Of a DNA stretch of 64,000 bases, positions 1 to 64,000 are shown in pieces. The notes below the pieces were generated by a model, which saw only the letters and a list, made by a program, of their open reading frames with translations, was not told the DNA's origin and made no database searches. Source of the DNA: Candidatus Micrarchaeia archaeon. GTDB taxonomy: Archaea; Micrarchaeota; Micrarchaeia; Micrarchaeales; CABMGC01. The translations under genes were made by a program, and so were the position numbers. Numbering within the stretch: the first letter of the stretch is position 1; each line of letters opens with the position of its first letter. Location of the stretch: positions 25,712 through 89,711 of the forward strand of contig JBMFIM010000001.1 of assembly GCA_049976305.1 (NCBI GenBank). The letters are read 5' to 3'.

Positions 1-1035
1 GCCACCTGTACCTAATTTAAGAACAGGTATGGGCAAAGGAACAGGCATGCCTGCCTTTTTCAGCCTTTCCAAAGCGATATAGTCAAACGGCGCGTGGGCT
101 GGCACGCTCATCACTATCCCTGTGCCCAGATCAGGCTTCACGAAGAAGCCGTGGTACACTGGGACCTTTACTCCATTCACTGGGTTTATGCACTGCTTTT
201 CTATGAGCTCCTGCCCGCTAAGCTCTTTCAACACACTTATCTTTAGCTGGAAGCCCAAAATGTAGCTTGCCTCTTTGGAGATATAGAAGCTTCTTTCGTC
301 TTCGCCAATTTTGCAAAGCACGTACTGGCTATCTCTGTTGACAAAAATATTGGTTACACCGAATACCGTCTCAGGCCTGTAGGTAGCACAGAGCATATAT
401 GCATCTTCTCCATCAACCTTGAACGCTATCGCCACCTCTTCCTCGATCTCCGGCTCGACATCATGCAAGGTGTCGTGCATTCCAACAGGGTTATTTTCAT
501 TAGGGCACCAGCCGACTGCATGCTTTCCTTGGACAAGAAGATGCTTGTCGTTGAGTATTCCGAACTGCCACTCTACAAACTTGCTGAAGAAGGGTTCTGT
601 AGAAACAAACTTCCTCCTGAAGTCTATGCTTAGGCCAGACCTCACAAAGCTTGCCTCGCTGTTTTTGGTGAAGTATTCTGTTATGTAAACAGGGTCTGTC
701 ATCTTTGCAATGTCTTCATCAGGAATATGGAAAAGTTTGAGCTCTTTTATAATTTCCTGGTCGTTGTTTTTTATGCGCTTTGCAAATGCAAGCACAGGAG
801 TTCCGGTAGCGTGGAAGCCCATAGGGAAAAGAACGTTGTATCCTTGCATGCGCTTGTACCTTGCCAGTGCGTCAGTAATGCTGTATGTTCGCAAGTGGCC
901 GATGTGCAAAGGTGTGTTGACATAAGGAAATGCTGCAAAAACCATATAGGCTGGCTTGTCGTTCGGCTCTACCTCAAATATCTTTGCTTCTTGCCAATTC
1001 TTTTGCCATTTTTTCTCTATGCCTGCAAAGTCCGT
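1..1035 (-). CDS. leuS: Leucyl-tRNA synthetase, archaeal type, N-terminal ~345 codons (gene continues past left edge)
   Basis: The minus-strand frame is open from 1059 to the window edge and is absent from the ORF track because it is truncated. My translation gives ...DFAGIEKKWQKNWQEAKIFEV..AFPYVNTPLHIGHLRTYSITDALARYKRMQGYNVLFPMGFHATGTP..RPETVFGVTN..MSVPAHAPFDY, which shows the class I HIGH motif and archaeal LeuRS blocks. I set the start at ACG 1035..1033 (see finding). The first ATG is at 945..943. Confidence 0.9.
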
Positions 1036-1081
1036 AAAACCACTAGAAAGAAAATGCCGTTAAAGATTAATAAAGCAAACG

Positions 1082-1155
1082 TGGAGCCAGGAAGGGGAGT
1101 CGAACCCCTCTTTGCCGCTCTGCAGGCGGCCGCATAGCCGATCTGCCATCCTGGC
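1082..1155 (-). tRNA. tRNA-Cys (GCA), CCA encoded
   Basis: Minus strand folds as GCCAGGA-TG-GCA-GATCGGCTA-TGC-G-GCCGC-CTGCAGA-GCGGC-AAAG-AGGGG-TTCGACT-CCCCT-TCCTGGC-T-CCA. It has a 7-bp acceptor stem, anticodon GCA, U73 discriminator and a genomic CCA. Confidence 0.9.
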
Positions 1156-1210
1156 TCAATAATTCTATTTCTAATATGCTTAATAATATTTTATTGACCA
1201 ACAAGCAAAA

Positions 1211-1393
1211 TCAGACAATCAGCTGAAGGATCAGGGCTATAATAAACCCCATTACGCCAAGGATTACTATTCCAAGAAGCACGATTTTGAGCGTTCGCAT
1301 GAACTCGTCGTGCGTTGGCTTGTAGCTTACGCTCATTATGTGCTTTGACTCCTCGTAAAAGCGCTTTATGCCGGTGATCGGGTTAAGATTCAT
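1211..1393 (-). CDS. secE: Protein translocase subunit SecE / Sec61 gamma
   Basis: This 60-aa protein has the motif KPTHDEFMRTLKIVLLGIVILGVMGFIIALI, an amphipathic segment followed by a single C-terminal TM helix. That is the typical archaeal SecE layout. Confidence 0.75.
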   Translation of the reverse strand: MNLNPITGIKRFYEESKHIMSVSYKPTHDEFMRTLKIVLLGIVILGVMGFIIALILQLIV

Positions 1394-1464
1394 GCTTCTA
1401 TTTTCCTGTTTTCTTTAATAAACTTTTTGATTCAAATGCTAATGCCAATGCTAAGGCGCGTTTT

Positions 1465-1938
1465 ATGGAAAACATAAAAAGGTGCATAACTGCTAGCTGC
1501 ATAATCTGCAAGGAGGGCAAGGTGGTGCTTGTGCATCACAAAAAGCTTGGCATTTGGATCTATCCTGGCGGGCATGTTGATCCAGGCGAACATCCGCACG
1601 ATGCTGCACAGAGAGAGGCGCTTGAAGAAACAGGCCTGAAGGTGGAGCTTGTTTCTTGTGGCGGCATAACTGTAAGAACCAATGATGCAACCTCTCTTCC
1701 TATGCCTTTCACGATTTTGCAGGAATACGTACCTTATCAAACCGGTGCCCACCTGCATTTTGACCTGATCTACGCAGCAAAGCCAGTATCGGGAGAGCTT
1801 AGGCTGGCAAAAGAGGAATCAACAGACATAAGGTGGTTTTCAAAAGAGGAGATAGAAAGGCTCGATACCTTGGACAACATAAAACAAGTCCTGTTGGCAT
1901 TCTTTGCAAAATGCAAGTTAGCCGAAAATGTCGTCTAA
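1465..1938 (+). CDS. NUDIX hydrolase
   Basis: The Nudix box GGHVDPGEHPHDAAQREALEETGLKV matches GX5EX7REUXEEXGU. Confidence 0.85.
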   Translation: MENIKRCITASCIICKEGKVVLVHHKKLGIWIYPGGHVDPGEHPHDAAQREALEETGLKVELVSCGGITVRTNDATSLPMPFTILQEYVPYQTGAHLHFDLIYAAKPVSGELRLAKEESTDIRWFSKEEIERLDTLDNIKQVLLAFFAKCKLAENVV

Positions 1939-2991
1939 GTCTGTGCTTCCGTGCAGCATTTCATCTGCTTTTTTCTTTATTCCTTCTTCAGTGTACTCAG
2001 CATACTGCACGCCGCCCATGACTACCATTACCTTGACTGTATTCTTCTGCAGCTGAGGTTCTATCTTGGCGCCCCATTTTAGCAATGCGTCCTTGCTTAT
2101 CCTGCTTGCTACTTCTTGGAATATGCTTTCGGCCTCTCTCAAGGTAAGGTCCGGCCCTCCTATTATGTTTACCAACGCCCTCTGAGCAGTGCTTAGGTCA
2201 ACATCAAGCAACGGGCTCTTCAGCGTGTTTTCTACCGCTATTAATGCCCTGTCTTTTGTCTCCACGCCGTTGCTCTCTCCCAAGCCTATTACTGCATAGC
2301 CTGAATCCTTAAGCACGCTTCTCAAATCCGCGAAATCCAAATTAACCATTCCTGGCTTTGTAACCATCTCCACTATGCCCTTCGTTGCATTCGCAAGCAC
2401 TTCATCGCTTACCTTGAAAGCCATGTTAAGCGGAAGGTCTGGCGCAACGCCAAGAAGCTTGTCGTTAGGTATTATTATCGTGGTATCGGTCATGCGCTTT
2501 AGCTTTGCCAAGCCCTCCAGGGCGTTGTGCATCCTTAGCCTTCCCTCGCTAGAGAAAGGCAGAGTGACTATGCCGACTGTTAGCGCACCGTTTTCCTTTG
2601 CTTCGTGCGCTATCACGGGAGCCGAGCCTGTGCCTGTGCCGCCGCCAAGCCCACAGGTGACAAAAACAAGCTGGGCGTCGCTAAGCATGTGCCTTATTTC
2701 TTCCTTGCTTTCCAATGCAGCTTCTTCTCCGAGCTTTGGATCGCTACCTGCTCCCAAGCCCCTAGTTGTCTTTTTGCCAAGCAATAGCTTCCGGTGCGCT
2801 TTGGTTATAGCAAGATGGTGGGCGTCGGTGTTTGCAGCTATGAGCGTTGCGCCTTCTATATTCATTTCGAACATTCGCGAGATTGTATTGGAGCCGCTGC
2901 CGCCTGCACCTACAATGTATATCTTTGGCTTTGCAGCCTCTATGAATTTAAGCAATTCTTCGTCATCGGGAGAGGTAAAACCTTCAGCCAT
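1918..2991 (-). CDS. ftsZ: Cell division GTPase FtsZ
   Basis: It carries IYIVGAGGSGSNTISRM and the tubulin signature GLGGGTGTGSAPVIA. The ORF runs to 3000, but GTGGA + 4 nt precedes the ATG at 2991 (MAEGF...), so I use 2991. The 3' end overlaps the convergent NUDIX gene by 21 nt. Confidence 0.95.
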   Translation of the reverse strand: MAEGFTSPDDEELLKFIEAAKPKIYIVGAGGSGSNTISRMFEMNIEGATLIAANTDAHHLAITKAHRKLLLGKKTTRGLGAGSDPKLGEEAALESKEEIRHMLSDAQLVFVTCGLGGGTGTGSAPVIAHEAKENGALTVGIVTLPFSSEGRLRMHNALEGLAKLKRMTDTTIIIPNDKLLGVAPDLPLNMAFKVSDEVLANATKGIVEMVTKPGMVNLDFADLRSVLKDSGYAVIGLGESNGVETKDRALIAVENTLKSPLLDVDLSTAQRALVNIIGGPDLTLREAESIFQEVASRISKDALLKWGAKIEPQLQKNTVKVMVVMGGVQYAEYTEEGIKKKADEMLHGSTDLDDIFG

Positions 2992-3120
2992 AACATCCAC
3001 TTATCTAGTCGCCTGATATAAAGACGCTGCTAAGAAATAAATACTTTTTGAGAGGCTAGCAAAGCAGGCAGGCTAGAAGCAAATCGAAAGATTGATATTG
3101 CTAAAGCGAGGAATTGCTTC

Positions 3121-3702
3121 ATGGCGAACGTTGTTTTTGTTTTTGGCACACCCGGAGCAGGGAAATCGAGCACACTCAGCGAGCTTGAAAACTTTGCAAA
3201 TGGCAAGGCGACAAAGGTGAACATCGGAGACGAGATGCTAAAGCTTGCACAAAAGGAGTTTGGCATTACCGACAGGGATGCAATGAGAAAGATCAGCAAC
3301 TATGCAGAAATATCGGAGCGATGGAGGCATGAAATACTTGAAAGCATAGCCAGGCAAGAAGGCCTTGTGCTAGTTGATACCCACGCAAGCATAAAATCTG
3401 AAAGCAGGCTTAGCCCTGGATTAAGCTTTAGCGACCTAGAGCTGCTAAAAGGCAGTGCAAAGGCTATTGTATACATAGACGCCTCAACAGAGGAAATAAT
3501 TGCTAGGAGGCAGCGAGACACTACAAGGAAAAGGGAGCAAGAAACACCTGAAGAGATAGACCTTCAAAGGTCTATCAATCTAGCAATGTGCTCGCTGTTT
3601 TCAGCATACCTTAATATACCCCTTTATGTAATACATAACAGGGAAGGCAAGCTGGAAGAGACTAGGAAGCAGCTTGCTAAAGTGCTAGAAGGATTGGTAT
3701 GA
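3121..3702 (+). CDS. adkA: Adenylate kinase, archaeal type
   Basis: It has the P-loop FGTPGAGKSS, the motifs DRDAMRK and VDTHASIKS..LSPGL, and a length of about 190 aa, as in archaeal AdkA. Confidence 0.8.
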   Translation: MANVVFVFGTPGAGKSSTLSELENFANGKATKVNIGDEMLKLAQKEFGITDRDAMRKISNYAEISERWRHEILESIARQEGLVLVDTHASIKSESRLSPGLSFSDLELLKGSAKAIVYIDASTEEIIARRQRDTTRKREQETPEEIDLQRSINLAMCSLFSAYLNIPLYVIHNREGKLEETRKQLAKVLEGLV

Positions 3703-4154
3703 TGCTTGTTGCCATTGCTTTGATTGCTATTGCTGCACTCTACGTTGTGTTCTCGGTATATTTGCAAAGAAAGCTGGTAAACCCGGCTAGGCTTCGCGAA
3801 GTCCAAGAAACCATAAAGACCAAGACAAAGGAGCTTAATGAGCTTAGCAAAAGCAATGCCGGCGCAGAGGTGCTTGCGCAAAAGCAGAAAGAGCTTATGC
3901 CGCTCCTAAACGAAACAATGAAGATGCAGTTCAAGCCTATGCTGGTAATCTTGCCCATTTTCATAATTTTGTATTACCTGCTCCTCCCGCTAGCTTTCCA
4001 TGGCACTGTCAGCTTCTTCTCGATAAAGATGAGTTACCAGCTTTTCTTCATACTTTTCAGCTTCGCGTTCGGCATTATTGCCTCTATAGCGGTATCGCTC
4101 CATGACAGAAAAATGGCAAAGGCGCAAGCAGCGCTCAGAATGTCTCAATCCTAG
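3699..4154 (+). CDS. DUF106 / EMC3-Oxa1-like membrane insertase homologue
   Basis: The layout is an N-terminal TM helix, a charged coiled segment (KELNELSK..QKELMPLLNETMKMQFKPML), then 2 TM helices. It lies immediately after adk, matching the conserved archaeal adk-DUF106 synteny. Confidence 0.55.
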   Translation: MMLVAIALIAIAALYVVFSVYLQRKLVNPARLREVQETIKTKTKELNELSKSNAGAEVLAQKQKELMPLLNETMKMQFKPMLVILPIFIILYYLLLPLAFHGTVSFFSIKMSYQLFFILFSFAFGIIASIAVSLHDRKMAKAQAALRMSQS

Positions 4155-4887
4155 GCCACACAATCTCTTCTTGTTCGCTGCTCATTTCTTCAGCAATCTC
4201 CACTGCGCTTATCCTGCTATAAACAACGGCAAGAATAGAAAAGAGGGTTATTACTGCTATTACCACAAAATACGTCGCGTTTGTATTCAGATATTCGAAG
4301 CTAGAGACAATAAGCATCGCAATGGCCACAGAGCCGGATGCAACATACACCCTGCCAAGCCTAAGGAGCATCAGCACGCCAGAAACGGCAAGGGCCAGAA
4401 GCATTATGAAATTTAGGAAGCTCATGCCATAGGCATAGTTGGCACTGTTTAGAAATCCAAAGAAGCCAACTTTTTGCATGTAGCTGAAAAGCAGGCCATA
4501 CTGAGAGAAGGTAAAGAATCCAAAAGCGGCAGCGTCAAAAAGAATAATAAGGCCTGCAACAAGGCTTATTGTGGTTAATGCAACTTTGCTGGGCTTTTGA
4601 GCTGTAGGCGGCTGAGGCGCGGCAAACTCTATGCCCGCCTCTTCAGCCTTCTGCCTCTCTATCTGCTCCCTGACTTCCTCCTCTATTTCCCTCGCAATTT
4701 CAAGCTCCTTTTCTTCTGGCGTCTCTTCTTTTTCTTGAGGGTTTTGCGTAGCGGGCTTGGCTTGAGGTCGGGTACTAAGCTGCGGTTGAGGCTGGGGTTT
4801 TGGCTTCTCAGCCTGCGGGGCCTGCTTCTGAGTTGTCATGCCCCTTGCCCTGAATATCATTATATCGTTTACATCTACAGGCATCAA
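4135..4887 (-). CDS. Hypothetical membrane protein (P/Q/E-rich N-terminal region, ~4 C-terminal TM helices)
   Basis: This 250-aa ORF has its start ATG overlapping the stop of the upstream eS26 gene (ATGA). I recognise no family motif. Confidence 0.5.
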   Translation of the reverse strand: MMPVDVNDIMIFRARGMTTQKQAPQAEKPKPQPQPQLSTRPQAKPATQNPQEKEETPEEKELEIAREIEEEVREQIERQKAEEAGIEFAAPQPPTAQKPSKVALTTISLVAGLIILFDAAAFGFFTFSQYGLLFSYMQKVGFFGFLNSANYAYGMSFLNFIMLLALAVSGVLMLLRLGRVYVASGSVAIAMLIVSSFEYLNTNATYFVVIAVITLFSILAVVYSRISAVEIAEEMSSEQEEIVWPRIETF

Positions 4888-5114
4888 ACGCCGAGCCTCT
4901 TCCTATTGGCCAAGGCTTTCTTCTTTTCGAATATGCCAAGGTGCTTTGCGCAGCTTATGCAATAATAGACCTTCTTTCTCTCAAAGAACCGCACATCGTT
5001 GGATGTGTGCAAGTCTGTAGAGAAAGAAACTACCTTCTCATAAGCCACTGCTTTGCTTCTTGGCACTTTCCTTCCGCAGTTGTCGCATGTCACGAGTTCT
5101 TCTCTTCCTCTCAT
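4884..5114 (-). CDS. rps26e: Ribosomal protein eS26
   Basis: CDNCGRKVPRSKAV...KVYYCISCAKHLGI matches the eS26 zinc-ribbon pattern C.xCGrxVPxdKA...YCvSCAiH. A TATA-like element lies about 27 nt upstream, which suggests a leaderless transcript. Confidence 0.75.
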   Translation of the reverse strand: MRGREELVTCDNCGRKVPRSKAVAYEKVVSFSTDLHTSNDVRFFERKKVYYCISCAKHLGIFEKKKALANRKRLGV

Positions 5115-5137
5115 ACTATTGCCTTTTTGAAACTACC

Positions 5138-5145
5138 TTTATATT
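5138..5145. promoter_or_regulatory. TATA-box-like element between divergent eS26 and RpiB-like genes
   Basis: TTTATATT / AATATAAA is centred about 27 nt from the eS26 ATG (5114) and about 36 nt from the ATG at 5178. Confidence 0.3.
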
Positions 5146-5177
5146 ATTTTGTCTATTAAGTTTAATAAAGTGCTTGC

Positions 5178-5726
5178 ATGAGAATCCTTGTAATCAGCAA
5201 TGTGCCAAAGGCGTTGGATCAGGTTGTAGATTCGCTTAAAGGCCACAACATAGTGGCAAAGGAAATGCCTATGCAAACACAGGAGCTTGTAGATGCAGTT
5301 GCAAGTGAGCTTGGAAAAGGCTATGATGTATGCGTGGTTGTGGCAAAAGATCCCGTTGGTACAGGCATTGCGTTGAACAAGCTTTCCGGCGTTTTTGCTG
5401 CAGTTTGCAACAATCCCGAGGATGTAGGCTTGGGCAAGGCAAACAATGCCAATGTCTTCATACTTAAAAGCAAAAACGAGCAGAATCCTGAAATCATAAA
5501 TGCGATATCAGGCTTGGGCTACTCAAAGAGGTTCTTTTCCCTGCAGTTCCCAAAGTTTCAGCTTAGCCTAGGCAAGCAGCAAAGGCAGCAACAGACACAG
5601 CAGCCTCAGCAGACCAAAGCCAAACAGCAACAGGCACAGCAGGCAAGCAAAGATGAGGCAGAAGAGCAGAAAGGAGATGGGAAAGGAATACTTGGAAAGA
5701 TTAAAAACGCGCTAGGAATCGTTTGA
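5178..5726 (+). CDS. RpiB/LacA/LacB-fold protein, probably non-catalytic, with Q-rich tail
   Basis: VGTGIALNKLSGVFAAVCNNPEDVGLGKANNANVFIL aligns with the RpiB block iCGTGiGmsIaANK..r.HNdaNvL. The catalytic Cys (here V) and His (here N) are both replaced. The C-terminal ~50 aa are Q/K/E low complexity. Confidence 0.5.
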   Translation: MRILVISNVPKALDQVVDSLKGHNIVAKEMPMQTQELVDAVASELGKGYDVCVVVAKDPVGTGIALNKLSGVFAAVCNNPEDVGLGKANNANVFILKSKNEQNPEIINAISGLGYSKRFFSLQFPKFQLSLGKQQRQQQTQQPQQTKAKQQQAQQASKDEAEEQKGDGKGILGKIKNALGIV

Positions 5727-6031
5727 TGGAAAATTGCAAAAAGATTGTCAAGCTAATCCTGCCTGCGGTAAGGCTTGCGGTTACTAGAAAGGCCGCTGCA
5801 AAGGGGATTTCACAGGTAAAAATTGCTAAATATCTTGGAATTGCTCAGGCTGAGGTTAGCAAGTACCTAAGCGGCAATGTGTCAAATCATATAAAGGAGT
5901 TGGCAAACAAAGTAGCAAGCAGCGAAAAGCAAATCGACGAAATAGTAGACACTATAGAGAATACTGGAGATGAAGAAGCTGTTTCAAAAAAGATCGACGC
6001 TTTGTGCGCAGAACTAGGCAACAGTCTATAA
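5723..6031 (+). CDS. HTH transcriptional regulator (COG2522-like)
   Basis: GISQVKIAKYLGIAQAEVSKYLSG is a helix-turn-helix. The start overlaps the upstream stop (ATGA). Confidence 0.5.
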   Translation: MMENCKKIVKLILPAVRLAVTRKAAAKGISQVKIAKYLGIAQAEVSKYLSGNVSNHIKELANKVASSEKQIDEIVDTIENTGDEEAVSKKIDALCAELGNSL

Positions 6032-6072
6032 CAGGCTTATAAATTTTTATGCTGAAAATAGAAGGTGGGAAG

Positions 6073-7347
6073 ATGGCAGAGGAGTTGAATCCATTCAAAA
6101 TAGCACAAAAGCAGCTTGAAGATGCTGCGGAAATAATGCAACTTGACAGGCAGGTGCTTGAGCTTCTAAAGGAGCCGCAGCAAACAGTGATTGTGAATTT
6201 TCCTGTAGAAATGAGAGACGGCACGGTAAAGACTTTCACTGGATTTAGAGTCCTTTATAACAATGCAAGAGGTCCGGGCAAAGGAGGTATAAGATACCAC
6301 CCGCAGGAAAGCTTGGATACGGTAAAGGCACTTGCTGCATGGATGACTTGGAAAACTGCGCTTGCTAACTTGCCATATGGCGGCGCCAAGGGCGGAGTAA
6401 TATGCGATCCGAAGCAGCTAAGCGATAAGGAGCTTGAAAACTTGTCAAGAGGGTATATACGCGCAATAGCAAACTTCATAGGGCCGAATGTAGATGTGCC
6501 GGCGCCTGATGTCTATACCACTCCCCAGATAATGGCTTGGATGATGGATGAATATAGCAAGCTAAAGGGCGCCAACGAATTTGCTGTTATAACAGGCAAG
6601 CCTCTAGAGGTCTGGGGCTCGGAAGGCAGGTTTGACTCCACAGCCATGGGAGGCATGTATGTGCTCAGGGAGGCAGCAAAGCTAAAGGGCATAGACCTTA
6701 AGAAGGCGAAGATAGCAATCCAGGGCTTTGGCAACGCAGGCATGTTCGCAATGGACCTTGTTACAAAACTGTTTGGCTCAAAGGTAGTGGCAATAAGCGA
6801 TTCAAAAGGCGGGGTTTACTGCGAAGATGGGCTTGATTTTGAAAAGTTGAAAGAGGCCAAGGCAAAAACCGGCAGCGTACAGAACTATGAAGGCAATAAC
6901 GTAAGGAAGATAAGCAACGAAGAACTGCTTGAGTCTGATGTTGACGTGCTCATACCCGCAGCAATAGAAAACCAGATAACAGGCGACAATGCAGACAAGA
7001 TAAATGCGAAGATTGTGCTAGAGCTAGCAAACGGGCCGGTTACACCTGCAGCCGATGCAATATTATGGGATAAGGGAGTGCTTGATCTTCCTGACTTTCT
7101 AGTCAATTCAGGAGGAGTAATTGTTTCCTACTTTGAATGGGTACAGAACTTGCAGGCATACTACTGGACAGCAGACGAGGTTTACAAGAAGCTAGATACC
7201 ATAATCACTCGGTCATTCAACGATGTAATAAGCATGCAGAAGCAGTATGCTGACAAAGGAAAGAAAATAAGCCCAAGAACTGCTGCATACATAGTGGCTG
7301 TGAGCAGAGTAGTGGCTGCCATGAAAGTAAGGGGCTGGATCCACTGA
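6073..7347 (+). CDS. gdhA: Glutamate dehydrogenase
   Basis: It carries [29 protein letters not shown] and the Rossmann motif IQGFGNAG. The ORF opens at 6049, but GGTGGG + 3 nt precedes the ATG at 6073. Confidence 0.95.
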
Positions 7348-7350
7348 ACA

Positions 7351-8028
7351 CTAAACCTTCTTCAAAGTCACAGGAAGCTTATCGCTCAGCCTGACAAGCT
7401 TTACATAGAAGAATGCATGTGACTCTACATCGTTTGTCAGGCTTACTGCGTCTTCCTTGTAATCATACCTAATAAAAGCACTCTTGCCATCATCATCGGC
7501 AAAGGTATAGTAGAAGGTTGGCACATCGTTTTCAAGCTCGCCGAGAAGATCGAATGCGCCAAACACGCTCTTTCCTCCTTCATTAGCGACATATGCAATT
7601 GGCAGGACTTCTTCTTGCACCGCTTTTTTGACAAAAAGCTTTGCCATATCCAGCAAGCTCTCTAGGCCAACGGTAGGAATGCTTATGGTTCGTGCTTTTG
7701 CCTCAAGCTTGCTAAAATCCGCACTAACCACTGCAAGCGAGCAACGGGTATCTGATGCAATAGCTGTAACGTCCTCAATCTTATCAACCATCTCTACTGC
7801 TTCTCCACTTTTGTCTAAAGAATAAACAAGATATCTCTTTGCCTGTTCAACAGGAAAGTAGTAAGCTAGGACTGTGCTATCGAGCTTCTCACCCAAGGCC
7901 ACCAGCAAATTGGTGCCGTTCTTCTTGTATAGAAAAAGGAGGTTGCTCTTGTCTACACTGCACGCCCGCCTACATATGTCGCTGATGCCTTTAGCCTTTA
8001 GCAGCAAAAGCCTGTTTGCCTGGCCCAT
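7351..8028 (-). CDS. Hypothetical cytoplasmic protein
   Basis: This 225-aa ORF has AGGTGA + 4 nt before its ATG, placed directly after the stop of the upstream secreted-protein gene. I recognise no motif. Confidence 0.5.
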   Translation of the reverse strand: MGQANRLLLLKAKGISDICRRACSVDKSNLLFLYKKNGTNLLVALGEKLDSTVLAYYFPVEQAKRYLVYSLDKSGEAVEMVDKIEDVTAIASDTRCSLAVVSADFSKLEAKARTISIPTVGLESLLDMAKLFVKKAVQEEVLPIAYVANEGGKSVFGAFDLLGELENDVPTFYYTFADDDGKSAFIRYDYKEDAVSLTNDVESHAFFYVKLVRLSDKLPVTLKKV

Positions 8029-8032
8029 ATGT

Positions 8033-8845
8033 TCACCTGCTTATCAGCCTTAGCAATTGCATAATGACATAGGCAGGTTCGTAGGTGATTGGAGATATCA
8101 AAATCCCCTGGCTCAAGGCAGCATAGTCATTTCCTACACTTACGTTGACTATAAGCGTTTCGGGAAAAACCTTTTTGACAAGCGAGCTCGTAGCTGACGC
8201 TACAAAAAGTTTGAAATGGTAAACGCCAGGCTCGTTCTCGTACACGGGCAAATAGAAGGTTGTGGGAGTATCTTTCTTTGCTATTACCTCATAGCTCTCG
8301 GCAAAGGCGGGAAGGCCCTGGGTATATAGCAAGAAAGGATCGTCTGAAGCTCCTGTGTTGTTTATGAAAATGTGGAGGTTTACTGGCTGGCCTACTCCGC
8401 TGTGCAAAACCAACGGCGAGACATTGGCTATTAGCACATCTGGCGTGACATTGATAAAGGCAGTAAAAGTAAGATTGCCAAGGCCTGAATAATTTCCTAT
8501 GTTGACAGCCCTTGCCACTATGGCATATGTGCCGTTTGGCGCATTCTGAGCGACTGTTATTTTAAGCTTCATTGGATTAGCGTAAAGCGGCGAAGGCTGA
8601 GACGTCCATCCAGAAGGCAGGCTTATTGTTTGCAAAGTGTCCCAACCTATGTTTATCATCATGCCGTTTGCATTGGTAGTATCTGCATCTGCATCTATAT
8701 AGAAGCTTTCGCCAGGCCCCACCTTTCCTAAATAAAGGCTACTGCCATTGTGGAGTGTGGCCTGTACAGGATAAGTCAAGCTAAGGTATGCTGCATTAGC
8801 AAGCACCATAGAAGCAAAGGCAAACAACAAAGGCAAAAGCTTCAT
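8033..8845 (-). CDS. Secreted protein with signal peptide and many N-glycosylation sequons
   Basis: The signal peptide is MKLLPLLFAFASMVLANA. At least 8 N-x-S/T sequons are present (NGS, NGT, NYS, NLT, NVT, NVS, NNT). The composition is beta-rich. Confidence 0.55.
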   Translation of the reverse strand: MKLLPLLFAFASMVLANAAYLSLTYPVQATLHNGSSLYLGKVGPGESFYIDADADTTNANGMMINIGWDTLQTISLPSGWTSQPSPLYANPMKLKITVAQNAPNGTYAIVARAVNIGNYSGLGNLTFTAFINVTPDVLIANVSPLVLHSGVGQPVNLHIFINNTGASDDPFLLYTQGLPAFAESYEVIAKKDTPTTFYLPVYENEPGVYHFKLFVASATSSLVKKVFPETLIVNVSVGNDYAALSQGILISPITYEPAYVIMQLLRLISR

Positions 8846-9011
8846 AATTTAGACTGCTAATGCAAAAAATATAAATGAGTAACCACTTTTGTTCTTGCTC
8901 CGGTGAAAGCCACTTTAGTTTTGAAGTTTTTTAACAAATTTTTATGTTATTTTCCAAAAAATCTTAGAAAAAAGCAAAAATTTATATATCTGAATTACAC
9001 CAAATAAAAAC

Positions 9012-9413
9012 ATGCCTCGCAGGACCTTACTACTCAATACGCCACAGCAAAAGGGAGAGAGCACTTCAGAGCTTACAGACATGCTTTGCAGTGCGCTGGG
9101 CATAGCAAACAAGACTGAAGACAAAAAGGTTTTCAAGGAGATTGTAGAAAAAAGTCTCAGGGGAGTAGGAGTAACAAGCAAGGCACTCAGCAGAGAGCTA
9201 AAGCTTCCAAGAAGCACAGTGATATACAAACTTAATTACTTCATAGAAAGCGGGCTTGTAGTAAGGAAAGGCAGGCAGTACTTCCTAAGGGGAAGCAACA
9301 TGGAAGAAACAATACAGCAACTCGAGGCTGAGGTAGAAAGCACTTTCGAGAGGCTGCTTAAGCTTGCTTCAAAGCTTGACAAATTGATAGAAAGTGAGAT
9401 TTATGGCAAATGA
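9012..9413 (+). CDS. Winged-helix transcriptional regulator upstream of grpE-dnaK-dnaJ
   Basis: SKALSRELKLPRSTVIYKLNYFIESGLVVRKGRQYFL looks like a wHTH. It overlaps the grpE start and shares its orientation. Confidence 0.5.
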   Translation: MPRRTLLLNTPQQKGESTSELTDMLCSALGIANKTEDKKVFKEIVEKSLRGVGVTSKALSRELKLPRSTVIYKLNYFIESGLVVRKGRQYFLRGSNMEETIQQLEAEVESTFERLLKLASKLDKLIESEIYGK

Positions 9414-9993
9414 AGAAAAGGCCAACGGCACAAACAAGAGAGAGCAGAGTGAGAGCAACACAAACAGCAATACTGAAGCTAAGCAACAAGAGAACAAGGA
9501 GGGCAACAAGCAGCAGCAGGAAAAACAGCAACAGCAGGAAAACGAGCTTGAAAAGAAGGAAAAGGAAATCGCAGAACTCAAGGACAGGCTTCTGAGGCTT
9601 GCAGCAGAATTTGATAACTACAAAAAGAAAGTTGCAAGCGACGTACAGTCGGCAAAGGATGTTGGCAAGGCAGAGCTCGTTTCCAAGCTATTGCCTGTAA
9701 TAGACGCTTTCGAAATAGCGCTTTACTCTTCGTCGCTCAGCGAGCAGCAAAAAGAAGTAACCAAGGGTTTTGAGCTCATCTTCAGCGAGCTATATGAAAC
9801 CCTTAAAAACGAAGGCATGCAAGAAGTAGAAGTCAAAGGAAAATTTGACCCATACACGCAAGAGGTGCTGCTTACAAAACCTAGCGAAAAACCTGAGGGC
9901 AGTGTAATAGAAGTAGTAAGGAAAGGTTATGCTTTCAAAGGCATTCTGATAAGACCTGCGAGTGTAATTGTATCGAATGGAAAGAAAGAGTGA
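9403..9993 (+). CDS. grpE: Nucleotide exchange factor GrpE
   Basis: It carries LKDRLLRLAAEFDNYKKK plus a C-terminal beta domain (GYAFKGILIRPASV). GTGAG + 4 nt precedes the ATG at 9403, while the ORF opens at 9394. The N-terminus is N/Q/E-rich. Confidence 0.9.
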   Translation: MANEEKANGTNKREQSESNTNSNTEAKQQENKEGNKQQQEKQQQQENELEKKEKEIAELKDRLLRLAAEFDNYKKKVASDVQSAKDVGKAELVSKLLPVIDAFEIALYSSSLSEQQKEVTKGFELIFSELYETLKNEGMQEVEVKGKFDPYTQEVLLTKPSEKPEGSVIEVVRKGYAFKGILIRPASVIVSNGKKE

Positions 9994-10002
9994 GGTGATA
10001 TT

Positions 10003-11853
10003 ATGGCAAAGATAATAGGAATTGATTTGGGAACATCAAATAGCGCAGCTGCAGTACTACAGGGAGGTAGGCCTGTTCTAATACCAAGTGCAGAAGGAGT
10101 GACTCTATACGGCAAGGCTTTCCCTAGCTATGTGGCCTTCACCAAAGACGGCCAAGTGCTAGTAGGCGAGCCGGCAAGAAGGCAGGCAGTTGCCAATCCA
10201 GAAGGCACAGTAACAGCATTCAAGAGAAAAATGGGTACAGACTACAAGTACAAGATCTACGGCAAGGAATACAGGCCGCAGGAGCTTGCTGCTCTGCTTT
10301 TGCAGAAGATAAAGAAAGATGCAGAGGCTTTCCTCGGCGAAGAAGTAAAGCAAGCAGTTATTACAGTGCCTGCATATTTCAACGACAACCAAAGGCAAGC
10401 TACAAAGGATGCTGCAGAAATAGCGGGCCTTGAAGTAGTCAGGCTTGTAAACGAGCCTACTGCTGCATGCTTAGCTTATGGCATAGACAAGGCCAATACC
10501 GAACAGAAAATACTAGTATACGACTTTGGAGGTGGCACACTTGATGTAACAATCATGGAATTCGGAGGTGGAGTGTTTGAGGTAAAGGCGACTAGCGGCG
10601 ACACCCAGCTAGGCGGCACTGACATGGATAACGCACTGGTAAGCTTCTTGCAGGGGGAAATAAACAAGCAATATGGCATAGACATAAGCGCCGATGCACA
10701 AGCAATGCAGAGGCTTAGGGAAGCGGCTGAGAGGGCAAAGATTGAGCTTTCCAATACGCTGACAACGCAGATAAACCTGCCATTCTTAGCAATGGGCAAG
10801 GACGGCAAGCCGATAAACTTTACATATGATCTTACTAGAGCCAAGCTGGAAGAGATAGTCTTGCCAATAGTGGAAAGGACAAGAATTCCAATGATGCAGG
10901 CACTAAAAGACGCAAAGCTAGAGCCAAAAGACATAGACAAGGTAATATTAGTAGGTGGCCCAACAAGAATGCCTATAGTACAGAGATTTGTAGAGCAGCT
11001 ACTGGGCAAGAAAATAGAAAGAGGGGTTGACCCAATGGAAGCAGTAGCCTTTGGAGCAGCAATACAGGCAGGCGTACTAACAGGCGAGGTAAAGGACATA
11101 GTGCTGCTAGATGTCACTCCACTTTCTCTAGGCATCGAAACCCTTGGCGGAGTAATGACCGTGCTTATACCCAGAAACACCACAATACCTATAAGGAAGT
11201 CGCAGATATTCACCACCGCTGAAGACGACCAGACTGCAGTAGAGATAAGAATATTGCAAGGCGAAAGGCCACTGGCAAAGGACAACACTTTGCTAGGAAC
11301 ATTCACACTTACAGGCATACCTCCAGCACCAAGAGGCACCCCGCAAATAGAAGTAACATTTGACATCGATGCAAACGGCATATTGCACGTAAGCGCCAAA
11401 GACAAAGCAACAGGCAAAGAGCAGAGCATGCGCGTAGTCGCACCTAACAAGATGAGCAGAGAAGAGATTGAGCAGAAGATAAAAGAAGCAGAGATGCACG
11501 CTGCACAGGACAAGGCGGAGCTAGAGCTTATAGAAGCAAAAAATGATGCAGAATCTCTGATTTATGCCACAAATAGGACACTCAAAGACTACAGGGACAA
11601 GATACCAAAGGACATAGTGGATAGGGTTGAAGCAGCAATCAAAAACCTGGAAGAGGCAACGAAAGGCAACGATGCTGCTGAGATCAGGCAGAAAATAGAG
11701 GAGTTGAAGAAGGAGGCAGAGGCCATAGGAGCAAGCCTGTACGGTGCACAGGCAGGAGGCAGCTTTGGGCCAGGGGCAGGCTCGGGCTCCTCTGATTCAG
11801 GCGCAGGCGCTGGATCAAGCGACTCTGATGTAAACTTCAGGGTTGAGAAGTAA
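10003..11853 (+). CDS. dnaK: Chaperone DnaK (Hsp70)
   Basis: It carries [19 protein letters not shown] and [11 protein letters not shown], with a GSG-rich tail. Confidence 0.98.
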
Positions 11854-12944
11854 TGGCAAAGGACTATTACGAAATACTCGGCGTGCCAAAAAACGCCACT
11901 TTGGACGAGATAAAGAGAGCCTACAGGCAGCTTGTAATGAAATACCACCCGGATGTAAACAAAAGCAAGGAAGCAGAAGAAAAGATGCGAGAAATAAACG
12001 AGGCTTATGCAGTACTCAGCGACCCGGAAAAGCGTAGACGCTACGATATGCTTGGATCAGAGCAGTTCAGCCAGGAGTACAGCCCAGAAGACATATTCAG
12101 AGGATTCGACATCGAAAGCATCTTCAAAGATCTTGGTTTGAATTTTGATTTTGATTTTGACCTATTTCCAGGGTTTGGCAGAGGAGACTTTAGCGGCGAA
12201 CAACCTAGAGGAAGCGATATTCTTTACAAGCTCAACCTTACTTTTGAAGAGGCTGCAAAAGGGACTGAGAAGGAGATAACAATCAGGCATGTGAAGAAAT
12301 GCCCGCACTGCAACGGAACAGGAGTAGAGCCTGGCTATGGCTACATTACTTGCGACAAGTGTGGAGGTACAGGTAGGCTTGTCAGTTTCAGGAACACATT
12401 CTTTGGCAGGCTGCAAACTGTCACTGTGTGCGACAAGTGTGGAGGAAGCGGCAAAATACCTGAAAAGAAATGCAACGTATGCCGTGGAAAAGGCGGAGTG
12501 GTAGGAGAAGACAAAATTAAGGTGGAAATACCGCCAGGAGTAATGGATGGTATGAGGCTAAGGCTTAGCGGCATGGGAGACTATGCTAATGGCAGAAGCG
12601 GCGACCTCTACCTTGAAATCCATGTCGGCAAAAGCAAAGTGTTCGAAAGAAGCGGAGATGATTTGCTAGTAACGGTAACAATTCCGTTCTATACTGCTGC
12701 GCTGGGTGGCGAAATAGAGGTGCCAACGCTAGATGGTGCAAAGAGAATTGTAATACCTCCTGGAACCCAGCCAGGCACAAAGATAAGAATTCCAAACGCA
12801 GGAATAAGGCACTTCAAGTCAAGTGGTAGCGGAGACGAGATAGTAACGCTTAATATAGAGATACCAAAAAGCCTCACACCAAACGAAAGGAAATTGCTTG
12901 AAGATTTCAAGAATTTGAGGGAAAAGAAAAGGCCCTTCTTCTAG
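11853..12944 (+). CDS. dnaJ: Co-chaperone DnaJ
   Basis: It has a J domain ([13 protein letters not shown]) and four CxxCxG zinc-finger repeats. The ATG overlaps the dnaK stop. Confidence 0.97.
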
Positions 12945-12955
12945 CCCCGCGTAGA

Positions 12956-14002
12956 CTAGAAGATACTCCTACCTTGCTTTTTTGCTACGCGCCTCGCAGT
13001 AAGAACCATTAAAATAGATATGAGAAAACCCAGCAAAACTAGCAATGAGCCAAAGTATGCGTTCTTAGCAATAAGGCTAAGCCCTAAAGCGATTGCTATA
13101 AAGGAAAAGATGGGGGGTATTGCAGGCAAACCTATTTTGTATGTCTTGAGCAGATACATTGTAAATACAAGGCCCAGCGATGCACCCACCGCTATTACCA
13201 CAGCGAAGAAGTAGCTTGCGAATGAAAAGTAAGCGCTAACTGCGAGCATAAGCGGCATTGTCAAATCACCAGTCCCCAAAGCAGTTTGTGTAGGCACCGG
13301 CAAAGCGCCTTGTCTTATTGCCTGCTTTATCTGCTTGCTCCTTATTTTTGCCTTGGCAAGCATCTTCTTGAGCTCTTTGATGCTCCTTTTGCTGAGATAA
13401 GCCTTAGGCACCAGCTCTACCTCAGAAGAGCCTACAAGCAAAGCCATGTTTCTATCTACCGCCTGCTTGCCCAATGCAAGCATGTGTTTTGTTACAAAAA
13501 CCGCCACGTAGTCATAGGCTGCTATTATCATCATAAAGACAAAGGCGACAGTAAAAGGAAGAAAGCCAAGCACTATTCCTGCACCCAAGCTGGCGATTAT
13601 TGCAACCTCGTTTCTCAGCCAAGGCTTCTTATATTTCGCAATCATAAGCAAGACAGGAAGGGCTATTGAAGCTGCCACTACTTCTGGCACGTATGCCTGT
13701 TGCGGAAATATGCTGCCAAGGATTATTAGGAAAAGGTAAAAGGAAGCAATTACTACTATTACACCTTCTATTATCGCATAGATCGCCGCACCGTGGTAAA
13801 ACTTGAAAATTAGCAAAAGAAATACGGTGCCGGCAAGCACATAAAGAAAAAACCAAAGTGCATCAAAAGAGGAAGCCTGCTGCGCAGGCACCACTGCTAT
13901 CGGTGGCAAAAAGAAGAATACTATCAGCAAACCGAGAAACTGGACTAAGAGGAAAAGAGATACAATGTAAACAAGCTGCCTGTATTCTATTATTCTCTCC
14001 AT
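12956..14002 (-). CDS. Presenilin / signal-peptide-peptidase homologue (GxGD intramembrane aspartyl protease)
   Basis: It is polytopic. AAYDYVAV gives the YD motif, ALGTGDLTMPL the GxGD motif, and LPAIPP a PAL-like motif. Confidence 0.7.
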   Translation of the reverse strand: MERIIEYRQLVYIVSLFLLVQFLGLLIVFFFLPPIAVVPAQQASSFDALWFFLYVLAGTVFLLLIFKFYHGAAIYAIIEGVIVVIASFYLFLIILGSIFPQQAYVPEVVAASIALPVLLMIAKYKKPWLRNEVAIIASLGAGIVLGFLPFTVAFVFMMIIAAYDYVAVFVTKHMLALGKQAVDRNMALLVGSSEVELVPKAYLSKRSIKELKKMLAKAKIRSKQIKQAIRQGALPVPTQTALGTGDLTMPLMLAVSAYFSFASYFFAVVIAVGASLGLVFTMYLLKTYKIGLPAIPPIFSFIAIALGLSLIAKNAYFGSLLVLLGFLISILMVLTARRVAKKQGRSIF

Positions 14003-16065
14003 TACTCTGCCTCATGCTTTACTATCTTGAGCTCCCCTGGCTTTGGCATATAAACATCTCCGCTCCTCTCGAGCTCGTCAAGATATTTTATTGCCGTTTG
14101 CCTGTCTATTCCTATTTTTTCAGCTTCTTCAAGCACAGCGGTAACCTTTGCTGTTTTCTCCTTTTCTTCAAGCTCCTTTATGATGTTCATCAGCGCGTTG
14201 ATCTTATCTACTTTCTCTTTCGGCATGCCTGTTTGCAAAATGTCAATGTCCCTCCTTCCACTTCTATCAACGGCAAGTGTGTTAAGCATATACTCAAACA
14301 AAGATATGGCAACATCTGCGTCTCTGCTGGTAACCACAGGCGAAAGCCTTGCTTTAGCGCTGGCTTCTGCAAGCCTAACAAGGCCTTCTATTTGCCTGGG
14401 CGTTATTGGCGTTACGCCTTGCTTTAGCCCAAGCTTCCTGAGCTCTATGTAATAGTTCGCTATTCTATCGCTCGCTTCTCTAAGCAACCTAGGCTTTATG
14501 TTTTTCCTTGCGTAGGCTATGTATTTTCTCAACAGCTCAGGGTCTATAGGCGGAGCTGCGACCTGTTCGTATGCTTCAACTTGCTCGAGCTGCGCACCTG
14601 CTGCTTCATGCTGAACAAGTATGTGCTTTGCTATGTTTCTGTCAAGCTCCTCATCCATAAGATCTGCTATTGGGAAGATTAGGTCAAACCTTGAAAGCAA
14701 CGCTGGAGGTATGTCAAACTGCTCAGAAGGATAGATGTTCTTTTCAAACCTCCCAAACTTCGGGTTTGCTGAAGCTAGAATTGAGGTTTTCGCGTTGAAC
14801 CTAGCAACTATGCCGGCCTTTGCCACACTGATAGTTTGCGACTCCATAGCTTCCAGAAGGCCTGCTTTGTCTTCGTCGCTGATCTTATCGAACTCGTCTA
14901 TGCATACAGTACCTCCTGATCCTAAAACAAGTGCCCCGGCCTTGAGCGTCCAGCCGCCTTCGGAAAGCTCATCCCTCTCTGCAGTAGCTGTAAGACCTGC
15001 TGAGCTTACAGACTTACCGCTTACATATATTCCCTTCGGCACTATGCTAGAAACTGCCTGCAAAAGCCTTGTCTTGGCTGTTCCAGGATCGCCGATGAGA
15101 AGAATATGTATGTCGCTTCTTATGAGCCCGCCATCAACAAGGCGCTTGTCAGGAGTCCCGCCAAACAGCTGCAGCACTATTGCCTTCTTTATCTCATCAT
15201 AGCCGTAAATTGAAGGGGCAATGGACTTGGCCAGCTTATCAAATATGAGTGGATCCTTCGCAAGCTCAATTATCTTGGCTTCTTCCTCTGGTGTTATTTC
15301 AAGTTCAGCAAATTCTTTCTGTTTTGGCTTAACCGACACGGCATCCAAAAACATAGTAAATACAGACTTTTCCTGCTTACCCCTGCTAGTAATTCTAGGC
15401 CTTATTCGCAAAATTCCAGTAATGTCCGCCCTATCGCCGGGCAAGACGCTATTTACAAGATCATCCTGAAGCCAAATTTCCATATGAAGATTAGGCACAT
15501 TGCCCTTAAGCTTTTCGAGAGGGTCTTGTATTTCCAGCTTCTGCAGGTCTATGAATTGTGACTCCTCAGTAACTTGCTTTAGTGATCTGTGCTTGCATTG
15601 TGGGCAAACCTCAGGCACTTCTTCATGCTCTATGTCAAGCTTTACTACCGCCCCGCAGACATTGCAGCGAAATACACCAACGTGAACCTTTGGCATTATC
15701 TCTGAGCGCTTTGTAATTAGCGAGTCTATGGTGAGGAGCTTCCCTATTTCGTCAGAGCCGACATCCTGTAAGAGCGGCGCTGCGGAGGGGTCCGAGTTAA
15801 AGAATCTCACATACAAGGGCTTTGCAGGGTTGGGTGCAGGATTGAGCTTGGCGAGGGCTTCGTTTGCGGCAATAATAACAGGGTCTGGGTTGTTTAGCAG
15901 TTCCTGCGCAAGCTCATGGTCAAACCTCTCCAGGTCTACGATATCTACATAAAGCGACCTTTTCTGGGGGTAAACAATAAGCAAGTTTTTAATCTGCTCA
16001 GAATAGTAGGTATTGAGAAACTCGAGGAGCCTGTCCTCATACTCTCTGGCAACCACTGCTTCCAT
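14002..16065 (-). CDS. mcm: MCM replicative helicase
   Basis: It carries a Zn motif (CNVCG..CPQC), Walker A (IGDPGTAKTRLL), Walker B (CIDEFDK) and an arginine-finger region (SRFDLIF). AGGGGA + 3 nt precedes the ATG at 16065, while the ORF opens at 16110. Confidence 0.97.
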   Translation of the reverse strand: MEAVVAREYEDRLLEFLNTYYSEQIKNLLIVYPQKRSLYVDIVDLERFDHELAQELLNNPDPVIIAANEALAKLNPAPNPAKPLYVRFFNSDPSAAPLLQDVGSDEIGKLLTIDSLITKRSEIMPKVHVGVFRCNVCGAVVKLDIEHEEVPEVCPQCKHRSLKQVTEESQFIDLQKLEIQDPLEKLKGNVPNLHMEIWLQDDLVNSVLPGDRADITGILRIRPRITSRGKQEKSVFTMFLDAVSVKPKQKEFAELEITPEEEAKIIELAKDPLIFDKLAKSIAPSIYGYDEIKKAIVLQLFGGTPDKRLVDGGLIRSDIHILLIGDPGTAKTRLLQAVSSIVPKGIYVSGKSVSSAGLTATAERDELSEGGWTLKAGALVLGSGGTVCIDEFDKISDEDKAGLLEAMESQTISVAKAGIVARFNAKTSILASANPKFGRFEKNIYPSEQFDIPPALLSRFDLIFPIADLMDEELDRNIAKHILVQHEAAGAQLEQVEAYEQVAAPPIDPELLRKYIAYARKNIKPRLLREASDRIANYYIELRKLGLKQGVTPITPRQIEGLVRLAEASAKARLSPVVTSRDADVAISLFEYMLNTLAVDRSGRRDIDILQTGMPKEKVDKINALMNIIKELEEKEKTAKVTAVLEEAEKIGIDRQTAIKYLDELERSGDVYMPKPGELKIVKHEAE

Positions 16066-16193
16066 ACTTCCCCTATTAGATTGATTTGAACAGTTATTTA
16101 AATGTTGCAAATGCGGCTCTTTGTATTTGCCTCCTCCCTGATCGAGAAAAGATATTTTAAAGTAGAAGTCAAAAATTTTAACGAGGTGGGGAG

Positions 16194-18824
16194 TTGCCTA
16201 GCGTTGCAGGCTCTACCGAAGATGCTATAAATAATGCTGCATCTGCAGAAAAAACGTCTGTATTTCTTGTAGGCGAAGCTGGCGGCGGACTAATTTGGTT
16301 TGACAAGGACAATTGGATTGGCCTATACCATATTTTGAAAGAGAGAATATTGGCAAAGAATGCACCGGCCGCGATAATTTTCCATGGCGAGATACTGCCT
16401 GCTTTGCCAAAATATATAACAAAAGGTGGTTACAGTAAGAGCCAACCTCTGCAAGAAGACATAAACAGCCTGGACCTGGCAGTAGTGCAGGTAAAGCCAC
16501 ACTTATCAAGGATAGCAAAGCTGGCAAAAGAGGAAGGAATTGAACTGTACTACGTAATGGGCCCAAGCGACAGAGACAATATTGCCCGAGAACACGACAT
16601 GCTAGTGAGAATTTATACCAACTCTCCGAAAGACTTACTACAAATGATTGTAAGTATAAGGGAAAAAATTAGAGCGAATAACAAAATAATCGAGACTACA
16701 GAAAAAATAATGAAAAAGGAGCTTGAAAAAACCACACAGAACACGAGCAAAATCCAAAACATGCAAGAAAAGATTAGGCAGCTAAAAGAGGAAAACGAAG
16801 ATTTTGAGAAGCTTGATCAGCTTTATATCAAGCTTGTAGAACTATGGCTAGAAGAACATCCGGGCGAAGCTGAACAAGATAAATCTTTGAACCCTGAAGA
16901 GAAAGGTGACATCTCTAGGCTTGTCAACGAAATTAGAGGAAGAGGCATCGAGAAAAGTGAAATAGAGAAGAAAATAGAGGAACTGACTAGGGAGCTGGAG
17001 AAAACAGACAAAGACAAAGAGCCTGAAAAATACAAGCAGCTAGATGAAGAAATAAAAAAGCTCAACAACGAGCTAAAGAAAGGAACGTACAAAGACATTA
17101 GAAAAACTAAGCAGAAAGCTGAAGAAGGCGTATTCAAAAGGGAGAGACCTGGAGAGCTTTATACAGGCCACTACGCGGGATCAAAAGAGCTAGATGCGCT
17201 TGCGTTTGAAATAGCCAATGCGTATATTGCGCTCAACATACGAAATGCGTTTGGAAGGAGAATAAATATACAAATACTTCCTGAGCTGGTAAATGATATA
17301 GCTATAAAAGGGCACGCTTTTAGAGTCTCTGACTTGCCTTCCGAAGCATCAAGAGAGTATCTTTCTGTACAGAACTATTTCAAGGCTCTAGTGCAAGGGC
17401 TAACAGGCACGACAATAGTCACTATGGCGCACACAACTTCTTACCATGTTGATACAGTTCCACCATACAATGATGTAAGGAAAAATACGGGAGTAGTATA
17501 TGAGGTTGCGGTGCCGCCAATTATAGACGGAGAAAAAGTCAAAGATGCTTGGAGATCTGGCATTAATACCCCGCTTACAAAAGCCGTAAAGAAAGGCAAA
17601 GGAGTAACTACAGGATTTGTAGAGGTTACTTTTGACAGTAATGGCGTAAAGACAACATATTATTCATATGAATTCTTGCATCAGAAGGCAGGTGAAGAAT
17701 ACAATATACAAAGAGAGATTTTGAACAAATTGCTGAGGGGCAATGGCAACAATATTACAGAAAAGCCTAGCATAGAAGACAAAATCCAGATCCATAACAA
17801 GTTGCCTGAAGAGATGAATAAGCGCCTGATCCAATTGGCCAAAAAATATTTCCCGGCCGCACTGGCGTTACCCAGTCATGAGCAGGGAGAAACGCGCCGC
17901 TTGGATGTTTTGATGGTAAATGATACGCACATCGGCACTGCTGGCTATGGTGAAATTACTACTCGCCGCATGCTCGATGCCCTGGCTAAAAAACTAAAGG
18001 AAATGGGGTTTAGCATTGGCCTACTTTTCCTTGGAGGGGACAACATCGAAGGCGCCTATAAGGCTATAAAATATGAGAAGTACGAAGGGCGTGACATACG
18101 TGGTATATATCAGCTGAAAGGCGGCGCCCTAAGGATTAAATACGAAGCTTGGTTGCAAGAGCATCAGCCCATACCGAGCACGAATGACCAAATCGCAGAG
18201 CTAGTGAACAACATAAAGCCATTGCTAAGATCTGCTAAAACAATACTGCTTGTTTCGGGCCAACACACTAACAAGACCTACCCTGACAAAACAATAGATG
18301 AAGCCACTGCAATAAGGGATGCGTTGTTGCCTATTGCTTCTAAATACGGCGTACGCGAAAAAGACATCATTGCAGTGCCAGGCGGAGACAAAGGAGTTGG
18401 AGCGGTAAGACTTGACGATGGTACTACCATTTTTGTCGCACATAGTTTGCCTAACGGGTTACGATTTCCCAACGAAACAGTATTGGCGCTAGGTGCGGAT
18501 AAGCATCAGCACATAGTTGATGTAGAAACCGACCATGGCGGGCATATAATTGTAAAAACAACGGGCGCTTCTTCTTCGCCGATTACCCACTTTGTTAACC
18601 AGATAGGCATATCAACAAGTCAGTCAATGAGGGGCTTTACTACCGTTTCTGCAGAGTACGGAAACAGAACTCACATACTTCATAAGCTTGAAACATACTT
18701 CATATCACTAGACGACCTGATGCCATTAATAAGAAAAGGATTAGAAAGAGATTTTGGCAAAGAAGACCTGGAAAGGCTTGAAAAATTTGAAGAAGGGCGG
18801 ATTACAATAAAAGCAAGCAGTTAA
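16194..18824 (+). CDS. Large orphan protein: degenerate N-terminal and better-preserved C-terminal metallophosphoesterase-like modules with a central K/E coiled coil
   Basis: The TTG start is preceded by GAGGTGGGGAG. The C-terminal module has NDTHIG (~17922), GGDNIEG (~18033), SGQHTN (~18255) and DKHQH (~18498), which resemble MPE motifs I, II, III and V. The N-terminal module has the same spacing with substituted residues (VGEAGGG, FHGEIL, MGPSDRD). About 180 aa of heptad-like K/E sequence span ~16640-17190. Confidence 0.6.
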   Translation: MPSVAGSTEDAINNAASAEKTSVFLVGEAGGGLIWFDKDNWIGLYHILKERILAKNAPAAIIFHGEILPALPKYITKGGYSKSQPLQEDINSLDLAVVQVKPHLSRIAKLAKEEGIELYYVMGPSDRDNIAREHDMLVRIYTNSPKDLLQMIVSIREKIRANNKIIETTEKIMKKELEKTTQNTSKIQNMQEKIRQLKEENEDFEKLDQLYIKLVELWLEEHPGEAEQDKSLNPEEKGDISRLVNEIRGRGIEKSEIEKKIEELTRELEKTDKDKEPEKYKQLDEEIKKLNNELKKGTYKDIRKTKQKAEEGVFKRERPGELYTGHYAGSKELDALAFEIANAYIALNIRNAFGRRINIQILPELVNDIAIKGHAFRVSDLPSEASREYLSVQNYFKALVQGLTGTTIVTMAHTTSYHVDTVPPYNDVRKNTGVVYEVAVPPIIDGEKVKDAWRSGINTPLTKAVKKGKGVTTGFVEVTFDSNGVKTTYYSYEFLHQKAGEEYNIQREILNKLLRGNGNNITEKPSIEDKIQIHNKLPEEMNKRLIQLAKKYFPAALALPSHEQGETRRLDVLMVNDTHIGTAGYGEITTRRMLDALAKKLKEMGFSIGLLFLGGDNIEGAYKAIKYEKYEGRDIRGIYQLKGGALRIKYEAWLQEHQPIPSTNDQIAELVNNIKPLLRSAKTILLVSGQHTNKTYPDKTIDEATAIRDALLPIASKYGVREKDIIAVPGGDKGVGAVRLDDGTTIFVAHSLPNGLRFPNETVLALGADKHQHIVDVETDHGGHIIVKTTGASSSPITHFVNQIGISTSQSMRGFTTVSAEYGNRTHILHKLETYFISLDDLMPLIRKGLERDFGKEDLERLEKFEEGRITIKASS

Positions 18825-18839
18825 GCTTTGCCTACTTTT

Positions 18840-19583
18840 CTACTCCTCGACGTAAGGAGCAAGATAGTAAGTTATCGAAGCCTCGCCGATTTTGTAGCTT
18901 AGCTTGAGAGGCTGGTTGGTCTTGAGCGACAAAACAACTGAGCCGCCTACAGGGCTTGACTTCACCATATTCTCAAGAAACTCCAGGTTGAAAGTTGCTG
19001 TTGCGTCCTTACTCGCCTCTACCTTCTTAACCTCAGAACCGTCAATCTCATGCACCTCTTCCAGCTCGCCAGAGTCTCCCTTCGCCGTTATTGCAAAAGA
19101 ATCTTTGCTTGCCTTGAAAGCAACATAAGACGAGATTAGGCTTGCATCTTTGAGTATGTCCTTAAGATGCTCTCCATCTACTTCAACGTTCGCATCGAAC
19201 TCGACCTTTGGCTCCTTCTCTTCCTTGCTCTTTATGTCTATAAGCTGAAGTTTGTATCTCCTTTTGCTTTTGCCTCCTGAAAATTCGAGAAGCAGCTTGT
19301 TGTCAAGATCTTTGAGCACAAGGCTTTCGTTGTCCCTTGTTCTTGATAGGATCTTGCTCAGGCTGTCTAGATTAACCCCAACGTTCACATTCTTCTCCAC
19401 ATCATATTGGGAGAATGCCTTGCTTGGCATGAAAAATGAGACCATGCTTATGCCGGATGGGTCCATTGCCTTGAGAGAGATGCCATCCTTGCTTATAACA
19501 AATGAGCCTTCGTCTATCAAGCTGACAATTGCCTCGACGCAGTCCCTCCAATATTTTGCATCATCTATCTTTATTTCAAACAC
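18840..19583 (-). CDS. pcn: DNA sliding clamp PCNA
   Basis: The 247-aa sequence FEIKIDDAKYWRDCVEAIVSLIDEGSFVISKDGISLKAMDPSGISMV is typical of archaeal PCNA. The GTG start follows GGGGA + 5 nt. Confidence 0.9.
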   Translation of the reverse strand: MFEIKIDDAKYWRDCVEAIVSLIDEGSFVISKDGISLKAMDPSGISMVSFFMPSKAFSQYDVEKNVNVGVNLDSLSKILSRTRDNESLVLKDLDNKLLLEFSGGKSKRRYKLQLIDIKSKEEKEPKVEFDANVEVDGEHLKDILKDASLISSYVAFKASKDSFAITAKGDSGELEEVHEIDGSEVKKVEASKDATATFNLEFLENMVKSSPVGGSVVLSLKTNQPLKLSYKIGEASITYYLAPYVEE

Positions 19584-19688
19584 GCAAATCCCCTGATAAA
19601 GTTACAACGAAAACATTATTTAATTTTGCTAGCAGCAGAGAGCATGGAAGGGCATACGATAGGTATATTAATTTTATCGGATAATAGA

Positions 19689-19704
19689 TATCGATTAACC
19701 GATA
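19689..19704. promoter_or_regulatory. Short inverted repeat TATCG-N6-CGATA just upstream of the padR start (candidate operator)
   Basis: The sequence TATCGattaacCGATA is preceded by another TATCG at 19675. It lies between a TATA-like GTATATTAATTTT (~19662) and the ATG at 19711. The arms are only 5 bp. Confidence 0.2.
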
Positions 19705-19710
19705 GATAGC

Positions 19711-20130
19711 ATGCAGAAGGTTTGGGGTAAAAGCAAGAGGGGATGGCTTAAGCCAATAATCATAGCGCTGCTCAGGCGATCGCCCAAAACCGGAAGCGAG
19801 ATCATGGACGAGATAGAGAGGCTCAGCTTCGGCTGGTGGAGGCCAAGTCCGGGCTCAATCTATCCGACACTCTACGAGCTTGAAAAGGAAGGGCTAATCA
19901 AGAAAAAACAATCGGGTAAATACGAGCTTACAGCCGAAGGCAGAGAGGTCATTTACCCATGGGAGAGCAGGTTTTATGCCAGAGGCGAAAGCCTTGATGG
20001 CCTGATAGCAGAAATCGACGGATACGTATCCTATCTTGAGGACATAAGCAAGGACCACAAAGAAGAGCTTCGTGAAAAGGCAAAACAACTTCAAGACATA
20101 TGCAAGAGGCTTGAAAGGCTGACAAGGTGA
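19711..20130 (+). CDS. PadR-family transcriptional regulator
   Basis: IIALLRRSPKTGSEIMDEIERLSFGWWRPSPGSIYPTLYELEKEGLI is the PadR wHTH signature. Confidence 0.85.
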   Translation: MQKVWGKSKRGWLKPIIIALLRRSPKTGSEIMDEIERLSFGWWRPSPGSIYPTLYELEKEGLIKKKQSGKYELTAEGREVIYPWESRFYARGESLDGLIAEIDGYVSYLEDISKDHKEELREKAKQLQDICKRLERLTR

Positions 20131-21137
20131 AATTAATGGTAGAGTATGCTATTGAAATAGACCATCTTACCAAAAAGTTTGGGGACTTCACAGCAGTAAA
20201 CGATATTAGCTTGAAAATAGAGAAGGGAGAGATCTTTGGCTTGCTGGGGCCTAATGGCGCGGGCAAAAGCACAACCATAAACATGCTTCTAGGCCTTATA
20301 GAGCCGACAAGCGGGACGATAATAGTAGAGGGCAAGGACATAAGAAAAAAATTAAACGAGGTAAAGCAGGATATTGGCCTGGTGATGCAAGAAACAATAG
20401 TCGAGCCAGAGCTTACAGCAGAACAAAACCTCAGGCTTTTTGGCAAGCTTTACCATATGAGCGAAGAAGAAATAGAAAAGAAAATACCGTTTTTGTTGGA
20501 CCTTGCTGGATTGACAGAGTTCAGGCACGCGTATGCTGGCACATTTTCTGGGGGTATGAAAAGAAGGCTGGAAACTGTAAAATCTCTCATTCACGACCCC
20601 AAGATTCTTGTACTTGACGAGCCTACAACCGGGTTGGACATACAAAATAGAGCCAAGGTATGGGATCTAATCCGAAAGATAAACAAGGAAAAGGGCGTGA
20701 CTGTGCTCATGACAACCCAGTATTTGGAGGAAGCAGACGAAATGTGCAATAGAATTGCAATAATAGACCATGGCAGAATAGTAGCACTAGGGACACCTAC
20801 AGAACTTAAGCATCAAATAGGAAAGAATGTAGTAGTTGAAGTTGCAACATCAAGACAATGGCTAGATAAAGTAGCAGAATTCCTTAAGAAAATAACAGGC
20901 GAGAAGGTAACAACTTCTGGGGATAGGGTCAGTGTTGCAATAAGCGGCGAGGCTGTAAAGAAAACAGAACAGATAATGAACGAACTCTCAAGGAACAAGA
21001 TACCAATAAGCGGCATAAGCATGCATGAGCCAACTCTAGATGATGTTTTCTTGAAGCTAACTGGCACCTCTCTTAGAGATGCTGCTTCCAATGAGGCTTT
21101 TGCCTCTAGAAGGGAAATGCTGATGAGAAGAAGGTGA
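20127..21137 (+). CDS. ABC transporter ATP-binding protein (ABC-2/DrrA type)
   Basis: It has Walker A (GPNGAGKST), the signature FSGGMKRRL and Walker B (ILVLDEPT). The start overlaps the padR stop. Confidence 0.92.
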   Translation: MKLMVEYAIEIDHLTKKFGDFTAVNDISLKIEKGEIFGLLGPNGAGKSTTINMLLGLIEPTSGTIIVEGKDIRKKLNEVKQDIGLVMQETIVEPELTAEQNLRLFGKLYHMSEEEIEKKIPFLLDLAGLTEFRHAYAGTFSGGMKRRLETVKSLIHDPKILVLDEPTTGLDIQNRAKVWDLIRKINKEKGVTVLMTTQYLEEADEMCNRIAIIDHGRIVALGTPTELKHQIGKNVVVEVATSRQWLDKVAEFLKKITGEKVTTSGDRVSVAISGEAVKKTEQIMNELSRNKIPISGISMHEPTLDDVFLKLTGTSLRDAASNEAFASRREMLMRRR

Positions 21138-21141
21138 TTAG

Positions 21142-22236
21142 TTGGGTATATTGGAAGACGCATATACACTTTACATAAGGGACATGCTCATATTCAAGAA
21201 GAACTGGAAGACAAGCGTAGCAAGATCCATTATATTTCCGCTTACCCTTATTTTGCTTCTTGGTAATTTAGGAACTACAGTAAACCATGCACCAATTGCT
21301 GTGGTAAATCTGGCACAAAACCCTGAAGCCATGGAATTAATAAGCGACCTTAACAGTGTAAACACGCTCCGGATTTACGCATTGACAAACCAACAACAGG
21401 CCATGCAAATGCTTGCCAATGGCTATGTTACCTCTGTGGTGGTAATACCGCAAGGGTTTACCAGACACGGCCAAATATACATATATACAGATGTATCTTC
21501 CCCTATCGCTTCACAAGAAGCAGATGCAGCTATAGAGCAAGTAGCTGCAGGGTTCGGAGCAGAGGTAAGCAGCTACAGCAGAGGCGTTGCAATCAACACA
21601 AACTATGTTTACGGAGCGGGCAGCAACTACAAAAGTTTCCTAATCGCAGGCATAGTAATAATGGTAGCGGCATTCGGCTCGATGTGGAGCGGGGGCTTTA
21701 CCCTAATAACTGATAGACAGCTGGGCAACCTAAAGGCATTTATGGCAACGCCTGTGCACAAACTCTCAATACTCCTTGGCAAGATAGCATATGGCATATC
21801 GCAATCAATGATAAACGGTATGCTCGCACTCGCCATCGGTCTACTGTATGGCGGTGCTATAGCAAGCGGTTATGCCGGCCTACTTCCGATTATATGGTTT
21901 GCATTTTTGAGCGCCCTAGGCTTCAGCGGTGTAGCAACAGCGCTGGGTGCTAGGATAAACAAAATAGAAGTGTATTCGCTTATAGGCATGGCCATCACTT
22001 TGCCATTATGGATACTTTCCGGTGCTTTCTTACCAACAAGCACGCTGCCTAGGTTTATGCAACCTTTCAGCACTTACAATCCTATGACTTATGCAGTAAA
22101 CGCAGTTAGAGACGTGATGCTAAAAGGCGTCCTCCCAATTTCCACACTGATTTATTACTCGGCACTATTGATAGGCTTCGCAGCAGTAACGATTGCGATA
22201 AGCCTAATGCTATTCAAAAACGTAAATCCGGTGTAA
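21142..22236 (+). CDS. ABC-2 type transporter permease
   Basis: AGGTGA + 4 nt precedes the TTG start. There are 6 predicted TM helices with a large first external loop, which is the ABC-2 layout. Confidence 0.8.
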   Translation: MGILEDAYTLYIRDMLIFKKNWKTSVARSIIFPLTLILLLGNLGTTVNHAPIAVVNLAQNPEAMELISDLNSVNTLRIYALTNQQQAMQMLANGYVTSVVVIPQGFTRHGQIYIYTDVSSPIASQEADAAIEQVAAGFGAEVSSYSRGVAINTNYVYGAGSNYKSFLIAGIVIMVAAFGSMWSGGFTLITDRQLGNLKAFMATPVHKLSILLGKIAYGISQSMINGMLALAIGLLYGGAIASGYAGLLPIIWFAFLSALGFSGVATALGARINKIEVYSLIGMAITLPLWILSGAFLPTSTLPRFMQPFSTYNPMTYAVNAVRDVMLKGVLPISTLIYYSALLIGFAAVTIAISLMLFKNVNPV

Positions 22237-22238
22237 AC

Positions 22239-23780
22239 ATGAAACCCTTCATCACTATGATTACGCTGGCTTTATTATTAGGCTTCGCCAGCGCACAGAT
22301 AAACGGGGCACTCTCGATAGCAAATTTGGCAGTTACACCCAATCCAGCAATAGCAGGAAGTAATATAACAATAATTTTCCAGCTATACAACTCCTATGAC
22401 AATTCGCTCAAAAACATAAACATGCACCTAGAAGGCACGTATCCCTTGCTTAACTTCTCTCCCTCTGGCACATATGAAATAAGCAGCGTAGGGCAAGGGT
22501 TGTCAGAAATATACACATATACTCTTCACATTCCCAAAACCGCACAGGAGGGGACCTATACGCTTAACCTCGTTGCTACCTACGAAACTGCCTCGCCTAT
22601 AATAGGGGGCAGCGAGGAAATAGGCAGTTCGATAATGCCAATAACAATATTCATCTACAACTTTCCAAACATCACCATAAATGCAGCAATGCAGGCTATT
22701 CCTGGCAGCGAAGCGCAAGCAGGAATTACAATAAGCAACGTAGGTTATGGGAATGCAAGGAACGTGCATTTGATCTTGCTAAACTCCACATACTTTACCC
22801 CGTTAGGAGCCAAATCTTTTAGCTTAGGCACCGTACCTCCTTCTGCGACCTTGCAACAAGTAGCGCAGTATTATGTTTCAAGAAATATAACGAGCGGAGA
22901 ACACCGTCTTGCTTTCCTAGTAAACTATACCACAGATACAAACCAAACAATAAGCAGGCTTGTCTATGCTTATGTAGAAGTAAAAATCAATAAGCCAGCA
23001 ATAAAAGTGAATGTAGCAAGCGCACAGCCGCAGACATTATCTCCTGGCTACAATCAGACAGTTATGCTCTCCATCCAAAATACAGGCACTGGCATAGCAA
23101 GGAACATAACAATAAGCCTATATCCAGGAAATGGAACGGTGCTCTTGAGCTCTATACGAAACTACTTTATAAGCTCGCTCGAGCCTTCTGCGGTTCAGCA
23201 AATACCTGTACTAGTAGGTGCTAATGGAGGGGCAGGCAAGGCAGAAATAATAGCTAACGTCACCTACTACTCTGCAAACTACGATGAGTCGTTTGCGTCT
23301 AGACAACTCCTTAACCTTACCTTATTCCCAATTGCGCAGTTTACCATAATTGGGGAAAAGTCTGCACTATATCCTGGGGCAACCGATGTACCAGTAACGC
23401 TGGAAGTAGAAAACACAGGAAATGAAGAAGCAGATAACATACAGTTTAGCATGCAAAGTGTTTACCCAATATCCCCAATAGCAAGCACATACTACTTGGC
23501 AAAGCTTATGCCGGGCCAGATCGCCAACATAACTTTCTTGGCAAGCGCCGATTCGCAAGGTGAGCCTGGAAGCTATCCTATAACAGTATTTGCAGAGTGG
23601 AAGCAGCCAAACGGTGCCATAAACCAAGAGTATACTGGCACAATCAATTACTTTGCAACAGTTTCTGCCACTGCCAGTAACGGGAGCCTCTACGATGGCC
23701 TAGTCATAATTGCAATAGTAGTAATAGTTTTGGCATATGCTGCGCTAAAGGCGCATTCCAAAGCCAGAAGGAAGAGATAA
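22239..23780 (+). CDS. S-layer-like / COG1361 (CARDB-like repeat) surface protein, C-terminally anchored
   Basis: It has a signal peptide and repeated beta-sandwich-like modules (..ISNVGYGNARNV.., ..IQNTGTGIARNI.., ..VENTGNEEADNI..). More than 15 N-x-S/T sequons are present. A C-terminal TM helix is followed by KARRKR. Confidence 0.65.
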   Translation: MKPFITMITLALLLGFASAQINGALSIANLAVTPNPAIAGSNITIIFQLYNSYDNSLKNINMHLEGTYPLLNFSPSGTYEISSVGQGLSEIYTYTLHIPKTAQEGTYTLNLVATYETASPIIGGSEEIGSSIMPITIFIYNFPNITINAAMQAIPGSEAQAGITISNVGYGNARNVHLILLNSTYFTPLGAKSFSLGTVPPSATLQQVAQYYVSRNITSGEHRLAFLVNYTTDTNQTISRLVYAYVEVKINKPAIKVNVASAQPQTLSPGYNQTVMLSIQNTGTGIARNITISLYPGNGTVLLSSIRNYFISSLEPSAVQQIPVLVGANGGAGKAEIIANVTYYSANYDESFASRQLLNLTLFPIAQFTIIGEKSALYPGATDVPVTLEVENTGNEEADNIQFSMQSVYPISPIASTYYLAKLMPGQIANITFLASADSQGEPGSYPITVFAEWKQPNGAINQEYTGTINYFATVSATASNGSLYDGLVIIAIVVIVLAYAALKAHSKARRKR

Positions 23781-23819
23781 AGAAAAGCATTATAAAAGTT
23801 CATAAGCAAAAAGAGAAAC

Positions 23820-23975
23820 ATGGCACAACTTACTTCGCCAGCACAGCAGGCAGGCATACTTAGCTTTTATGATGCGCCAGAAAAGGGGCCAAGGATAGGC
23901 GTAAAGACATTGCTGCTTGCTGTTTTGATTTTTACGCTGTTGATAATCATATTTGACAAAGTACTGGTTGTGTAG
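23820..23975 (+). CDS. secG: Protein translocase subunit Sec61 beta / archaeal SecG
   Basis: This 51-aa ORF is below the ORF-track cutoff. Its sequence is MAQLTSPAQQAGILSFYDAPEKGPRIGVKTLLLAVLIFTLLIIIFDKVLVV. The AGl.rYyD..gPki motif plus a single TM helix is typical of Sec61 beta. Confidence 0.7.
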   Translation: MAQLTSPAQQAGILSFYDAPEKGPRIGVKTLLLAVLIFTLLIIIFDKVLVV

Positions 23976-23983
23976 ATAAGTTC

Positions 23984-24806
23984 ATGCTCGCTCCGATTCA
24001 ATATATCTTTGCAATTATTTCTGGAGTGATTGTTGGATTTTCGCTAGGCTTAATAGGAGGAGGCGGATCTATTCTCGCAGTTCCCTCTTTCTTTACTTTG
24101 TGGGCTTAGATCAATGCCAGACGCTGTACATATTGTTGTTGGCACTACTGCACTTGCAGTGGGAATAAATGCCTATATTAATTCCTATATGCATTTGAGA
24201 AAAAAGAATGTGGCAATAAGAGTAGGTGGCCTGTTTGCAATAATTGGCATTTTTGGCTCCTTGCTGGGCGCGTATCTGGGAAGAATAACTCCTGGCACAG
24301 ACTTGCTTACTTACTTTGCAATCAGCATGATAGTGCTAGGCATTTATATGACTCTAAGAAAAGAGCCTACATTTACAGGAACCAAGGAGGAAGCATTGAG
24401 ACTAAGAAAAGCTACACAAAAATACCCAAAGCTGAATGCAAAGAGTGCGGCTAAGGTAAGCGCATTGGGATTTATTGTAGGCGTGGTTAGCGGATATTTT
24501 GGAATAGGAGGTGGCTTCTTAATAGTACCTTCGCTGATGTTTTCTTCTGGGCTGTGCATAACAAGGGCCATAGGCACCAGCTTAATAAGCGTTGGTAGCT
24601 TTGGAGTTGCTAGCGGTCTAGAATATGCTGCATTTGGAGATGTTCTTTTCATGGTTTCTCTCCTTTATATCGTTGGAGGAGTAGGCGGCGGCTATCTTGG
24701 AACTTCGCTAGCTGTAAAGGCGCCTAAGAAAGCCTTGCGAATAGCATATGGAATAATTATTGTACTTGTTGGAATTTACATTCTTTTCAAGGTCGGTGTA
24801 TTCTGA
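23984..24806 (+). pseudogene. TauE/SafE (DUF81) family anion exporter, reading frame broken once (+1) near 24100
   Basis: The ATG at 23984 gives ..GFSLGLIGGGGSILAVPSFFTLWA then a stop at 24107-24109. The rest (..GLRSMPDAVHIVVGTTALAV.. to 24806) is in the +1 frame (track ORF 24114..24806). Together the two parts form one normal-length TauE protein. Confidence 0.65.
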
Positions 24807-24854
24807 CATCCTCCCACGAATAAATCGTAGGCTTTCTGCTAAGCATTCTGTAAG

Positions 24855-25691
24855 CTATTCGACAAGCGCAAAAACATCTTTTCTGTTTTCGGTCACATCG
24901 CCCTGCTCAGCCAACAGGTAGAGCGTCCCTCTTATCGCTTCCTCATCCTGATGCAACAGGGTTGCAAGCTCACTCACTTTCTTGGGCCCGTTCTTTAGCT
25001 GCTTGACTAGTTCAGTTCCAAGCTTGTCAAAAAACGACTTCATGAATATGTAGTACTTTTTGTTGAACGCCCTTGTACCTATAACTTGGCCCTGCCTTAT
25101 GCTTTCAGACACCGCCATTGACAAAGCGGCAGCTTCAGCCTCTGTAGGCAAAACAACATACCCTTTGCTCTCCAGCGCTTTTACATTCTCGTTTTCTATG
25201 CCGGGCTTCACTTTAAGCAACGTCGGCTCGACTTCCCCCCATGCACGAGCCTGGTCTATCTCCTCCTTCTCCTTTGGCTTTTTCCTCAACAAGAAGGTAT
25301 CGTAAACATGCTTTGAAATGCTGTAAAGCTTCTCCTTCCTCTTTTCATCGTTGTATAGCACTACTGCTTTCTTAGCGATTAGACTTGACAAAACCTTCTT
25401 TTCGCTCTCGTTAAGCAAGCCCGCTACCCTTTGCTCGGTTCTTGAAGGATATCTAATAGTATCTAACTTTTTGAGAACGTCAAGTTCTTCTTTTGTGAAT
25501 TCTCCGGGCTCTGCAGATGGCTGACTAGAGGAGAGCAGTGACACTACATCTTCCTTCTTTGCAAACAAAAATGCGTTATCGCTAAACTTGAAAAAATCAA
25601 CCTCGTCGTTTTGGTTAAGGTGAAGTTGCGCGACAACATCATAGGGGATGTAGATTAAGTATTTGTTATCCTTTTTGTAGACCTTTACCGT
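24855..25691 (-). CDS. Putative DNA-binding protein: AbrB/SpoVT-like N-terminus and C-terminal winged helix
   Basis: The track ORF is 24855..25568 with a TTG start. The frame stays open to 25703 and encodes TVKVYKKDNKYLIYIPYDVVAQLHLNQNDEVDFFKFSDNAF, which looks like a swapped-hairpin domain. GGGTG + 5 nt precedes the in-frame ACG at 25691. The C-terminus GPKKVSELATLLHQDEEAIRGTLYLLAEQG is wHTH-like. Confidence 0.55.
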   Translation of the reverse strand, partial: TVKVYKKDNKYLIYIPYDVVAQLHLNQNDEVDFFKFSDNAFLFAKKEDVVSLLSSSQPSAEPGEFTKEELDVLKKLDTIRYPSRTEQRVAGLLNESEKKVLSSLIAKKAVVLYNDEKRKEKLYSISKHVYDTFLLRKKPKEKEEIDQARAWGEVEPTLLKVKPGIENENVKALESKGYVVLPTEAEAAALSMAVSESIRQGQVIGTRAFNKKYYIFMKSFFDKLGTELVKQLKNGPKKVSELATLLHQDEEAIRGTLYLLAEQGDVTENRKDVFALVE

Positions 25692-25701
25692 ATGGACACC
25701 C

Positions 25702-25709
25702 TTTTAAAA
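25702..25709 (+). promoter_or_regulatory. TATA-box-like element for nnr (leaderless start at 25730)
   Basis: TTTTAAAA is centred about 25 nt upstream of the ATG at 25730. Confidence 0.3.
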
Positions 25710-25729
25710 TGTATTCTACGTTATATGGT

Positions 25730-27262
25730 TGTATGCAAGACTTAAAATGGTTTTCTAAATTCACAAAACAGACGCTTAGTTCAGAAGAAATGAAAGTAGT
25801 GGAACTTAATGCTGAGAATCTGGGAATTACTGAGTTGCAAATGATGGAAAGCGCAGGCAAAGCAGTGGCAGACTTCGTAGAACAGCATTTTAAAGACAGG
25901 AAAAACCTACTTGTGCTATGCGGCAGCGGCAATAATGGTGGCGATGGCTTTGTAACTGCGAGATACCTTAGCAAAAACCATAATGTTGTAGTTGGGATCG
26001 CTGGTGGTAGGGAGAAGATAAAAGGGGCTTCTTCCCTTATAAACCTGAAAGCGCTCGAAGCTTGCGGAGTGGAACTAGTAGAAAATGTAGAATATGAACT
26101 TAGAACGCGGCTTGACCATGCAGACTTAGTAGTTGACGCTTTGGTAGGGACAGGATTCCACGGTTCGCTGAGAAGCCCTCTAAAAGAGATAGCTAGAATG
26201 TTAAACAATTCGAAAAAAGAGGTAGTGGCGATAGACCTTCCATCTGGGCTCGACGCCACAACTGGATATGAGAAAGAAGCGGTAAAGGCTACATATACAG
26301 TAACATTCCATAAAATGAAAGAAGGCCTGCTAAAATCTAAAAAGGCAGGGAAGATTGTTTGCTCAGATATAGGAATACCGCTAAAGGCTGAAGTTTTTAC
26401 CGGACCTGGAGATCTGTGGAGGGCAGTACCAAAGAAAGAGCTGTTTGATAATAAACTTAGCCATGGACGAGTCCTAATATTAGGAGGCAGTGAAGAGTTT
26501 TACGGCGCGCCTTCAATGGCTGCGATTGCTGCGTACAACGCGCTTGCTACTTTAAGGTCTGGTGCTGGCTATGTCGTATTAATGGTACCTAACTCTATTC
26601 TGAAAGTTGCTAGAGAAGTGTCTCCCAACTTAATAGTAAGAGCTGCAGGAGAAGACTATATTACAAACCTAAAAGCCATAAAACAAGAGATAGACAAAAG
26701 CAGCGTAATAGGAATTGGAATGGGAATAGGGCGTAGCATAGAGGTTCTTGAAGCCACAAAAGAAATCATAAAATACGCACTTGATAAAAACAAAAGGCTT
26801 GTAATAGATGCGGATGCACTCTACGCCTTGGGAAGAAGCCCCTTAAACAAGAATGCCGTACTCACTCCTCAGGAAAAGGAGTTTGAAACTCTTTATGGAA
26901 GAAAGCCTGAGGCAGAGATTGATAAAAGGGTAAGACAAGCAATCAAACTTGCCAACACATTAAATGCAGTAGTTGCATTGAAGGGTCATATTACTGTAAT
27001 AACCGATGGAAAGCAAGTAAAGCTTAATGAGACAGAAACTGCTGCACTGGCGACCATGGGAACCGGAGATGTGTTAACAGGTATTATTGCAGGTTTTGCA
27101 ACTAATAACGCTCAATCAATGTTCAACATTACAGCAGGAGCCATATATCTCCATGGAAGAATTGGAGATGTATTAGCAAAAGAGAAAGGGACGCACATAC
27201 TAGCTAGTGATCTTATAGATCAAATTCCACTCATAGCTGCGCAATATAGTGCTGTGGTTTGA
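25730..27262 (+). CDS. nnr: Bifunctional NAD(P)H-hydrate repair enzyme Nnr (YjeF_N epimerase + ADP-dependent dehydratase)
   Basis: The N-domain has LMESAG..CGSGNNGGDGFV. The C-domain has GGSEEFYGAP...GTGDVLTGIIAGF. The ORF opens at 25709, and ATG 25730 fits the TATA spacing. Confidence 0.9.
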   Translation, partial: CMQDLKWFSKFTKQTLSSEEMKVVELNAENLGITELQMMESAGKAVADFVEQHFKDRKNLLVLCGSGNNGGDGFVTARYLSKNHNVVVGIAGGREKIKGASSLINLKALEACGVELVENVEYELRTRLDHADLVVDALVGTGFHGSLRSPLKEIARMLNNSKKEVVAIDLPSGLDATTGYEKEAVKATYTVTFHKMKEGLLKSKKAGKIVCSDIGIPLKAEVFTGPGDLWRAVPKKELFDNKLSHGRVLILGGSEEFYGAPSMAAIAAYNALATLRSGAGYVVLMVPNSILKVAREVSPNLIVRAAGEDYITNLKAIKQEIDKSSVIGIGMGIGRSIEVLEATKEIIKYALDKNKRLVIDADALYALGRSPLNKNAVLTPQEKEFETLYGRKPEAEIDKRVRQAIKLANTLNAVVALKGHITVITDGKQVKLNETETAALATMGTGDVLTGIIAGFATNNAQSMFNITAGAIYLHGRIGDVLAKEKGTHILASDLIDQIPLIAAQYSAVV

Positions 27263-29148
27263 TGACTGCCCCTATTGCTTTAATGAAAACAGCATTCGTT
27301 GCGAGTCTAAAGAAGGCAATAGAAACTGCATTCAAAAGTCTTGAGGTAGAAGCGCTTAAAATCGAAGATACAATACTTATACCTGAAGAGGGATTCGGTG
27401 ATTTGAGCACATCTGTGTCTTTTAAGATTAGCAAAATAGTAAAAAGAAAACCCAGTGAGATAGCTAAAGAGATTATTGAAAAAATGGGAAAGCCTTCTTT
27501 CGCTAGTAAGCTAGAAGAAGCAAATGGTTACATAAACCTGTTTTTCAATGAAAGAGAGTATGCAAAGCTAGTCATAGAAACAGTAATTGAAGAAGGCGAT
27601 TTTTATGGCTCTGCTAACATAGGAGAAGACAAAAAGGTGCTTGTTGAGTATCCAAGTGTCAACCCAACAAAGCCTTGGCATATAGGCCACCTTAGAAATG
27701 CTCTCCTTGGCGATTCGATTGCTAACTTGCTAGAATTTTGCGGCTACAAGGTAGAAAGAGAAGACTATATAGACGACTTAGGCTTGCAAGTAGCTGAAAC
27801 GCTATGGGGAATAAAGCACTTAGGAAGCAGTCCAAAAGGCATGAAGTTTGACAGATTTCTCGGAGAACAGTATGTAGATGTAAATAAGAGGCTTTCAGAA
27901 AACCCAGAAGTTGAAAAGGAAATCGGCGAAATATTAAAGAAGATGGAAGCTGGCAACACCGAAGAGGCTCGAATGGCGAGAGAAGTGTCTGAGAGATGCG
28001 TAAGGGCGCAGTACCAGACCGCATATTCATATGGCCTTTACCATGACGTTCTTATATGGGAAAGCGATATTGTAAAAAGCAAGCTCCTAGATAAAGCCAA
28101 AATACTTGCGCAGGAAAAAGGGGTCATAGAAAACATTAACGAAGGAAAGTACAAGGGCTGCATTGTACTCGATTTGGAAAAGGTGAAAGGCGTTGCAAAG
28201 GAGTTTGAAAACCCGAAAGAAAAATACAAGGTGCTTATCAGAAGCAATGGTGTTGCAACGTACGCAATGAAGGATTTCGCATTCCACTTATGGAAGTTCG
28301 GCGAAATAAAGGCAGAGATAACCTTTGAACTTTTTGACAAACAGCCAAACGGAAAGCAGCTATATAGCAGCTCGCCAAATGGCAAATATATGGAATTTGG
28401 CAATGCAGATATGGTAATAAACATAATTGACAGAAGCCAGAGCCACGAACAGGCTTCAGTAAAGGCGCTGCTATCGCTTGTGGCCAGTGGCAACAAGCAA
28501 CTTATTCACCTTCCATATGGGGTCGTAAGGCTAGCTAGTGGCACATTAAGTGGGAGGCGAGGAGGCTGGCTTGGCGAGCGAGAATATACCGCTGACGAAT
28601 TACTCAAAGAAGCGACAATTAAAACTTTGGAGAAAACAAAAGAAAGCAGTAAGCTTGCACAAGGTGAGGTTGAAAAAACTGCAAAGGAAGTTGCGCTAGC
28701 GGCTATAAAATTTGAGTATTTGCGTGTTTCTCCTGAAAAGGACATTGTGTTCGATTGGGAAAGGGCTCTAAATCTTGAGGCGAATAGTGGGCCATATGTT
28801 CTTTATACTTATGCAAGGGCCAGCAGCATACTGGAAAAGGGCGGCTTTGAGCTAATGCCACCGAATGGAAAGGCTTATGAGTTTCTTACTAGGGAAGAAG
28901 ATTACGAGCTTGTAAAGCATATCGCCGTATTTCCAGAAGTAGTAGAAAGAGCATGCAAGGAATTGAAACCAAACCTTATTACAAACTACCTAATCGATAT
29001 TGCAACAATATTTAGCAAATTCTATGAGAAGATGCCAGTAATCAAGAGCGAAGCCAGGGAGTTAAGGCTCTCACTGGTATATGCAACCAAACAAGTTATA
29101 AAAAACGGCCTTGCCCTTCTCGGAGTACACGCCTTAGAAGCCCTTTAA
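27262..29148 (+). CDS. argS: Arginyl-tRNA synthetase
   Basis: It carries VEYPSVNPTKPWHIGHLRNALLGDSIANLL (HIGH) and an anticodon-binding C-terminus. GTGG + 4 nt precedes the ATG at 27262, which overlaps the nnr stop. Confidence 0.93.
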   Translation: MTAPIALMKTAFVASLKKAIETAFKSLEVEALKIEDTILIPEEGFGDLSTSVSFKISKIVKRKPSEIAKEIIEKMGKPSFASKLEEANGYINLFFNEREYAKLVIETVIEEGDFYGSANIGEDKKVLVEYPSVNPTKPWHIGHLRNALLGDSIANLLEFCGYKVEREDYIDDLGLQVAETLWGIKHLGSSPKGMKFDRFLGEQYVDVNKRLSENPEVEKEIGEILKKMEAGNTEEARMAREVSERCVRAQYQTAYSYGLYHDVLIWESDIVKSKLLDKAKILAQEKGVIENINEGKYKGCIVLDLEKVKGVAKEFENPKEKYKVLIRSNGVATYAMKDFAFHLWKFGEIKAEITFELFDKQPNGKQLYSSSPNGKYMEFGNADMVINIIDRSQSHEQASVKALLSLVASGNKQLIHLPYGVVRLASGTLSGRRGGWLGEREYTADELLKEATIKTLEKTKESSKLAQGEVEKTAKEVALAAIKFEYLRVSPEKDIVFDWERALNLEANSGPYVLYTYARASSILEKGGFELMPPNGKAYEFLTREEDYELVKHIAVFPEVVERACKELKPNLITNYLIDIATIFSKFYEKMPVIKSEARELRLSLVYATKQVIKNGLALLGVHALEAL

Positions 29149-29149
29149 C

Positions 29150-30037
29150 TCACCTTATAAGATCTATTATAAGCAGACCCGAAACAATAAGTATGCCTCC
29201 AAATACTTCAATAGGGTAATAACTACCAAGCAGAATGCTGCCTGCCAAGACTATAAGTACATCTGCGTACTCAAAATCATTAATAAAGTTTCTTTTCACT
29301 ACAGCCTGTTCGGTGTCCTCTGTCCTTAGAAAACTTACTGCAGCAAGCTCTAGTACTGAGCCCCCAACAAACACAATGCCGCTAAGCAGACCTAGAAGAA
29401 GGTACACTACGCTTATGTCTGCAAAGGCAAAAGACGGTGAAAAAAGCAGACCAAATAAAAGCAGAAATACCGGTTCAAACAAAACTTTCGACCCTACAGG
29501 ATATTTATGAATCCTATAATATTGCAAATAATAGCCAACCCCCGCTAGAGTTGCTATAGCTAATGCGAAAGGGATTGCCGAAACTTGGAATACAGAATTT
29601 TCTGTTTCTGCAAAATACGCACCGATACTAACTAAAGTCACACCTATAACTAAGAGGGCAAGAATTTTGGGTCTCATCTTAGTATGGTATCTAAACAAAT
29701 CAATCAACAAAAAGATAAGGGCAGAAATGTCCACTAACGAATACATACTGGCCAAGGTGAACCTTAAGTAGCCCAAGTAGAGAATTAGCACATATAAGAT
29801 GACAGCAAATGAGGCGACACAGCTAAACAGCCAATATTTTGGCACTTTGGGCTTTGTCTTCACCTTTGTAAAATATAAGTAAGAAGGAAGGCTAATAAAC
29901 CCGCCGATAGCAAACAAGATAAGACTGGTGCCGAAATTAATAGCTTTTAAAACCATGAATTCAGTTATTCCTCCAACACCGTAAAGAATAGAGCTAAGAA
30001 CCATATAGTAATAACTTCTTAGTTCAGTGGCGTCCAT
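29150..30037 (-). CDS. Polytopic membrane protein (DMT/EamA-like topology, ~10 TM)
   Basis: The 295 aa are hydrophobic throughout, with a two-fold repeat of 5 TM helices. The family call is weak. Confidence 0.4.
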   Translation of the reverse strand: MDATELRSYYYMVLSSILYGVGGITEFMVLKAINFGTSLILFAIGGFISLPSYLYFTKVKTKPKVPKYWLFSCVASFAVILYVLILYLGYLRFTLASMYSLVDISALIFLLIDLFRYHTKMRPKILALLVIGVTLVSIGAYFAETENSVFQVSAIPFALAIATLAGVGYYLQYYRIHKYPVGSKVLFEPVFLLLFGLLFSPSFAFADISVVYLLLGLLSGIVFVGGSVLELAAVSFLRTEDTEQAVVKRNFINDFEYADVLIVLAGSILLGSYYPIEVFGGILIVSGLLIIDLIR

Positions 30038-30098
30038 CTTTACCTTTACAAATTTACTTTGCTTATGTTTATATACTTTTAATTGTTAAAATACTAAA

Positions 30099-30193
30099 GG
30101 GCCCGTAGCTCAGCTTGGACAGAGCGGCGCCGTCCTAAGGCGAAGGCCGTGGGTTCAAAATAAGCTTGGCTTATGACAATCCCACCGGGCCCG
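30099..30193 (+). tRNA. tRNA-Arg (CCU) with a 20-nt intron in the T-loop (59/60; intron 30160..30179)
   Basis: It folds as GGGCCCG-TA-GCTC-AGCTTGGACA-GAGC-G-GCGCC-GTCCTAA-GGCGA-AGGCC-GTGGG-TTCAAA[ATAAGCTTGGCTTATGACAA]T-CCCAC-CGGGCCC-G. Removing 20 nt gives a standard 75-nt cloverleaf. The insert folds as a bulge-helix-bulge (see finding). Position 32 is G and 27:43 is G.A. Confidence 0.8.
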
Positions 30194-30204
30194 ATGGCGA
30201 TAAG

Positions 30205-31218
30205 ATGACAAAAGCCGAAGAACCTAAAGAACCTAAGGTAGTAGTAAAGCCTGTAGGCGGGCTTGGCGGCTTAGACCAGATTCACGTAGCGTTAATAATA
30301 CTAGTTTGTGTGCTAGTGGCGCTTGTTGTTGTGCTGGCATACTACAGGCCTACAGCAATTACTGTAGTAAACAACACTACAGCAGCTAAACCCATGCACA
30401 CTTCCTCGGAAATGCTAAATCTTACAGAAAGGTTGCTTGCAAGCTATAACAATCTCAACTCCTCACTAAACCTTCTGCCGTATATAACCAACATCAGCGC
30501 TGCTAACATAACCTACATATCGAGCATTAAATCGTGGCTCATAAGGGTTCCTGCAGCAAATCCAGCAACAAACGTTTCTTTCTACGTTACCTTTTTGATA
30601 AATGACTCCAATACATCAAAAGTGCTGCCACTTATACAGACGGTGCTGCCCGCAAAACTTTCACAAAACAAAGTAGTGGCAAAGGGAGTGGTTCAATTAT
30701 ACAACCATTATCCGTGCAACAAGCAGCCTATGCCGGTTTATTGGTTTATAGATCCATATGCACCCGGTGGCATAAAGAGCTTAAACTATGCAGTACAACT
30801 GCAGAATATGCTAAAGGGCAAAGTCAATGTGACAATAAAGATATTCAGCACGCAGGCGACACAGGCAATAGCAAGCCAGTATGGCATAGCAAATGCGCAG
30901 CTTCTAGGCAAGTACATATTCTGTGCTTCGCTTCAGCCAAATTTTGAAAAGTTTGCAAACATTTTGAGCTCTCTGTTTGCAGGCTCTTTCATGGGCCAGA
31001 TAGAGCTCAGCAACATAGCCAACGAATCTGGGCTCAATTATTCTGAATTAAGCTCTTGTATAGGCACCTCTCAACCAATAATCAACAATCAGGCTCTTCT
31101 AGCAAGCTACTACAACATTACTCAAGTGCCAAGCGTTATCGTTGACTGCAACCTTATGACTTTGCCTCAGACCGCTTACGATGCTGTCTGCTTTGCAAAT
31201 AGCACACTTTGCAGGTGA
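30205..31218 (+). CDS. Membrane-anchored extracellular DsbA/thioredoxin-like-fold protein lacking the CxxC site
   Basis: The track start TTG 30166 overlaps the tRNA, so I use ATG 30205 (MTKAEEPKEPK). One TM helix is followed by about 12 sequons. MPVYWFIDPYAPGG...GKYIFCASLQ...NITQVPSVIV follows the DsbA-like (Thioredoxin_4) pattern, with APGG where CPxC is expected. Confidence 0.45.
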   Translation: MTKAEEPKEPKVVVKPVGGLGGLDQIHVALIILVCVLVALVVVLAYYRPTAITVVNNTTAAKPMHTSSEMLNLTERLLASYNNLNSSLNLLPYITNISAANITYISSIKSWLIRVPAANPATNVSFYVTFLINDSNTSKVLPLIQTVLPAKLSQNKVVAKGVVQLYNHYPCNKQPMPVYWFIDPYAPGGIKSLNYAVQLQNMLKGKVNVTIKIFSTQATQAIASQYGIANAQLLGKYIFCASLQPNFEKFANILSSLFAGSFMGQIELSNIANESGLNYSELSSCIGTSQPIINNQALLASYYNITQVPSVIVDCNLMTLPQTAYDAVCFANSTLCR

Positions 31219-31222
31219 ATTC

Positions 31223-31693
31223 ATACACATCATTGTAGGAATAGATGGCGGTAAGACTGCTGCGATAGCGTGCATAGACTTATACGGCAGGCCAATCAGG
31301 CTTTTCACAGGAAGATATGTGGGCTTGAGCTGGTTCGTCAATATGATAAGAGAGGTTGGCGAGCCGGTAATAATAGCGAGCGACAAAAAGAAGCCGGATG
31401 AAATTGTAAAGAAGCTTGGTGCTGTTTTTGGAGCTGTGGTATTTTCACCTCAAGAGGATCTTACAGTAGATAAGAAGGAGGAACTGGCTAATCACGCATT
31501 TGAAAACCTTCATGAAAGAGATGCCCTTGCCGCAGCTAAGGCCGCTTACAATGCATATGCTAACAAGCTAAAGCAGGCAAGCAAGAAAGCAATAGAACAT
31601 GGCATTGAAGCGGATAAGGCAATGACTTTGGTGATTGAGCGATACTCAATGCACGAAGCAATTACCGGGAAAAAGGCAAACAGGAAAAAATAG
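31223..31693 (+). CDS. DUF460 / COG2433 RNase H-fold (RuvC/YqgF-like) putative nuclease, short form
   Basis: It carries HIIVGIDGGKTAAIACIDLYGRP...VIIASDKKKP...HERDALAAAKAAY. The track start ATG 31181 adds 14 aa and overlaps the upstream gene by 38 nt. AGGTGA + 4 nt precedes the in-frame ATA at 31223 (see finding). Confidence 0.6.
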   Translation: MHIIVGIDGGKTAAIACIDLYGRPIRLFTGRYVGLSWFVNMIREVGEPVIIASDKKKPDEIVKKLGAVFGAVVFSPQEDLTVDKKEELANHAFENLHERDALAAAKAAYNAYANKLKQASKKAIEHGIEADKAMTLVIERYSMHEAITGKKANRKK

Positions 31694-32314
31694 TCACGGT
31701 GGAGCCTGCAGATGGCCTATGATACTTGAAAGACCGACGAAAAGCGCAGCGATGACCACAAGCGCCAAGACAACGCCAAGGAGATAGTATAGTGCTTTGC
31801 CGCTTCCTTTAGGGCTCAAGTAAACCACAGGCGACAGGATTGCTGAGATTGCTGAGAGAAGGAAGAAGCTTAGGGCTGGCAGAAGGTAAACGCCCTTTTC
31901 TAAGCCGAATGCCACCATGCCATAGCTCTCTGCGAACAGGTATATGCCTAGAAGAAAGCCTAGTAAAGATATAGGCCTTACATCAAAGTTTTCATGAAGT
32001 GCATAGGCGCCTGCAAGCATTATTATTCCCAAAATCAGCATTGGGTCTCCAAAAAGCATGTTATAGGCGCCGGGCAATGGCCAGAAGAAGCTCAAGTAAA
32101 AGCCGCTTAGAAAGTCAAAGGCACCAAGGGTGAACATTACAGGAGCAAGAATGGCAAGATTTCTCTTGCCCTTGGCAAGCCCGAATACTGCATAAGCCAA
32201 AAATGCTGCGCTGGCAGAGGCTCCCAAAAGCATTACGGCAAGTGGTCTACAAACATAGCACCACAATCTGATTGAAAAGAAAAAGTTTATAAGAATGCTA
32301 GCCAAAAGAAGCAT
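31694..32314 (-). CDS. Polytopic membrane protein (possibly DUF981-like)
   Basis: The 206 aa include about 6 TM helices and the motif FFWPLPGAYNMLFGDP. The family assignment is tentative. Confidence 0.4.
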   Translation of the reverse strand: MLLLASILINFFFSIRLWCYVCRPLAVMLLGASASAAFLAYAVFGLAKGKRNLAILAPVMFTLGAFDFLSGFYLSFFWPLPGAYNMLFGDPMLILGIIMLAGAYALHENFDVRPISLLGFLLGIYLFAESYGMVAFGLEKGVYLLPALSFFLLSAISAILSPVVYLSPKGSGKALYYLLGVVLALVVIAALFVGLSSIIGHLQAPP

Positions 32315-32353
32315 TCAGCAAATTAATTTAAATAAGGCGGGCATCTAAAAATT

Positions 32354-33364
32354 GTGGCAAACCTAAAAATCCTTGAAGGAGTAGACAGCAAACTATCAGA
32401 AGAGCTAAACCTTAGCTATTATTCTAAAACCATCAATCTTCATTTTAAAACTTTTGCTATGTCGGAAGATTACAAAGGCGCTTCGGCTTTGCTCCTATAC
32501 TTTTTTTTAAACGAACAACCAGAAATGCAGAGCGAAAGTAGAATTAACATCCTTGAGTTGGGTGCACACGGCATTTATTTTGAAAGAGGAGTATATAAGT
32601 ATATGAAATTGCTAGATAAACAAAATAAGACAAACTATGCAGAAAGGATAATATACAGGATACTAGACATCTCTAAAGAAGCCATAGAAATTGCTAAAAA
32701 AAGCTATGATCTTGACAGAGATGGGTACTTCCTAACAGAATTCTATTTAGGAAATGCTTTAGATAAAAATTCGGTTCCGCCAGAAAACCATGCTATCATA
32801 ATGAATGAATTGCTTGACGATCTCGGCCACATGGTAGTAAAACGCGATGGAAAAGAGTTGCACGAGGTTATATTTTGTCTAGAGTGTGTAGGCGAGGATG
32901 CATGGCTTACTCCGTGTGAGGAACGACCACTCAAGGGAATACCTAAAAATGATCAGCTACGAATAATGCGAAGGCTAAAAGATGGCTATGCAACAACATA
33001 CTCGCCTCCGATACCTATATTATTTGACAATATAGAAGGAGCTTCGCGGGAACCAACCTTAACGATGGTCCATGATTACTTTATCTATCAGTCAAACTCC
33101 CCTAGGCTAGGCCGAGTATACGGTTCGATAAATTGCAACAACAAAGAACAGGTGAAAATAAACGGCTCTATTCAGATCACATACGACGTAAATTTTGGCG
33201 AACTCATTTACACGATGAAAAAACACGGCTTCGATATAATAGCAACTATGCCAACTGGCGATTTTGTAAAGGGCAATTTTGTCAACGTACCGATAAATAA
33301 AATCAAAAGATTGCTAGAGGACAGAAACAGCTATCTTAACATCGCAGCAGTAAAAAGACCTTAG
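32354..33364 (+). CDS. MidA/NDUFAF7-like (COG1565) putative SAM-dependent methyltransferase, divergent
   Basis: It has a GTG start. INILELGAHG is a degenerate motif I, RILDISKEAI is post-I, IIMNELLDDL resembles aNEffDAlP, and ITYDVNFGEL resembles DiTahVdF. The region is AT-rich relative to its neighbours. Confidence 0.45.
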   Translation: MANLKILEGVDSKLSEELNLSYYSKTINLHFKTFAMSEDYKGASALLLYFFLNEQPEMQSESRINILELGAHGIYFERGVYKYMKLLDKQNKTNYAERIIYRILDISKEAIEIAKKSYDLDRDGYFLTEFYLGNALDKNSVPPENHAIIMNELLDDLGHMVVKRDGKELHEVIFCLECVGEDAWLTPCEERPLKGIPKNDQLRIMRRLKDGYATTYSPPIPILFDNIEGASREPTLTMVHDYFIYQSNSPRLGRVYGSINCNNKEQVKINGSIQITYDVNFGELIYTMKKHGFDIIATMPTGDFVKGNFVNVPINKIKRLLEDRNSYLNIAAVKRP

Positions 33365-33412
33365 TTTTGAGACTGAATAGTTGACTAGAATAGAGATTGA
33401 TACCACGCTCCA

Positions 33413-33892
33413 TTATTTTATTCGGCTCTTTTGGTCTTTCTTTGTCTGCCATTTTCTCATATCGTAAACATATTGAAATTGGGTAGCATCGCCATAGTAA
33501 GATCTTGCCTCCGGACTTATATTTTTATCTTGTTCCCTCTTACGTCTTATTTCGCCCAGCCATTTTTTAAACTCCTCATAAGTTTGATAACGCTCCAATC
33601 TAGGTCCAAATACTGTTATTTCGTTAGGTTCGGCGCCCAGCTTGTTTTTTATATTGTGGTATACCTTATCAGGAATCCCTTCTTTTACATGGGAAAAGTA
33701 CACAAGAACGCATCCGCCAGACTCTTCTACATCAAACCCAAGACCAAAAAAATAAAACCGAAGGCCAAGAGAATAAGCTCCATAGCCATTTTTGCATTTT
33801 GAATCACATATAGAGTCATCAGTTCTAAGTGCTTCAATTACACTTGAATATAGGTCTTTTTTATTTTCCTTGGATGATTTAAAAAAGAGCAC
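33413..33892 (-). CDS. Hypothetical protein
   Basis: This 159-aa ORF has a GTG start 8 nt after the upstream stop. I recognise no motif. It is AT-rich. Confidence 0.4.
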   Translation of the reverse strand: MLFFKSSKENKKDLYSSVIEALRTDDSICDSKCKNGYGAYSLGLRFYFFGLGFDVEESGGCVLVYFSHVKEGIPDKVYHNIKNKLGAEPNEITVFGPRLERYQTYEEFKKWLGEIRRKREQDKNISPEARSYYGDATQFQYVYDMRKWQTKKDQKSRIK

Positions 33893-33900
33893 CTCATTAC

Positions 33901-34266
33901 CTATCTTTTAACTTTTAGTATTATTTGGTCATAGTTTAAGGGAACGTTTAGTTCTAAGGCATCCCTAGCTTCAACCTCCCTGTTACGTATAATCCGTACC
34001 TCCGCTTGCTTTGCCACTGCCACCGTCTTAATTGCATCAGCTATCTCACGCACCTTGTCAACTATTAGAGCGTTGGGAAATATTATATCTGCTTCGTTGT
34101 CAGTTATATAAACCACATCTATGCCAGTGTTTTTGAATGATATCTTGCTTTCTTTATTTTCTATTTCTAATACATAAGATTCGCCAACCTTTCTCTGGAT
34201 TGCTTTTGCTAATGTTTCTACGAACTGTAAATTTCTGCGATGATGCACTACTTGGCCAGAATACAT
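33901..34266 (-). CDS. Hypothetical protein
   Basis: This 121-aa ORF has a TATA-like TTTAAATA about 27 nt upstream of its ATG, suggesting a leaderless transcript. I recognise no motif. Confidence 0.4.
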   Translation of the reverse strand: MYSGQVVHHRRNLQFVETLAKAIQRKVGESYVLEIENKESKISFKNTGIDVVYITDNEADIIFPNALIVDKVREIADAIKTVAVAKQAEVRIIRNREVEARDALELNVPLNYDQIILKVKR

Positions 34267-34288
34267 AAAAATTTTAGAACTGCGATAC

Positions 34289-34296
34289 TATTTAAA
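34289..34296 (-). promoter_or_regulatory. TATA-box-like element for the 34266..33413 two-gene unit
   Basis: The minus strand reads TTTAAATA, centred about 27 nt upstream of the ATG at 34266. Confidence 0.3.
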
Positions 34297-34341
34297 CATT
34301 AGCATTAAAGTTATTAACCTCTATTGTGACATAATTTTTGC

Positions 34342-34458
34342 GCCAGGATGGCGGAATCCGGTAACGCGTACGCCTGGAGGCTCTCCCAGGTAGCGTATGG
34401 CTCTTCCGAGCCTTCTGGGTTCAAAACAGCTTCTGCTGGGAAAATCCCAGTCCTGGCG
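34342..34458 (+). tRNA. tRNA-Ser (GGA), type II, with two introns (12 nt at 37/38, 34380..34391; 19 nt at 59/60, 34426..34444)
   Basis: It folds as GCCAGGA-TG-GCGG-AATCCGGTA-ACGC-G-TACGC-CTGGAG[GCTCTCCCAGGT]A-GCGTA-T-GGCTC-TTCC-GAGCC-TTC-CTGGG-TTCAAA[ACAGCTTCTGCTGGGAAAA]T-CCCAG-TCCTGGC-G. It has a long variable arm, and the mature length is 86 nt. Confidence 0.8.
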
Positions 34459-34491
34459 TTATTTAGATGTTTTATAGGAAAAGGGATACGC

Positions 34492-34827
34492 ATGGAATCT
34501 AAAATAATAGCGGCGACAATAGATGACAGTTCGATGTTAACCGGAATAGGAAGGGCGCAAAGGATTGCAATAATTGAGGTTAAAGAAGGCAAAATAGCAA
34601 AAATCGAGGAGTTCGAAGTAAAATGGGACGAGGCCCATGAGAAAGAAGAAGAGGGTCTTCACCATGCCAACATTGCCAGATTTCTAAGATCGCACAACGT
34701 TACAGACATAATTGCATTCGGAGCAGGGCCTGATATGCAGCGCATGATAGAAAGGCTTGGCATCAGGCTTCATTTCTCTTCTGGAGATTATCAAGAAGCT
34801 GCAAAAAGGCTTATAGAAAGTGCCTAA
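34492..34827 (+). CDS. NifX/NifB-C-terminal-like (dinitrogenase FeMo-cofactor biosynthesis domain) protein
   Basis: The sequence is MESKIIAATIDDSSMLTGIGRAQRIAIIEV...VTDIIAFGAGPDMQRMIERLGIRL. The track ORF start at 34348 lies inside the tRNA and was rejected. Confidence 0.55.
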   Translation: MESKIIAATIDDSSMLTGIGRAQRIAIIEVKEGKIAKIEEFEVKWDEAHEKEEEGLHHANIARFLRSHNVTDIIAFGAGPDMQRMIERLGIRLHFSSGDYQEAAKRLIESA

Positions 34828-34828
34828 C

Positions 34829-35224
34829 CTAATCGGGCTCGAACTTGTATTGGTAATAAATAAGGCCTTCGTCTCCTTCTTTGTATATGCGCCTTAGCAC
34901 CGCCCTTACCCTTGTGCCAATCTGCACTGGCTTGCCATTGTCAACAATATGCCCTTCCACGATCGGTCCTTCGTCTAGCTTTATCAGCGCAACGGTGTAT
35001 GGAGCTAAGTCCTCAAAGCCGTCTGGAGGCGAGCGAATTATTGTATATGAGTAAATTTCGCCAGTTCCTTTGAACCTTAGGTCTTTCATCTTTGAGTTTC
35101 TGCCGCAATTCCTGCACACTAGCCTTGGCGGAAAGTATTTTGCCCCGCAATTTTCGCACATATTGCCCAGGAGTATGTACCTAGACCTTACTTTTCTCCA
35201 CAAATCAGCAGGAGACTTTTCCAT
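34829..35224 (-). CDS. DUF35 OB-fold/zinc-ribbon protein (scaffold of the archaeal thiolase/HMG-CoA synthase complex)
   Basis: It has CENCGAKYFPPRLVCRNCGR and an OB-fold C-terminus. AGTGG + TTTT precedes the ATG. Confidence 0.85.
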   Translation of the reverse strand: MEKSPADLWRKVRSRYILLGNMCENCGAKYFPPRLVCRNCGRNSKMKDLRFKGTGEIYSYTIIRSPPDGFEDLAPYTVALIKLDEGPIVEGHIVDNGKPVQIGTRVRAVLRRIYKEGDEGLIYYQYKFEPD

Positions 35225-35231
35225 AAAACCA

Positions 35232-36395
35232 CTAATTTACGCGCTTAAGTATGTGCACAACGGCAGTTGCACCGCTACCGCCGACGTTGTGTGTGAGCCC
35301 AATTTCTGCGCCATCTACTTGCCTACCTTCAGCCTCTCCCCTTAGCTGCCAAGTAATCTCAACCGCCTGCTTTATTCCTGTAGCACCTACAGGATGCCCG
35401 CAACCTTTAAGTCCGCCGCTGGTGTTGACAGAAACATCGCCGTTTATTGCGGTTCTGCCTTCTTCTATGGCTTTTGCCGCCTCGCCTTTTTTGAAAAAGC
35501 CTAGGTCTTCCATTGCAATTATCTCCGCTATAGTAAAACAGTCATGAACCTCTGCCACGTCTATGTCCTTTGGCGTTACCTTTGCATGCTCATACGCCTT
35601 CTGGCTTGCGATCCTTGCTGCCTTTATGCTGGTAAGGCTCTCTCTGTCTGCCAGCCTCAGGGTATCGCTTGCCTGCTCGCTTGCTGCTATCAGTACCGGC
35701 GTATCGTTGTATTTCTTTGCAACCTCCATCGGAGCCAGCACTATTGCGGCTGCACCATCGGTAATTGGCGAGCAGTCAAGAAGTTTCAGAGGGTCTGCAA
35801 CCATCTTTGAATTGAGCACATCATCTATCGTTATGCGCCTGTGGAACTGGGCGTATTTGTTGTGGTAGGCGTTTTCATGATTCTTTACTGCTACTGCTGC
35901 CATTTGCTCCTCAGTAGTACCGTATTCGTGCATATGCCGCCTTGCCATGAGGGCATACAGGCCTGGGAATGTTAGACCTTGGAAGAGCTCCCATTCTTGA
36001 TCCCCAGCTCCGCCTAGTGCAGTTGTGGCTTCGCCTGTGCTTACATCTGTCATTTTCTCAACTCCGCCTACAACCACTATGTCATGGAGGCCGCTGGCGA
36101 CCGCCATGTAGCCTTGCCTGAGTGCCGTACCGCCGCTGGCACACGCATTCTCAACACGCGTAGCAGGTATGTTGCCAAGGCCGAGCTGATCAGCCATAAG
36201 CGCTGCAACGTGCTCTTGACCTATGAATCTGCCTGGTGTCATACTGCCACCATAGATGGCATCAATATCCTTGCTGGATATGCCTGCATCTTCCAAGGCT
36301 GCAAGTCCGGCTTCAGCCATAAGCTCCTTTATTCCTGATTCCCATCTTTCACCAAACTTTGTAAGACCAACGCCTATAATTGCCACATCTCTCAT
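35232..36395 (-). CDS. Acetyl-CoA acetyltransferase (thiolase)
   Basis: [11 protein letters not shown] contains the active-site Cys. The C-terminus has [24 protein letters not shown]. Confidence 0.92.
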
Positions 36396-36399
36396 AGCA

Positions 36400-37446
36400 T
36401 CACCGTTCTATACTCCCCCTGTTTCGCAAATAGGTAGCGTAGTCCACATAAATCTTGCCTTCGCTTATCATCTTCTCCACAGCTTCTATTGCGTATCTTT
36501 TCTCTTCTATTGGCTCCTTGACTTCCAGCGCGAAGGAATCGCTGCCTGCCCCAGAGCCGAAGCTTGTAACCATTATCTTCTCTCCAGGCTTAGCAACATC
36601 AAGCGTGGCTGCAAGGCCGAGCATGGAAGCGCCAGAGTAGGTATTGCCTATTCTCGGCGTAAGCAAACCATACTTTATTTGTTCCTCGCTAAACCCGAGC
36701 TGCTTTGCAACCTGCATAGGAAACTTTCCGTTAGGCTGGTGAAAAACAGCGTAGGCAAAGTCGCTAGGCTTAAGCCCTGTTTCTTCCAAAAGCTTATGGG
36801 TTGCATTTATTATGTGCTTGAAATATGCCGGCTCGCCAGTAAACCTGCCGCCGTGTGAAGGGTATCTTGCCCCTTCCCTTCTCCAAAAGTCGGGCGTGTC
36901 TGTCACATAGCTAACTGTTTTTATTATCTCAGCTATTATCTCCTTCTTTTCTTTTCCTATGATGAATGCGGCGCCCCCGGCGCTTGCTGTGTACTCTAGT
37001 GCGTCACCGGGTCTGCCTTGCGAAGTATCAGAACCTATGGCCATTCCATATTCTATCATGCCGCTGAGCACCTCAGCAGCAATTATCTGCATGCCGTCTG
37101 TGCCTGCCTTGCATGCAAACTCCAAGTCAGAAGCCATGGCATAAGGGCTTGCATCTATTGCTTCTGCCACTATACTTGCAGTAGGCTTGACAGCGTAAGG
37201 CGGAGATTCAGAGCCGACATAGATGGCGCCTATTTTGCTGGCATCAATACCAGCATGCTTTATCGCCCTCCTTGCCGCCTCTACTGCTATAGTTGCTGAG
37301 TCCTCGTCTATTCCGGGCACGCTTTTCTCAAATATGTTAAGTCCGGATTTTATCGACTCTGCATCTTCTCCCCACACTCTCGCTATCTCCTCTACCTTTA
37401 TCCTGTACTTAGGCACATACGCCCCATACCCAACAATGCCTACCAA
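36400..37446 (-). CDS. Hydroxymethylglutaryl-CoA synthase (archaeal)
   Basis: It carries [25 protein letters not shown]...[35 protein letters not shown] + 4 nt precedes the TTG at 37446, while the ORF opens at 37512 inside the upstream gene. Confidence 0.92.
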
Positions 37447-37450
37447 GCAA

Positions 37451-38311
37451 TCACCTATATTCCTCAAGAAGCTGCAGCACTTGCTCCTTCGTATGCTGAG
37501 GCTGCTTGGCAAGGCTGCCTTTCTTCAGAGTTATATCAAGCTCATTGTATGTTGGCCTCTCTACCTTATAGAACAGGCCAATTGGTATTTTGCTCCAGTT
37601 GCTTCTCTCAGCCTCTGTTGCAAGATTAAACGCTGAGGCCAAGTCAGAGGTGTTGTTTCCTTGGAGCTTGTATATGCGCTGCCTGAACCAGTCGTAGGTG
37701 TTTAGCGTGTTAAAGCTTACGCAAGGGCTGAACACATCGATCAAGGCAAAGCCTTTATGCACTATGCCTTCTTTTATCAATTCGCTAAGGTGCGCAGGGT
37801 CTCCAGAAAAACCTCTTGCAACAAAGGTTGCGCCAGATGCAAGCGCTAGCGCAAGCGGGTTGACAGGATCTTCGATGTCACCGAAAGGCGTAGACTTAGT
37901 TTTGGCGCCGACAAGGCTCGTGGGAGAAGCTTGGCCAGTGGTTAGGCCGTATATCTGGTTGTTCATTACTATGTAGGCAATGTCTATGTTCCTCCTTGCT
38001 GCATGGATAAGATGGGCTACACCTATGCCATAAGCGTCACCATCGCCTGCAGTGCCTATTACCTCTAGATCACTGTTTGCAAGCTTTACGCCTGTAGCAA
38101 CTGGCAATACTCTGCCGTGTATACTGTGTATGCCGTATGTGCTGAATACATGTGGCATTGCAGAGCTGCAGCCTATTCCAGATACCATAACCACTTTGCT
38201 CTTGTCTATTTGGAGCTCGTTCAAAGCCCTCAGAATGCCTGCCTGAACTCCATAATCGCCACATCCGGGGCACCATACCGGCTTTACGCCAGATGTATAG
38301 ATTTGTGCCAT
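37451..38311 (-). CDS. 2-oxoacid:ferredoxin oxidoreductase, beta (TPP-binding) subunit
   Basis: It carries WCPGCGDYG and GIGCSS...[15 protein letters not shown] + 4 nt precedes the ATG. Confidence 0.92.
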
Positions 38312-38320
38312 TATTCCACC

Positions 38321-40045
38321 TTAAGCGCCAACCAGGCTTTTAGCCTGCCTGTAAATCTCTTCAGCAGTGAATGGCTCGCCATTCCACTTCCTTATCTTCT
38401 TAGCTATTTCAACGCCTGTCTGAAGCCTGACCCACTGCGCAAGCTGTGCGTTGTAGTTTGCTTCCACATCTATCAAGTCTTTGCCTGCAAGCATTTCCCT
38501 GGTCTTCTCGGCATCTAGTGGAAGGAGATAGGAGAAGGAAATAAGGCCGAAGTCAAGGCCTTCTTTATTCAGCATTTCGACTGCCTCGCTTGCAGGGCCA
38601 TAGGTGGAGCCGTAGACTACAAGGAAGTGCTTAGCTGTGGGGTTGCTGAGCTCAGGAACAAATATAGGCTCATTTTTAAGTGCTGTGTCGAGCTTTTTCA
38701 TTCTCTTCTCATACATCTTGTCCCTTATTTCAACATATGGGTCTATGCCTGCAAACATGTCGCTCACCAAGTCTCCATACTCGTCATGCTCGTCGCTTGC
38801 AGCCACGAACTCCAAGCCAGGTGTGCCTGGAATAGACCTTGGAGATATGCCGTCTTCGGTAAGCGCATATCGCTTAAACCTGCCACTTGCTGTGCTAGCA
38901 TCTGCGATTTTTCCTCTGTCTATCTCAACGTTTACGTCAAAAGACTCAACGCCCTTGTAAGATTCCGAGAGGAATTGGTCTAGCAGGATTATTACCGGGC
39001 ATTGATACCTGTCTGCCAAGTTGAAAGCCTCAGCGCCTATTTTGAAGCACTCCTCCTGAGTTCTTGGCGCAACAACTATTCTAGGGAACTCGCCCTGAGA
39101 TGCGTGCATTACAAACAGCATGTCTGCTTGCGAATGTTTTGTAGGCAAGCCTGTGCTTGGTCCAGACCTTTGCGATTCAACTACCACAATGGGCACTTCA
39201 AGCATGCCTGCCATGCCTAGTCCTTCCACCATGAGCGAGAAGCCGCCGCCGCTTGTTCCACACATTGCGCGAATGCCGGCACTTGCTGCACCCACTGTCA
39301 TATTTATTGCTGCTATTTCGTCTTCTGTCTGCTTAAACAACACGCCCTTGTCTTCGTGAGCAGCAAACCAGTGGAGTATGCTGCTGGCGGGGGTCATTGG
39401 GTATGCAAAGTAAGCCCTGCAATCAGCAGCATAAGCGCCTATCGCTGTAGCCGTGTTGCCATCCAGCAGGTACCGCTGCTTGCCATCACTATGTAAAGAA
39501 TATACAGCGTCTATACCTTGGAAGTTGTAACCGGCACTTGCTGCCTTTAAGTTATTAGCGATTACCTCCTCTCCCTTCTTTCCAAAAGTTCTCCTAAGTA
39601 CGTCTTCTAGTTCACTTAGTGGAAGACCTAGCAGCTTTAGCACCGCACCCAACGCCACCGTATTTCTCATTACAGGATCTCCCGACTGGCTTACCGCTAT
39701 TTCGAGAAGAGGAATTGGTATTTTGCGGACTGATTGAAGAGAGTCTGCATTGGCCTTGCTAGGATCGAAGATTACTATGGCATTTGGCTTTATGTGCGTT
39801 TTCTGGTTCTCTATTGCGTCTTGATTCAATGCCACTAGTATGTCCGCAAGCTCTCCAAAGCTACCTATTTCAGAATCTGCAATCCTTACCTGGTACCATA
39901 CATGCCCGCCTCTAATTATTGACTGGTAGCCCCTATATGCAAAGACATGCATGCCATTTCTTGCCGCAACCTTTGCAAGAAGCGCACCTGCCGACTCTAT
40001 ACCGTCGCCGTTTGCGCCGGCTATTCTTACAGCTACACTTGTCAT
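38321..40045 (-). CDS. 2-oxoacid:ferredoxin oxidoreductase, alpha subunit (gamma-alpha fusion)
   Basis: The N-terminal gamma-like domain has RIAGANGDGIESAG..RGYQSIIRGGH. It is followed by the alpha domain (AYPMTPASSI...GGGFSLM). Confidence 0.9.
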   Translation of the reverse strand: MTSVAVRIAGANGDGIESAGALLAKVAARNGMHVFAYRGYQSIIRGGHVWYQVRIADSEIGSFGELADILVALNQDAIENQKTHIKPNAIVIFDPSKANADSLQSVRKIPIPLLEIAVSQSGDPVMRNTVALGAVLKLLGLPLSELEDVLRRTFGKKGEEVIANNLKAASAGYNFQGIDAVYSLHSDGKQRYLLDGNTATAIGAYAADCRAYFAYPMTPASSILHWFAAHEDKGVLFKQTEDEIAAINMTVGAASAGIRAMCGTSGGGFSLMVEGLGMAGMLEVPIVVVESQRSGPSTGLPTKHSQADMLFVMHASQGEFPRIVVAPRTQEECFKIGAEAFNLADRYQCPVIILLDQFLSESYKGVESFDVNVEIDRGKIADASTASGRFKRYALTEDGISPRSIPGTPGLEFVAASDEHDEYGDLVSDMFAGIDPYVEIRDKMYEKRMKKLDTALKNEPIFVPELSNPTAKHFLVVYGSTYGPASEAVEMLNKEGLDFGLISFSYLLPLDAEKTREMLAGKDLIDVEANYNAQLAQWVRLQTGVEIAKKIRKWNGEPFTAEEIYRQAKSLVGA

Positions 40046-40208
40046 GCAAACACTTTGAGAGGTATTTAACCTGCAAAAGCTTATAAAAGAGGGCTTGGTA
40101 TTGAGTAATTGCCGAATTCGCTTCTAGCCGATACCTGCTTAGACGCCTTGCTAATAAATGAAAGCGAATGCTTAAAAATAGCAAAAAACAACTAAAAATG
40201 GGGGGAGT

Positions 40209-40700
40209 ATGCCAAAAGAGGTCGTATCTGACCAGCTAACGCAATTGATAGAGCTTGAAAAAGAAGTAATAAAGGAAATTAAGGCTCAAGAGCCTAAAGG
40301 CGGCGTTGAAAAGATGCTTGATGCTGCTGCTAGAGCATTTAAACGCCTTCTTAGGAAGCCTGAAAACACAAGCAACGAGGATTTAGAAGCAAAGAAAAAG
40401 CAGCTTGTAGAAAAATTCAAGGAAGTCTATAAGAGCGGAACTGACGAAGAGAAGTTTAGTTATTTAAAGTGGCACATAGAAAACGAGGGTGCGCTGGGTG
40501 CTGCAGAGAATATACGTAAAATGTACGGAGTTGATGTAGAAGAAGAGTGTTTGTCTCTCTTTCCAGAGCTCAGAGGCATTCCTCTCTACAGTAATGAAAG
40601 TCCTGTACCAAATGCCTTGATTATTTCCCTACTCGAGAAAAATGAAAAGACTTTAGCAACCGCTAAAAGAATTGTAAACAAGATAGCAGAATCCTTATAG
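40209..40700 (+). CDS. Hypothetical protein (helical, K/E-rich)
   Basis: This 163-aa ORF has GGGGGA + 2 nt before its ATG. I recognise no motif. Confidence 0.4.
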   Translation: MPKEVVSDQLTQLIELEKEVIKEIKAQEPKGGVEKMLDAAARAFKRLLRKPENTSNEDLEAKKKQLVEKFKEVYKSGTDEEKFSYLKWHIENEGALGAAENIRKMYGVDVEEECLSLFPELRGIPLYSNESPVPNALIISLLEKNEKTLATAKRIVNKIAESL

Positions 40701-40711
40701 CAGGTGAATGG

Positions 40712-40987
40712 GTGCCGGTTAGAAAGGCAGTCGATGACGGTCCCAAATTAAACGATTACCAAAAAGCTCTAATTAAAGACCCAGTCTGCATGAGCACCTT
40801 GCGCTTCATTCGTGACAACGAAAGTTATGGGGCTGCAATAAACGTTATGCCTTTGAAAATAAAAAATATCGAGCTAGATGAAGCAAAAATAAAGATAGAT
40901 GAAAGCTTGAAAGTGCTAGAATCTGCAGGTTTGTTGAAAGTAAAGAAGCTTGCCACAGGAATCGTTGACTACCTGCTGACGCCGTAG
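40712..40987 (+). CDS. Hypothetical small protein (possible winged helix)
   Basis: This 91-aa ORF has AGGTGA + 4 nt before its GTG start. ESLKVLESAGLLKVKK resembles a wHTH wing, but weakly. Confidence 0.35.
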   Translation: MPVRKAVDDGPKLNDYQKALIKDPVCMSTLRFIRDNESYGAAINVMPLKIKNIELDEAKIKIDESLKVLESAGLLKVKKLATGIVDYLLTP

Positions 40988-41227
40988 GGCAAACGCCTTG
41001 CCACACTTCTCGATGTCTTAAATACTTTGAAGGAATTGGCTGAATATCGTAACTAGCAAAAGCTACGCAAGGGGTTTGGAAAGAGATTGCAAGAAGCCAG
41101 CAACAAAAGACGAACCCCCTACTCTACATGAAAACAGGAAAAGATATAAAAACATTAAGGAAAAATATTATTATATACTCATTAATTTTGCAGCAATGCT
41201 TTGATGCTAATTTGAAAAGGTGAAAAC

Positions 41228-42877
41228 ATGGCAAGCGAAAACACACTTGGTCAGCAGTATTATATACTGCCTGAGGGGGCCACAAGGCTTATTGGAAGGG
41301 AGGCCCAAAGGACAAACATAGCAGTGGCATACGCGGTTGCAAGCATCATAAAGTCCACACTAGGACCTAAAGGAATGGACAAAATGCTGGTGAGCGAGCT
41401 TGGGGACATAGTAATAACAAACGACGGAGCAACAATACTTGAGGAGATGAACGTAGAGCACCCAGTAGCAAAGCTCATGGTTGAGATAGCAAAGACCCAG
41501 GACAAAGAAGTGGGCGATGGCACTACCAGCGTAGTAGTGCTTGCTGGCGAACTCTTGAAAAATGCCGGCGACCTGATAGAGAAGGGCATTAATCCCAACA
41601 CGATAATAAAAGGCTACGACATGGCGGCGAAGAAAGCTACTGACTTGCTTAACAAGTACTCGATACCTGTCACCTTGGACGATGACGACTTGCTCGAGAA
41701 GGTAGTGCTCGTGGCAGGAGGCTCTAAGAACATTGGCTCCGACTCTACAAGAAAGTATCTTGCCCAGCTTGTCATAAAGGCGGTCAAGCAGGTTGCTGAG
41801 AAGCAAGGCAACAAGATAGTGATTGATAAGGACTACATAAAGGTAGAGAAGAAAGAAGGAGGCAGCATAGAGGACACGCAGCTGATAAACGGTGTACTCA
41901 TTGACAAAGAAGTCGCACATCCTCAAATGCCAAAATCGATAACAAATGCAAAAATCGCCTTGCTTGATGTAGCACTTGAGATAGAGAAGACAGAAACAGA
42001 CGCCCGCATAGAAATAACATCTCCGGAGCAGATGGAGTCTTTCCTCAAGCAAGAGGAGAAGATGCTCAAGGAGATGGTTGACAAGATTGCACAGAGCGGC
42101 GCAAACGCAATATTCGTAGAAAAGGGCATTGATGACGTAGCGCAGCACTACCTGGCGAAGGCAGGCATATTGGCAGTAAGAAGGGTAAAGAAGAGCGACA
42201 TAGAGAAGCTGGCAAAAGCAACAGGTGCAAAGCTGGTAACAAGCCTTGACGACCTGTCACCAAGCGACATAGGCTTTGCAGGCCTAGTCGAGGAAAGGAA
42301 GATCGGTGGCGAGCAGATGGTGTTCGTAGAGAAGTGCAAGGATCCAAAGAGCGTGACCTTGTTTGTTAGAGGCGGCACACAGCAGGTAATTGACGAAGCT
42401 GAAAGAACCATAAACGATGAAATAGGCGCGCTCACCGCAGCACTAGAGCTTGGCTCTTGCGTATACGGTGGAGGAGCCGTAGAGGCAAGCTTGGCGAAGG
42501 AGCTGAGAGACTACGCAAACGAAGTAGGAGGCAGAGAGCAGCTTGCAATTCAGGCTTTCGCAGACGCGCTGGAGATTATTCCAAAGACTCTAGCTGACAG
42601 TGCAGGCATGGACCCGATAGACACCATTGTACAGCTAAGAAGCAAACAGAGAACAAAAGAAGGCATGGTATACGGCATAGACGTATACAAGGGTACCATA
42701 GGGGACATGAGCAAGCTTGGAGTAATTGAGCCTATGAAGATAAAGCAGCAGGCAATAGCAAGTGCTACAGAAGCAAGCGTGCAAATACTCCGCATAGACG
42801 ACATGATAAGCGCAAAGGCATCGCAGCCTAGCAGTGGGACAGGGCAAAACACACCTCCGGCAGGAGAAGAAGACTAA
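41228..42877 (+). CDS. ths: Thermosome subunit (group II chaperonin)
   Basis: It carries TLGPKGMDKML, ITNDGATIL, VGDGTTSVVVLAGELL and VYGGGAVE. GGTGA + 4 nt precedes the ATG. Confidence 0.97.
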   Translation: MASENTLGQQYYILPEGATRLIGREAQRTNIAVAYAVASIIKSTLGPKGMDKMLVSELGDIVITNDGATILEEMNVEHPVAKLMVEIAKTQDKEVGDGTTSVVVLAGELLKNAGDLIEKGINPNTIIKGYDMAAKKATDLLNKYSIPVTLDDDDLLEKVVLVAGGSKNIGSDSTRKYLAQLVIKAVKQVAEKQGNKIVIDKDYIKVEKKEGGSIEDTQLINGVLIDKEVAHPQMPKSITNAKIALLDVALEIEKTETDARIEITSPEQMESFLKQEEKMLKEMVDKIAQSGANAIFVEKGIDDVAQHYLAKAGILAVRRVKKSDIEKLAKATGAKLVTSLDDLSPSDIGFAGLVEERKIGGEQMVFVEKCKDPKSVTLFVRGGTQQVIDEAERTINDEIGALTAALELGSCVYGGGAVEASLAKELRDYANEVGGREQLAIQAFADALEIIPKTLADSAGMDPIDTIVQLRSKQRTKEGMVYGIDVYKGTIGDMSKLGVIEPMKIKQQAIASATEASVQILRIDDMISAKASQPSSGTGQNTPPAGEED

Positions 42878-43031
42878 TAATGTAGTTTGACTTTTCTTTT
42901 CCTTTTCTCTTCCATTTCCCTTTGTGTTTAAGTTTTATTTTACTACTTGTTTCTAATTTTTCTAATTATGGCTAGGAGTAGAAGCTGCGTTGAGGCAAAA
43001 CAGAATTAGAAGTGGATTAAAAAGTAAAACT

Positions 43032-43403
43032 TTACTTGTAGATTGACTTGTAGACGTTGCCACTGTCATCAGTGATTACTATGCATTCCCCTTCGCACTC
43101 CACCAGGCACGCTTGGCAAAGAATACATGCTTCGCCGTTCACTGCCACAGAGATACCGCCGCTCGTACCGTCGTTGTCGTTGGCAAAGTGCCTGTGGCCA
43201 TCTTGCACGTTTGCCCACTTGTCATAAGTGGCCTTGTCCACTTTTCCAGTCCACTGGTGCTCTGGCGGTGCCTTGTCTGTGTTAACTTCAGGGTTGGGCT
43301 TATCGCCGACCATCCTGCTTTTCATTTCGAATACAGCTACCGGGCAAACGTCCTTGCAGTGCTGGCAGCCAGTGCAATATTCCTTCTCTACATAAACCTG
43401 CAT
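43032..43403 (-). CDS. 4Fe-4S dicluster ferredoxin-like protein with ~60-aa insert
   Basis: The two cluster motifs CTGCQHCKDVCP and CILCQACLVEC are separated by a charged insert. Confidence 0.7.
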   Translation of the reverse strand: MQVYVEKEYCTGCQHCKDVCPVAVFEMKSRMVGDKPNPEVNTDKAPPEHQWTGKVDKATYDKWANVQDGHRHFANDNDGTSGGISVAVNGEACILCQACLVECEGECIVITDDSGNVYKSIYK

Positions 43404-43467
43404 AAAATCACTATAACTGAGTTATTAAACTTTTTATTACTTTTGCAGGCTTCGCCAATCGGCTATG

Positions 43468-43770
43468 TTAGCCGAACAGGCTTGCAAGACCGCCGGCAGC
43501 CTCTTCCTCGCTCTTCTTTTCCTCCGCCTTCTCCTCCTTCTTTTCCTGAGCTTGGGCCTGCTGAGGCGCTGCCGCCTGCTGTGCTACCTGCTGTGCTTGG
43601 GCGTTCTTTATTACCTCTTTTATGTTTACCCCTTTCAAGGAGTTTACAACTGCTTTTATCATTGCTTCGTCAGGCTCCTTGCCGGCTGCCTTGACTACGT
43701 TCTTCATGTTTTCCTCGTTTATCTCCTTTCCTAGAGAATCGAGCAATAGCGCTGCGTATATGTACTCCAT
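43468..43770 (-). CDS. rpl12: Ribosomal stalk protein P1 (aL12)
   Basis: It begins [10 protein letters not shown], has an acidic/Ala-rich hinge and ends GLASLFG. GGTGA + 5 nt precedes the ATG at 43770. Confidence 0.92.
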
Positions 43771-43781
43771 GTTTTTCACCT

Positions 43782-44618
43782 TCAAGCATTCGTATTATTT
43801 ATACCCGCTACCTTATTAATATTATTTGCCTCTTGGGCTGCCTTTTCGACCAGCTTCTCCATAATCTCCGGCTCCGGTATGTTTGCCGAAATGCCTAAGG
43901 CCATGGCTTCATTATATGCCTTGCTTACAAAATATGCTGCATTGTAAGGAGTTACGTAGCCTATTCCTGTGCTCAAAGCGTTTGCCTCTACAAAAGACTT
44001 CGCAACCTCAGAAGCCACATAGGCAGGCGTTATGCTCAATGCCTCTTTGCCGAACAGCAGCCCTTCGAAGTAAGCGGCAGAGATTGTGGTAGATACTGTG
44101 AAAGGCTTTATATCGAGAAGCTTTAAGGCATTTGCTACCTGTGCGGTTATTTTCTTGCCAGCTTCTATGATCTTTTTATCCTTTGCAATTACGACTTTAT
44201 TCTTCTGTATCTGAACATCAAGCCCAGCAGCCTTAAGCTCTGTAACTGCTTGGCCTGGTTGAATATTTGTCTCGCCAGCTTTCACTTCTATATCCATAGG
44301 GGCTATCTGGCCAGGCTTAGCAAGTAGTTGCAGAGAGTTTGAACCTATCTTAGAGTAGAGCGTAAATGGATCAAGATCTGAAAGAACAAGCGCAACATCG
44401 CCCTCTATCTTGCCGGCCAGGCCTGCCTTATCGCCAAGTGCGCGCTTGATAAGCGTGTTTCTACCTACAATTATCTCAGCCTCTCCTCTGAGCGAATTTC
44501 TTGCTTTTTGAAGAAGCCTGTCTGGTATGCCTGCAAGAGGCAAAACTGCAACTGTTTTGTGCTTGCTTATCTTTTCTGCAAGCTTTTTCACGAAAGCCTC
44601 TTTTTCTTTTCTCAACAT
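43782..44618 (-). CDS. rpl10: Ribosomal protein uL10 (P0)
   Basis: Its position between L1 and P1 and an N-terminus typical of archaeal P0 ([27 protein letters not shown]) support the call. Confidence 0.88.
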
Positions 44619-44626
44619 TCTAGCAC

Positions 44627-45262
44627 CTACATAAGCCTCAATGGCTTGCTCATAGTGAGCTTCACGAAGACAGACTTTAGGCTGTTTTTGCCTGTCTTTG
44701 CCACTATGTTGTTAAGCACCTCTTGCATGTTCTCAAAAAGCTTCTTTGGCTCCATGTCCTCTGTACCTATTGGGCAGTGCACCGTTGGCAAAAGCTTGCC
44801 GCTTGTTTTGACAACAACCTGTCTGCTAAGCTCATCAACGGCCTTTGCCAACGAAGTACCTGGGAGCAGGGGTCTTGGCATCTTGCCCCTGGGCCCAAGA
44901 TATTGGCCAAGATATTTAGCTATTGTTGGCATTAAGTTCGGTTGAGCAAGAAGCGCGTATTTTGCCAAACTTGCTAGCTTCTGCTTATCAGTGGCTATTG
45001 CAGGTATATCCTCTGCTTTTATTACTTCTATTCCTGCCTTTTGTGCTTCTTCCATTACAGATCTATCAGAGGCAAACACTGCTATTTTGCTAGCCTTTCC
45101 TCTTCCATGCGGCAAAAGAATTGAAAGATTGAGCCTGTTGTTTTGGTTTGTAAAATCAACTCCTTTGAAATTCACTGCTAGCTCGACTGTTTGCTTAAAC
45201 TTCCTTTTGCCTTTGTTCTCTGCAAGGAACTTTTCAAAATCAGCGTACTTGTCTTCTAGCAT
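44627..45262 (-). CDS. rpl1: Ribosomal protein uL1
   Basis: It carries KRKFKQTVELAVNFKGVD...LPHGRGK...LGPRGKMP. AGGAGGG lies upstream. Confidence 0.92.
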   Translation of the reverse strand: MLEDKYADFEKFLAENKGKRKFKQTVELAVNFKGVDFTNQNNRLNLSILLPHGRGKASKIAVFASDRSVMEEAQKAGIEVIKAEDIPAIATDKQKLASLAKYALLAQPNLMPTIAKYLGQYLGPRGKMPRPLLPGTSLAKAVDELSRQVVVKTSGKLLPTVHCPIGTEDMEPKKLFENMQEVLNNIVAKTGKNSLKSVFVKLTMSKPLRLM

Positions 45263-45374
45263 TCAATCCCTCCTGCAAAATGCAGTACTTGCGGGTTGTT
45301 TATATTAAGCTGAAAAGATATTTAAGGCTAATGGAGAAACTGCTTGCCTAACCAGTAGCATGACAAAGGCCATT

Positions 45375-46292
45375 TCATCGTTCCAAATTTTTAAATCCTG
45401 TTTTGTAGTAGGCAATTAAAGCGTAGAAAGTAAAACGGCTATGCACGAACTTAAATTCTTCTACCATTATATCCTGCTTTCCTAGCAACACCCCTGCTGC
45501 GTTAACGAACCCTTTGGCGTTTAGTTCTGCCAGTAGAGGGGTATAATCATATCCTTGGTTCATTTTGAAGATTGGCACATACACTATCAAACGACCGCCT
45601 GGCTTTATCATATCTGCTACCCCGCTTACTAATTCGTGCAACTCTGGTCTAGGTAGATAGTCTACCACTCCTCCTGCGATGACGTTATCAAACTTGGGAA
45701 CGAATTTTGCTATCTCTCTTTTTGCCTCTAATTGGGGAAATTCGCCCTTCACAAAGTGTGCATTGTTTGAGCTTTGCAAAAGGGGAGCAAGGGTTTCAAA
45801 TACGGCAAAAGAGGAGTCTACACCCACATAGGTAAATTCTAATCGGCGAGCCCTAGAATCAATAAAAGCCTGCATGTTTTGCAACGCAGCCAATACTGGC
45901 GCGCCTGGACCACAGCCTATGTCGAGTATGGAAGATTTGTGCAGCTTCCTTTTGAAAGTTTTTGTAAATGCAGTAAAGAAGGCTTGCGATACTGGAGCAA
46001 TGTGTTCTGCATAATACCTAACGAAAAGAAGATCCATGAACGCGACAGAATTGATTAAATGAGCTATGCGGTTATATTCCTCATTCAAATTTTTAGAAGG
46101 CACTATCCTTTCCTGTTTCCTTACCAATGAGTATTGGGACGGGTTAAGCGCATCTTCTGGCCTTATTTCTGACGTTTTCCTAACTGCACTCAAAAGGTCT
46201 CCTAGTGCCAACTCTTCGTAAATTGGAAGACCTGAAAGATCGACTTTTCCCCGAGGCAGCTGGGATATCTTCCTGTAAGCTACTTCACTCAT
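45375..46292 (-). CDS. Class I SAM-dependent methyltransferase
   Basis: Motif I is ILDIGCGPGAPV. A later block reads GVVDYLP...IKPGGRLIVYV. Confidence 0.7.
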   Translation of the reverse strand: MSEVAYRKISQLPRGKVDLSGLPIYEELALGDLLSAVRKTSEIRPEDALNPSQYSLVRKQERIVPSKNLNEEYNRIAHLINSVAFMDLLFVRYYAEHIAPVSQAFFTAFTKTFKRKLHKSSILDIGCGPGAPVLAALQNMQAFIDSRARRLEFTYVGVDSSFAVFETLAPLLQSSNNAHFVKGEFPQLEAKREIAKFVPKFDNVIAGGVVDYLPRPELHELVSGVADMIKPGGRLIVYVPIFKMNQGYDYTPLLAELNAKGFVNAAGVLLGKQDIMVEEFKFVHSRFTFYALIAYYKTGFKNLER

Positions 46293-46384
46293 GCTGCCTT
46301 TTGTAATTCTTTCAGTATTTATAGTTTGCCTTTTAGCTTTTAGGAGATCAAAAACATAATAAAGGTTATTTTGTTTACCATATT

Positions 46385-47664
46385 GTGCGGGGCTACTACG
46401 AAACAGAGCACATAACTAAATTCGTCTGGCTTGTCACCTTATTCTCCTCCATGGGCATGTTCATGGATGGCTACGTGCTTACTATATTCTCCGCTGCCAC
46501 TGCTTTGCCTACTGGTCTGAAATATGTTTTCAAGCCGACAAGTTTGGAATGGGGACTCATGGGTGCGGCTCCACTCATCGGCATGCTGCTTGGGGCTGCT
46601 ACTTTTGGCAACATCGCTGACAGGATAGGCAGAAGAAAAATGTACATTTATGACCTTAGTGCAACTGCGTTGTTCTTGCTTCTCACTGCATTTTCGACCA
46701 ACTGGCTTGAGTTTTTCCTGCTGCAGCTTGGCGCTGGCGTAGGCATTGGCGCAGATTATCCGATAAGCTCCTCTATCCAGGCAGAGTTTTCACCTACGAA
46801 AAGGCGCGGCATGCTGCTTGTCCTCAACATTTTCATGTAGACTTATAGGCAGCATTGTTTTCCTGCTTGTCTCGATTCCCCTCTATTTTGTAGGCAATGT
46901 TGCATGGAAGCTAATGTATGGCACTGCTGCAATAATTCCCTTGATTGTTGTAGCTGCAAGGAACACAATTCCAGAATCGCCATGGTGGCTCAAGCTTAAA
47001 GAAAAGAAAAAGGAGTTTGAAAAATCAGTTTCGATAATTGCGGCCTCAGTCGGCGTGCTGCCGAGTAGGCTTGCGGAAAGCATAAAGCTGGAAAAGGGCA
47101 AAAGCAGCAGCATGGTTTGCTTATGATGTTGCTAGCTATGGCGTTTGGACCTTCACACCGTCTATTTTCATAAGCACAGGAAGCAGCTATGTTGGGTCGA
47201 TTATTGCTGACTTGCTCGAAGAAGTGCCTGTCTTTATAGGATTTGCTTTATGCGTAACTCTTGTTGATAGAGTAGGTAGGGAGCCGCTCGAAGAATATGG
47301 ATTCTTGCTGGCAGGCATATCCTTGCTAATCTTTGCAGCATATGCGCATTTTACAAAGGAAACGCCATTTGCTATTGCCTTCGTAGGCTTTGCGCTTATG
47401 CACGTATTCCACAACCTAGGGCCTACAAACCTCACATATACATATCCAGCAGAGGCGTATCCTACGAGGCTTAGGGCTACGGCACATGGCTTTGCTACCT
47501 CGTTTAGCAGAATCGGAGGCATTCTTGGCATAGTGGCTTTTCCAGTGCTTCTCAATTCCCTCAGCCTATCGGCGGCGCTAGTGATGTTTGCAGCCTTTGA
47601 ATTCCTGGGATTCACAGTTACTGTTTTGTGGGCGCCTGAAACGAAGAAAAAAGCCCTTTTTTAA
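46385..47664 (+). pseudogene. MFS transporter (sugar-porter-like) broken by two +1 frame shifts
   Basis: Three consecutive track ORFs (46385..46840, 46818..47126, 47212..47664) lie in frames 2, 0 and 1. Together they read as one ~425-aa MFS protein, with GNIADRIGRRKMY, EFSPTKRRGML, IPESPWWL and YPAEAYPTRLRATAHGF. The junctions fall near 46831-46840 and 47086-47105. Confidence 0.7.
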
Positions 47665-47688
47665 GCTTAGGCCAATAATATTGAGAAT

Positions 47689-48159
47689 ATGACTGAGAAA
47701 AACGAACTTGACCCCTTTTGCAACAAAGAGCAAATAATCAAGCAAGCATACTACGAAAGCAGGCATACGTACGTACTTTACAACCTCTATCCAGTAGTCA
47801 AAGGCCATTCGCTAATAGTGCCTAAAAGGCACGTTACTGATTTGATGCAGCTTACAGATAAAGAGGCTGAGGACCTGATAAAGACAATGAGGCATGTCAT
47901 ACCTGTATTATTGAAGGCATATAAGTGCGAAAGCTCGTACAACATTGTAGCACAAATTGGAGAGTACTCTGGTAGAAGCGTTGAACATCTTCACATACAC
48001 ATAATACCAAGAAACAAGTTCGATGTATATCAAGACTATAATGATAAGCTCTATGCCGACTTGAGAAAATACGAGCTTAGGCACCTTGCAATGCATGAAA
48101 TAGGGAATGAGGTGGCAAAGCTGAGGAAGCTATTCCACTACAAGCCTAAAAAGATTTAG
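47689..48159 (+). CDS. HIT-family nucleotide hydrolase/transferase
   Basis: The histidine triad HLHIHIIPR is present. Confidence 0.85.
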   Translation: MTEKNELDPFCNKEQIIKQAYYESRHTYVLYNLYPVVKGHSLIVPKRHVTDLMQLTDKEAEDLIKTMRHVIPVLLKAYKCESSYNIVAQIGEYSGRSVEHLHIHIIPRNKFDVYQDYNDKLYADLRKYELRHLAMHEIGNEVAKLRKLFHYKPKKI

Positions 48160-48197
48160 CTTTTATTTTTGCTCTGCGCTAAAATTTTTGTGGGTGT

Positions 48198-49526
48198 ATG
48201 GTGGCAAAAACGAAAGTGCTCATTCTTGGCGCTGCTGGAAGGGATTTCCATGTCTTCAACACCCTGTTCAGGGACGACCCAAATTATGAAGTTGTCGGGT
48301 TTACAGCAGCACAAATACCGTTCATAAGCAATAGGCTGTATCCAAAGGAGCTTAGCGGCAAACTTTATCCAAACGGAATAAAAATATATGACGAAAAAGA
48401 TCTGCCTAGGCTCATAAAAGAGCTCGGCGCTGATGTATGCATACTTGCATATAGCGACCTAAGCAACGATACGGTGATGGAAAAAGCAAGTATGGCGAAC
48501 GCAAACGGCGCAGATTTTTGGCTTATTGCGCCGGAGCGAACGATGCTGAAATCAAACAAGCCAGTAATAGCTGTATGTGGAGTAAGAACTGGTGTGGGGA
48601 AAAGCCCTACAAGCAGGTATGTTGCAAAGCTACTTAGAAGTTTGGGTAAGAAGGTGGTGATAATAAGGCATCCTATGCCATATGGCGACCTAGCAAAGCA
48701 AAAAGTGCAAAGGTTTGCTGAAATAAAAGACCTTGACAAATACAAGACAACTATAGAAGAGAGGGAAGATTATGAGCCTCATATACTAAACAGGTTTATT
48801 GTCTATGCTGGTGTGGATTATGCAGAGATATTGAAGAATGCAGAGAAAGAAGCAGATATAATATTATGGGATGGCGGCAACAATGACACTCCTTTCATAA
48901 AGCCGGATCTGATGATAACTGTCGCAGACCCACTCCGCGCAGGCCATGAGCTTACTTACTATCCAGGGCAAACAGCAGCGAGGATGGCAGACGTTTTGCT
49001 AGTGAATAAAATAAACTCTGCAAGCAAAGAAGATGTAGAAAGAGTTGTAGCAGATTTAAAGAAAATAAACAACAAGGCAAAGATTTTGCTTTCAGAATCA
49101 GTAGTAACACCAGACAATCCAAACATAATAAAAGGCAAGCGGGTGCTTCTTGTAGAGGATGGGCCTACAATAACCCATGGTGGAATGACGTTCGGTGCTG
49201 CAACTGTGGCGGCAAAAGAATATGGAGCTAAAGAGATAGTTGATGCAAAGCAATATGCTGTTGGGATAATAAAGCAGGTTTATGAGCAGTATCCGCACCT
49301 TGGAAAGGAGCTCCCGGCAGTAGGCTATAGCGACAAGGAAATAAGAGATTTAGAAGCGACAATTAACAAAGCTGATTGTGATGTTGTAATTTCTGCAACG
49401 CCCACGAACCTAAGACACGTAATTAATGTAGACAAGCCAATAGTTCAGGTAAGCTATGAGATAAAACCAATGAGCGATGAACTCGACACAATAATAAAAG
49501 AATTTATAAATAAAGGCAAAAAATAA
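48198..49526 (+). CDS. COG2403-family P-loop protein (annotated elsewhere as predicted GTPase / cyclic 2,3-diphosphoglycerate synthetase-like)
   Basis: It carries VLILGAAGRDFHVFN and the P-loop-like VCGVRTGVGKSPTS, and is about 440 aa. The family is recalled from memory, not searched. Confidence 0.45.
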   Translation: MVAKTKVLILGAAGRDFHVFNTLFRDDPNYEVVGFTAAQIPFISNRLYPKELSGKLYPNGIKIYDEKDLPRLIKELGADVCILAYSDLSNDTVMEKASMANANGADFWLIAPERTMLKSNKPVIAVCGVRTGVGKSPTSRYVAKLLRSLGKKVVIIRHPMPYGDLAKQKVQRFAEIKDLDKYKTTIEEREDYEPHILNRFIVYAGVDYAEILKNAEKEADIILWDGGNNDTPFIKPDLMITVADPLRAGHELTYYPGQTAARMADVLLVNKINSASKEDVERVVADLKKINNKAKILLSESVVTPDNPNIIKGKRVLLVEDGPTITHGGMTFGAATVAAKEYGAKEIVDAKQYAVGIIKQVYEQYPHLGKELPAVGYSDKEIRDLEATINKADCDVVISATPTNLRHVINVDKPIVQVSYEIKPMSDELDTIIKEFINKGKK

Positions 49527-49532
49527 TATTGT

Positions 49533-49606
49533 GGGCCTGTAACTCAGCTTGGTAGAGTGACTGGCTCTTAACCAGTAAGTCGTGGGTCCGAATCCCACCA
49601 GGCCCG
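49533..49606 (+). tRNA. tRNA-Lys (CUU)
   Basis: It folds as GGGCCTG-TA-ACTC-AGCTTGGTA-GAGT-G-ACTGG-CTCTTAA-CCAGT-AAGTC-GTGGG-TCCGAAT-CCCAC-CAGGCCC-G. The T-loop reads UCC instead of UUC. The gene starts 6 nt after the upstream stop codon. Confidence 0.9.
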
Positions 49607-49658
49607 CTTGAAATTTACAAAATCACAAAAACAATAAGTACTGGGTTAAACTTTAGAT

Positions 49659-50405
49659 ATGTTTATATATCTCAGAAGCGAAAATAATATTGGTGATTTT
49701 TTGAAAGGCAGGGCAGCAGGTAAGAATAAGAATAATGCTCATTCTAAAAAGGTGAAAAAGCAGGGAAACAAGGTTAATGCTGCTAAAACTAGCCATAAGA
49801 AGGCCCAGGCAAAAACTAAAATAGGCGTTGAAGCTAGGAAAAAGGCTAAAGAGCTAGAAAAAGAGAAGCTAGAAAGGCAGCAGAAAAAGGAGCAGGCTAG
49901 GAAGGTGCTTGAGGCAATAAACACCGTACTTGCAAACGACGCTTTTGTAGAGTACATACACACAAATGTTGGCAGATACGGCGTTGAAGTGATGAAGAGG
50001 CTCACAGTTCCAAAGACTGACGACGCGCTCGCAAACGAGCTCAGCGTTAAGGTCAACGAAGTGAGGCGTGTGCTAAACCTGCTTAGCGGCTACGGCATAA
50101 CAAAATATGACACTGAAAAAGACTCTAAAGGCTGGCTGACATTTCACTGGTATGTTGATGCAGACAAGTTGCTTGAATTCAATAACAACATAAGTGCAAA
50201 GAAGGAAGAAGTGCTGATAGGCCTGCCTGAAGATTGTGATGATTTCTTTGTGTGTGAGAAATGTTTTGACTATAACAAAGTTGTTCTACCTTTTGACGTT
50301 GCGTTTGAGCATTCTTTCAAATGCCCTGATTGCGGCAAACCTTTGAAAAGGTTAAGCAAAGAAGAAGCTAAGTCACTACTTCTTGAAAAAGAAAAAGTTA
50401 TTTAA
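49659..50405 (+). CDS. tfe: Transcription factor E (TFE alpha) with ~90-aa K-rich N-terminal extension
   Basis: It has a wHTH (DDALANELSVKVNEVRRVLNLLSGYGI..GWLTFHWYVD) and a Zn ribbon (CEKC...CPDCG). No internal start codon is available before the wHTH. Confidence 0.8.
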   Translation: MFIYLRSENNIGDFLKGRAAGKNKNNAHSKKVKKQGNKVNAAKTSHKKAQAKTKIGVEARKKAKELEKEKLERQQKKEQARKVLEAINTVLANDAFVEYIHTNVGRYGVEVMKRLTVPKTDDALANELSVKVNEVRRVLNLLSGYGITKYDTEKDSKGWLTFHWYVDADKLLEFNNNISAKKEEVLIGLPEDCDDFFVCEKCFDYNKVVLPFDVAFEHSFKCPDCGKPLKRLSKEEAKSLLLEKEKVI

Positions 50406-50429
50406 TTGAAAGGGCAAATTAAACAATAA

Positions 50430-50504
50430 AGCGAGGTGGGGTAGTTTGGAGTACCCGCTGGGCTCATAACCCAGAGATCGGTGGTTCAAATCCACCCCTC
50501 GCTA
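50430..50504 (+). tRNA. Initiator tRNA-Met (CAU)
   Basis: It folds as AGCGAGG-TG-GGGT-AGTTTGGAGT-ACCC-G-CTGGG-CTCATAA-CCCAG-AGATC-GGTGG-TTCAAAT-CCACC-CCTCGCT-A. The A1:U72 pair and three G:C pairs closing the anticodon stem are archaeal initiator features. Confidence 0.85.
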
Positions 50505-50516
50505 TACAGAGTTGAG

Positions 50517-50609
50517 TGCCACTAATCTTTCCTTATTTTTACTTATTTTATTTTTCTTTGTTATTCAACTTTATTATAAAAATAGAAAATGAACTGTTGA
50601 TTAGTGGCA
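50517..50609. repeat. 11-bp perfect inverted repeat (TGCCACTAATC / GATTAGTGGCA) flanking a 71-nt ~80% AT spacer between convergent tRNA genes
   Basis: The arms lie at 50517..50527 and 50599..50609. The spacer has oligo-T runs on both strands, consistent with archaeal termination signals. Confidence 0.6.
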
Positions 50610-50634
50610 TTCTACTCTTACTAAACACCAGAAT

Positions 50635-50707
50635 TAGCTCCAGCCAGATTCGAACTGGCGTCTGCGGGTCCAGAGCCCGCCATCCTTGACCTCTAGACGA
50701 TGGAGCT
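50635..50707 (-). tRNA. tRNA-Gln (CUG)
   Basis: Minus strand folds as AGCTCCA-TC-GTCT-AGAGGTCAA-GGAT-G-GCGGG-CTCTGGA-CCCGC-AGAC-GCCAG-TTCGAAT-CTGGC-TGGAGCT-A. It has an A1:U72 pair. Confidence 0.85.
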
Positions 50708-50763
50708 TCTTTTATATTAATGTTGTTAATAAATAAATATCCAACTTACTTTGGTTAGGTTAA

Positions 50764-51453
50764 ATGTTTGCAAGAGAACATATTGGACTTAGCAGGGAAA
50801 TTAAAGATTTACTAATCGCCGATCTAGTCTTGACTTTAGCTTTTGATTTTGTTTTCAATGGAGGCATAGAAAGCGCACCTGAAATTGGCGCTTTGGCTTT
50901 TTTCTTTCCTATTGCGTTAGTTGCAGTGACTTTTTCTTTTGTTTTACACGAATACATGCACAAAGTAGTTGCTGAGCACTACGGAGCGGTAGCTGCCTTT
51001 AGAAAATCAGATACTGGATTGATTATTACACTGCTTACTAGTATGTTTGGCTTTTTGATAGGTTTGCCAGGTGCTACTGTGATCTACACCAGCTATTTCA
51101 CAAAAAAAGAAGATGCATATGTCTCTCTTGCAGGACCGCTTACCAACTTTGCAGTTTTCATAGCTTTCTTCGCACTGAGTCTCCTAGTGCCTGTACATAG
51201 CTACCTTTACCAAATGTTCTTCTACACTATGCTGATAAGTATAATCTTGGCCTTTTTCAACATGCTGCCAATATTCCCTCTTGATGGAAGCAAAGTGTTT
51301 AGGTGGAACAAATTAGTCTATTTTGCAATAATGGCTGTTATCTTTGCATTGCTGCTTCTCATATTTCCAACACCTTGGCTAATAGGCGATCTTGTAATAA
51401 TGTTTGTGCTGGCCTTCATAATGAGCATGTTTACTAGGGCGGTTCTTTTCTAG
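50764..51453 (+). CDS. M50 family (site-2 protease-like) membrane metalloprotease
   Basis: It has the HExxH motif (LHEYMHKVVA) and the NMLPIFPLDGSKV motif, in a polytopic protein. Confidence 0.85.
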   Translation: MFAREHIGLSREIKDLLIADLVLTLAFDFVFNGGIESAPEIGALAFFFPIALVAVTFSFVLHEYMHKVVAEHYGAVAAFRKSDTGLIITLLTSMFGFLIGLPGATVIYTSYFTKKEDAYVSLAGPLTNFAVFIAFFALSLLVPVHSYLYQMFFYTMLISIILAFFNMLPIFPLDGSKVFRWNKLVYFAIMAVIFALLLLIFPTPWLIGDLVIMFVLAFIMSMFTRAVLF

Positions 51454-52016
51454 GTCTTTTCCAAATATTCGACTAGCTTTTCCACGTCCTTTTTGAGGTT
51501 TGCTTTGGTGCTTGTGTTGAATATTACCAAATCTGCATGGTCTATGAGGCTTTGCAAGCCATGTGCAGGGTCCCTTTTTCCAGAGAACCCGTTTAGCTCC
51601 ATGTTTTCTATTCTTTTGAATTCTTCAAAAGTTTTAGGATCATCTGGCTTGTTTCTCTTCTTTATTCTCTCAAATCTCGTTCTTTCAGGCGCAACAACCG
51701 CCAAAACCAAGAAGTCTTTGATCTTGCTTCTGAAATATTCCTCTTCGTACGTACTTCTCATGCCGGTTATTGCCACATTCCCATTTTCCCTCTTTACTTT
51801 TTCATAGGTAAGCCTAGCTACAACATCATTCCCTTCTTCCTCTCTAAGCTTTGTAGCAAACTCCCTTATGCTTTTTGAATTTACCTCTAGGCCCCTTTTC
51901 TTCATCTCCTCTACTACAGCATCCCTCATTTCTACGATCTTGAATCCTTTTTCATGTAAGATCTCCGCTACTGTGCTTTTTCCAGAACCGGTATAGCCCG
52001 TTATGCCGATTATCAA
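51450..52016 (-). CDS. UPF0200-type P-loop nucleotide kinase (adenylate/dephospho-CoA kinase-like)
   Basis: It begins IIGITGYTGSGKSTVAEIL and resembles archaeal UPF0200 in overall shape. AGGTGGG + 3 nt precedes the TTG start. Confidence 0.6.
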   Translation of the reverse strand: MIIGITGYTGSGKSTVAEILHEKGFKIVEMRDAVVEEMKKRGLEVNSKSIREFATKLREEEGNDVVARLTYEKVKRENGNVAITGMRSTYEEEYFRSKIKDFLVLAVVAPERTRFERIKKRNKPDDPKTFEEFKRIENMELNGFSGKRDPAHGLQSLIDHADLVIFNTSTKANLKKDVEKLVEYLEKT

Positions 52017-52024
52017 ATTCCCAC

Positions 52025-52363
52025 CTATCTTATTTTGCTCCCCGGCCTGACTTCTTTGTTTGGCGTAAGTAAAGATATTATTCCATCATCCTCAGCAGCA
52101 AGCAGCATACCTTGCGATTCTACACCAGCAACATTCTTTGGCTTAAGGTTTGCGACGCAAACAATAAGCTTGCCAACAAGCTCTTCTTCACCATATTGCT
52201 CTCTTATTCCAGCGACTATCGTTCTTGTTCCAAGCTCTTCACCAAGGTCTACTGTAATTATGTACATCGGCTTCTTTGCCTGGTGATGAGGCTCAACCTT
52301 TACAATCTTGCCAACCCGCAGGTCTGCCTTTTTAAATTCTTCTATGTCAATAATGTCAGTTAT
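52025..52363 (-). CDS. tRNA-binding OB-fold protein (Trbp111/CsaA/EMAP-II-like)
   Basis: The track ORF (52025..52267) starts at MYIITVDLGEE. The same frame upstream encodes TDIIDIEEFKKADLRVGKIVKVEPHHQAKKP, which is the conserved first strands of the domain. There is no ATG/GTG/TTG in that stretch. AGGTGG + TTTT precedes the in-frame ATA at 52363 (see finding). Confidence 0.75.
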   Translation of the reverse strand: MTDIIDIEEFKKADLRVGKIVKVEPHHQAKKPMYIITVDLGEELGTRTIVAGIREQYGEEELVGKLIVCVANLKPKNVAGVESQGMLLAAEDDGIISLLTPNKEVRPGSKIR

Positions 52364-52387
52364 AAAACCACCTAATATGTGTTATTC

Positions 52388-52939
52388 ATGAGGCTTTTTA
52401 TAGGAATCGATGTGCCTGAAGAAGTAAAAGAAAAGGCAGAGCTCCTTGAGCAAGAAATAAAATCTTTGCAGGGATCTTTCACTTTTGTAAAAAAAGAAGC
52501 CATGCACATAACCCTCAACTTCATAGGGGAAGTCGATGAGCAAAAGACACAGGCAGCAGTAAAAGCCTTGAGCAGCATTTCAATAGCCAAGTTTCAGGTT
52601 TCTTTTGAGGGCGTTTCCTATTTCTCGCCAAGGTTCATAAAAGTCGTCTATCTGGGAATAAGCAAAGGAGTACAGGAACTGAAAAATGCCTTTTCAATTA
52701 TAGGAAACGCGCTTGCAGAAGCAGGTGTGCCATACGAGCACGACCTTCCTTACGTCCCGCATTTTACCATAGCTAGGGTGAAATACATAAAAGACAGGAC
52801 CCCACTTCTCAATCTTATCGAGAAGCACAAGGGCGAAAAATTTGGAGACTTCGAAGTAGAAGCCATAGCGCTAAAGAAAAGCACCCTTACCCCTGACGGG
52901 CCTGTGTATGAAAACTTGCACGAACTCAAACTTTTGTAG
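52388..52939 (+). CDS. thpR: 2H phosphoesterase, LigT/ThpR family (RNA 2',3'-cyclic phosphodiesterase / 2'-5' RNA ligase)
   Basis: It begins MRLFIGIDVP and has two HxT/S motifs (HITLNF and HFTIARV). The ORF opens at 52379. Confidence 0.85.
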   Translation: MRLFIGIDVPEEVKEKAELLEQEIKSLQGSFTFVKKEAMHITLNFIGEVDEQKTQAAVKALSSISIAKFQVSFEGVSYFSPRFIKVVYLGISKGVQELKNAFSIIGNALAEAGVPYEHDLPYVPHFTIARVKYIKDRTPLLNLIEKHKGEKFGDFEVEAIALKKSTLTPDGPVYENLHELKLL

Positions 52940-53531
52940 GGTGGGCGACTAAGCTTTGAAACTGCTCTAAGCTTGTCTGCGTAGTGAGCTCGCCAGGCTT
53001 GTAGAAGCGGTCATAAATGAGAACATCATTGCTAGAGCCGGTCTTAGCATCTATTGCTATGTGCCTTGTCTCGTTTCCAAAAAGATCCAGTTCAACGAGC
53101 TTGACGTTTGGCTTGAGAGCGGTATACGCAAGCTCTATGTTCGCAAGCAAGTCAGTGCCATAGCCTTCTCTGAGGTTCTGCATACCTATTGCTCTAAGCT
53201 CTAAATTTGGCTTTTTAAGCTTTTTGATAAAGTTGTAAAGAAGTTTTTTCATATCTTCCTGTTTTATTGCTCTAAAGGCGAAAACATGGCCTGAGTTGAC
53301 ATCATAAATGCTTATTAGGAGGTCGTAGTCTAAAGACTTCGCAAGCACATACCTTTTTTCTGCATACTCCACCATGGCGCTTTGCCCGTATCCTATTTCT
53401 ACAAAGTTGGCTCTAAGCGAGGAGAGAGAAATGTGCGGTCTCTCTGCAGAGGCAATCCTTATCTGTGCGTTTCCAAATCCCTGCCGTTTTGCATCAAGGT
53501 AGGCTTTGAAGAAGTCCACGCTACCACACAT
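52926..53531 (-). CDS. Hypothetical protein
   Basis: This 201-aa ORF has no motif I recognise. Its 3' end overlaps thpR by 14 nt. Confidence 0.4.
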   Translation of the reverse strand: MCGSVDFFKAYLDAKRQGFGNAQIRIASAERPHISLSSLRANFVEIGYGQSAMVEYAEKRYVLAKSLDYDLLISIYDVNSGHVFAFRAIKQEDMKKLLYNFIKKLKKPNLELRAIGMQNLREGYGTDLLANIELAYTALKPNVKLVELDLFGNETRHIAIDAKTGSSNDVLIYDRFYKPGELTTQTSLEQFQSLVAHPTKV

Positions 53532-53582
53532 TTTTATATATCTTCGGTTAATTTAATATTTGACTGCTTTTGAGTTGATGCT

Positions 53583-54155
53583 ATGCAAATTAAGTTTTTA
53601 GAGAACAGCCCCTTTGCAGTGAGGTTTACTATTAGTGGCATAAACGCTGCGTTTGCGAACGCAATAAGAAGGATAGCCATGGGAAGTGTGCCCACTTTTG
53701 CCATAGACACAGTTACCTTTTACGAGAATACAAGCGCAATGTTTGACGAATATATAGCTCACAGGATAGGCCTTATACCTATCATAACGCCTTCGAAGGG
53801 TTATGACGAAAAGGACAAGATACTGTTCTCGCTAGAGGCAGAAGGCCCTAAGACTGTTTATTCAAGCGAGCTAAAGAGCGAGGACAAGAAAGTAAAGGTT
53901 GCCAATGAGAAAATTCCAATCATAAAGCTTGCAGAAGGCCAGCACATACGGCTGGAAGGCACAGCAGTCATGGGCACAGGCTCAAAACATGCAAAGTTTC
54001 AGCCAGGCTACATTACCTACAAGCAGCTCGGTGATGACGAGTTTGAGTTTTACATAGAAACTTTTGGCCAGATGCCTGCAGGCGAAATACTTGAGAAAGC
54101 ACTGGCTGTGCTTGAAAAGCAGCTTAGCATTACCGAAGACGCGCTTAAAAAATAG
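53583..54155 (+). CDS. rpoD: DNA-directed RNA polymerase subunit D (Rpo3), short form
   Basis: It carries FANAIRRIAMGSVPTFAIDTVTFYENTSAMFDEYIAHRIGLIPI. At 190 aa it has no cysteine-rich Fe-S domain. Confidence 0.88.
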   Translation: MQIKFLENSPFAVRFTISGINAAFANAIRRIAMGSVPTFAIDTVTFYENTSAMFDEYIAHRIGLIPIITPSKGYDEKDKILFSLEAEGPKTVYSSELKSEDKKVKVANEKIPIIKLAEGQHIRLEGTAVMGTGSKHAKFQPGYITYKQLGDDEFEFYIETFGQMPAGEILEKALAVLEKQLSITEDALKK

Positions 54156-54254
54156 GCGGGGGTGGCAGAGCTTGGCCAAATGCGCAGGACTGAGGTCTTG
54201 CCGCAGAACTCCTGTGGTTTAGAACCTGCGTGAGTTCAAATCTCACCCCCCGCA
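54156..54254 (+). tRNA. tRNA-Leu (GAG), type II, with 13-nt intron at 37/38 (54196..54208)
   Basis: It folds as GCGGGGG-TG-GCA-GAGCTTGGCCAAA-TGC-G-CAGGA-CTGAGG[TCTTGCCGCAGAA]C-TCCTG-T-GGTT-TAG-AACC-TGC-GTGAG-TTCAAAT-CTCAC-CCCCCGC-A. Its first base directly follows the rpoD stop codon. Confidence 0.85.
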
Positions 54255-54349
54255 ATTTATTGATCTAGAAGCAACTTTCGCTTAAGGCTGAAAGCGTAAC
54301 AGTTATAAATAAATGCTAACAGAAATAATAACTACATCGTGGCAATTAA

Positions 54350-54781
54350 ATGGCCGAGTATATAATAGATTGTGATTCAAAGATCCTGGGAAGGCTTGCG
54401 AGTAAGGTAGCCAAGATGCTGCTCAATGGCGACAGCGTAGTCTTGGTAAACGCAGAAAAAGCAGTGATAAGCGGCCATGCAGATGATATTATAAAGAATT
54501 ACAAGCAGAAGGTAGAGTTTAAGGACAAGGCAAATCCCGAGCACTCGCCTTATATCTCAAGGAGGCCTGATCTTTTAGTAAAGAGGGTAATTAGAGGAAT
54601 GTTGCCTTTCAAGAAAACTAAAGGAAAGCTAGCTTATAAGAGGCTCAAAGTTTTCATGGGCTTGCCTAAGCAATATCAGAGCAAGCAATTATATTCCTTG
54701 CCTGTAAAAACAAAAAAGGACGTGATTGAGAAAAGCATAAGCATTCTGGAGCTTTCCAGAAAGCTAGGATACAATAGGTGA
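54350..54781 (+). CDS. rpl13: Ribosomal protein uL13
   Basis: It carries IIDCDSKILGRLAS and GMLPFKKTKGK, and sits in the rpoD-L13-S9-rpoN context. Confidence 0.9.
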   Translation: MAEYIIDCDSKILGRLASKVAKMLLNGDSVVLVNAEKAVISGHADDIIKNYKQKVEFKDKANPEHSPYISRRPDLLVKRVIRGMLPFKKTKGKLAYKRLKVFMGLPKQYQSKQLYSLPVKTKKDVIEKSISILELSRKLGYNR

Positions 54782-54785
54782 AAAA

Positions 54786-55265
54786 ATGGCCGAAGAGCAG
54801 CAGGCTCCAGTTCAGGAAGAGAAGCCATTGCAGCAGAAGGCTAAGAAGAAAGTGAAGAAAAAAGTAGTGACAGCTCATGCAAGAAGAAAAGAAGCTAGGG
54901 CTAGGGCAAGGCTTGTCCCGGGATCGGGCAGGCTTACAATAAATGGAAAAGATGTTAACGCAATAGAAAACAAGTACCTGAGGGCGATTGTGCTAGAGCC
55001 TATAAACCTTTCTAAAATAACCAAGGAAATTGCAAAGAGCTCAGATATTGAAGTGAGTGTTAGAGGGGGAGGCATAAGCGGGCAGATGCAGGCAGCGAGG
55101 AGTGCAATAGCAAAAGTCATAGTAAATGCAAGCAAGGATGAAGTAGTAAAGAAGATCTACGCTACTTATGACAGAAGCCTCATTATAGACGATGTTAGGC
55201 AGGTCGAGCCTAAGAAGTTCAAAGGGCCTAAGGCGAGGGCTAGGTTCCAGAAGTCTTATAGGTGA
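54786..55265 (+). CDS. rps9: Ribosomal protein uS9
   Basis: It carries [19 protein letters not shown] and a C-terminal [17 protein letters not shown]. Confidence 0.92.
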
Positions 55266-55269
55266 TACT

Positions 55270-55470
55270 ATGATGATACCGGTGAGATGCTTTTCATGCG
55301 GCCAAGTAATAGCAGACAAATGGGAGGAGTTTGACAGGCGTGTTCACAAGAATGGCGAAGATGCCGGAAAGGTGCTTGACGAGCTAGGGGTAAAAAGGTA
55401 CTGCTGCAGAAGGATGCTTATAAGCCATGTGGACTTGATAGACGAGATAATAGAGTATACGCGTAAGTGA
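55270..55470 (+). CDS. rpoN: RNA polymerase subunit N (Rpo10)
   Basis: It carries [14 protein letters not shown]...[13 protein letters not shown] + 4 nt precedes the ATG at 55270, and the track ORF start at 55192 lies inside rps9. Confidence 0.9.
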
Positions 55471-55528
55471 AAACGAAAAGCATTTATGAATAAATGGGTT
55501 AATATGTTAGGCCAGGTTAGTGCTTTGC

Positions 55529-55614
55529 GGGGTCGTCTGCTAGCCTGGTAGGCTCTGCGCTTAGGGAGCGCATGACCCGAGAAAAATTCGGGAATTCAAA
55601 TCTCGGCGACCCCG
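55529..55614 (+). tRNA. tRNA-Pro with A34 anticodon (AGG) and a 13-nt intron at 53/54 (55582..55594)
   Basis: It folds as GGGGTCG-TC-TGCT-AGCCTGGTA-GGCT-C-TGCGC-TTAGGGA-GCGCA-TGAC-CCGAG[AAAAATTCGGGAA]TTCAAAT-CTCGG-CGACCCC-G. The D-stem has a U10.U25 mismatch, and G37 is present as in Pro tRNAs. The mature length is 73 nt. Confidence 0.65.
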
Positions 55615-55622
55615 GTGATTTA

Positions 55623-56333
55623 ATGGCAGAAGCTGGAACAGAAGCCGAAAATGTGGCGAATGCAAGCCAAGCAGAGGAGCAGAAGGCAGAGAAGCCTAAA
55701 AAGCAGAAAAGGCAGAAGGAGCAGCAACCTACTGACGCTTATACTGAGTACTTGGAAGCTGGAATGCAAATAGGAGCAATGATAAAGGCGCCAGGCATGT
55801 CTAGATTTATTTTCAAAACTAGAGAAGACGGCCTTCACCTTTTTGATATAAAGACTGTGCTTGACAGGATTGCTTTAGCAGCCAAGTTTCTGGCAAGATA
55901 CCCTTCTGAGAATATAGTGGTTACTGCGTCTAGAGTCTATGCCCTTACTCCCGCAAAGAAGTTTGCGGAAATAACAGGGGCAAAGCTGATAACAGGCAGG
56001 GTGCTGCCTGGCATATTCACAAATCCTAACAAAGAAGGCTATGTGGAGCCAGATGTGGTATTGGTAAGCGATCCTAGGAATGAGCATCAAGCAGTGAGCG
56101 AGGCAAGTAAGATAAACATACCAGTAGTTGCGCTTGTAGATACTGACAATTGGATAAAGAACATAGATCTGATAGTACCGTGCAACAACAAAGGAAGAAA
56201 GTCTTTAGCAATGATCTACTTCCTACTTACGAAAGAACTACTAAAAGCAAAAGGGCAAATAAAATCAGACGAAGAATTCAAGTATACGCCAGCTGATTTT
56301 GAGGCAAAAATAGAGCTCAAGCAGTCAAAATAG
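55623..56333 (+). CDS. rps2: Ribosomal protein uS2
   Basis: It carries EYLEAGMQIGA...FIFKTREDGLHLFDI...VLVSDPRNEHQAVSEASKINIPVVALVDTD. The track start at 55572 lies in the tRNA, so I use ATG 55623. Confidence 0.92.
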   Translation: MAEAGTEAENVANASQAEEQKAEKPKKQKRQKEQQPTDAYTEYLEAGMQIGAMIKAPGMSRFIFKTREDGLHLFDIKTVLDRIALAAKFLARYPSENIVVTASRVYALTPAKKFAEITGAKLITGRVLPGIFTNPNKEGYVEPDVVLVSDPRNEHQAVSEASKINIPVVALVDTDNWIKNIDLIVPCNNKGRKSLAMIYFLLTKELLKAKGQIKSDEEFKYTPADFEAKIELKQSK

Positions 56334-56570
56334 CTAAGCGTGCTCGTCTACCAGGATTGTATCAGACACCCTTTTTACCCTTTCGTATTTTATGCTGTCT
56401 TTGAAAATTTTCTTCAGCATGTCTTCGGTTTTTGCTTGGTCTATTTTTGCAGTAAGTAGATGTGAAACCCTCTTCTCCTCAAGGTCTATTATCACATGCT
56501 CAACTTCGCCAAGCCACTTGCCTGACGTTGAGATGATGCGCTTTCCATAAAGCTCAGATACGCTTACCAT
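56334..56570 (-). CDS. PRC-barrel domain protein
   Basis: SELYGKRIISTSGKWLGEVEHVIIDLEEKRVSHLL follows the PRC-barrel pattern. Confidence 0.55.
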   Translation of the reverse strand: MVSVSELYGKRIISTSGKWLGEVEHVIIDLEEKRVSHLLTAKIDQAKTEDMLKKIFKDSIKYERVKRVSDTILVDEHA

Positions 56571-56575
56571 AAAAT

Positions 56576-57121
56576 CTACTTCGTTTTAAGCCTAAATATC
56601 CTTTTGGAGGCAAAGATTCTTATTATGTTTGCCTGCAATGCTGCTAGAAAAGCCTGCTCGTCTTGTTCAAGCTCTTTAAGTTCATTTGGCTCGAATAGGT
56701 CTTTGCGTTCATTAACAAGCCTCTTGAGCAAAAGGTCATTCATACTATAATACCTTCTGCCACATTTCTTGCACACATATATTGGCACAACACCAACGTT
56801 TTCTATTTCCTCCGGCTTTTGTCTGTCTAGTGCTCTCTCTATCTCTCCTCCGCAAGCTTCACATACTGCGTTGACTTTTATTTTTTCATACTCTTTGCCG
56901 GTTTCTTCAATCTCTACCTTATCCTCTATGAAGTTGCTTAATTCCTTAACAATGTCTCTGCCTCTATGGTATTCCTGCCTTAGTACCTCACCATTGGTGT
57001 TGAACTCAGTAAGTAAAGTACCTATCTTGGTTGGCTCCGCCAAGCTGAACCTAGAGACGCCTTCCAGCACATACTGCTCTGTTTTTATTCTATGGTCAAT
57101 GCTCCTAAAGGCTTTTACCAT
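56576..57121 (-). CDS. Hypothetical zinc-ribbon protein
   Basis: The 181 aa contain CEACGG...(x34)...CKKCGRRY. It is translationally adjacent to the histone gene stop. Confidence 0.45.
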   Translation of the reverse strand: MVKAFRSIDHRIKTEQYVLEGVSRFSLAEPTKIGTLLTEFNTNGEVLRQEYHRGRDIVKELSNFIEDKVEIEETGKEYEKIKVNAVCEACGGEIERALDRQKPEEIENVGVVPIYVCKKCGRRYYSMNDLLLKRLVNERKDLFEPNELKELEQDEQAFLAALQANIIRIFASKRIFRLKTK

Positions 57122-57334
57122 CTACAATTCCTCCTTCTTGAAGATGTAGGATTCAATATCTTCTTTAGTTACTTTGTTCCTTTTTTCTTTTTTTGCATTT
57201 TTCACTGCATATTTTGCTATTTCTCTGGCCTTCTTTTCTAAGAACCTGGCAATCTCAGCCGCGCCATCCTCAGTTATATTGGAGCCCGTATATTTCTTTA
57301 CGAGCTTTTTTACAGAATCTACGGATATTGGCAT
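57122..57334 (-). CDS. Archaeal histone (HMf-type histone fold)
   Basis: MPISVDSVKKLVKKYTGSNITEDGAAEIARFLEKKAREIAKYAVKNAKKEKRNKVTKEDIE aligns with HMfB (PIAPIGRIIK..RVSDDA....A...A.HAGRKT....DI). The ORF opens at GTG 57346. Confidence 0.8.
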   Translation of the reverse strand: MPISVDSVKKLVKKYTGSNITEDGAAEIARFLEKKAREIAKYAVKNAKKEKRNKVTKEDIESYIFKKEEL

Positions 57335-57458
57335 AAGCATCAGCACTCAAGATCTTCATCACTTCTCAGGTTTATAGATCATCATGCAATAGTGCATAGC
57401 CACAAAAAGATATTTATTTATTCGCTCATATAAAAACTACTTCGTATCTGGTGTTTTT

Positions 57459-57779
57459 GTGGAAGAAGTAAAAAGCAGCGAATTCGAGGAAAAAGTCCTT
57501 AAGTCAAAAGTGCCGGTAGTGGTTGATTTTTGGGCGGAATGGTGTGGGCCCTGCAGAATATTCGACCCAATTCTTAGGGAGGTAGAGAAAGAATATGCTG
57601 GCAAGGTGAAGTTCTATTCCCTCAATACTGACGAGAACCAAGATATTGCGATACAATATAACATAATGAGCATACCTACCGAGCTCCTTTTTGAAAATGG
57701 CGTGCCAAAAGCAATGTCCGTTGGCGCAGTACCTAAGGAAGTATTTAAGAAATGGCTTGATGAAAACTTGGAAGGCTAG
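57459..57779 (+). CDS. trxA: Thioredoxin
   Basis: The WAEWCGPCR active site is present. GGTG + 5 nt precedes the GTG start. Confidence 0.92.
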   Translation: MEEVKSSEFEEKVLKSKVPVVVDFWAEWCGPCRIFDPILREVEKEYAGKVKFYSLNTDENQDIAIQYNIMSIPTELLFENGVPKAMSVGAVPKEVFKKWLDENLEG

Positions 57780-59161
57780 TCTGTTTTTCTTTTTCTATAG
57801 TTGGAGTAGCCCAACAGTGCGGTTAATGCCTTGACAGCAGAAGCCGGCGAATCGTAAACTGGAACGCCCCCACTTTCCATCATTATTTTTTGCATTGCAG
57901 TGTAGGAAGAGCCAGGACTTATTACTACTACCGGCTTATCTGTGGCGTTTTTCTGTTTTATTATTTCTGCAGCTACTGTAGAGTCTGCACCAGGTGTCTG
58001 GAATAAAACAATGGCTATGATCATGTCTACATTAGGATCCCTGCTTACAAGCTCAAGCGCTTTGCCGAACCTCTCAGCGTCGGCATCGCCAGCTAGGTCG
58101 AGCGGGTCTGCTATATTTACAATAGGCGGCATTGCTTTTCTTAGTGCCTCTTTCGTTTCTTCGCTGAATTCTGCAAGCTTGAGCTTTCCAGAAGACCCGA
58201 TTTCATCTGCAGTAAGCACACCAGTTCCTCCACCATTTGTTATTACTGCAACGTTGTTCCCCGTTGTTTCCTCTTCAAGGCTGAATATTTTGGCGTATGT
58301 AATGAGGTCTTCCAAATCTTCAGCGACTGTAAAGCCAAATTGCTTAAATATCGCCTCTTGTACAGCATAATTGCCTGCAAGCGAAGCAGTATGAGAATGC
58401 GCGGCGTTCGCACCAGCAGAAGTCCTTCCTGCCTTAAGTACAATTACTGGTTTTTTCATCGATATCTTCTTTGCTACTTTTACGAACTCAGCCCCGCGTT
58501 TTATTCCTTCAATGTACATTACTACTACTTTGGTTTCTTCATCCTTTAGTAGATAGTTAAGTATGTCTGTTTCATCAATTGCAGCAGCATTGCCATATGA
58601 AAAGAACTTCGAAAGGCCGAAGCCCTCCCCCTCTATGACGTCTAGTACAGTGCTGCCAACAGCGCCGCTCTGAGAGACAAAACTTACATAGCCCACCTTA
58701 GGCTCGCTTAACTTATATGCGGGCAAGAACAGCGTGTTGACCCTTGAGCGGGTATCTAGCACGCCCAGGCAATTAGGACCAAGCATTGCAATATTGTATT
58801 TTTCAGCAATCTTCACTATTTTGTCCTGTAGCTCTTTATTGCCAACTTCAGCAAAGCCGCCGCTTATCACTACTGCGCTTTTGACCTTCTTTTTGCCGCA
58901 TTCCTCCAGCACTTCAGGCACTACTGGTGCTGGCACAGCGATAACTGCAAGATCTATGTTGCCTTTTATCTCGCTAACATGCGCATAAGCTTTCAAGCCA
59001 AGCAGATTCTCTGCATTAGGATTAACAGGGTAAAGCTTGCCAGAATAGCCTGTGTTTATGTAGTTTTCAAGTATTACTCTACCTGCCTTGCCAGGCACTC
59101 TAGATGCCCCGATAATAGCTACGCTTTTAGGCTTTAGCATGAACTTAAGGTTGCTATTCAT
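57776..59161 (-). CDS. acdA: Acetyl-CoA synthetase (ADP-forming), alpha subunit
   Basis: It has the CoA-binding motif PKSVAIIGAS..PGKAG and the ligase-CoA domain motif FVSQSGAVG. Confidence 0.88.
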   Translation of the reverse strand: MNSNLKFMLKPKSVAIIGASRVPGKAGRVILENYINTGYSGKLYPVNPNAENLLGLKAYAHVSEIKGNIDLAVIAVPAPVVPEVLEECGKKKVKSAVVISGGFAEVGNKELQDKIVKIAEKYNIAMLGPNCLGVLDTRSRVNTLFLPAYKLSEPKVGYVSFVSQSGAVGSTVLDVIEGEGFGLSKFFSYGNAAAIDETDILNYLLKDEETKVVVMYIEGIKRGAEFVKVAKKISMKKPVIVLKAGRTSAGANAAHSHTASLAGNYAVQEAIFKQFGFTVAEDLEDLITYAKIFSLEEETTGNNVAVITNGGGTGVLTADEIGSSGKLKLAEFSEETKEALRKAMPPIVNIADPLDLAGDADAERFGKALELVSRDPNVDMIIAIVLFQTPGADSTVAAEIIKQKNATDKPVVVISPGSSYTAMQKIMMESGGVPVYDSPASAVKALTALLGYSNYRKRKTD

Positions 59162-59772
59162 ACAATCATCCTTATGTCTACGACTTCATAGTCTTTTTCT
59201 CTGATAAACACAGGATTAAGGTCTATCTCTTTTATGTTGCTTTTTTCAAAAAGCCTGGAAAACTTCATTAGCAGGTTTACTACCATGTTTGTGGCTTTGC
59301 CGCCGTGTGTAATTATGTCTTTTGCCTTAAGCTGATTTATCATCTCCATTGCATCATAGCGCGTAATAGGGCAAAGCCTCAGGGCAGTATCTTTGAATAT
59401 CTCTACATATATGCCTCCAAGCCCTATGAGAACTACCTTTCCGAATTGGTTATCTGTATTGCCTCCCAGTATCGCCTCGACGCCACCGCTGCTCATTTTC
59501 TGCGCGAGTATTTTGTAAGGAGCATAGGGCTTTGCATTTTCAGAAAGCCTGCTGAAGGCTTCCCTTATGGCCTTTTCAGAATCCAAGTTCAGCATCACCA
59601 AGCCAGCCTTTGATTTGTGTAGTGCTTTGTCAGAAAGCGCTTTCAAGGCAATTGCGTTACCGTTGGCAAAGGCTATTGCCTCATCTGGCGTTTTTACATA
59701 CTCGGCATCAACGCTTTTTATGCCAAATTTATCAAGCAATGCTTTTGCTTTGAAATATTCTAAGAGCGTCAA
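59158..59772 (-). CDS. acdB: Acetyl-CoA synthetase (ADP-forming), beta (ATP-grasp) subunit
   Basis: It carries LLEYFKAKALLDKFGIKSV...ALKALSDKALHKSKAGLV. The start is ambiguous between TTG 59772 and ACG 59769 (see finding). Confidence 0.82.
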   Translation of the reverse strand: MTLLEYFKAKALLDKFGIKSVDAEYVKTPDEAIAFANGNAIALKALSDKALHKSKAGLVMLNLDSEKAIREAFSRLSENAKPYAPYKILAQKMSSGGVEAILGGNTDNQFGKVVLIGLGGIYVEIFKDTALRLCPITRYDAMEMINQLKAKDIITHGGKATNMVVNLLMKFSRLFEKSNIKEIDLNPVFIREKDYEVVDIRMIV

Positions 59773-59777
59773 ACCAC

Positions 59778-60458
59778 CTATATAATATGCTTAGCGGCCA
59801 ATACTGCAAGGAGGACTATTATTAAGATGACGATTAAAATCACAAGACCTATGACGCCTTTCTTGCTATTACCTTTCTTCATCCCCAGCGCCTGTTGAAT
59901 TTCAATTTCATTTTGTACCTCCTGCCCTAAGCCGCTTTCTGCTCTCGTTTGAGCCTGAGGTTGTGCTTGTTGCGTTGGCTGCTGTGCCTTTGTTTTTTCT
60001 TTAGCTCTGAGAAATCCTTGTTCTGTCAGCAGCAATTCCACATTGCCATTTTTAAGCTCATAATTCAGCAAGTTCTGCTTGTACAGCTTATAGAGCCTAA
60101 AGGCAAGGTCTCTAGGCACTATGTTTAGTGCAGTCTGCAACTCTGAGGGTATGCGTTTTCCTCCGGATAGCTGAAACAGTATTTCTTCATCAAGGCTATC
60201 AAGTGGCTCTCCTGCCTTTGCATCAAGTTCGCTAAGCAGCGCCTTTGCGGAATCAGTAAGTTGCATAGCGGTAGGTCCAGGAAATCCTGAAGAAAAGTCT
60301 ACAAGCCCCTTCTGCTTAAGGGTTCCAGCAAGGTTTGCAGCGTCGAAAACGCTGGCATTTATCAAACTTCCGAACTTCTCAAGTGTAGTGTCAGGAGTTA
60401 TTCTCAAAAGGCACGCAACATCCAAAAAGCTTATGTTGGTGTTCGCATCAGCAGCCAT
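59778..60458 (-). CDS. Hypothetical tail-anchored membrane protein
   Basis: The 226 aa comprise a soluble helical domain, a Q-rich linker and a single C-terminal TM helix (VIGLVILIVILIIVLLAVLAA). Confidence 0.45.
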   Translation of the reverse strand: MAADANTNISFLDVACLLRITPDTTLEKFGSLINASVFDAANLAGTLKQKGLVDFSSGFPGPTAMQLTDSAKALLSELDAKAGEPLDSLDEEILFQLSGGKRIPSELQTALNIVPRDLAFRLYKLYKQNLLNYELKNGNVELLLTEQGFLRAKEKTKAQQPTQQAQPQAQTRAESGLGQEVQNEIEIQQALGMKKGNSKKGVIGLVILIVILIIVLLAVLAAKHII

Positions 60459-60514
60459 TCTATCAGAAAGTAATTAGATATTAAAAATATAAATCAATCT
60501 ATCTGTTGCAAAGT

Positions 60515-61603
60515 TTAGTGTATGTGAAAGAGCCTTTTAATAATTAGGCTTGGGCTGTCCATATCGCCATGCTTGCTTAGAAACTCCCCCATGCCTATTG
60601 CGTTCATTATGTTTATCGCAATTTCCATGCCTTTTGTGCCAAGCGATGAGTAGAAGCCGTGGACAAGCTTATGCAGCAGCATATCCACTCCAAATTTCTT
60701 CTTGAAGGCTTTTTCATAGTCGCTTAGCGGAGCATCTCTTTCAATATTTTCCTTTATCGCCCAGGCAGCAATAATTGCTGCGTTTCCTCCAAATATTACG
60801 CCTCCGCCAGTGCTTGCCTTTACCTGCCCTGCAGCGTCCCCAACTAGCAACACCTTTTTCTTTTCATCTACTATTCTTTTTTTAGATATCAAAGGTATGA
60901 TGCTTGCATACGCGCTAATCGGCTTCTTGTCGGCGGCTTCTCTAACATACGCGTTCAGAAAGTTTTCAAATGCTGACTTTGCATTTCCGAATCTAGAATC
61001 GATGCCTGTGGCGATCTCTATTGTGTCCTTTGAAGTTGGTGCCATCCAAGAGAAAAAGCCTGGCGATATGCGGCTATCAAAGAATAGGTCTACTGATTTT
61101 TCCTCATTTTGCCACTCATATTCCGCTCTGTATGTTAAAATATAAGTGGTCTTGCCAGAAAGGCCGAAGTGCTTTGCAACGGTAGACACAGCCCCATCAG
61201 CACCAACAACTATGCCCTCTTTGCTTAGCTCGTTTAGTTCGTTCGAGCCTATTTGCTTACCAAGCACAAACTCTGCACCTGCCTCTTTTGCTTCCTCTAT
61301 GCAAATCTCATTAAGCACTTGCCTGTCTACCACATGTGCCTGCGGTTGTTCTGAAAGGATTTTTAGGGTCGATTTGCCAGCATGGATCCTGGCTCCGTAT
61401 AATGTGTTTGTTATTGCTTTTTTGTAATTTATTTTCAGGCTTTCAAGGCCCTTTATTGAGAGTATTCCGCTTGCCATCTGCGGGCTTCCAGGCTTGTATT
61501 TCCTATCATAAACAACTGTGCTTATTCCAAATTTGGCAAGGTTTTTGGCAAGTATGGCTCCAGCTGTGCCTGCCCCTACTATGCTTACCTTTTGTTTTGC
61601 CAT
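60515..61603 (-). CDS. Geranylgeranyl reductase family flavoprotein (digeranylgeranylglycerophospholipid reductase-like)
   Basis: It has the FAD motif VSIVGAGTAGAILA and LVGDAAGQVKASTGGG. The ORF opens at 61642, and ATG 61603 gives MAKQKVSIVGAG. Confidence 0.82.
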   Translation of the reverse strand: MAKQKVSIVGAGTAGAILAKNLAKFGISTVVYDRKYKPGSPQMASGILSIKGLESLKINYKKAITNTLYGARIHAGKSTLKILSEQPQAHVVDRQVLNEICIEEAKEAGAEFVLGKQIGSNELNELSKEGIVVGADGAVSTVAKHFGLSGKTTYILTYRAEYEWQNEEKSVDLFFDSRISPGFFSWMAPTSKDTIEIATGIDSRFGNAKSAFENFLNAYVREAADKKPISAYASIIPLISKKRIVDEKKKVLLVGDAAGQVKASTGGGVIFGGNAAIIAAWAIKENIERDAPLSDYEKAFKKKFGVDMLLHKLVHGFYSSLGTKGMEIAINIMNAIGMGEFLSKHGDMDSPSLIIKRLFHIH

Positions 61604-61656
61604 AAAACAATCTTTATATTCTTTTATTTTTAAAACATACATACTTAGGTTAGCTT

Positions 61657-64000
61657 ATGTCGCTTCTTTATGCGTTCTCAGTGGCATTCCTAAGCATAAT
61701 TGTTCCCGGCTTTCTGTTAGCTTACGCTCTTCTTGCAAAAACCAAACTGCACATGTTTGAGATAACAATGATTGGCTTTATTTTTGGTCTAATTTTCCCG
61801 CCTGTTCTCACATGGTTTGAATCCTATTTCATGGATTATATTCATGCTTTCACCTTCTCAGCTGGGTTGTACGAAGTTAACGTAGCTTTGCTTTCAATAC
61901 TGGGACTTGCTCTTATTTGGATGCAAGGTTTGCTTAAGCTTCCTAAACACGAAAGCAAATTGCGTGAAGAAAGGAAAGAAACAATTTATGAGTTGAGGAA
62001 CAGGATCAGGACGCTGGGCATAGATGAGAAGCTAATCCGAGAGCACGAGGAAGAGGAAGAAATGCTGAGAAGAAAACACAGGGAAGAACTTGAACGGCTT
62101 AAAGATGCGGGCATAGAAGAAAGGACAAAAATAGAAGAATTGCACAAAAGGGAAGAGGAAGAGCTTCTTGCAAGACACGAAAAAGAGGAGAGGCTTCTGC
62201 TGGAAGGAAAGCCGGAGAAGGCAAAGGAAAGCAACGCTCTGCTGTGGACCTTTGTTCTGGTCCTTGTTCTCTTTACCTTCCTTACAAGGATAATCAACAT
62301 AGGTATAGCGCCAAAATTCTTTGAGTTTGACCCTTACTTTGACATGTTGAGCACAGAATCTATTTTGGTGTTTGGCTACCAGTATTTGCACGATTTTTCT
62401 GCATGGCCTGTACTGACTGCAGGCTCCCCGCACAGAATACAGCCGATAGTGCCCTATTTAGAAGCATTTTGGTACCAGTTAGCAAACATCGCTAAAGCAT
62501 CAGCGACCTCAGTAAGTACTGCTTTGCTTAGCTATGTGAGCAGCTTCTATCCTCCAATAACAGCAGCAATGCTTGTGTTCGTTGTTTTCATGTTCCTGTA
62601 CCATGAATATGGCAAGATCCCAGCAATATTTGGCAGTGTTCTGGTCGCATCAATGCCCGTAATCGTGACCACCTTCATTGCTGGAGAGCAACTTCTAGAA
62701 CCATGGGGCATTTTTACTTTATTCTTCTTTTATGTGACATACGCACTTGCTGTTAACAACCCTAAGGATCTTAGGCTTGCTGTTTTGGCCGGCGTAGCCT
62801 TTGCATCAACTTTCTTAGGCGCCCACTACTACACTGTTGACGCAGGCGTTCTAGCTCTGTACATCTTGCTTCAAGGCATCGTTGATTTGATAAGACATGG
62901 CAAGATTTCGAATGACTTTTACAAAATGAATGCTACAGTGCTTGCAGTGATTGCCATTTTCCTGGCGCTCTACCAACCATACAGAGCTACTCTTGAGGAA
63001 AAGATACCGAACATTTTTGGCGTGCCAATAACGCTAGGTTTTGCGCTGTACGCACTGATAATAGTCGCAATAGCCGATTTGATCGTGAGGTATGCAACGC
63101 CCAAGCTGGAGAGAAGGACTTCGCTCGTTTATGCAATTTCAATCGCCTCGGTTATAGGAATAGCAGGAGTTGTTGCAGCATATGTTAAGGGCGGGCTTAG
63201 AAAGTATGAAAAGCAGTTTGCGAGATACTCCGTTCTGGTGCTGCTTTTCTTCCTTGTCTTGGTTTTTGCCTTTGCTACCCCAGTGCACAAAGCACTGACT
63301 TCCTACCTCGCATTGAGCAAGCACTTCACTTCACCTTCTTCGCCTCTTTTCATGACAGTGCAGGAATTCGCACCCACAGGATTCGGTTACGATTTCGCAG
63401 CAGGTGGCTTTGGCATAATCGGGATAAACGCTATTGTCTGGTTTGTGCTAATCCTCTTCATAATAGTGTCTATTCTATCTATAGTCTATCGTGATTCTAG
63501 GGTCAGCCTGCTCTTTTTGGCAGCAACGCTGCCTCTAGCCTATGCAGCGATGATCGAAGTCAAGTACTTGCCTCATTTCGGGGCGGCATACACAATTATG
63601 CTGAGCATGATAGTAGGCGAAGTTCTTATGTTGATGAAGAAAAGAGGAATGAAACTCGATTTCTCAAACAAATACTTTACTGCATTTGTCATCTTCCTTG
63701 TTTTGGTGATGCTTGCAGAAGCAGTGCCAACCTTTGTAAATATATTCAGCGGTTATGCTGAAAGGAACAACTGCACCGCAATGGCTACCCCTCCGCACGT
63801 AAATTCAATAGGCTACGACATGTTCTGCAATCTAGTTCCAAACTACTGGCTTAATGCCACTGCGTGGATGAGGCAGAACGTAGGTCCTTATGGGCCTCGC
63901 ATACTTTCTTGGTGGGATTACGGGGACTGGATAAACTGGTTCGGCAACAGCAACGCTGTGCTGAGAGGAGACAATGCAGTGCCAACATTAGACTACGCCA
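61657..64000 (+). CDS. aglB: Oligosaccharyltransferase AglB (STT3 family), N-terminal 781 codons (continues past right edge), with N-terminal extension
   Basis: It is absent from the ORF track because it is truncated. My translation has no stops. It shows FEFDPYF (first acidic loop motif), TVQEF (TIxE-like) and SWWDYGDWI (WWDYG). About 190 extra N-terminal residues comprise 3 TM helices plus an E/R/K coiled coil. Confidence 0.85.
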   Translation, partial: MSLLYAFSVAFLSIIVPGFLLAYALLAKTKLHMFEITMIGFIFGLIFPPVLTWFESYFMDYIHAFTFSAGLYEVNVALLSILGLALIWMQGLLKLPKHESKLREERKETIYELRNRIRTLGIDEKLIREHEEEEEMLRRKHREELERLKDAGIEERTKIEELHKREEEELLARHEKEERLLLEGKPEKAKESNALLWTFVLVLVLFTFLTRIINIGIAPKFFEFDPYFDMLSTESILVFGYQYLHDFSAWPVLTAGSPHRIQPIVPYLEAFWYQLANIAKASATSVSTALLSYVSSFYPPITAAMLVFVVFMFLYHEYGKIPAIFGSVLVASMPVIVTTFIAGEQLLEPWGIFTLFFFYVTYALAVNNPKDLRLAVLAGVAFASTFLGAHYYTVDAGVLALYILLQGIVDLIRHGKISNDFYKMNATVLAVIAIFLALYQPYRATLEEKIPNIFGVPITLGFALYALIIVAIADLIVRYATPKLERRTSLVYAISIASVIGIAGVVAAYVKGGLRKYEKQFARYSVLVLLFFLVLVFAFATPVHKALTSYLALSKHFTSPSSPLFMTVQEFAPTGFGYDFAAGGFGIIGINAIVWFVLILFIIVSILSIVYRDSRVSLLFLAATLPLAYAAMIEVKYLPHFGAAYTIMLSMIVGEVLMLMKKRGMKLDFSNKYFTAFVIFLVLVMLAEAVPTFVNIFSGYAERNNCTAMATPPHVNSIGYDMFCNLVPNYWLNATAWMRQNVGPYGPRILSWWDYGDWINWFGNSNAVLRGDNAVPTLDYA

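Follow-up and report, generated by a model that had tools for sequence, protein, structure and literature searches.

A gene for a 112-residue tRNA-binding protein, located on the minus strand at 52025..52363 of the window (the whole 64-kb stretch of archaeal DNA analysed here), is probably translated from an AUA codon (52363..52361) by Shine-Dalgarno (SD)-directed initiation, as judged from comparative sequence analysis. By its best database matches, the window belongs to Candidatus Micrarchaeia, among the DPANN archaea. The core claim of the initial annotation—namely, that translation begins upstream of any canonical start codon, at the SD-spaced ATA 52363—is thus supported, with orthologues, selection, and protein fold each contributing to this reading.

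The coding sequence, of the stand-alone Trbp111/CsaA/MetRS-C type, comprises 112 codons followed by a TAG stop (52027..52025). By direct reading of the minus strand, its frame is closed upstream by an in-frame TAA (52384..52382), and the first canonical start codon after this stop is an internal ATG (52267..52265), which encodes Met33, the first residue of strand beta2, and serves as the start of the default 80-aa ORF call. The codons between the TAA and this ATG are CAC ATA TTA GGT GGT TTT ATA ACT GAC ATT ATT GAC ATA GAA GAA TTT AAA AAG GCA GAC CTG CGG GTT GGC AAG ATT GTA AAG GTT GAG CCT CAT CAC CAG GCA AAG AAG CCG. ATG, GTG, and TTG are absent from all 38 of them, as had been pointed out in the initial annotation, the coordinates and codons of which for this gene proved exact throughout on re-reading of the minus strand. 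The same re-reading confirmed the reported succession of an SD sequence, AGGTGG (52373..52368), a TTTT spacer (52367..52364), and the proposed initiation codon ATA, which lies in frame 4 nt after the SD; the mRNA stretch directly ahead of the AUA start codon is AGGUGGUUUU. The predicted N-terminal tryptic stretch of a protein initiated at the ATA is (M)TDIIDIEEFK, and a product initiated at Met33 would begin with MYIITVDLGEELGTR.

Comparison of the two translations with the Pfam tRNA_bind profile (PF01588; curated cut-off, 27 bits), as suggested in the initial annotation, showed that only the 112-aa form spans the whole domain. The 112-aa translation scored 98.5 bits (E = 2.4e-28), its residues 15-110 covering all 96 profile positions (1-96), and the 80-aa translation scored 75.6 bits, matching positions 19-96 only. 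An AlphaFold2 model of the 112-aa product, built on 44 homologues, has a pLDDT of 95.2 and contains a helix at residues 7-11, strand beta1 at residues 15-25, and strand beta2 at residues 34-39 (112-aa numbering). According to this model, the 80-aa form would miss the N-terminal helix and all of beta1, in agreement with the earlier proposal that the OB barrel is incomplete without the upstream codons.

The solved structures considered were those of Pyrococcus abyssi MetRS-C (P. abyssi; PDB 1MKH), Aquifex Trbp111 (1PYB), CsaA (1GD7), Nanoarchaeum equitans MetRS-C (N. equitans; 5H34), and Trbp111 (8VTZ). Foldseek superposition of the model on 1GD7, 5H34, 8VTZ, and 1MKH gave TM-scores of 0.90-0.92 and rmsd values of 1.3-1.5 Å over 110-112 alignment columns, at 44-49% sequence identity. 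Solved members of the family, whether stand-alone or excised and with lengths of 106-113 residues, were aligned from query residue 3-7 through to the end; in the case of 1MKH, query residues 6-112 correspond to chain residues 4-107. Furthermore, the I-E-[ED]-F-K motif near the N-terminus is kept family-wide, bacteria included, and F10 is conserved in at least 90% of the 44 homologues. On the profile match and the predicted fold, the gene product is a stand-alone OB-fold protein of the tRNA-binding type (Trbp111/CsaA/MetRS C-terminal domain), complete at 112 residues. The product matches the known members (PF01588; 1PYB, 8VTZ, 1GD7, 1MKH, and 5H34) end to end and has the length of the stand-alone ones, and the protein itself shows no difference from them, only its translation start being unusual. 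NCBI lists one orthologue (P0001) as a MetRS beta subunit, by name only, and in some DPANN archaea, as exemplified by locus L078, the tRNA_bind domain is fused to MetRS.

The 5′ ends of orthologous genes, a comparison that the initial annotation had recommended, were aligned at the homologous start codon in ten lineages. ATA was found in five lineages (including that of the window), ATT in two, ATG in two, and TTG in one; that is, AUA or AUU occurs in seven lineages, all Micrarchaeaceae-like, and ATG or TTG in three. The arrangement is AGGTGG-TTTT-ATA in the window and in loci L001, L014, and L091; GGTGG-TTTT-ATA in L004, L005, and L175; GGTGA-TTTT-ATA in L172; GGTGA-TTTA-ATA in L006-8 and L012; GGTGA-TCTA-ATA in L013; AGGTGG-TTGT-ATT in L009-11; and GGTGA-TTCC-ATT in L173 and L174. 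The canonical starts at this position are found in L002, L003, and L092 (GTGG-TTGT-ATG), in L171 (ATG, without an SD), and in L023 (GGTGG-TGTT-TTG), and more distant Micrarchaeota (L015-L021) all have ATG at the homologous codon, mostly without an SD. As in the window, no canonical in-frame start precedes the conserved N-terminus in L004, L006, L013, L009, or L173, the sole exception among the ATA/ATT lineages being L172, in which a GTG lies approximately 50 codons upstream, antisense to the neighboring gene for a 2′,5′ RNA ligase (LigT).

L001, from another assembly, is 99.2% identical to the window in nucleotide sequence over 3.4 kb, and L014 and L091 are about 90.5% identical; these three loci are from the same or closely related species, and their ATA and surrounding sequence (AGGTGGTTTTATA / AGGTGGTTTTATAACT) are identical to those of the window. 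A sequencing or assembly error at the ATA is ruled out by the identical codon in these three other assemblies. Across all lineages, the homologous codon 4 nt after the SD is in frame despite indels of 9-12 nt (3-4 codons) downstream of it. The window and L002 differ by a 2-nt indel in the stretch that follows the upstream stop and precedes the start codon, which shows this stretch to be non-coding. The out-of-frame indel upstream, together with only in-frame indels downstream, argues that coding begins at the codon 4 nt after the SD. A reassignment of AUA to Met was also ruled out: relatives carry ATT or ATC at homologous sites and ATA is found at conserved Ile positions, such as I7 in I-E-E-F, so that no change of the genetic code is implied.

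Selection on the N-terminal region was assessed with Nei-Gojobori counts. Codons 2-32 in nine lineages gave pS 0.60 and pN 0.20, a ratio of 0.33, compared with 0.22 for the rest of the gene, and codons 15-32 in the AUA/AUU lineages only gave pS 0.77 and pN 0.24 (pN/pS 0.31). By these counts, purifying selection acts on codons 15-32 in lineages that have AUA or AUU. Codons 2-14 alone showed low synonymous divergence (pS 0.21) with pN 0.16 and a ratio of 0.75; for residues 2-14, translation is argued for instead by the I-E-[ED]-F-K motif with F10, the frame-preserving indels, and the position of the SD. In a neighbor-joining tree of the concatenated LigT, tRNA-binding, and kinase proteins encoded at the locus, the two ATG lineages were nested separately among the ATA/ATT lineages, the latter being 59-68% identical to the window over the three proteins. 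The separate nesting and this level of identity are most simply explained by AUH being a long-maintained state of the clade. Rather than a recent lesion, the AUA/AUU start thus appears to be ancestral in a family-level clade of Micrarchaeaceae and to have been kept there for a long time.

In the proposed mechanism, AGGUGG would pair with the 3′ end of 16S rRNA, and the 4-nt spacing, which is standard in this genome, would place AUA in the P site, where initiator Met-tRNA (anticodon CAU) would be accepted despite a third-position mismatch, the first residue thus probably being Met. The efficiency of initiation at AUA would probably be low, because archaeal aIF1 destabilizes non-AUG initiation complexes, and this factor has been described as working against such complexes (PMC6237735). 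The initiator tRNA of the window is not unusual: tRNA-Met (50430..50504) has the hallmarks of an initiator, A1:U72 and the GGG/CCC anticodon stem, and an ordinary CAU anticodon.

Among ORFs of at least 90 codons lying close to their upstream stop in the 64-kb window, GGTG[AG] followed by 4 nt and a canonical start was found 14 times (ATG 8, TTG 5, and GTG 1), and two further ATG starts, at 20136 and 43770, have an SD spacing of 5; the earlier count of more than 15 other genes with the same SD spacing is therefore about right. The gene-like sites with a codon 4 nt after an SD number 22 in the window, with ATA occurring at two of them and six other non-start codons once each. Two ATA codons among 22 such sites are only marginally above background within the window alone, and statistically weak, so that the weight of the evidence is carried by the orthologues.

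A candidate TATA box for the tRNA-binding gene, TATAAAAA, lies on the minus strand at 52402..52395, corresponding to positions -39..-32 from the ATA, and falls inside LigT codons 3-5 (Leu-Phe-Ile). The box is conserved in all lineages, for which LigT coding could account. SD-led first genes in the window (starts 6073, 16194, 30037, and 40209) have TATA-like boxes between -42 and -29, and genes without an SD have them at approximately -31..-23. These positions imply that SD-led first genes would have 5′ leaders of roughly 10 nt starting at the SD, and those of the genes without an SD are consistent with leaderless mRNAs. Leaderless initiation at the ATA is unlikely, with the TATA-like box at -39..-32, as in SD-led genes, and not at -31..-23.

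The alternative that survives best, and which we nevertheless regard as unlikely, is a start at the near-canonical CTG encoding Leu15 (52321..52319), or at another such codon downstream, with the conservation upstream of it reflecting a DNA-level constraint from the LigT promoter. The resulting product of approximately 98 aa would keep the whole Pfam domain, which starts exactly at Leu15, while lacking the N-terminal helix, and the values for codons 2-14 (pS 0.21 and pN/pS 0.75) are compatible with constraint at the nucleotide level. CTG or TTG is available at Leu15 in several lineages, and the equivalent TTG is used by PGAP or other callers in L004 and L006 (P0006, P0008, and P0005). However, L009 has ATA at Leu15, and L172 and L173 have CTA, leaving no lineage-wide canonical start at this position. 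Nor is the Leu15 codon preceded by an SD, in contrast to the ATA or ATT, which has a perfect SD 4 nt ahead of it in every lineage with such a codon. Further features against a Leu15 start are the family-wide conservation, including in bacteria, of I-E-[ED]-F-K and F10 ahead of this residue, the alignment of solved homologues from query residue 3-7, and the frame-keeping nature of all indels after the codon 4 nt from the SD.

It is also conceivable, although improbable, that AUA is reached by termination-reinitiation following translation of a leaderless-type mini-ORF from the GUG within the SD (52371..52369). This mini-ORF, GTG GTT TTA TAA, has a stop codon (52362..52360) overlapping the ATA, and a transcript 5′ end close to the SD, as predicted from the TATA-like box at -39..-32, would make the GUG of the SD 5′-proximal. 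In all eight of the SD-bearing lineages examined, the +1-frame mini-ORF ends overlapping the start codon or no more than 7 nt after it, the ends by lineage being ATAA, ATAG, ATAG, ATGA, TAATA, TAATA, +3, and +7. Yet ATA or ATG followed by a purine makes such a stop automatically, and the GTG is intrinsic to GGTG[AG], so that the mini-ORF pattern is expected by chance. In addition, a second candidate gene with an AUA start, encoding a DUF460 protein and described below, is operon-internal, which does not fit this explanation.

A start at the upstream ATA 52378, as in the 117-aa PGAP model P0001 (MLGGFITD...), has very little probability. In its favor, no other alternative start of table 11 comes earlier after the stop, and the NCBI annotation of the 99%-identical orthologue begins there. 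However, the codon precedes the SD region, in part falling inside it, and has no SD of its own, the additional LGGF being translated SD. The 2-nt indel in L002 shows that the frame is not conserved in this stretch, and in alignments with the full-length solved homologues, which have 106-113 residues, the match begins only at query residue 3-7.

Equally remote is the explanation that the gene is decaying through a start-codon mutation, with only the 80-aa Met33 product or none being made, or that the ATA is an assembly error: default ORF callers do yield 80 aa, and several database orthologues have 80-98 aa, but the identical ATA is present in three other assemblies, ATA/ATT persists at 59-68% identity, the region upstream of Met33 has a pN/pS of 0.31-0.33 without frameshifts or stops, and strand beta1 of the OB barrel is missing from the 80-aa form. 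Homologues of the short form, the frequent occurrence of which would have favored a Met33 start according to the initial annotation, were not found to be common; the only short database entries, of 80-98 aa (P0005-P0008, P0010, and P0038), are mis-called orthologues of the same clade in which the upstream coding is intact. In L013, the homologous ATA was itself taken as the initiating M by PGAP (P0004, MVSIEDF), as was the upstream ATA in L001 (P0001).

The gene order LigT / tRNA_bind / kinase is kept in all related loci. The divergent LigT gene (plus strand, 52388..52939) starts at ATG 52388 (MRLFIGIDVPEE), not at GTG 52379 of the ORF list; LigT orthologues begin with M-R-[LIV]-F-I, and Pfam LigT_PEase was assigned to the neighboring genes of related loci. 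Downstream of the tRNA-binding gene and co-oriented with it lies a gene for a CoaE/AAA-like kinase with a TTG start (minus strand, 51450..52016). Its SD, GGTGG (52025..52021), overlaps the TAG that ends the tRNA-binding gene, with a spacing again of 4 nt.

LigT lacks an SD, and its candidate TATA box, TTATAAAA (plus strand, 52360..52367; -28..-21 from ATG 52388), corresponds, in reverse complement, to 8 nt on the strand of the tRNA-binding gene, namely the TTTT spacer, the ATA, and the base that follows it. The AUA could therefore be held in place as the putative LigT TATA core, which would be disrupted by a start codon containing G. The [C/T]TATAAAA form is also found in L004 and L172, with weaker boxes in L006, L013, and L173, and the box is lost in L002, one of the lineages with ATG, which has another AT-rich stretch further upstream. 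As regards its geometry, the LigT box is 2-3 nt closer to its start than in typical genes without an SD, and the DUF460 case is without such an overlap, both observations speaking against a dual-use TATA element.

The second candidate gene with an AUA start encodes the DUF460 protein (plus strand, 31223..31693). ATA 31223 is preceded by AGGTGA and an ATTC spacer, the SD including the TGA stop of the upstream gene (31216..31218). Its orthologues show AGGTGA-ATGC-ATA (L178), GGGTGA-ATCA-ATC (L176), and AAGTGA-ACTA-ATG (L177). In this genome, an in-frame ATG (31181) and TTG (31193) are located upstream, overlapping the preceding gene, and the case for the ATA as the DUF460 start, judged from these alignments, is supportive and not compelling. 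The initial annotation had counted five loci in which AUA or ACG would serve as initiation codons; DUF460 ATA 31223 stands as one further credible case, and the generalization, including that to ACG, is not supported. ACG 59769 is directly preceded by an in-frame TTG (59772), so that initiation at ACG is unneeded there. As for the other codons found 4 nt after an SD, GCG 25628 looks like chance, as do ACC 31440, GTT 28501, and TTC 676, which are antisense. All the non-canonical starts seen (AUA, AUU, and AUC) differ from AUG at the third position only. The neighboring genes in related loci were scanned for AUH starts, with too few SD-led genes being present among them to speak for or against more such starts.

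In all the ATA, ATT, and ATC cases—that is, in seven lineages of the tRNA-binding gene and three of DUF460—the GGTG[AG] is intact, and the three ATG cases have GTGG (L002), no SD (L171), and AAGTGA (DUF460, L177). This association of an intact SD with AUH and of a weakened SD with AUG, in 10 and 3 lineage-gene cases over two genes, respectively, is suggestive only, the lineages not being independent. Such co-variation is consistent with the SD and the start codon having evolved to compensate for each other's strength.

A broader reading, which we put forward as a tentative and rather doubtful one, is that Micrarchaeaceae ribosomes routinely accept AUA, AUU, and AUC behind a strong, optimally spaced SD, with the AUA of the tRNA-binding gene being additionally locked by the LigT TATA. 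If true, up to about one in ten SD-led genes in the window (2 ATA vs. 14 canonical starts) would be initiated in this way, implying that a DPANN archaeon, the initiation factors of which are eukaryote-like, has lineage-wide relaxed discrimination at the third position of the start codon, and the same 8 bp would provide a start codon in one direction and a promoter in the opposite one.

Conserved near-cognate starts are familiar from bacteria, in which infC, encoding IF3, and pcnB have AUU start codons conserved across orthologues. The likeness to the AUA start of the tRNA-binding gene lies in a start codon that is near-cognate at the third position (AUH), is kept in orthologues, and supports SD-dependent and probably low, factor-sensitive initiation. 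In contrast, the present case concerns an archaeon with aIF1, aIF1A, and aIF2, and not IF3, and AUA predominates over AUU. Unlike infC, the gene encodes a tRNA-binding cofactor and not a fidelity factor, with no autoregulatory loop evident, and proofreading of start codons is not known to be functionally linked to any Trbp111-like protein. Animal mitochondria also use AUA and AUU as start codons; the codons are the same, but AUA has been reassigned to Met in mitochondria and is not reassigned here.

Within the archaea, ribosome profiling of Haloferax volcanii revealed approximately 30% of putative alternative initiation sites to be near-cognate, and these were set aside as possible false positives (PMC7261190). 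These sites are alike in indicating that near-cognate initiation may occur in archaea, although none was demonstrated to be the conserved main start of an essential domain (PMC7261190), whereas the evidence presented here is evolutionary and concerns the principal start of a conserved gene in a DPANN lineage. Reviews of archaeal initiation list AUG, GUG, and UUG only (PMC7531240). No report of AUA or AUU as main starts in archaea or Micrarchaeota was found in the literature, the coverage of which was incomplete, so that this absence is weak evidence. Overall, an AUA-type start is not normally credited to archaea, the conserved near-cognate start itself being known from bacteria.

With respect to annotation, the tRNA-binding protein of most Micrarchaeaceae genomes is cut down to 80-98 aa by Prodigal-type callers, and its orthologues receive four different N-termini from PGAP; recognition of the SD, the 4-nt spacing, and AUH would correct such DPANN gene models. 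AGGUGG-UUUU-AUA also constitutes a defined natural sequence for probing archaeal start-codon fidelity in vitro. Archaeal initiation is taught as proceeding from AUG, GUG, and UUG only, policed by aIF1. That AUA or AUU has been retained throughout a family-level clade argues that, as with AUU in bacterial infC, near-cognate initiation anchored by an SD can set gene expression in archaea in a workable and evolutionarily stable manner.

Public annotations of the tRNA-binding orthologues (P0001, P0004-P0008, P0010, and P0038, from loci L001, L013, L175, L004, L172, L006, L173, and L009) contain at least five different start choices, namely an upstream ATA, the homologous ATA, TTG at Leu15, GTG at Val17 (both residues counted from the proposed ATA start, 52363..52361), and internal ATGs, and the resulting models span 80-117 aa. 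A second candidate AUA start is that of the DUF460 gene (within 31181-31693, plus strand), where AGGTGA, which includes the TGA stop of the gene at 30166..31218, is followed by ATTC and then ATA 31223. In orthologues, the corresponding codon is ATA (L178), ATC (L176), or ATG with a weakened Shine-Dalgarno (SD) sequence (L177). The in-frame ATG 31181 and TTG 31193 upstream both lack an SD and overlap the preceding gene.

ACG had also been proposed in the initial annotation as an initiation codon. At 59769-59772 (minus strand; GGTGG-T-TTG-ACG), ACG lies at the standard 4-nt spacing and is directly preceded by an in-frame TTG at 1-nt spacing from GGTGG; because either codon could be used, ACG initiation at 59769 is not required. 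The tRNA-Met(CAU) at 50430-50504 (plus strand) carries archaeal initiator hallmarks: an A1:U72 pair is present, and the anticodon stem has three G:C pairs at its base. It has a normal anticodon loop, CUCAUAA.

Within the SD of the tRNA-binding gene, a GTG opens a mini-ORF in the +1 frame (GTG GTT TTA TAA, 52360-52371, minus strand), the stop of which overlaps the ATA start. Equivalent mini-ORFs, ending in overlap with the start codon or no more than 7 nt after it, were found in all SD-bearing lineages examined; the mini-ORF is probably a by-product of sequence constraints.

Two promoter-to-start geometries, split by the presence of an SD, were observed window-wide. SD-led first genes (e.g., starts 6073, 16194, 30037, and 40209) have a TATA-like box within about -42 to -29, from which 5′ leaders of ~10 nt beginning at the SD are predicted, and genes without an SD (e.g., starts 8845, 9012, 34266, 46292, and 47689) have the box at about -31..-23, predicting leaderless mRNAs. 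At 6049-6075 (plus strand), the mechanical ORF start ATG 6049 falls inside or beside the TATA-like box TTATAAATTTTTAT; this 424-aa gene more likely starts at the SD-spaced ATG 6073 (AAGGTGG-GAAG-ATG).

Codons 2-14 of the tRNA-binding gene (52325-52360, minus strand) show an unusually low synonymous divergence among lineages (pS 0.21, Nei-Gojobori counts) compared with ~0.7-0.77 in the rest of the gene. This may stem from AT-biased two-fold codons (GAA, TTT, AAA), or alternatively a DNA or RNA signal, for example the promoter region of the divergent 2′,5′ RNA ligase gene (LigT), may overlap these codons. The plus strand of this stretch contains TTTTTAAATT, at -59..-50 relative to the LigT ATG. 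The LigT start, given as GTG 52379 (plus strand) in the ORF list, was reassigned to ATG 52388 (52379-52390), since every orthologue starts M-R-[LIV]-F-I; in L171, LigT starts with TTG. Each of the two divergent genes has its candidate TATA box in the opening codons of its neighbour: TATAAAAA (52402..52395, minus strand) lies inside LigT codons 3-5 (Leu-Phe-Ile), and TTATAAAA (52360..52367, plus strand) covers the ATA start and spacer of the tRNA-binding gene. Overall, 52360-52402 looks, on both strands, like a very compact bidirectional promoter.

Follow-up and report, generated by a model that had tools for sequence, protein, structure and literature searches.

The proline tRNA gene that lies between rpoN and rps2 in the stretch of Micrarchaeia DNA analysed here (64,000 nucleotides, called the window below) carries the anticodon AGG and very probably encodes a functional tRNA that replaces tRNA-Pro(GGG). 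Its wobble adenosine, A34, is kept under purifying selection in about 80 species-level archaeal lineages. An earlier note on this DNA had offered three readings of the gene: a genuinely unusual decoder, a pseudogene, or a base error turning G34 into A. Conservation and covariation among relatives select the first of these. The gene is composed as follows:

55529..55614, + strand: complete tRNA-Pro(AGG) gene (exon 1, intron, exon 2), CCA not encoded
55529..55581, + strand: exon 1, tRNA positions 1-53 (acceptor 5' strand, D-arm, anticodon arm, variable loop, T-stem 5' strand)
55563..55565, + strand: anticodon AGG, with A34 at 55563 and G37 at 55566
55582..55594, + strand: 13-nt non-canonical intron AAAAATTCGGGAA at position 53/54, whose deletion restores the T-arm and whose site is shared with orthologues
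55595..55614, + strand: exon 2 (T-loop TTCAAAT, T-stem 3' strand, acceptor 3' strand, discriminator G73)

Read in order, the gene is GGGGTCG TC TGCT AGCCTGGTA GGCT C TGCGC TTAGGGA GCGCA TGAC CCGAG AAAAATTCGGGAA TTCAAAT CTCGG CGACCCC G. The acceptor stem pairs GGGGTCG with CGACCCC, the D-arm opposes TGCT and GGCT with a U10.U25 apposition, the anticodon arm is TGCGC-TTAGGGA-GCGCA, and the T-stem, CCGAG/CTCGG, is split by the intron after G53. Once 55582..55594 is deleted, ARAGORN reports a tRNA-Pro(agg) of 73 nt with a normal cloverleaf. The earlier note's assignment (tRNA-Pro, AGG anticodon, G37) is thus confirmed both by the letters and by ARAGORN on the spliced form, and the U10.U25 and G73 that it pointed out are both present. 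The unspliced gene gave no match with ARAGORN, with intron mode on or off, or with Rfam at the gathering threshold or at E<=1; ARAGORN picked up four further tRNAs in the window and missed this one. The finders miss it only because of the T-arm intron, which is a limitation of the tools and no evidence against the gene.

In fold, invariant bases and covariation, the spliced sequence is a canonical elongator tRNA (RF00005), with the 7-bp acceptor, D-arm, 5-bp anticodon stem, 7-nt loop with U33, 5-bp T-stem and T-loop of that family and the conserved bases U8, A14, G18G19, G53-C61 and U54U55C56 that it requires. The loop UUAGGGA marks it as a proline tRNA, with G35, G36 and G37 invariant in 77 loci. 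G35 and G36 are the established identity bases for ProRS, and G37 is the m1G37 site.

To follow the gene among relatives, we took one genome per GTDB species and scanned by S2 alignment, which yielded the 80 closest Micrarchaeota loci. A fully parsable tRNA lies directly upstream of rps2 in 75 of them, and two others are cut by a contig end and keep the anticodon arm; the remaining three are uninformative (one has a 3' end only and two have no tRNA at the site). The anticodon is AGG in all 77 informative orthologous loci, and A34 is also present in L002, a 97%-related species. The counts given here and below for loops, introns and position 73 refer to 77 parsed sequences, namely 75 genome loci, the window and the duplicate L001; their anticodon loop is UUAGGGA in 64, CUAGGGC in 7 and UUAGGGG in 6. 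S2 homologues with source names come mostly from Candidatus Micrarchaeia/Micrarchaeota (DPANN), a few being labelled Marsarchaeota.

A sequencing or assembly error, with G34 read as A, can be regarded as practically impossible. Nothing speaks for it beyond the rarity of A34 in archaea, and against it stand an identical independent NCBI record, the 77 species loci with A34 and many ENA, Logan and JGI assemblies; for several of these species, independent assemblies from NCBI, ENA, Logan and JGI agree on A34. The window's S9 protein is encoded identically on JBMFKR010000007.1 (GCA_049972015.1), and around the tRNA this contig and the window agree at every one of the 501 nt compared.

The 40 distinct spliced orthologous sequences align without ambiguity. 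Their acceptor, anticodon and T stems are paired in 100% of cases, and eight stem pairs show compensatory change on both sides; eight two-sided pairs were reached in 0 of 500 shuffles, and controls with the partner slid by 1-3 columns never had more than two. The anticodon, the T-loop, G18G19 and U8 are invariant in this alignment. U10.U25 occurs in 36 of the 40 distinct sequences and G10.U25 in the other four, while position 73 is G in 51 and A in 26 of the 77 parsed sequences; both U10.U25 and G73 are thus traits of the lineage, not decay. The one orthologue without an intron, L046, scores 52.7 bits against the Rfam tRNA model (gathering threshold 29). Taken together, syntenic recurrence in about 80 genomes and compensatory stem changes put the pattern far beyond chance. 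A decayed or silent copy of tRNA-Pro(GGG) could be argued from the failure of standard tools, the U10.U25 mismatch, G73 and A34 itself. However, the tools fail only owing to the T-arm intron, U10.U25 and G73 are common to the clade, and neither the full pairing of three stems with eight compensatory pairs nor the invariance of anticodon, T-loop, G18G19 and U8 fits a pseudogene, which we consider exceedingly improbable and count, like the base error, as ruled out.

How did A34 arise? UPGMA clustering of 243 S2 sequences, which gives clade relationships only roughly, separated clusters of 24 and 217. Every tested member of the large cluster has AGG (n=82, including the window), and so does the one unclustered S2 sequence tested, P0107. 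In the small cluster, all four tested members have GGG at the rpoN-tRNA-rps2 position. We refer to these groups as the A clade and the G clade. The existence of this G34 sister clade resolves an apparent conflict with the published GGG label of ARMAN-2; a phylum-wide A34 was considered and rejected on the same four members. Among the GGG genes, L227 has no intron, L230 has a 59/60 intron, and L233 and L234 have both introns, with a junction, ...TTTCGGGAA|TTCAAA, in common with the window's clade. Since the locus, the intron sites and the junction are shared, the AGG and GGG genes are orthologous and the introns older than the split. GGG is the general archaeal state for this tRNA-Pro, which makes G34 ancestral and A34 derived by a single G-to-A change; the sequences indicate one G34-to-A34 switch, with no reversal seen.

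The two groups of genes differ in more than the wobble base. Pair 5:68 is U-A in AGG genes and C-G in GGG genes, three anticodon-stem pairs differ (UGYGC/GCRCA versus CCASC/GSUGG), and position 38 is also different; a tRNA-Pro(CGG) from an A-clade genome retains a CCACC/GGUGG anticodon stem. This suggests that the anticodon arm was retuned along with A34. In the ancestor of the large Micrarchaeia clade, G34 would have given way to A34, and three pairs of the anticodon stem, position 38 and acceptor pair 5:68 would have changed with it.

This tRNA-Pro(CGG) gene is intact and intron-less. It shares the 658-kb contig JAGWHC010000001.1 with the AGG gene L080 and stands 2 kb from an orthologue of the L083 GTPase, a protein whose named best matches are almost all Micrarchaeota (two are labelled Marsarchaeota). 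We also scanned metagenomes for versions of the tRNA body without A34. Among the matches listed, most were CGG and UGG genes of other archaea, G34 orthologues were absent, and at least eight contigs had CGG or UGG genes with a Micrarchaeota-type body (AGCYTGGT(T)AGGCT on the 3' side of the D-loop and stem, acceptor GGGGAGY, T-stem CCGNG); five of these eight also have UCUGCUAG and six have G73. L083 is one of the eight, and contigs with CGG or UGG genes of this body type belong to Micrarchaeota. Among the matches listed, one of at least 120 tRNA-Pro genes with this D-arm type was GGG. Neither the window nor about 0.5 Mb of related loci yielded a tRNA-Pro(GGG) gene. ARMAN-2 has CGG and UGG tRNA-Pro (PMC3239211).

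Could the AGG tRNA be the sole proline tRNA, superwobbling over all four CCN codons as a trait of genome reduction? In E. coli an unmodified tRNA(AGG) is able to decode all four proline codons (PMC11066159), and DPANN genomes are reduced. The reading is nonetheless highly unlikely given the intact CGG gene that shares a contig with the AGG gene in one A-clade genome, the Micrarchaeota-type UGG and CGG genes in metagenomes and the two isoacceptors of ARMAN-2. Because CGG coexists with AGG, the AGG tRNA is not a lone superwobbler and instead fills the GGG slot: it would cover the CCU/CCC half of the box, with separate CGG, and apparently UGG, genes for CCG and CCA.

Two further tRNA genes of the window belong to other four-codon boxes:

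54156..54254: tRNA-Leu(GAG), G34 kept
34342..34458: tRNA-Ser(GGA), G34 kept

About 65 related loci also have a Leu(GAG), called by ARAGORN, beside rpoD. Of the boxes seen (Pro, Leu and Ser), only proline has switched to A34.

The earlier note had proposed an inventory of proline tRNAs and of CCN codon usage, and what this yielded is the coexistence of CGG with AGG in one A-clade genome and a proline box shifted towards CCU. In the window, proline codons are CCU 40%, CCC 11%, CCA 33% and CCG 16%. Whole-window codon usage alone proved not discriminating, CUU and UCU being equally favoured. As a metric we compared CCU/(CCU+CCC), as an odds ratio, with the corresponding fraction in the other seven four-codon boxes; its controls are imperfect, in that gene sets differ, control lineages are unnamed and the G-clade sample is small, and the values below are to be read with this in mind:

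79 of the loci L002-L081 (nearly all A-clade), 100,293 codons: proline U/(U+C) 0.64, other boxes 0.22-0.54, odds ratio 2.4
Other archaeal contigs (112 loci), 145,499 codons: proline U/(U+C) 0.54, other boxes mid-range, odds ratio 1.04
G clade (4 loci), 62 CCY codons: proline U/(U+C) 0.53, below Ser and Leu, odds ratio 1.27

Proline ranks first of the boxes in 47 of the 79 A-clade loci, and highest in every GC stratum. The enrichment of CCU relative to CCC is specific to A-clade genomes. This shift fits a wobble A but does not separate A from I.

Does A34 act as encoded, or is it deaminated? With about even confidence, we favour an undeaminated A34 that would form a Watson-Crick pair with U and read CCC through an A:C mismatch, tolerated because the two remaining codon positions are G:C pairs. 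We favour this because the switch is confined to the box whose codons have two G:C positions and has spared Leu and Ser, and because no CDA-fold gene was seen in the limited sequence searched. In the account given in PMC11066159, citing Chen et al. 2002, unmodified tRNA(AGG) reads CCU and CCC about equally in Salmonella. The unmodified A34 of an orthogonal tRNA(AGG) derived from M. jannaschii also reads CCU and CCC about equally in E. coli, and E. coli TadA leaves the AGG anticodon unmodified (PMC11066159). Archaea are said to lack ANN tRNAs and A34 deaminases (PMC8007984; PMC11066159; bioRxiv 10.64898/2026.05.15.725136), with three ANN tRNAs among 10,517 archaeal tRNAs (bioRxiv 10.64898/2026.05.15.725136). 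We searched for a deaminase in three ways: the (H/C)AE...PCxxC CDA motif is absent from the six frames of the window, which is less than 10% of one genome; tblastn with E. coli TadA gave no credible match in the window and L001-L081, a small part of the genome; and tadA, K11991 and COG0590 were not found in the supplements of DPANN/Micrarchaeota comparative-genomics papers.

Alternatively, the same functional gene could have its A34 deaminated to inosine by an unrecognised archaeal deaminase and read CCU, CCC and CCA, a eukaryote-like strategy of IGG plus UGG plus CGG that we regard as possible though doubtful. An inosine system is expected to encode A34 and to have no G34 isoacceptor, and here A34 is encoded and no GGG gene was seen in the window plus about 0.5 Mb of related loci. 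The absolute conservation of A34 over about 80 lineages fits an A-specific enzyme or the wider reading range of I34, and the isoacceptor set of AGG and CGG (with UGG) mirrors that of eukaryotes. In the literature, tRNA(ANN) and deaminase almost always co-occur, and Fujishima et al. likened the ARMAN-4/-5 set to eukaryotic decoding (PMC3239211). Against inosine, the literature knows no A34 deaminase from archaea, the searches above saw neither a CDA-fold motif nor a TadA-like match in the window and fetched loci (a small part of the genome), and the proline box alone has switched, unlike what a multi-substrate, ADAT-like enzyme would predict. Moreover, E. coli TadA does not act on the AGG anticodon, and proline is exactly the box in which unmodified A34 works (PMC11066159).

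Reversions from A to G would be expected if A34 and G34 were near-equivalent, and there are none in the roughly 80 lineages, which span 30-60% GC. This argues for an A-specific constraint, such as a modification enzyme, beyond what an unmodified A34 predicts. It is conceivable, if on balance unlikely, that in a large Micrarchaeota clade an enzyme that has escaped recognition turns the A34 of tRNA-Pro into inosine or gives it some other A-specific modification. Were this so, Archaea would have their first wobble-inosine system, an independent counterpart, limited to a single box, of the ADAT strategy of eukaryotes; and if A34 is modified, the split between A34 and G34 sister clades would let phylogenetic profiling find the enzyme.

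The splice motif predicted around the T-arm intron is the following:

55576..55592, + strand: splice motif, relaxed BHB (BHL / HBh'), from the MFE fold and energy evaluation of alternative folds

The earlier note's 13-nt intron at 53/54 holds: its removal restores the T-arm, and in the intron-less orthologue L046 the T-loop is exactly the TTCAAAT predicted for the spliced window gene, so that the intron boundary is unambiguous. The relaxed bulge-helix-loop fold that the note described was likewise found in all its parts. The central 4-bp helix joins C48CCG51 (55576-55579) to CGGG of the intron (55589-55592), and the outer helix pairs UGA with UCA. The bulge AA|U (55593-55595) holds the 3' splice site, whereas the 5' site is placed within a 9-nt loop or, in the MFE fold, at the end of a 6-bp hairpin. 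Folds with the splice motif have energies of -26.6 to -28.6 kcal/mol, against -26.6 with the T-stem formed, so alternatives lie within 2 kcal/mol. In a canonical BHB, cleavage falls behind the second nucleotide of each 3-nt bulge, 2 nt beyond the 3' end of the helix strand, a rule that the geometry proposed here follows. The 53/54 intron lacks the strict hBHBh' arrangement of two 3-nt bulges around a 4-bp helix; it has the relaxed form (BHL / HBh'), with a helix and one proper bulge, a shared position and a restored mature sequence.

Introns at 53/54 measure 11-20 nt, almost always end in CGGGAA, and occur in 24 A-clade and 2 G-clade loci. Those at 59/60 measure 11-33 nt and end in UGRR + NN; this end pairs with U54U55C56A57 in a helix flanked on either side by a 3-nt bulge, so that the motif is a proper hBHBh'. 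Among the 77 parsed sequences, 52 have the 59/60 intron only, 17 have both, 7 have the 53/54 intron only and 1 has none; the seven 53/54-only genes are those of the window's clade plus L065. Genes for a splicing endonuclease, a ligase or a deaminase were not identified within the 64-kb window. The window's 53/54 motif appears to need a broad-specificity endonuclease. In ARMAN-2, the epsilon2 EndA cleaves relaxed BHB motifs, and the pre-tRNA-Pro is drawn with introns at 53/54 and 59/60 (PMC3239211, Fig. 1C). We would expect a broad-specificity archaeal EndA to remove the 13-nt intron at the relaxed bulge-helix-loop, the ARMAN-2 epsilon2 EndA being the characterised enzyme of this type in the phylum.

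The gene is set among genes of transcription and translation, in the order rpoD, tRNA-Leu, rpl13, rps9, rpoN, tRNA-Pro, rps2. Its immediate surroundings are:

55270..55470, + strand: rpoN (RNA polymerase subunit N), a conserved upstream neighbour, with Pfam RNA_pol_N on the identical NCBI contig
55499..55506, + strand: TATA-like box TTAATATG, a putative archaeal promoter 23-30 nt upstream of the tRNA 5' end
55614-55619, + strand: Shine-Dalgarno-like GGTGAT, overlapping the tRNA discriminator
55623 (ATG) to 56333 (stop), + strand: rps2, from the ORF list and Pfam Ribosomal_S2

Nearly all orthologous loci have an A/T-rich, TATA-like box at about -37 to -25, and the tRNA-Pro gene would be driven by this box of its own, between rpoN and rps2. 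The rps2 ATG comes 8 nt past the tRNA in the window, and in most loci GGTGA and an ATG follow 8-25 nt downstream; tRNA-Pro and rps2 are probably co-transcribed. One may then ask whether the main task of the element is to free the rps2 mRNA, as a processing signal in the shape of a tRNA, with decoding secondary. The closeness of the rps2 start (8 nt, or 8-25 in relatives), the Shine-Dalgarno-like motif abutting the tRNA 3' end and the promoter-like box upstream are all in keeping with this, but a processing signal needs neither an invariant anticodon loop, including G35, G36 and G37, nor a shifted codon usage, and we judge it improbable as the main function. Processing and decoding roles could coexist in the tRNA-Pro gene.

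A tRNA-Pro(AGG) acting as a decoder matters because of what archaea are held to lack. Reviews and a 2026 survey describe archaea as without ANN tRNAs or an A34 deaminase, overlooking the ARMAN-4/-5 case, and this absence has served as an argument that unmodified A34 is universally selected against and that the inosine strategy of eukaryotes came from bacteria. Since standard finders miss tRNAs with T-arm introns, surveys reporting no archaeal ANN tRNAs are biased against such lineages. The A34 clade and its G34 sister constitute a natural experiment on what makes A34 tolerable or advantageous, candidate reasons being strong G:C codons, the remodelled anticodon stem and CCU-shifted codon use, and on whether any archaeon makes I34.

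Part of this picture is not new. Fujishima et al. (2011, NAR 39:9695) reported that ARMAN-4 and ARMAN-5 have tRNA-Pro(AGG) and no GGG gene (PMC3239211). Both a DPANN tRNA-Pro with a wobble A and the paired T-arm introns of tRNA-Pro in Micrarchaeota have thus been known since 2011 (PMC3239211). The earlier note's statement that archaea almost never carry A34 missed this published DPANN exception (PMC3239211). As far as we searched the literature, what is new is that the AGG form dominates sampled Micrarchaeota, that the AGG gene is the orthologue of the sister-clade GGG gene, that A34 has a single origin and never reverted, and that it goes with a remodelled anticodon stem and a CCU-shifted proline box.

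A close likeness in decoding is to ARMAN-4/-5 (Parvarchaeota), where a DPANN tRNA-Pro with a wobble A is reported to replace the G34 isoacceptor in a eukaryote-like scheme. However, they belong to another phylum, they have tRNA-Leu(AAG) where the window has Leu(GAG), and among their tRNA genes only about 15% are disrupted; that paper holds no analysis of conservation, orthology or codon usage, and the gene is compared here by its description only. The pre-tRNA-Pro(GGG) of ARMAN-2 (Candidatus Micrarchaeum acidiphilum) shares the phylum and the T-arm intron positions, L233 and L234 being exactly alike, but ARMAN-2 and the G clade have G34, whereas in the window gene the wobble base is A34, the anticodon stem is remodelled and the 59/60 intron has been lost. 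Eukaryotic cytosolic tRNA-Pro(AGG) resembles it in the anticodon, in the loop UUAGGG with G37 and in the use of AGG in place of GGG beside UGG and CGG. The eukaryotic tRNA is deaminated to IGG by ADAT2/ADAT3. Eukaryotes have switched seven or eight boxes and possess this heterodimeric deaminase, whereas here only proline is switched and no deaminase is known.

As related in PMC11066159, the Salmonella proL mutant (Chen et al. 2002, J Mol Biol 317:481) provides an AGG anticodon that works without inosine, and decoding by unmodified AGG is explained there by the two G:C pairs of proline codons. The proL and orthogonal tRNA(AGG) are laboratory mutants or engineered, however, while the gene described here is natural and maintained across a clade. 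Finally, the non-canonical BHB/BHL introns of Thermoproteales and other archaea that have a broad-specificity EndA are similarly short, occupy the same T-arm positions (53/54 and 59/60) and have the 4-bp helix and a 3-nt bulge cleaved behind its second base; they differ in lineage, and the endonuclease in the window's phylum is of the epsilon2 and not the (alpha-beta)2 type.

The tRNA-Pro(AGG) gene is set tightly against the start of rps2. A TATA-like box stands upstream of it, and within 8-25 nucleotides downstream come a Shine-Dalgarno-like motif, GGTGA, and the start codon of rps2; this arrangement spans 55499..55625 in the window and recurs at orthologous loci. In the window, the motif overlaps the discriminator base of the tRNA. 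Given a TATA-like box on the 5' side and the GGTGA motif and rps2 start close on the 3' side, the tRNA may also serve the rps2 mRNA as its processed 5' leader, a role suggested here by sequence arrangement. In two related genomes, we found no tRNA between rpoN and rps2: at one locus (L011) rps2 directly abuts rpoN, and at the other (L051) the context of rps2 differs from that of the other loci. Some contigs with this Micrarchaeota-type operon and the tRNA are titled 'bacterium', 'Candidatus Saccharimonadales bacterium' or 'Candidatus Marsarchaeota' (L039, L042 and L031/L038/L044/L057), which are probably bin or taxonomy mislabels.

Non-A-wobble archaeal tRNA-Pro sequences with the GCTAG...AGGCT D-arm carry mostly CGG (62) or UGG (57) anticodons among the 120 metagenome matches listed (L082-L201), with a single GGG. 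In those other lineages, the GGG isoacceptor may be built on another body; the alternative is that AGG is in use in some of them too.

Introns also interrupt these tRNA genes of the window:

54156..54254, + strand: tRNA-Leu(GAG), with a 13-nt intron, TCTTGCCGCAGAA, at the canonical 37/38 site
30099..30193, + strand: tRNA-Arg(CCU), with a 20-nt T-loop intron at 59/60
34342..34458, + strand: tRNA-Ser(GGA), with two introns, one (12 nt) within the anticodon loop and the other (19 nt) at 59/60

The tRNA-Leu gene lies immediately 3' of rpoD. ARAGORN in intron mode called this gene tRNA-Phe(GAA) in the window clade, a miscall ruled out by alignment with intron-less orthologues, from which the GAG anticodon was assigned. 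Its G34 is retained in most related loci; tRNA-Ser also retains G34. The unspliced tRNA-Arg gene was found by neither ARAGORN nor Rfam, and ARAGORN called it Arg(cct) once the 20-nt intron was deleted. These tools also missed the unspliced tRNA-Ser gene.

Between a histone-fold gene and thioredoxin, an intergenic segment (57337..57389, - strand) gave sub-threshold Rfam matches to the archaeal C/D-box sRNA families snoPyro_CD, sR5, sR41 and sR3 (best E = 0.018, under gathering scores).

One further intron-bearing gene was located in a relative:

L218, Micrarchaeota contig JAGWHD010000001.1, c[8301..8409], complement: tRNA-Ile(UAU), with a 31-nt intron

This gene is consistent with the 2011 study of Fujishima et al. 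(PMC3239211), which reported that UAU takes the place of an agmatidine-modified CAU in ARMAN lineages.
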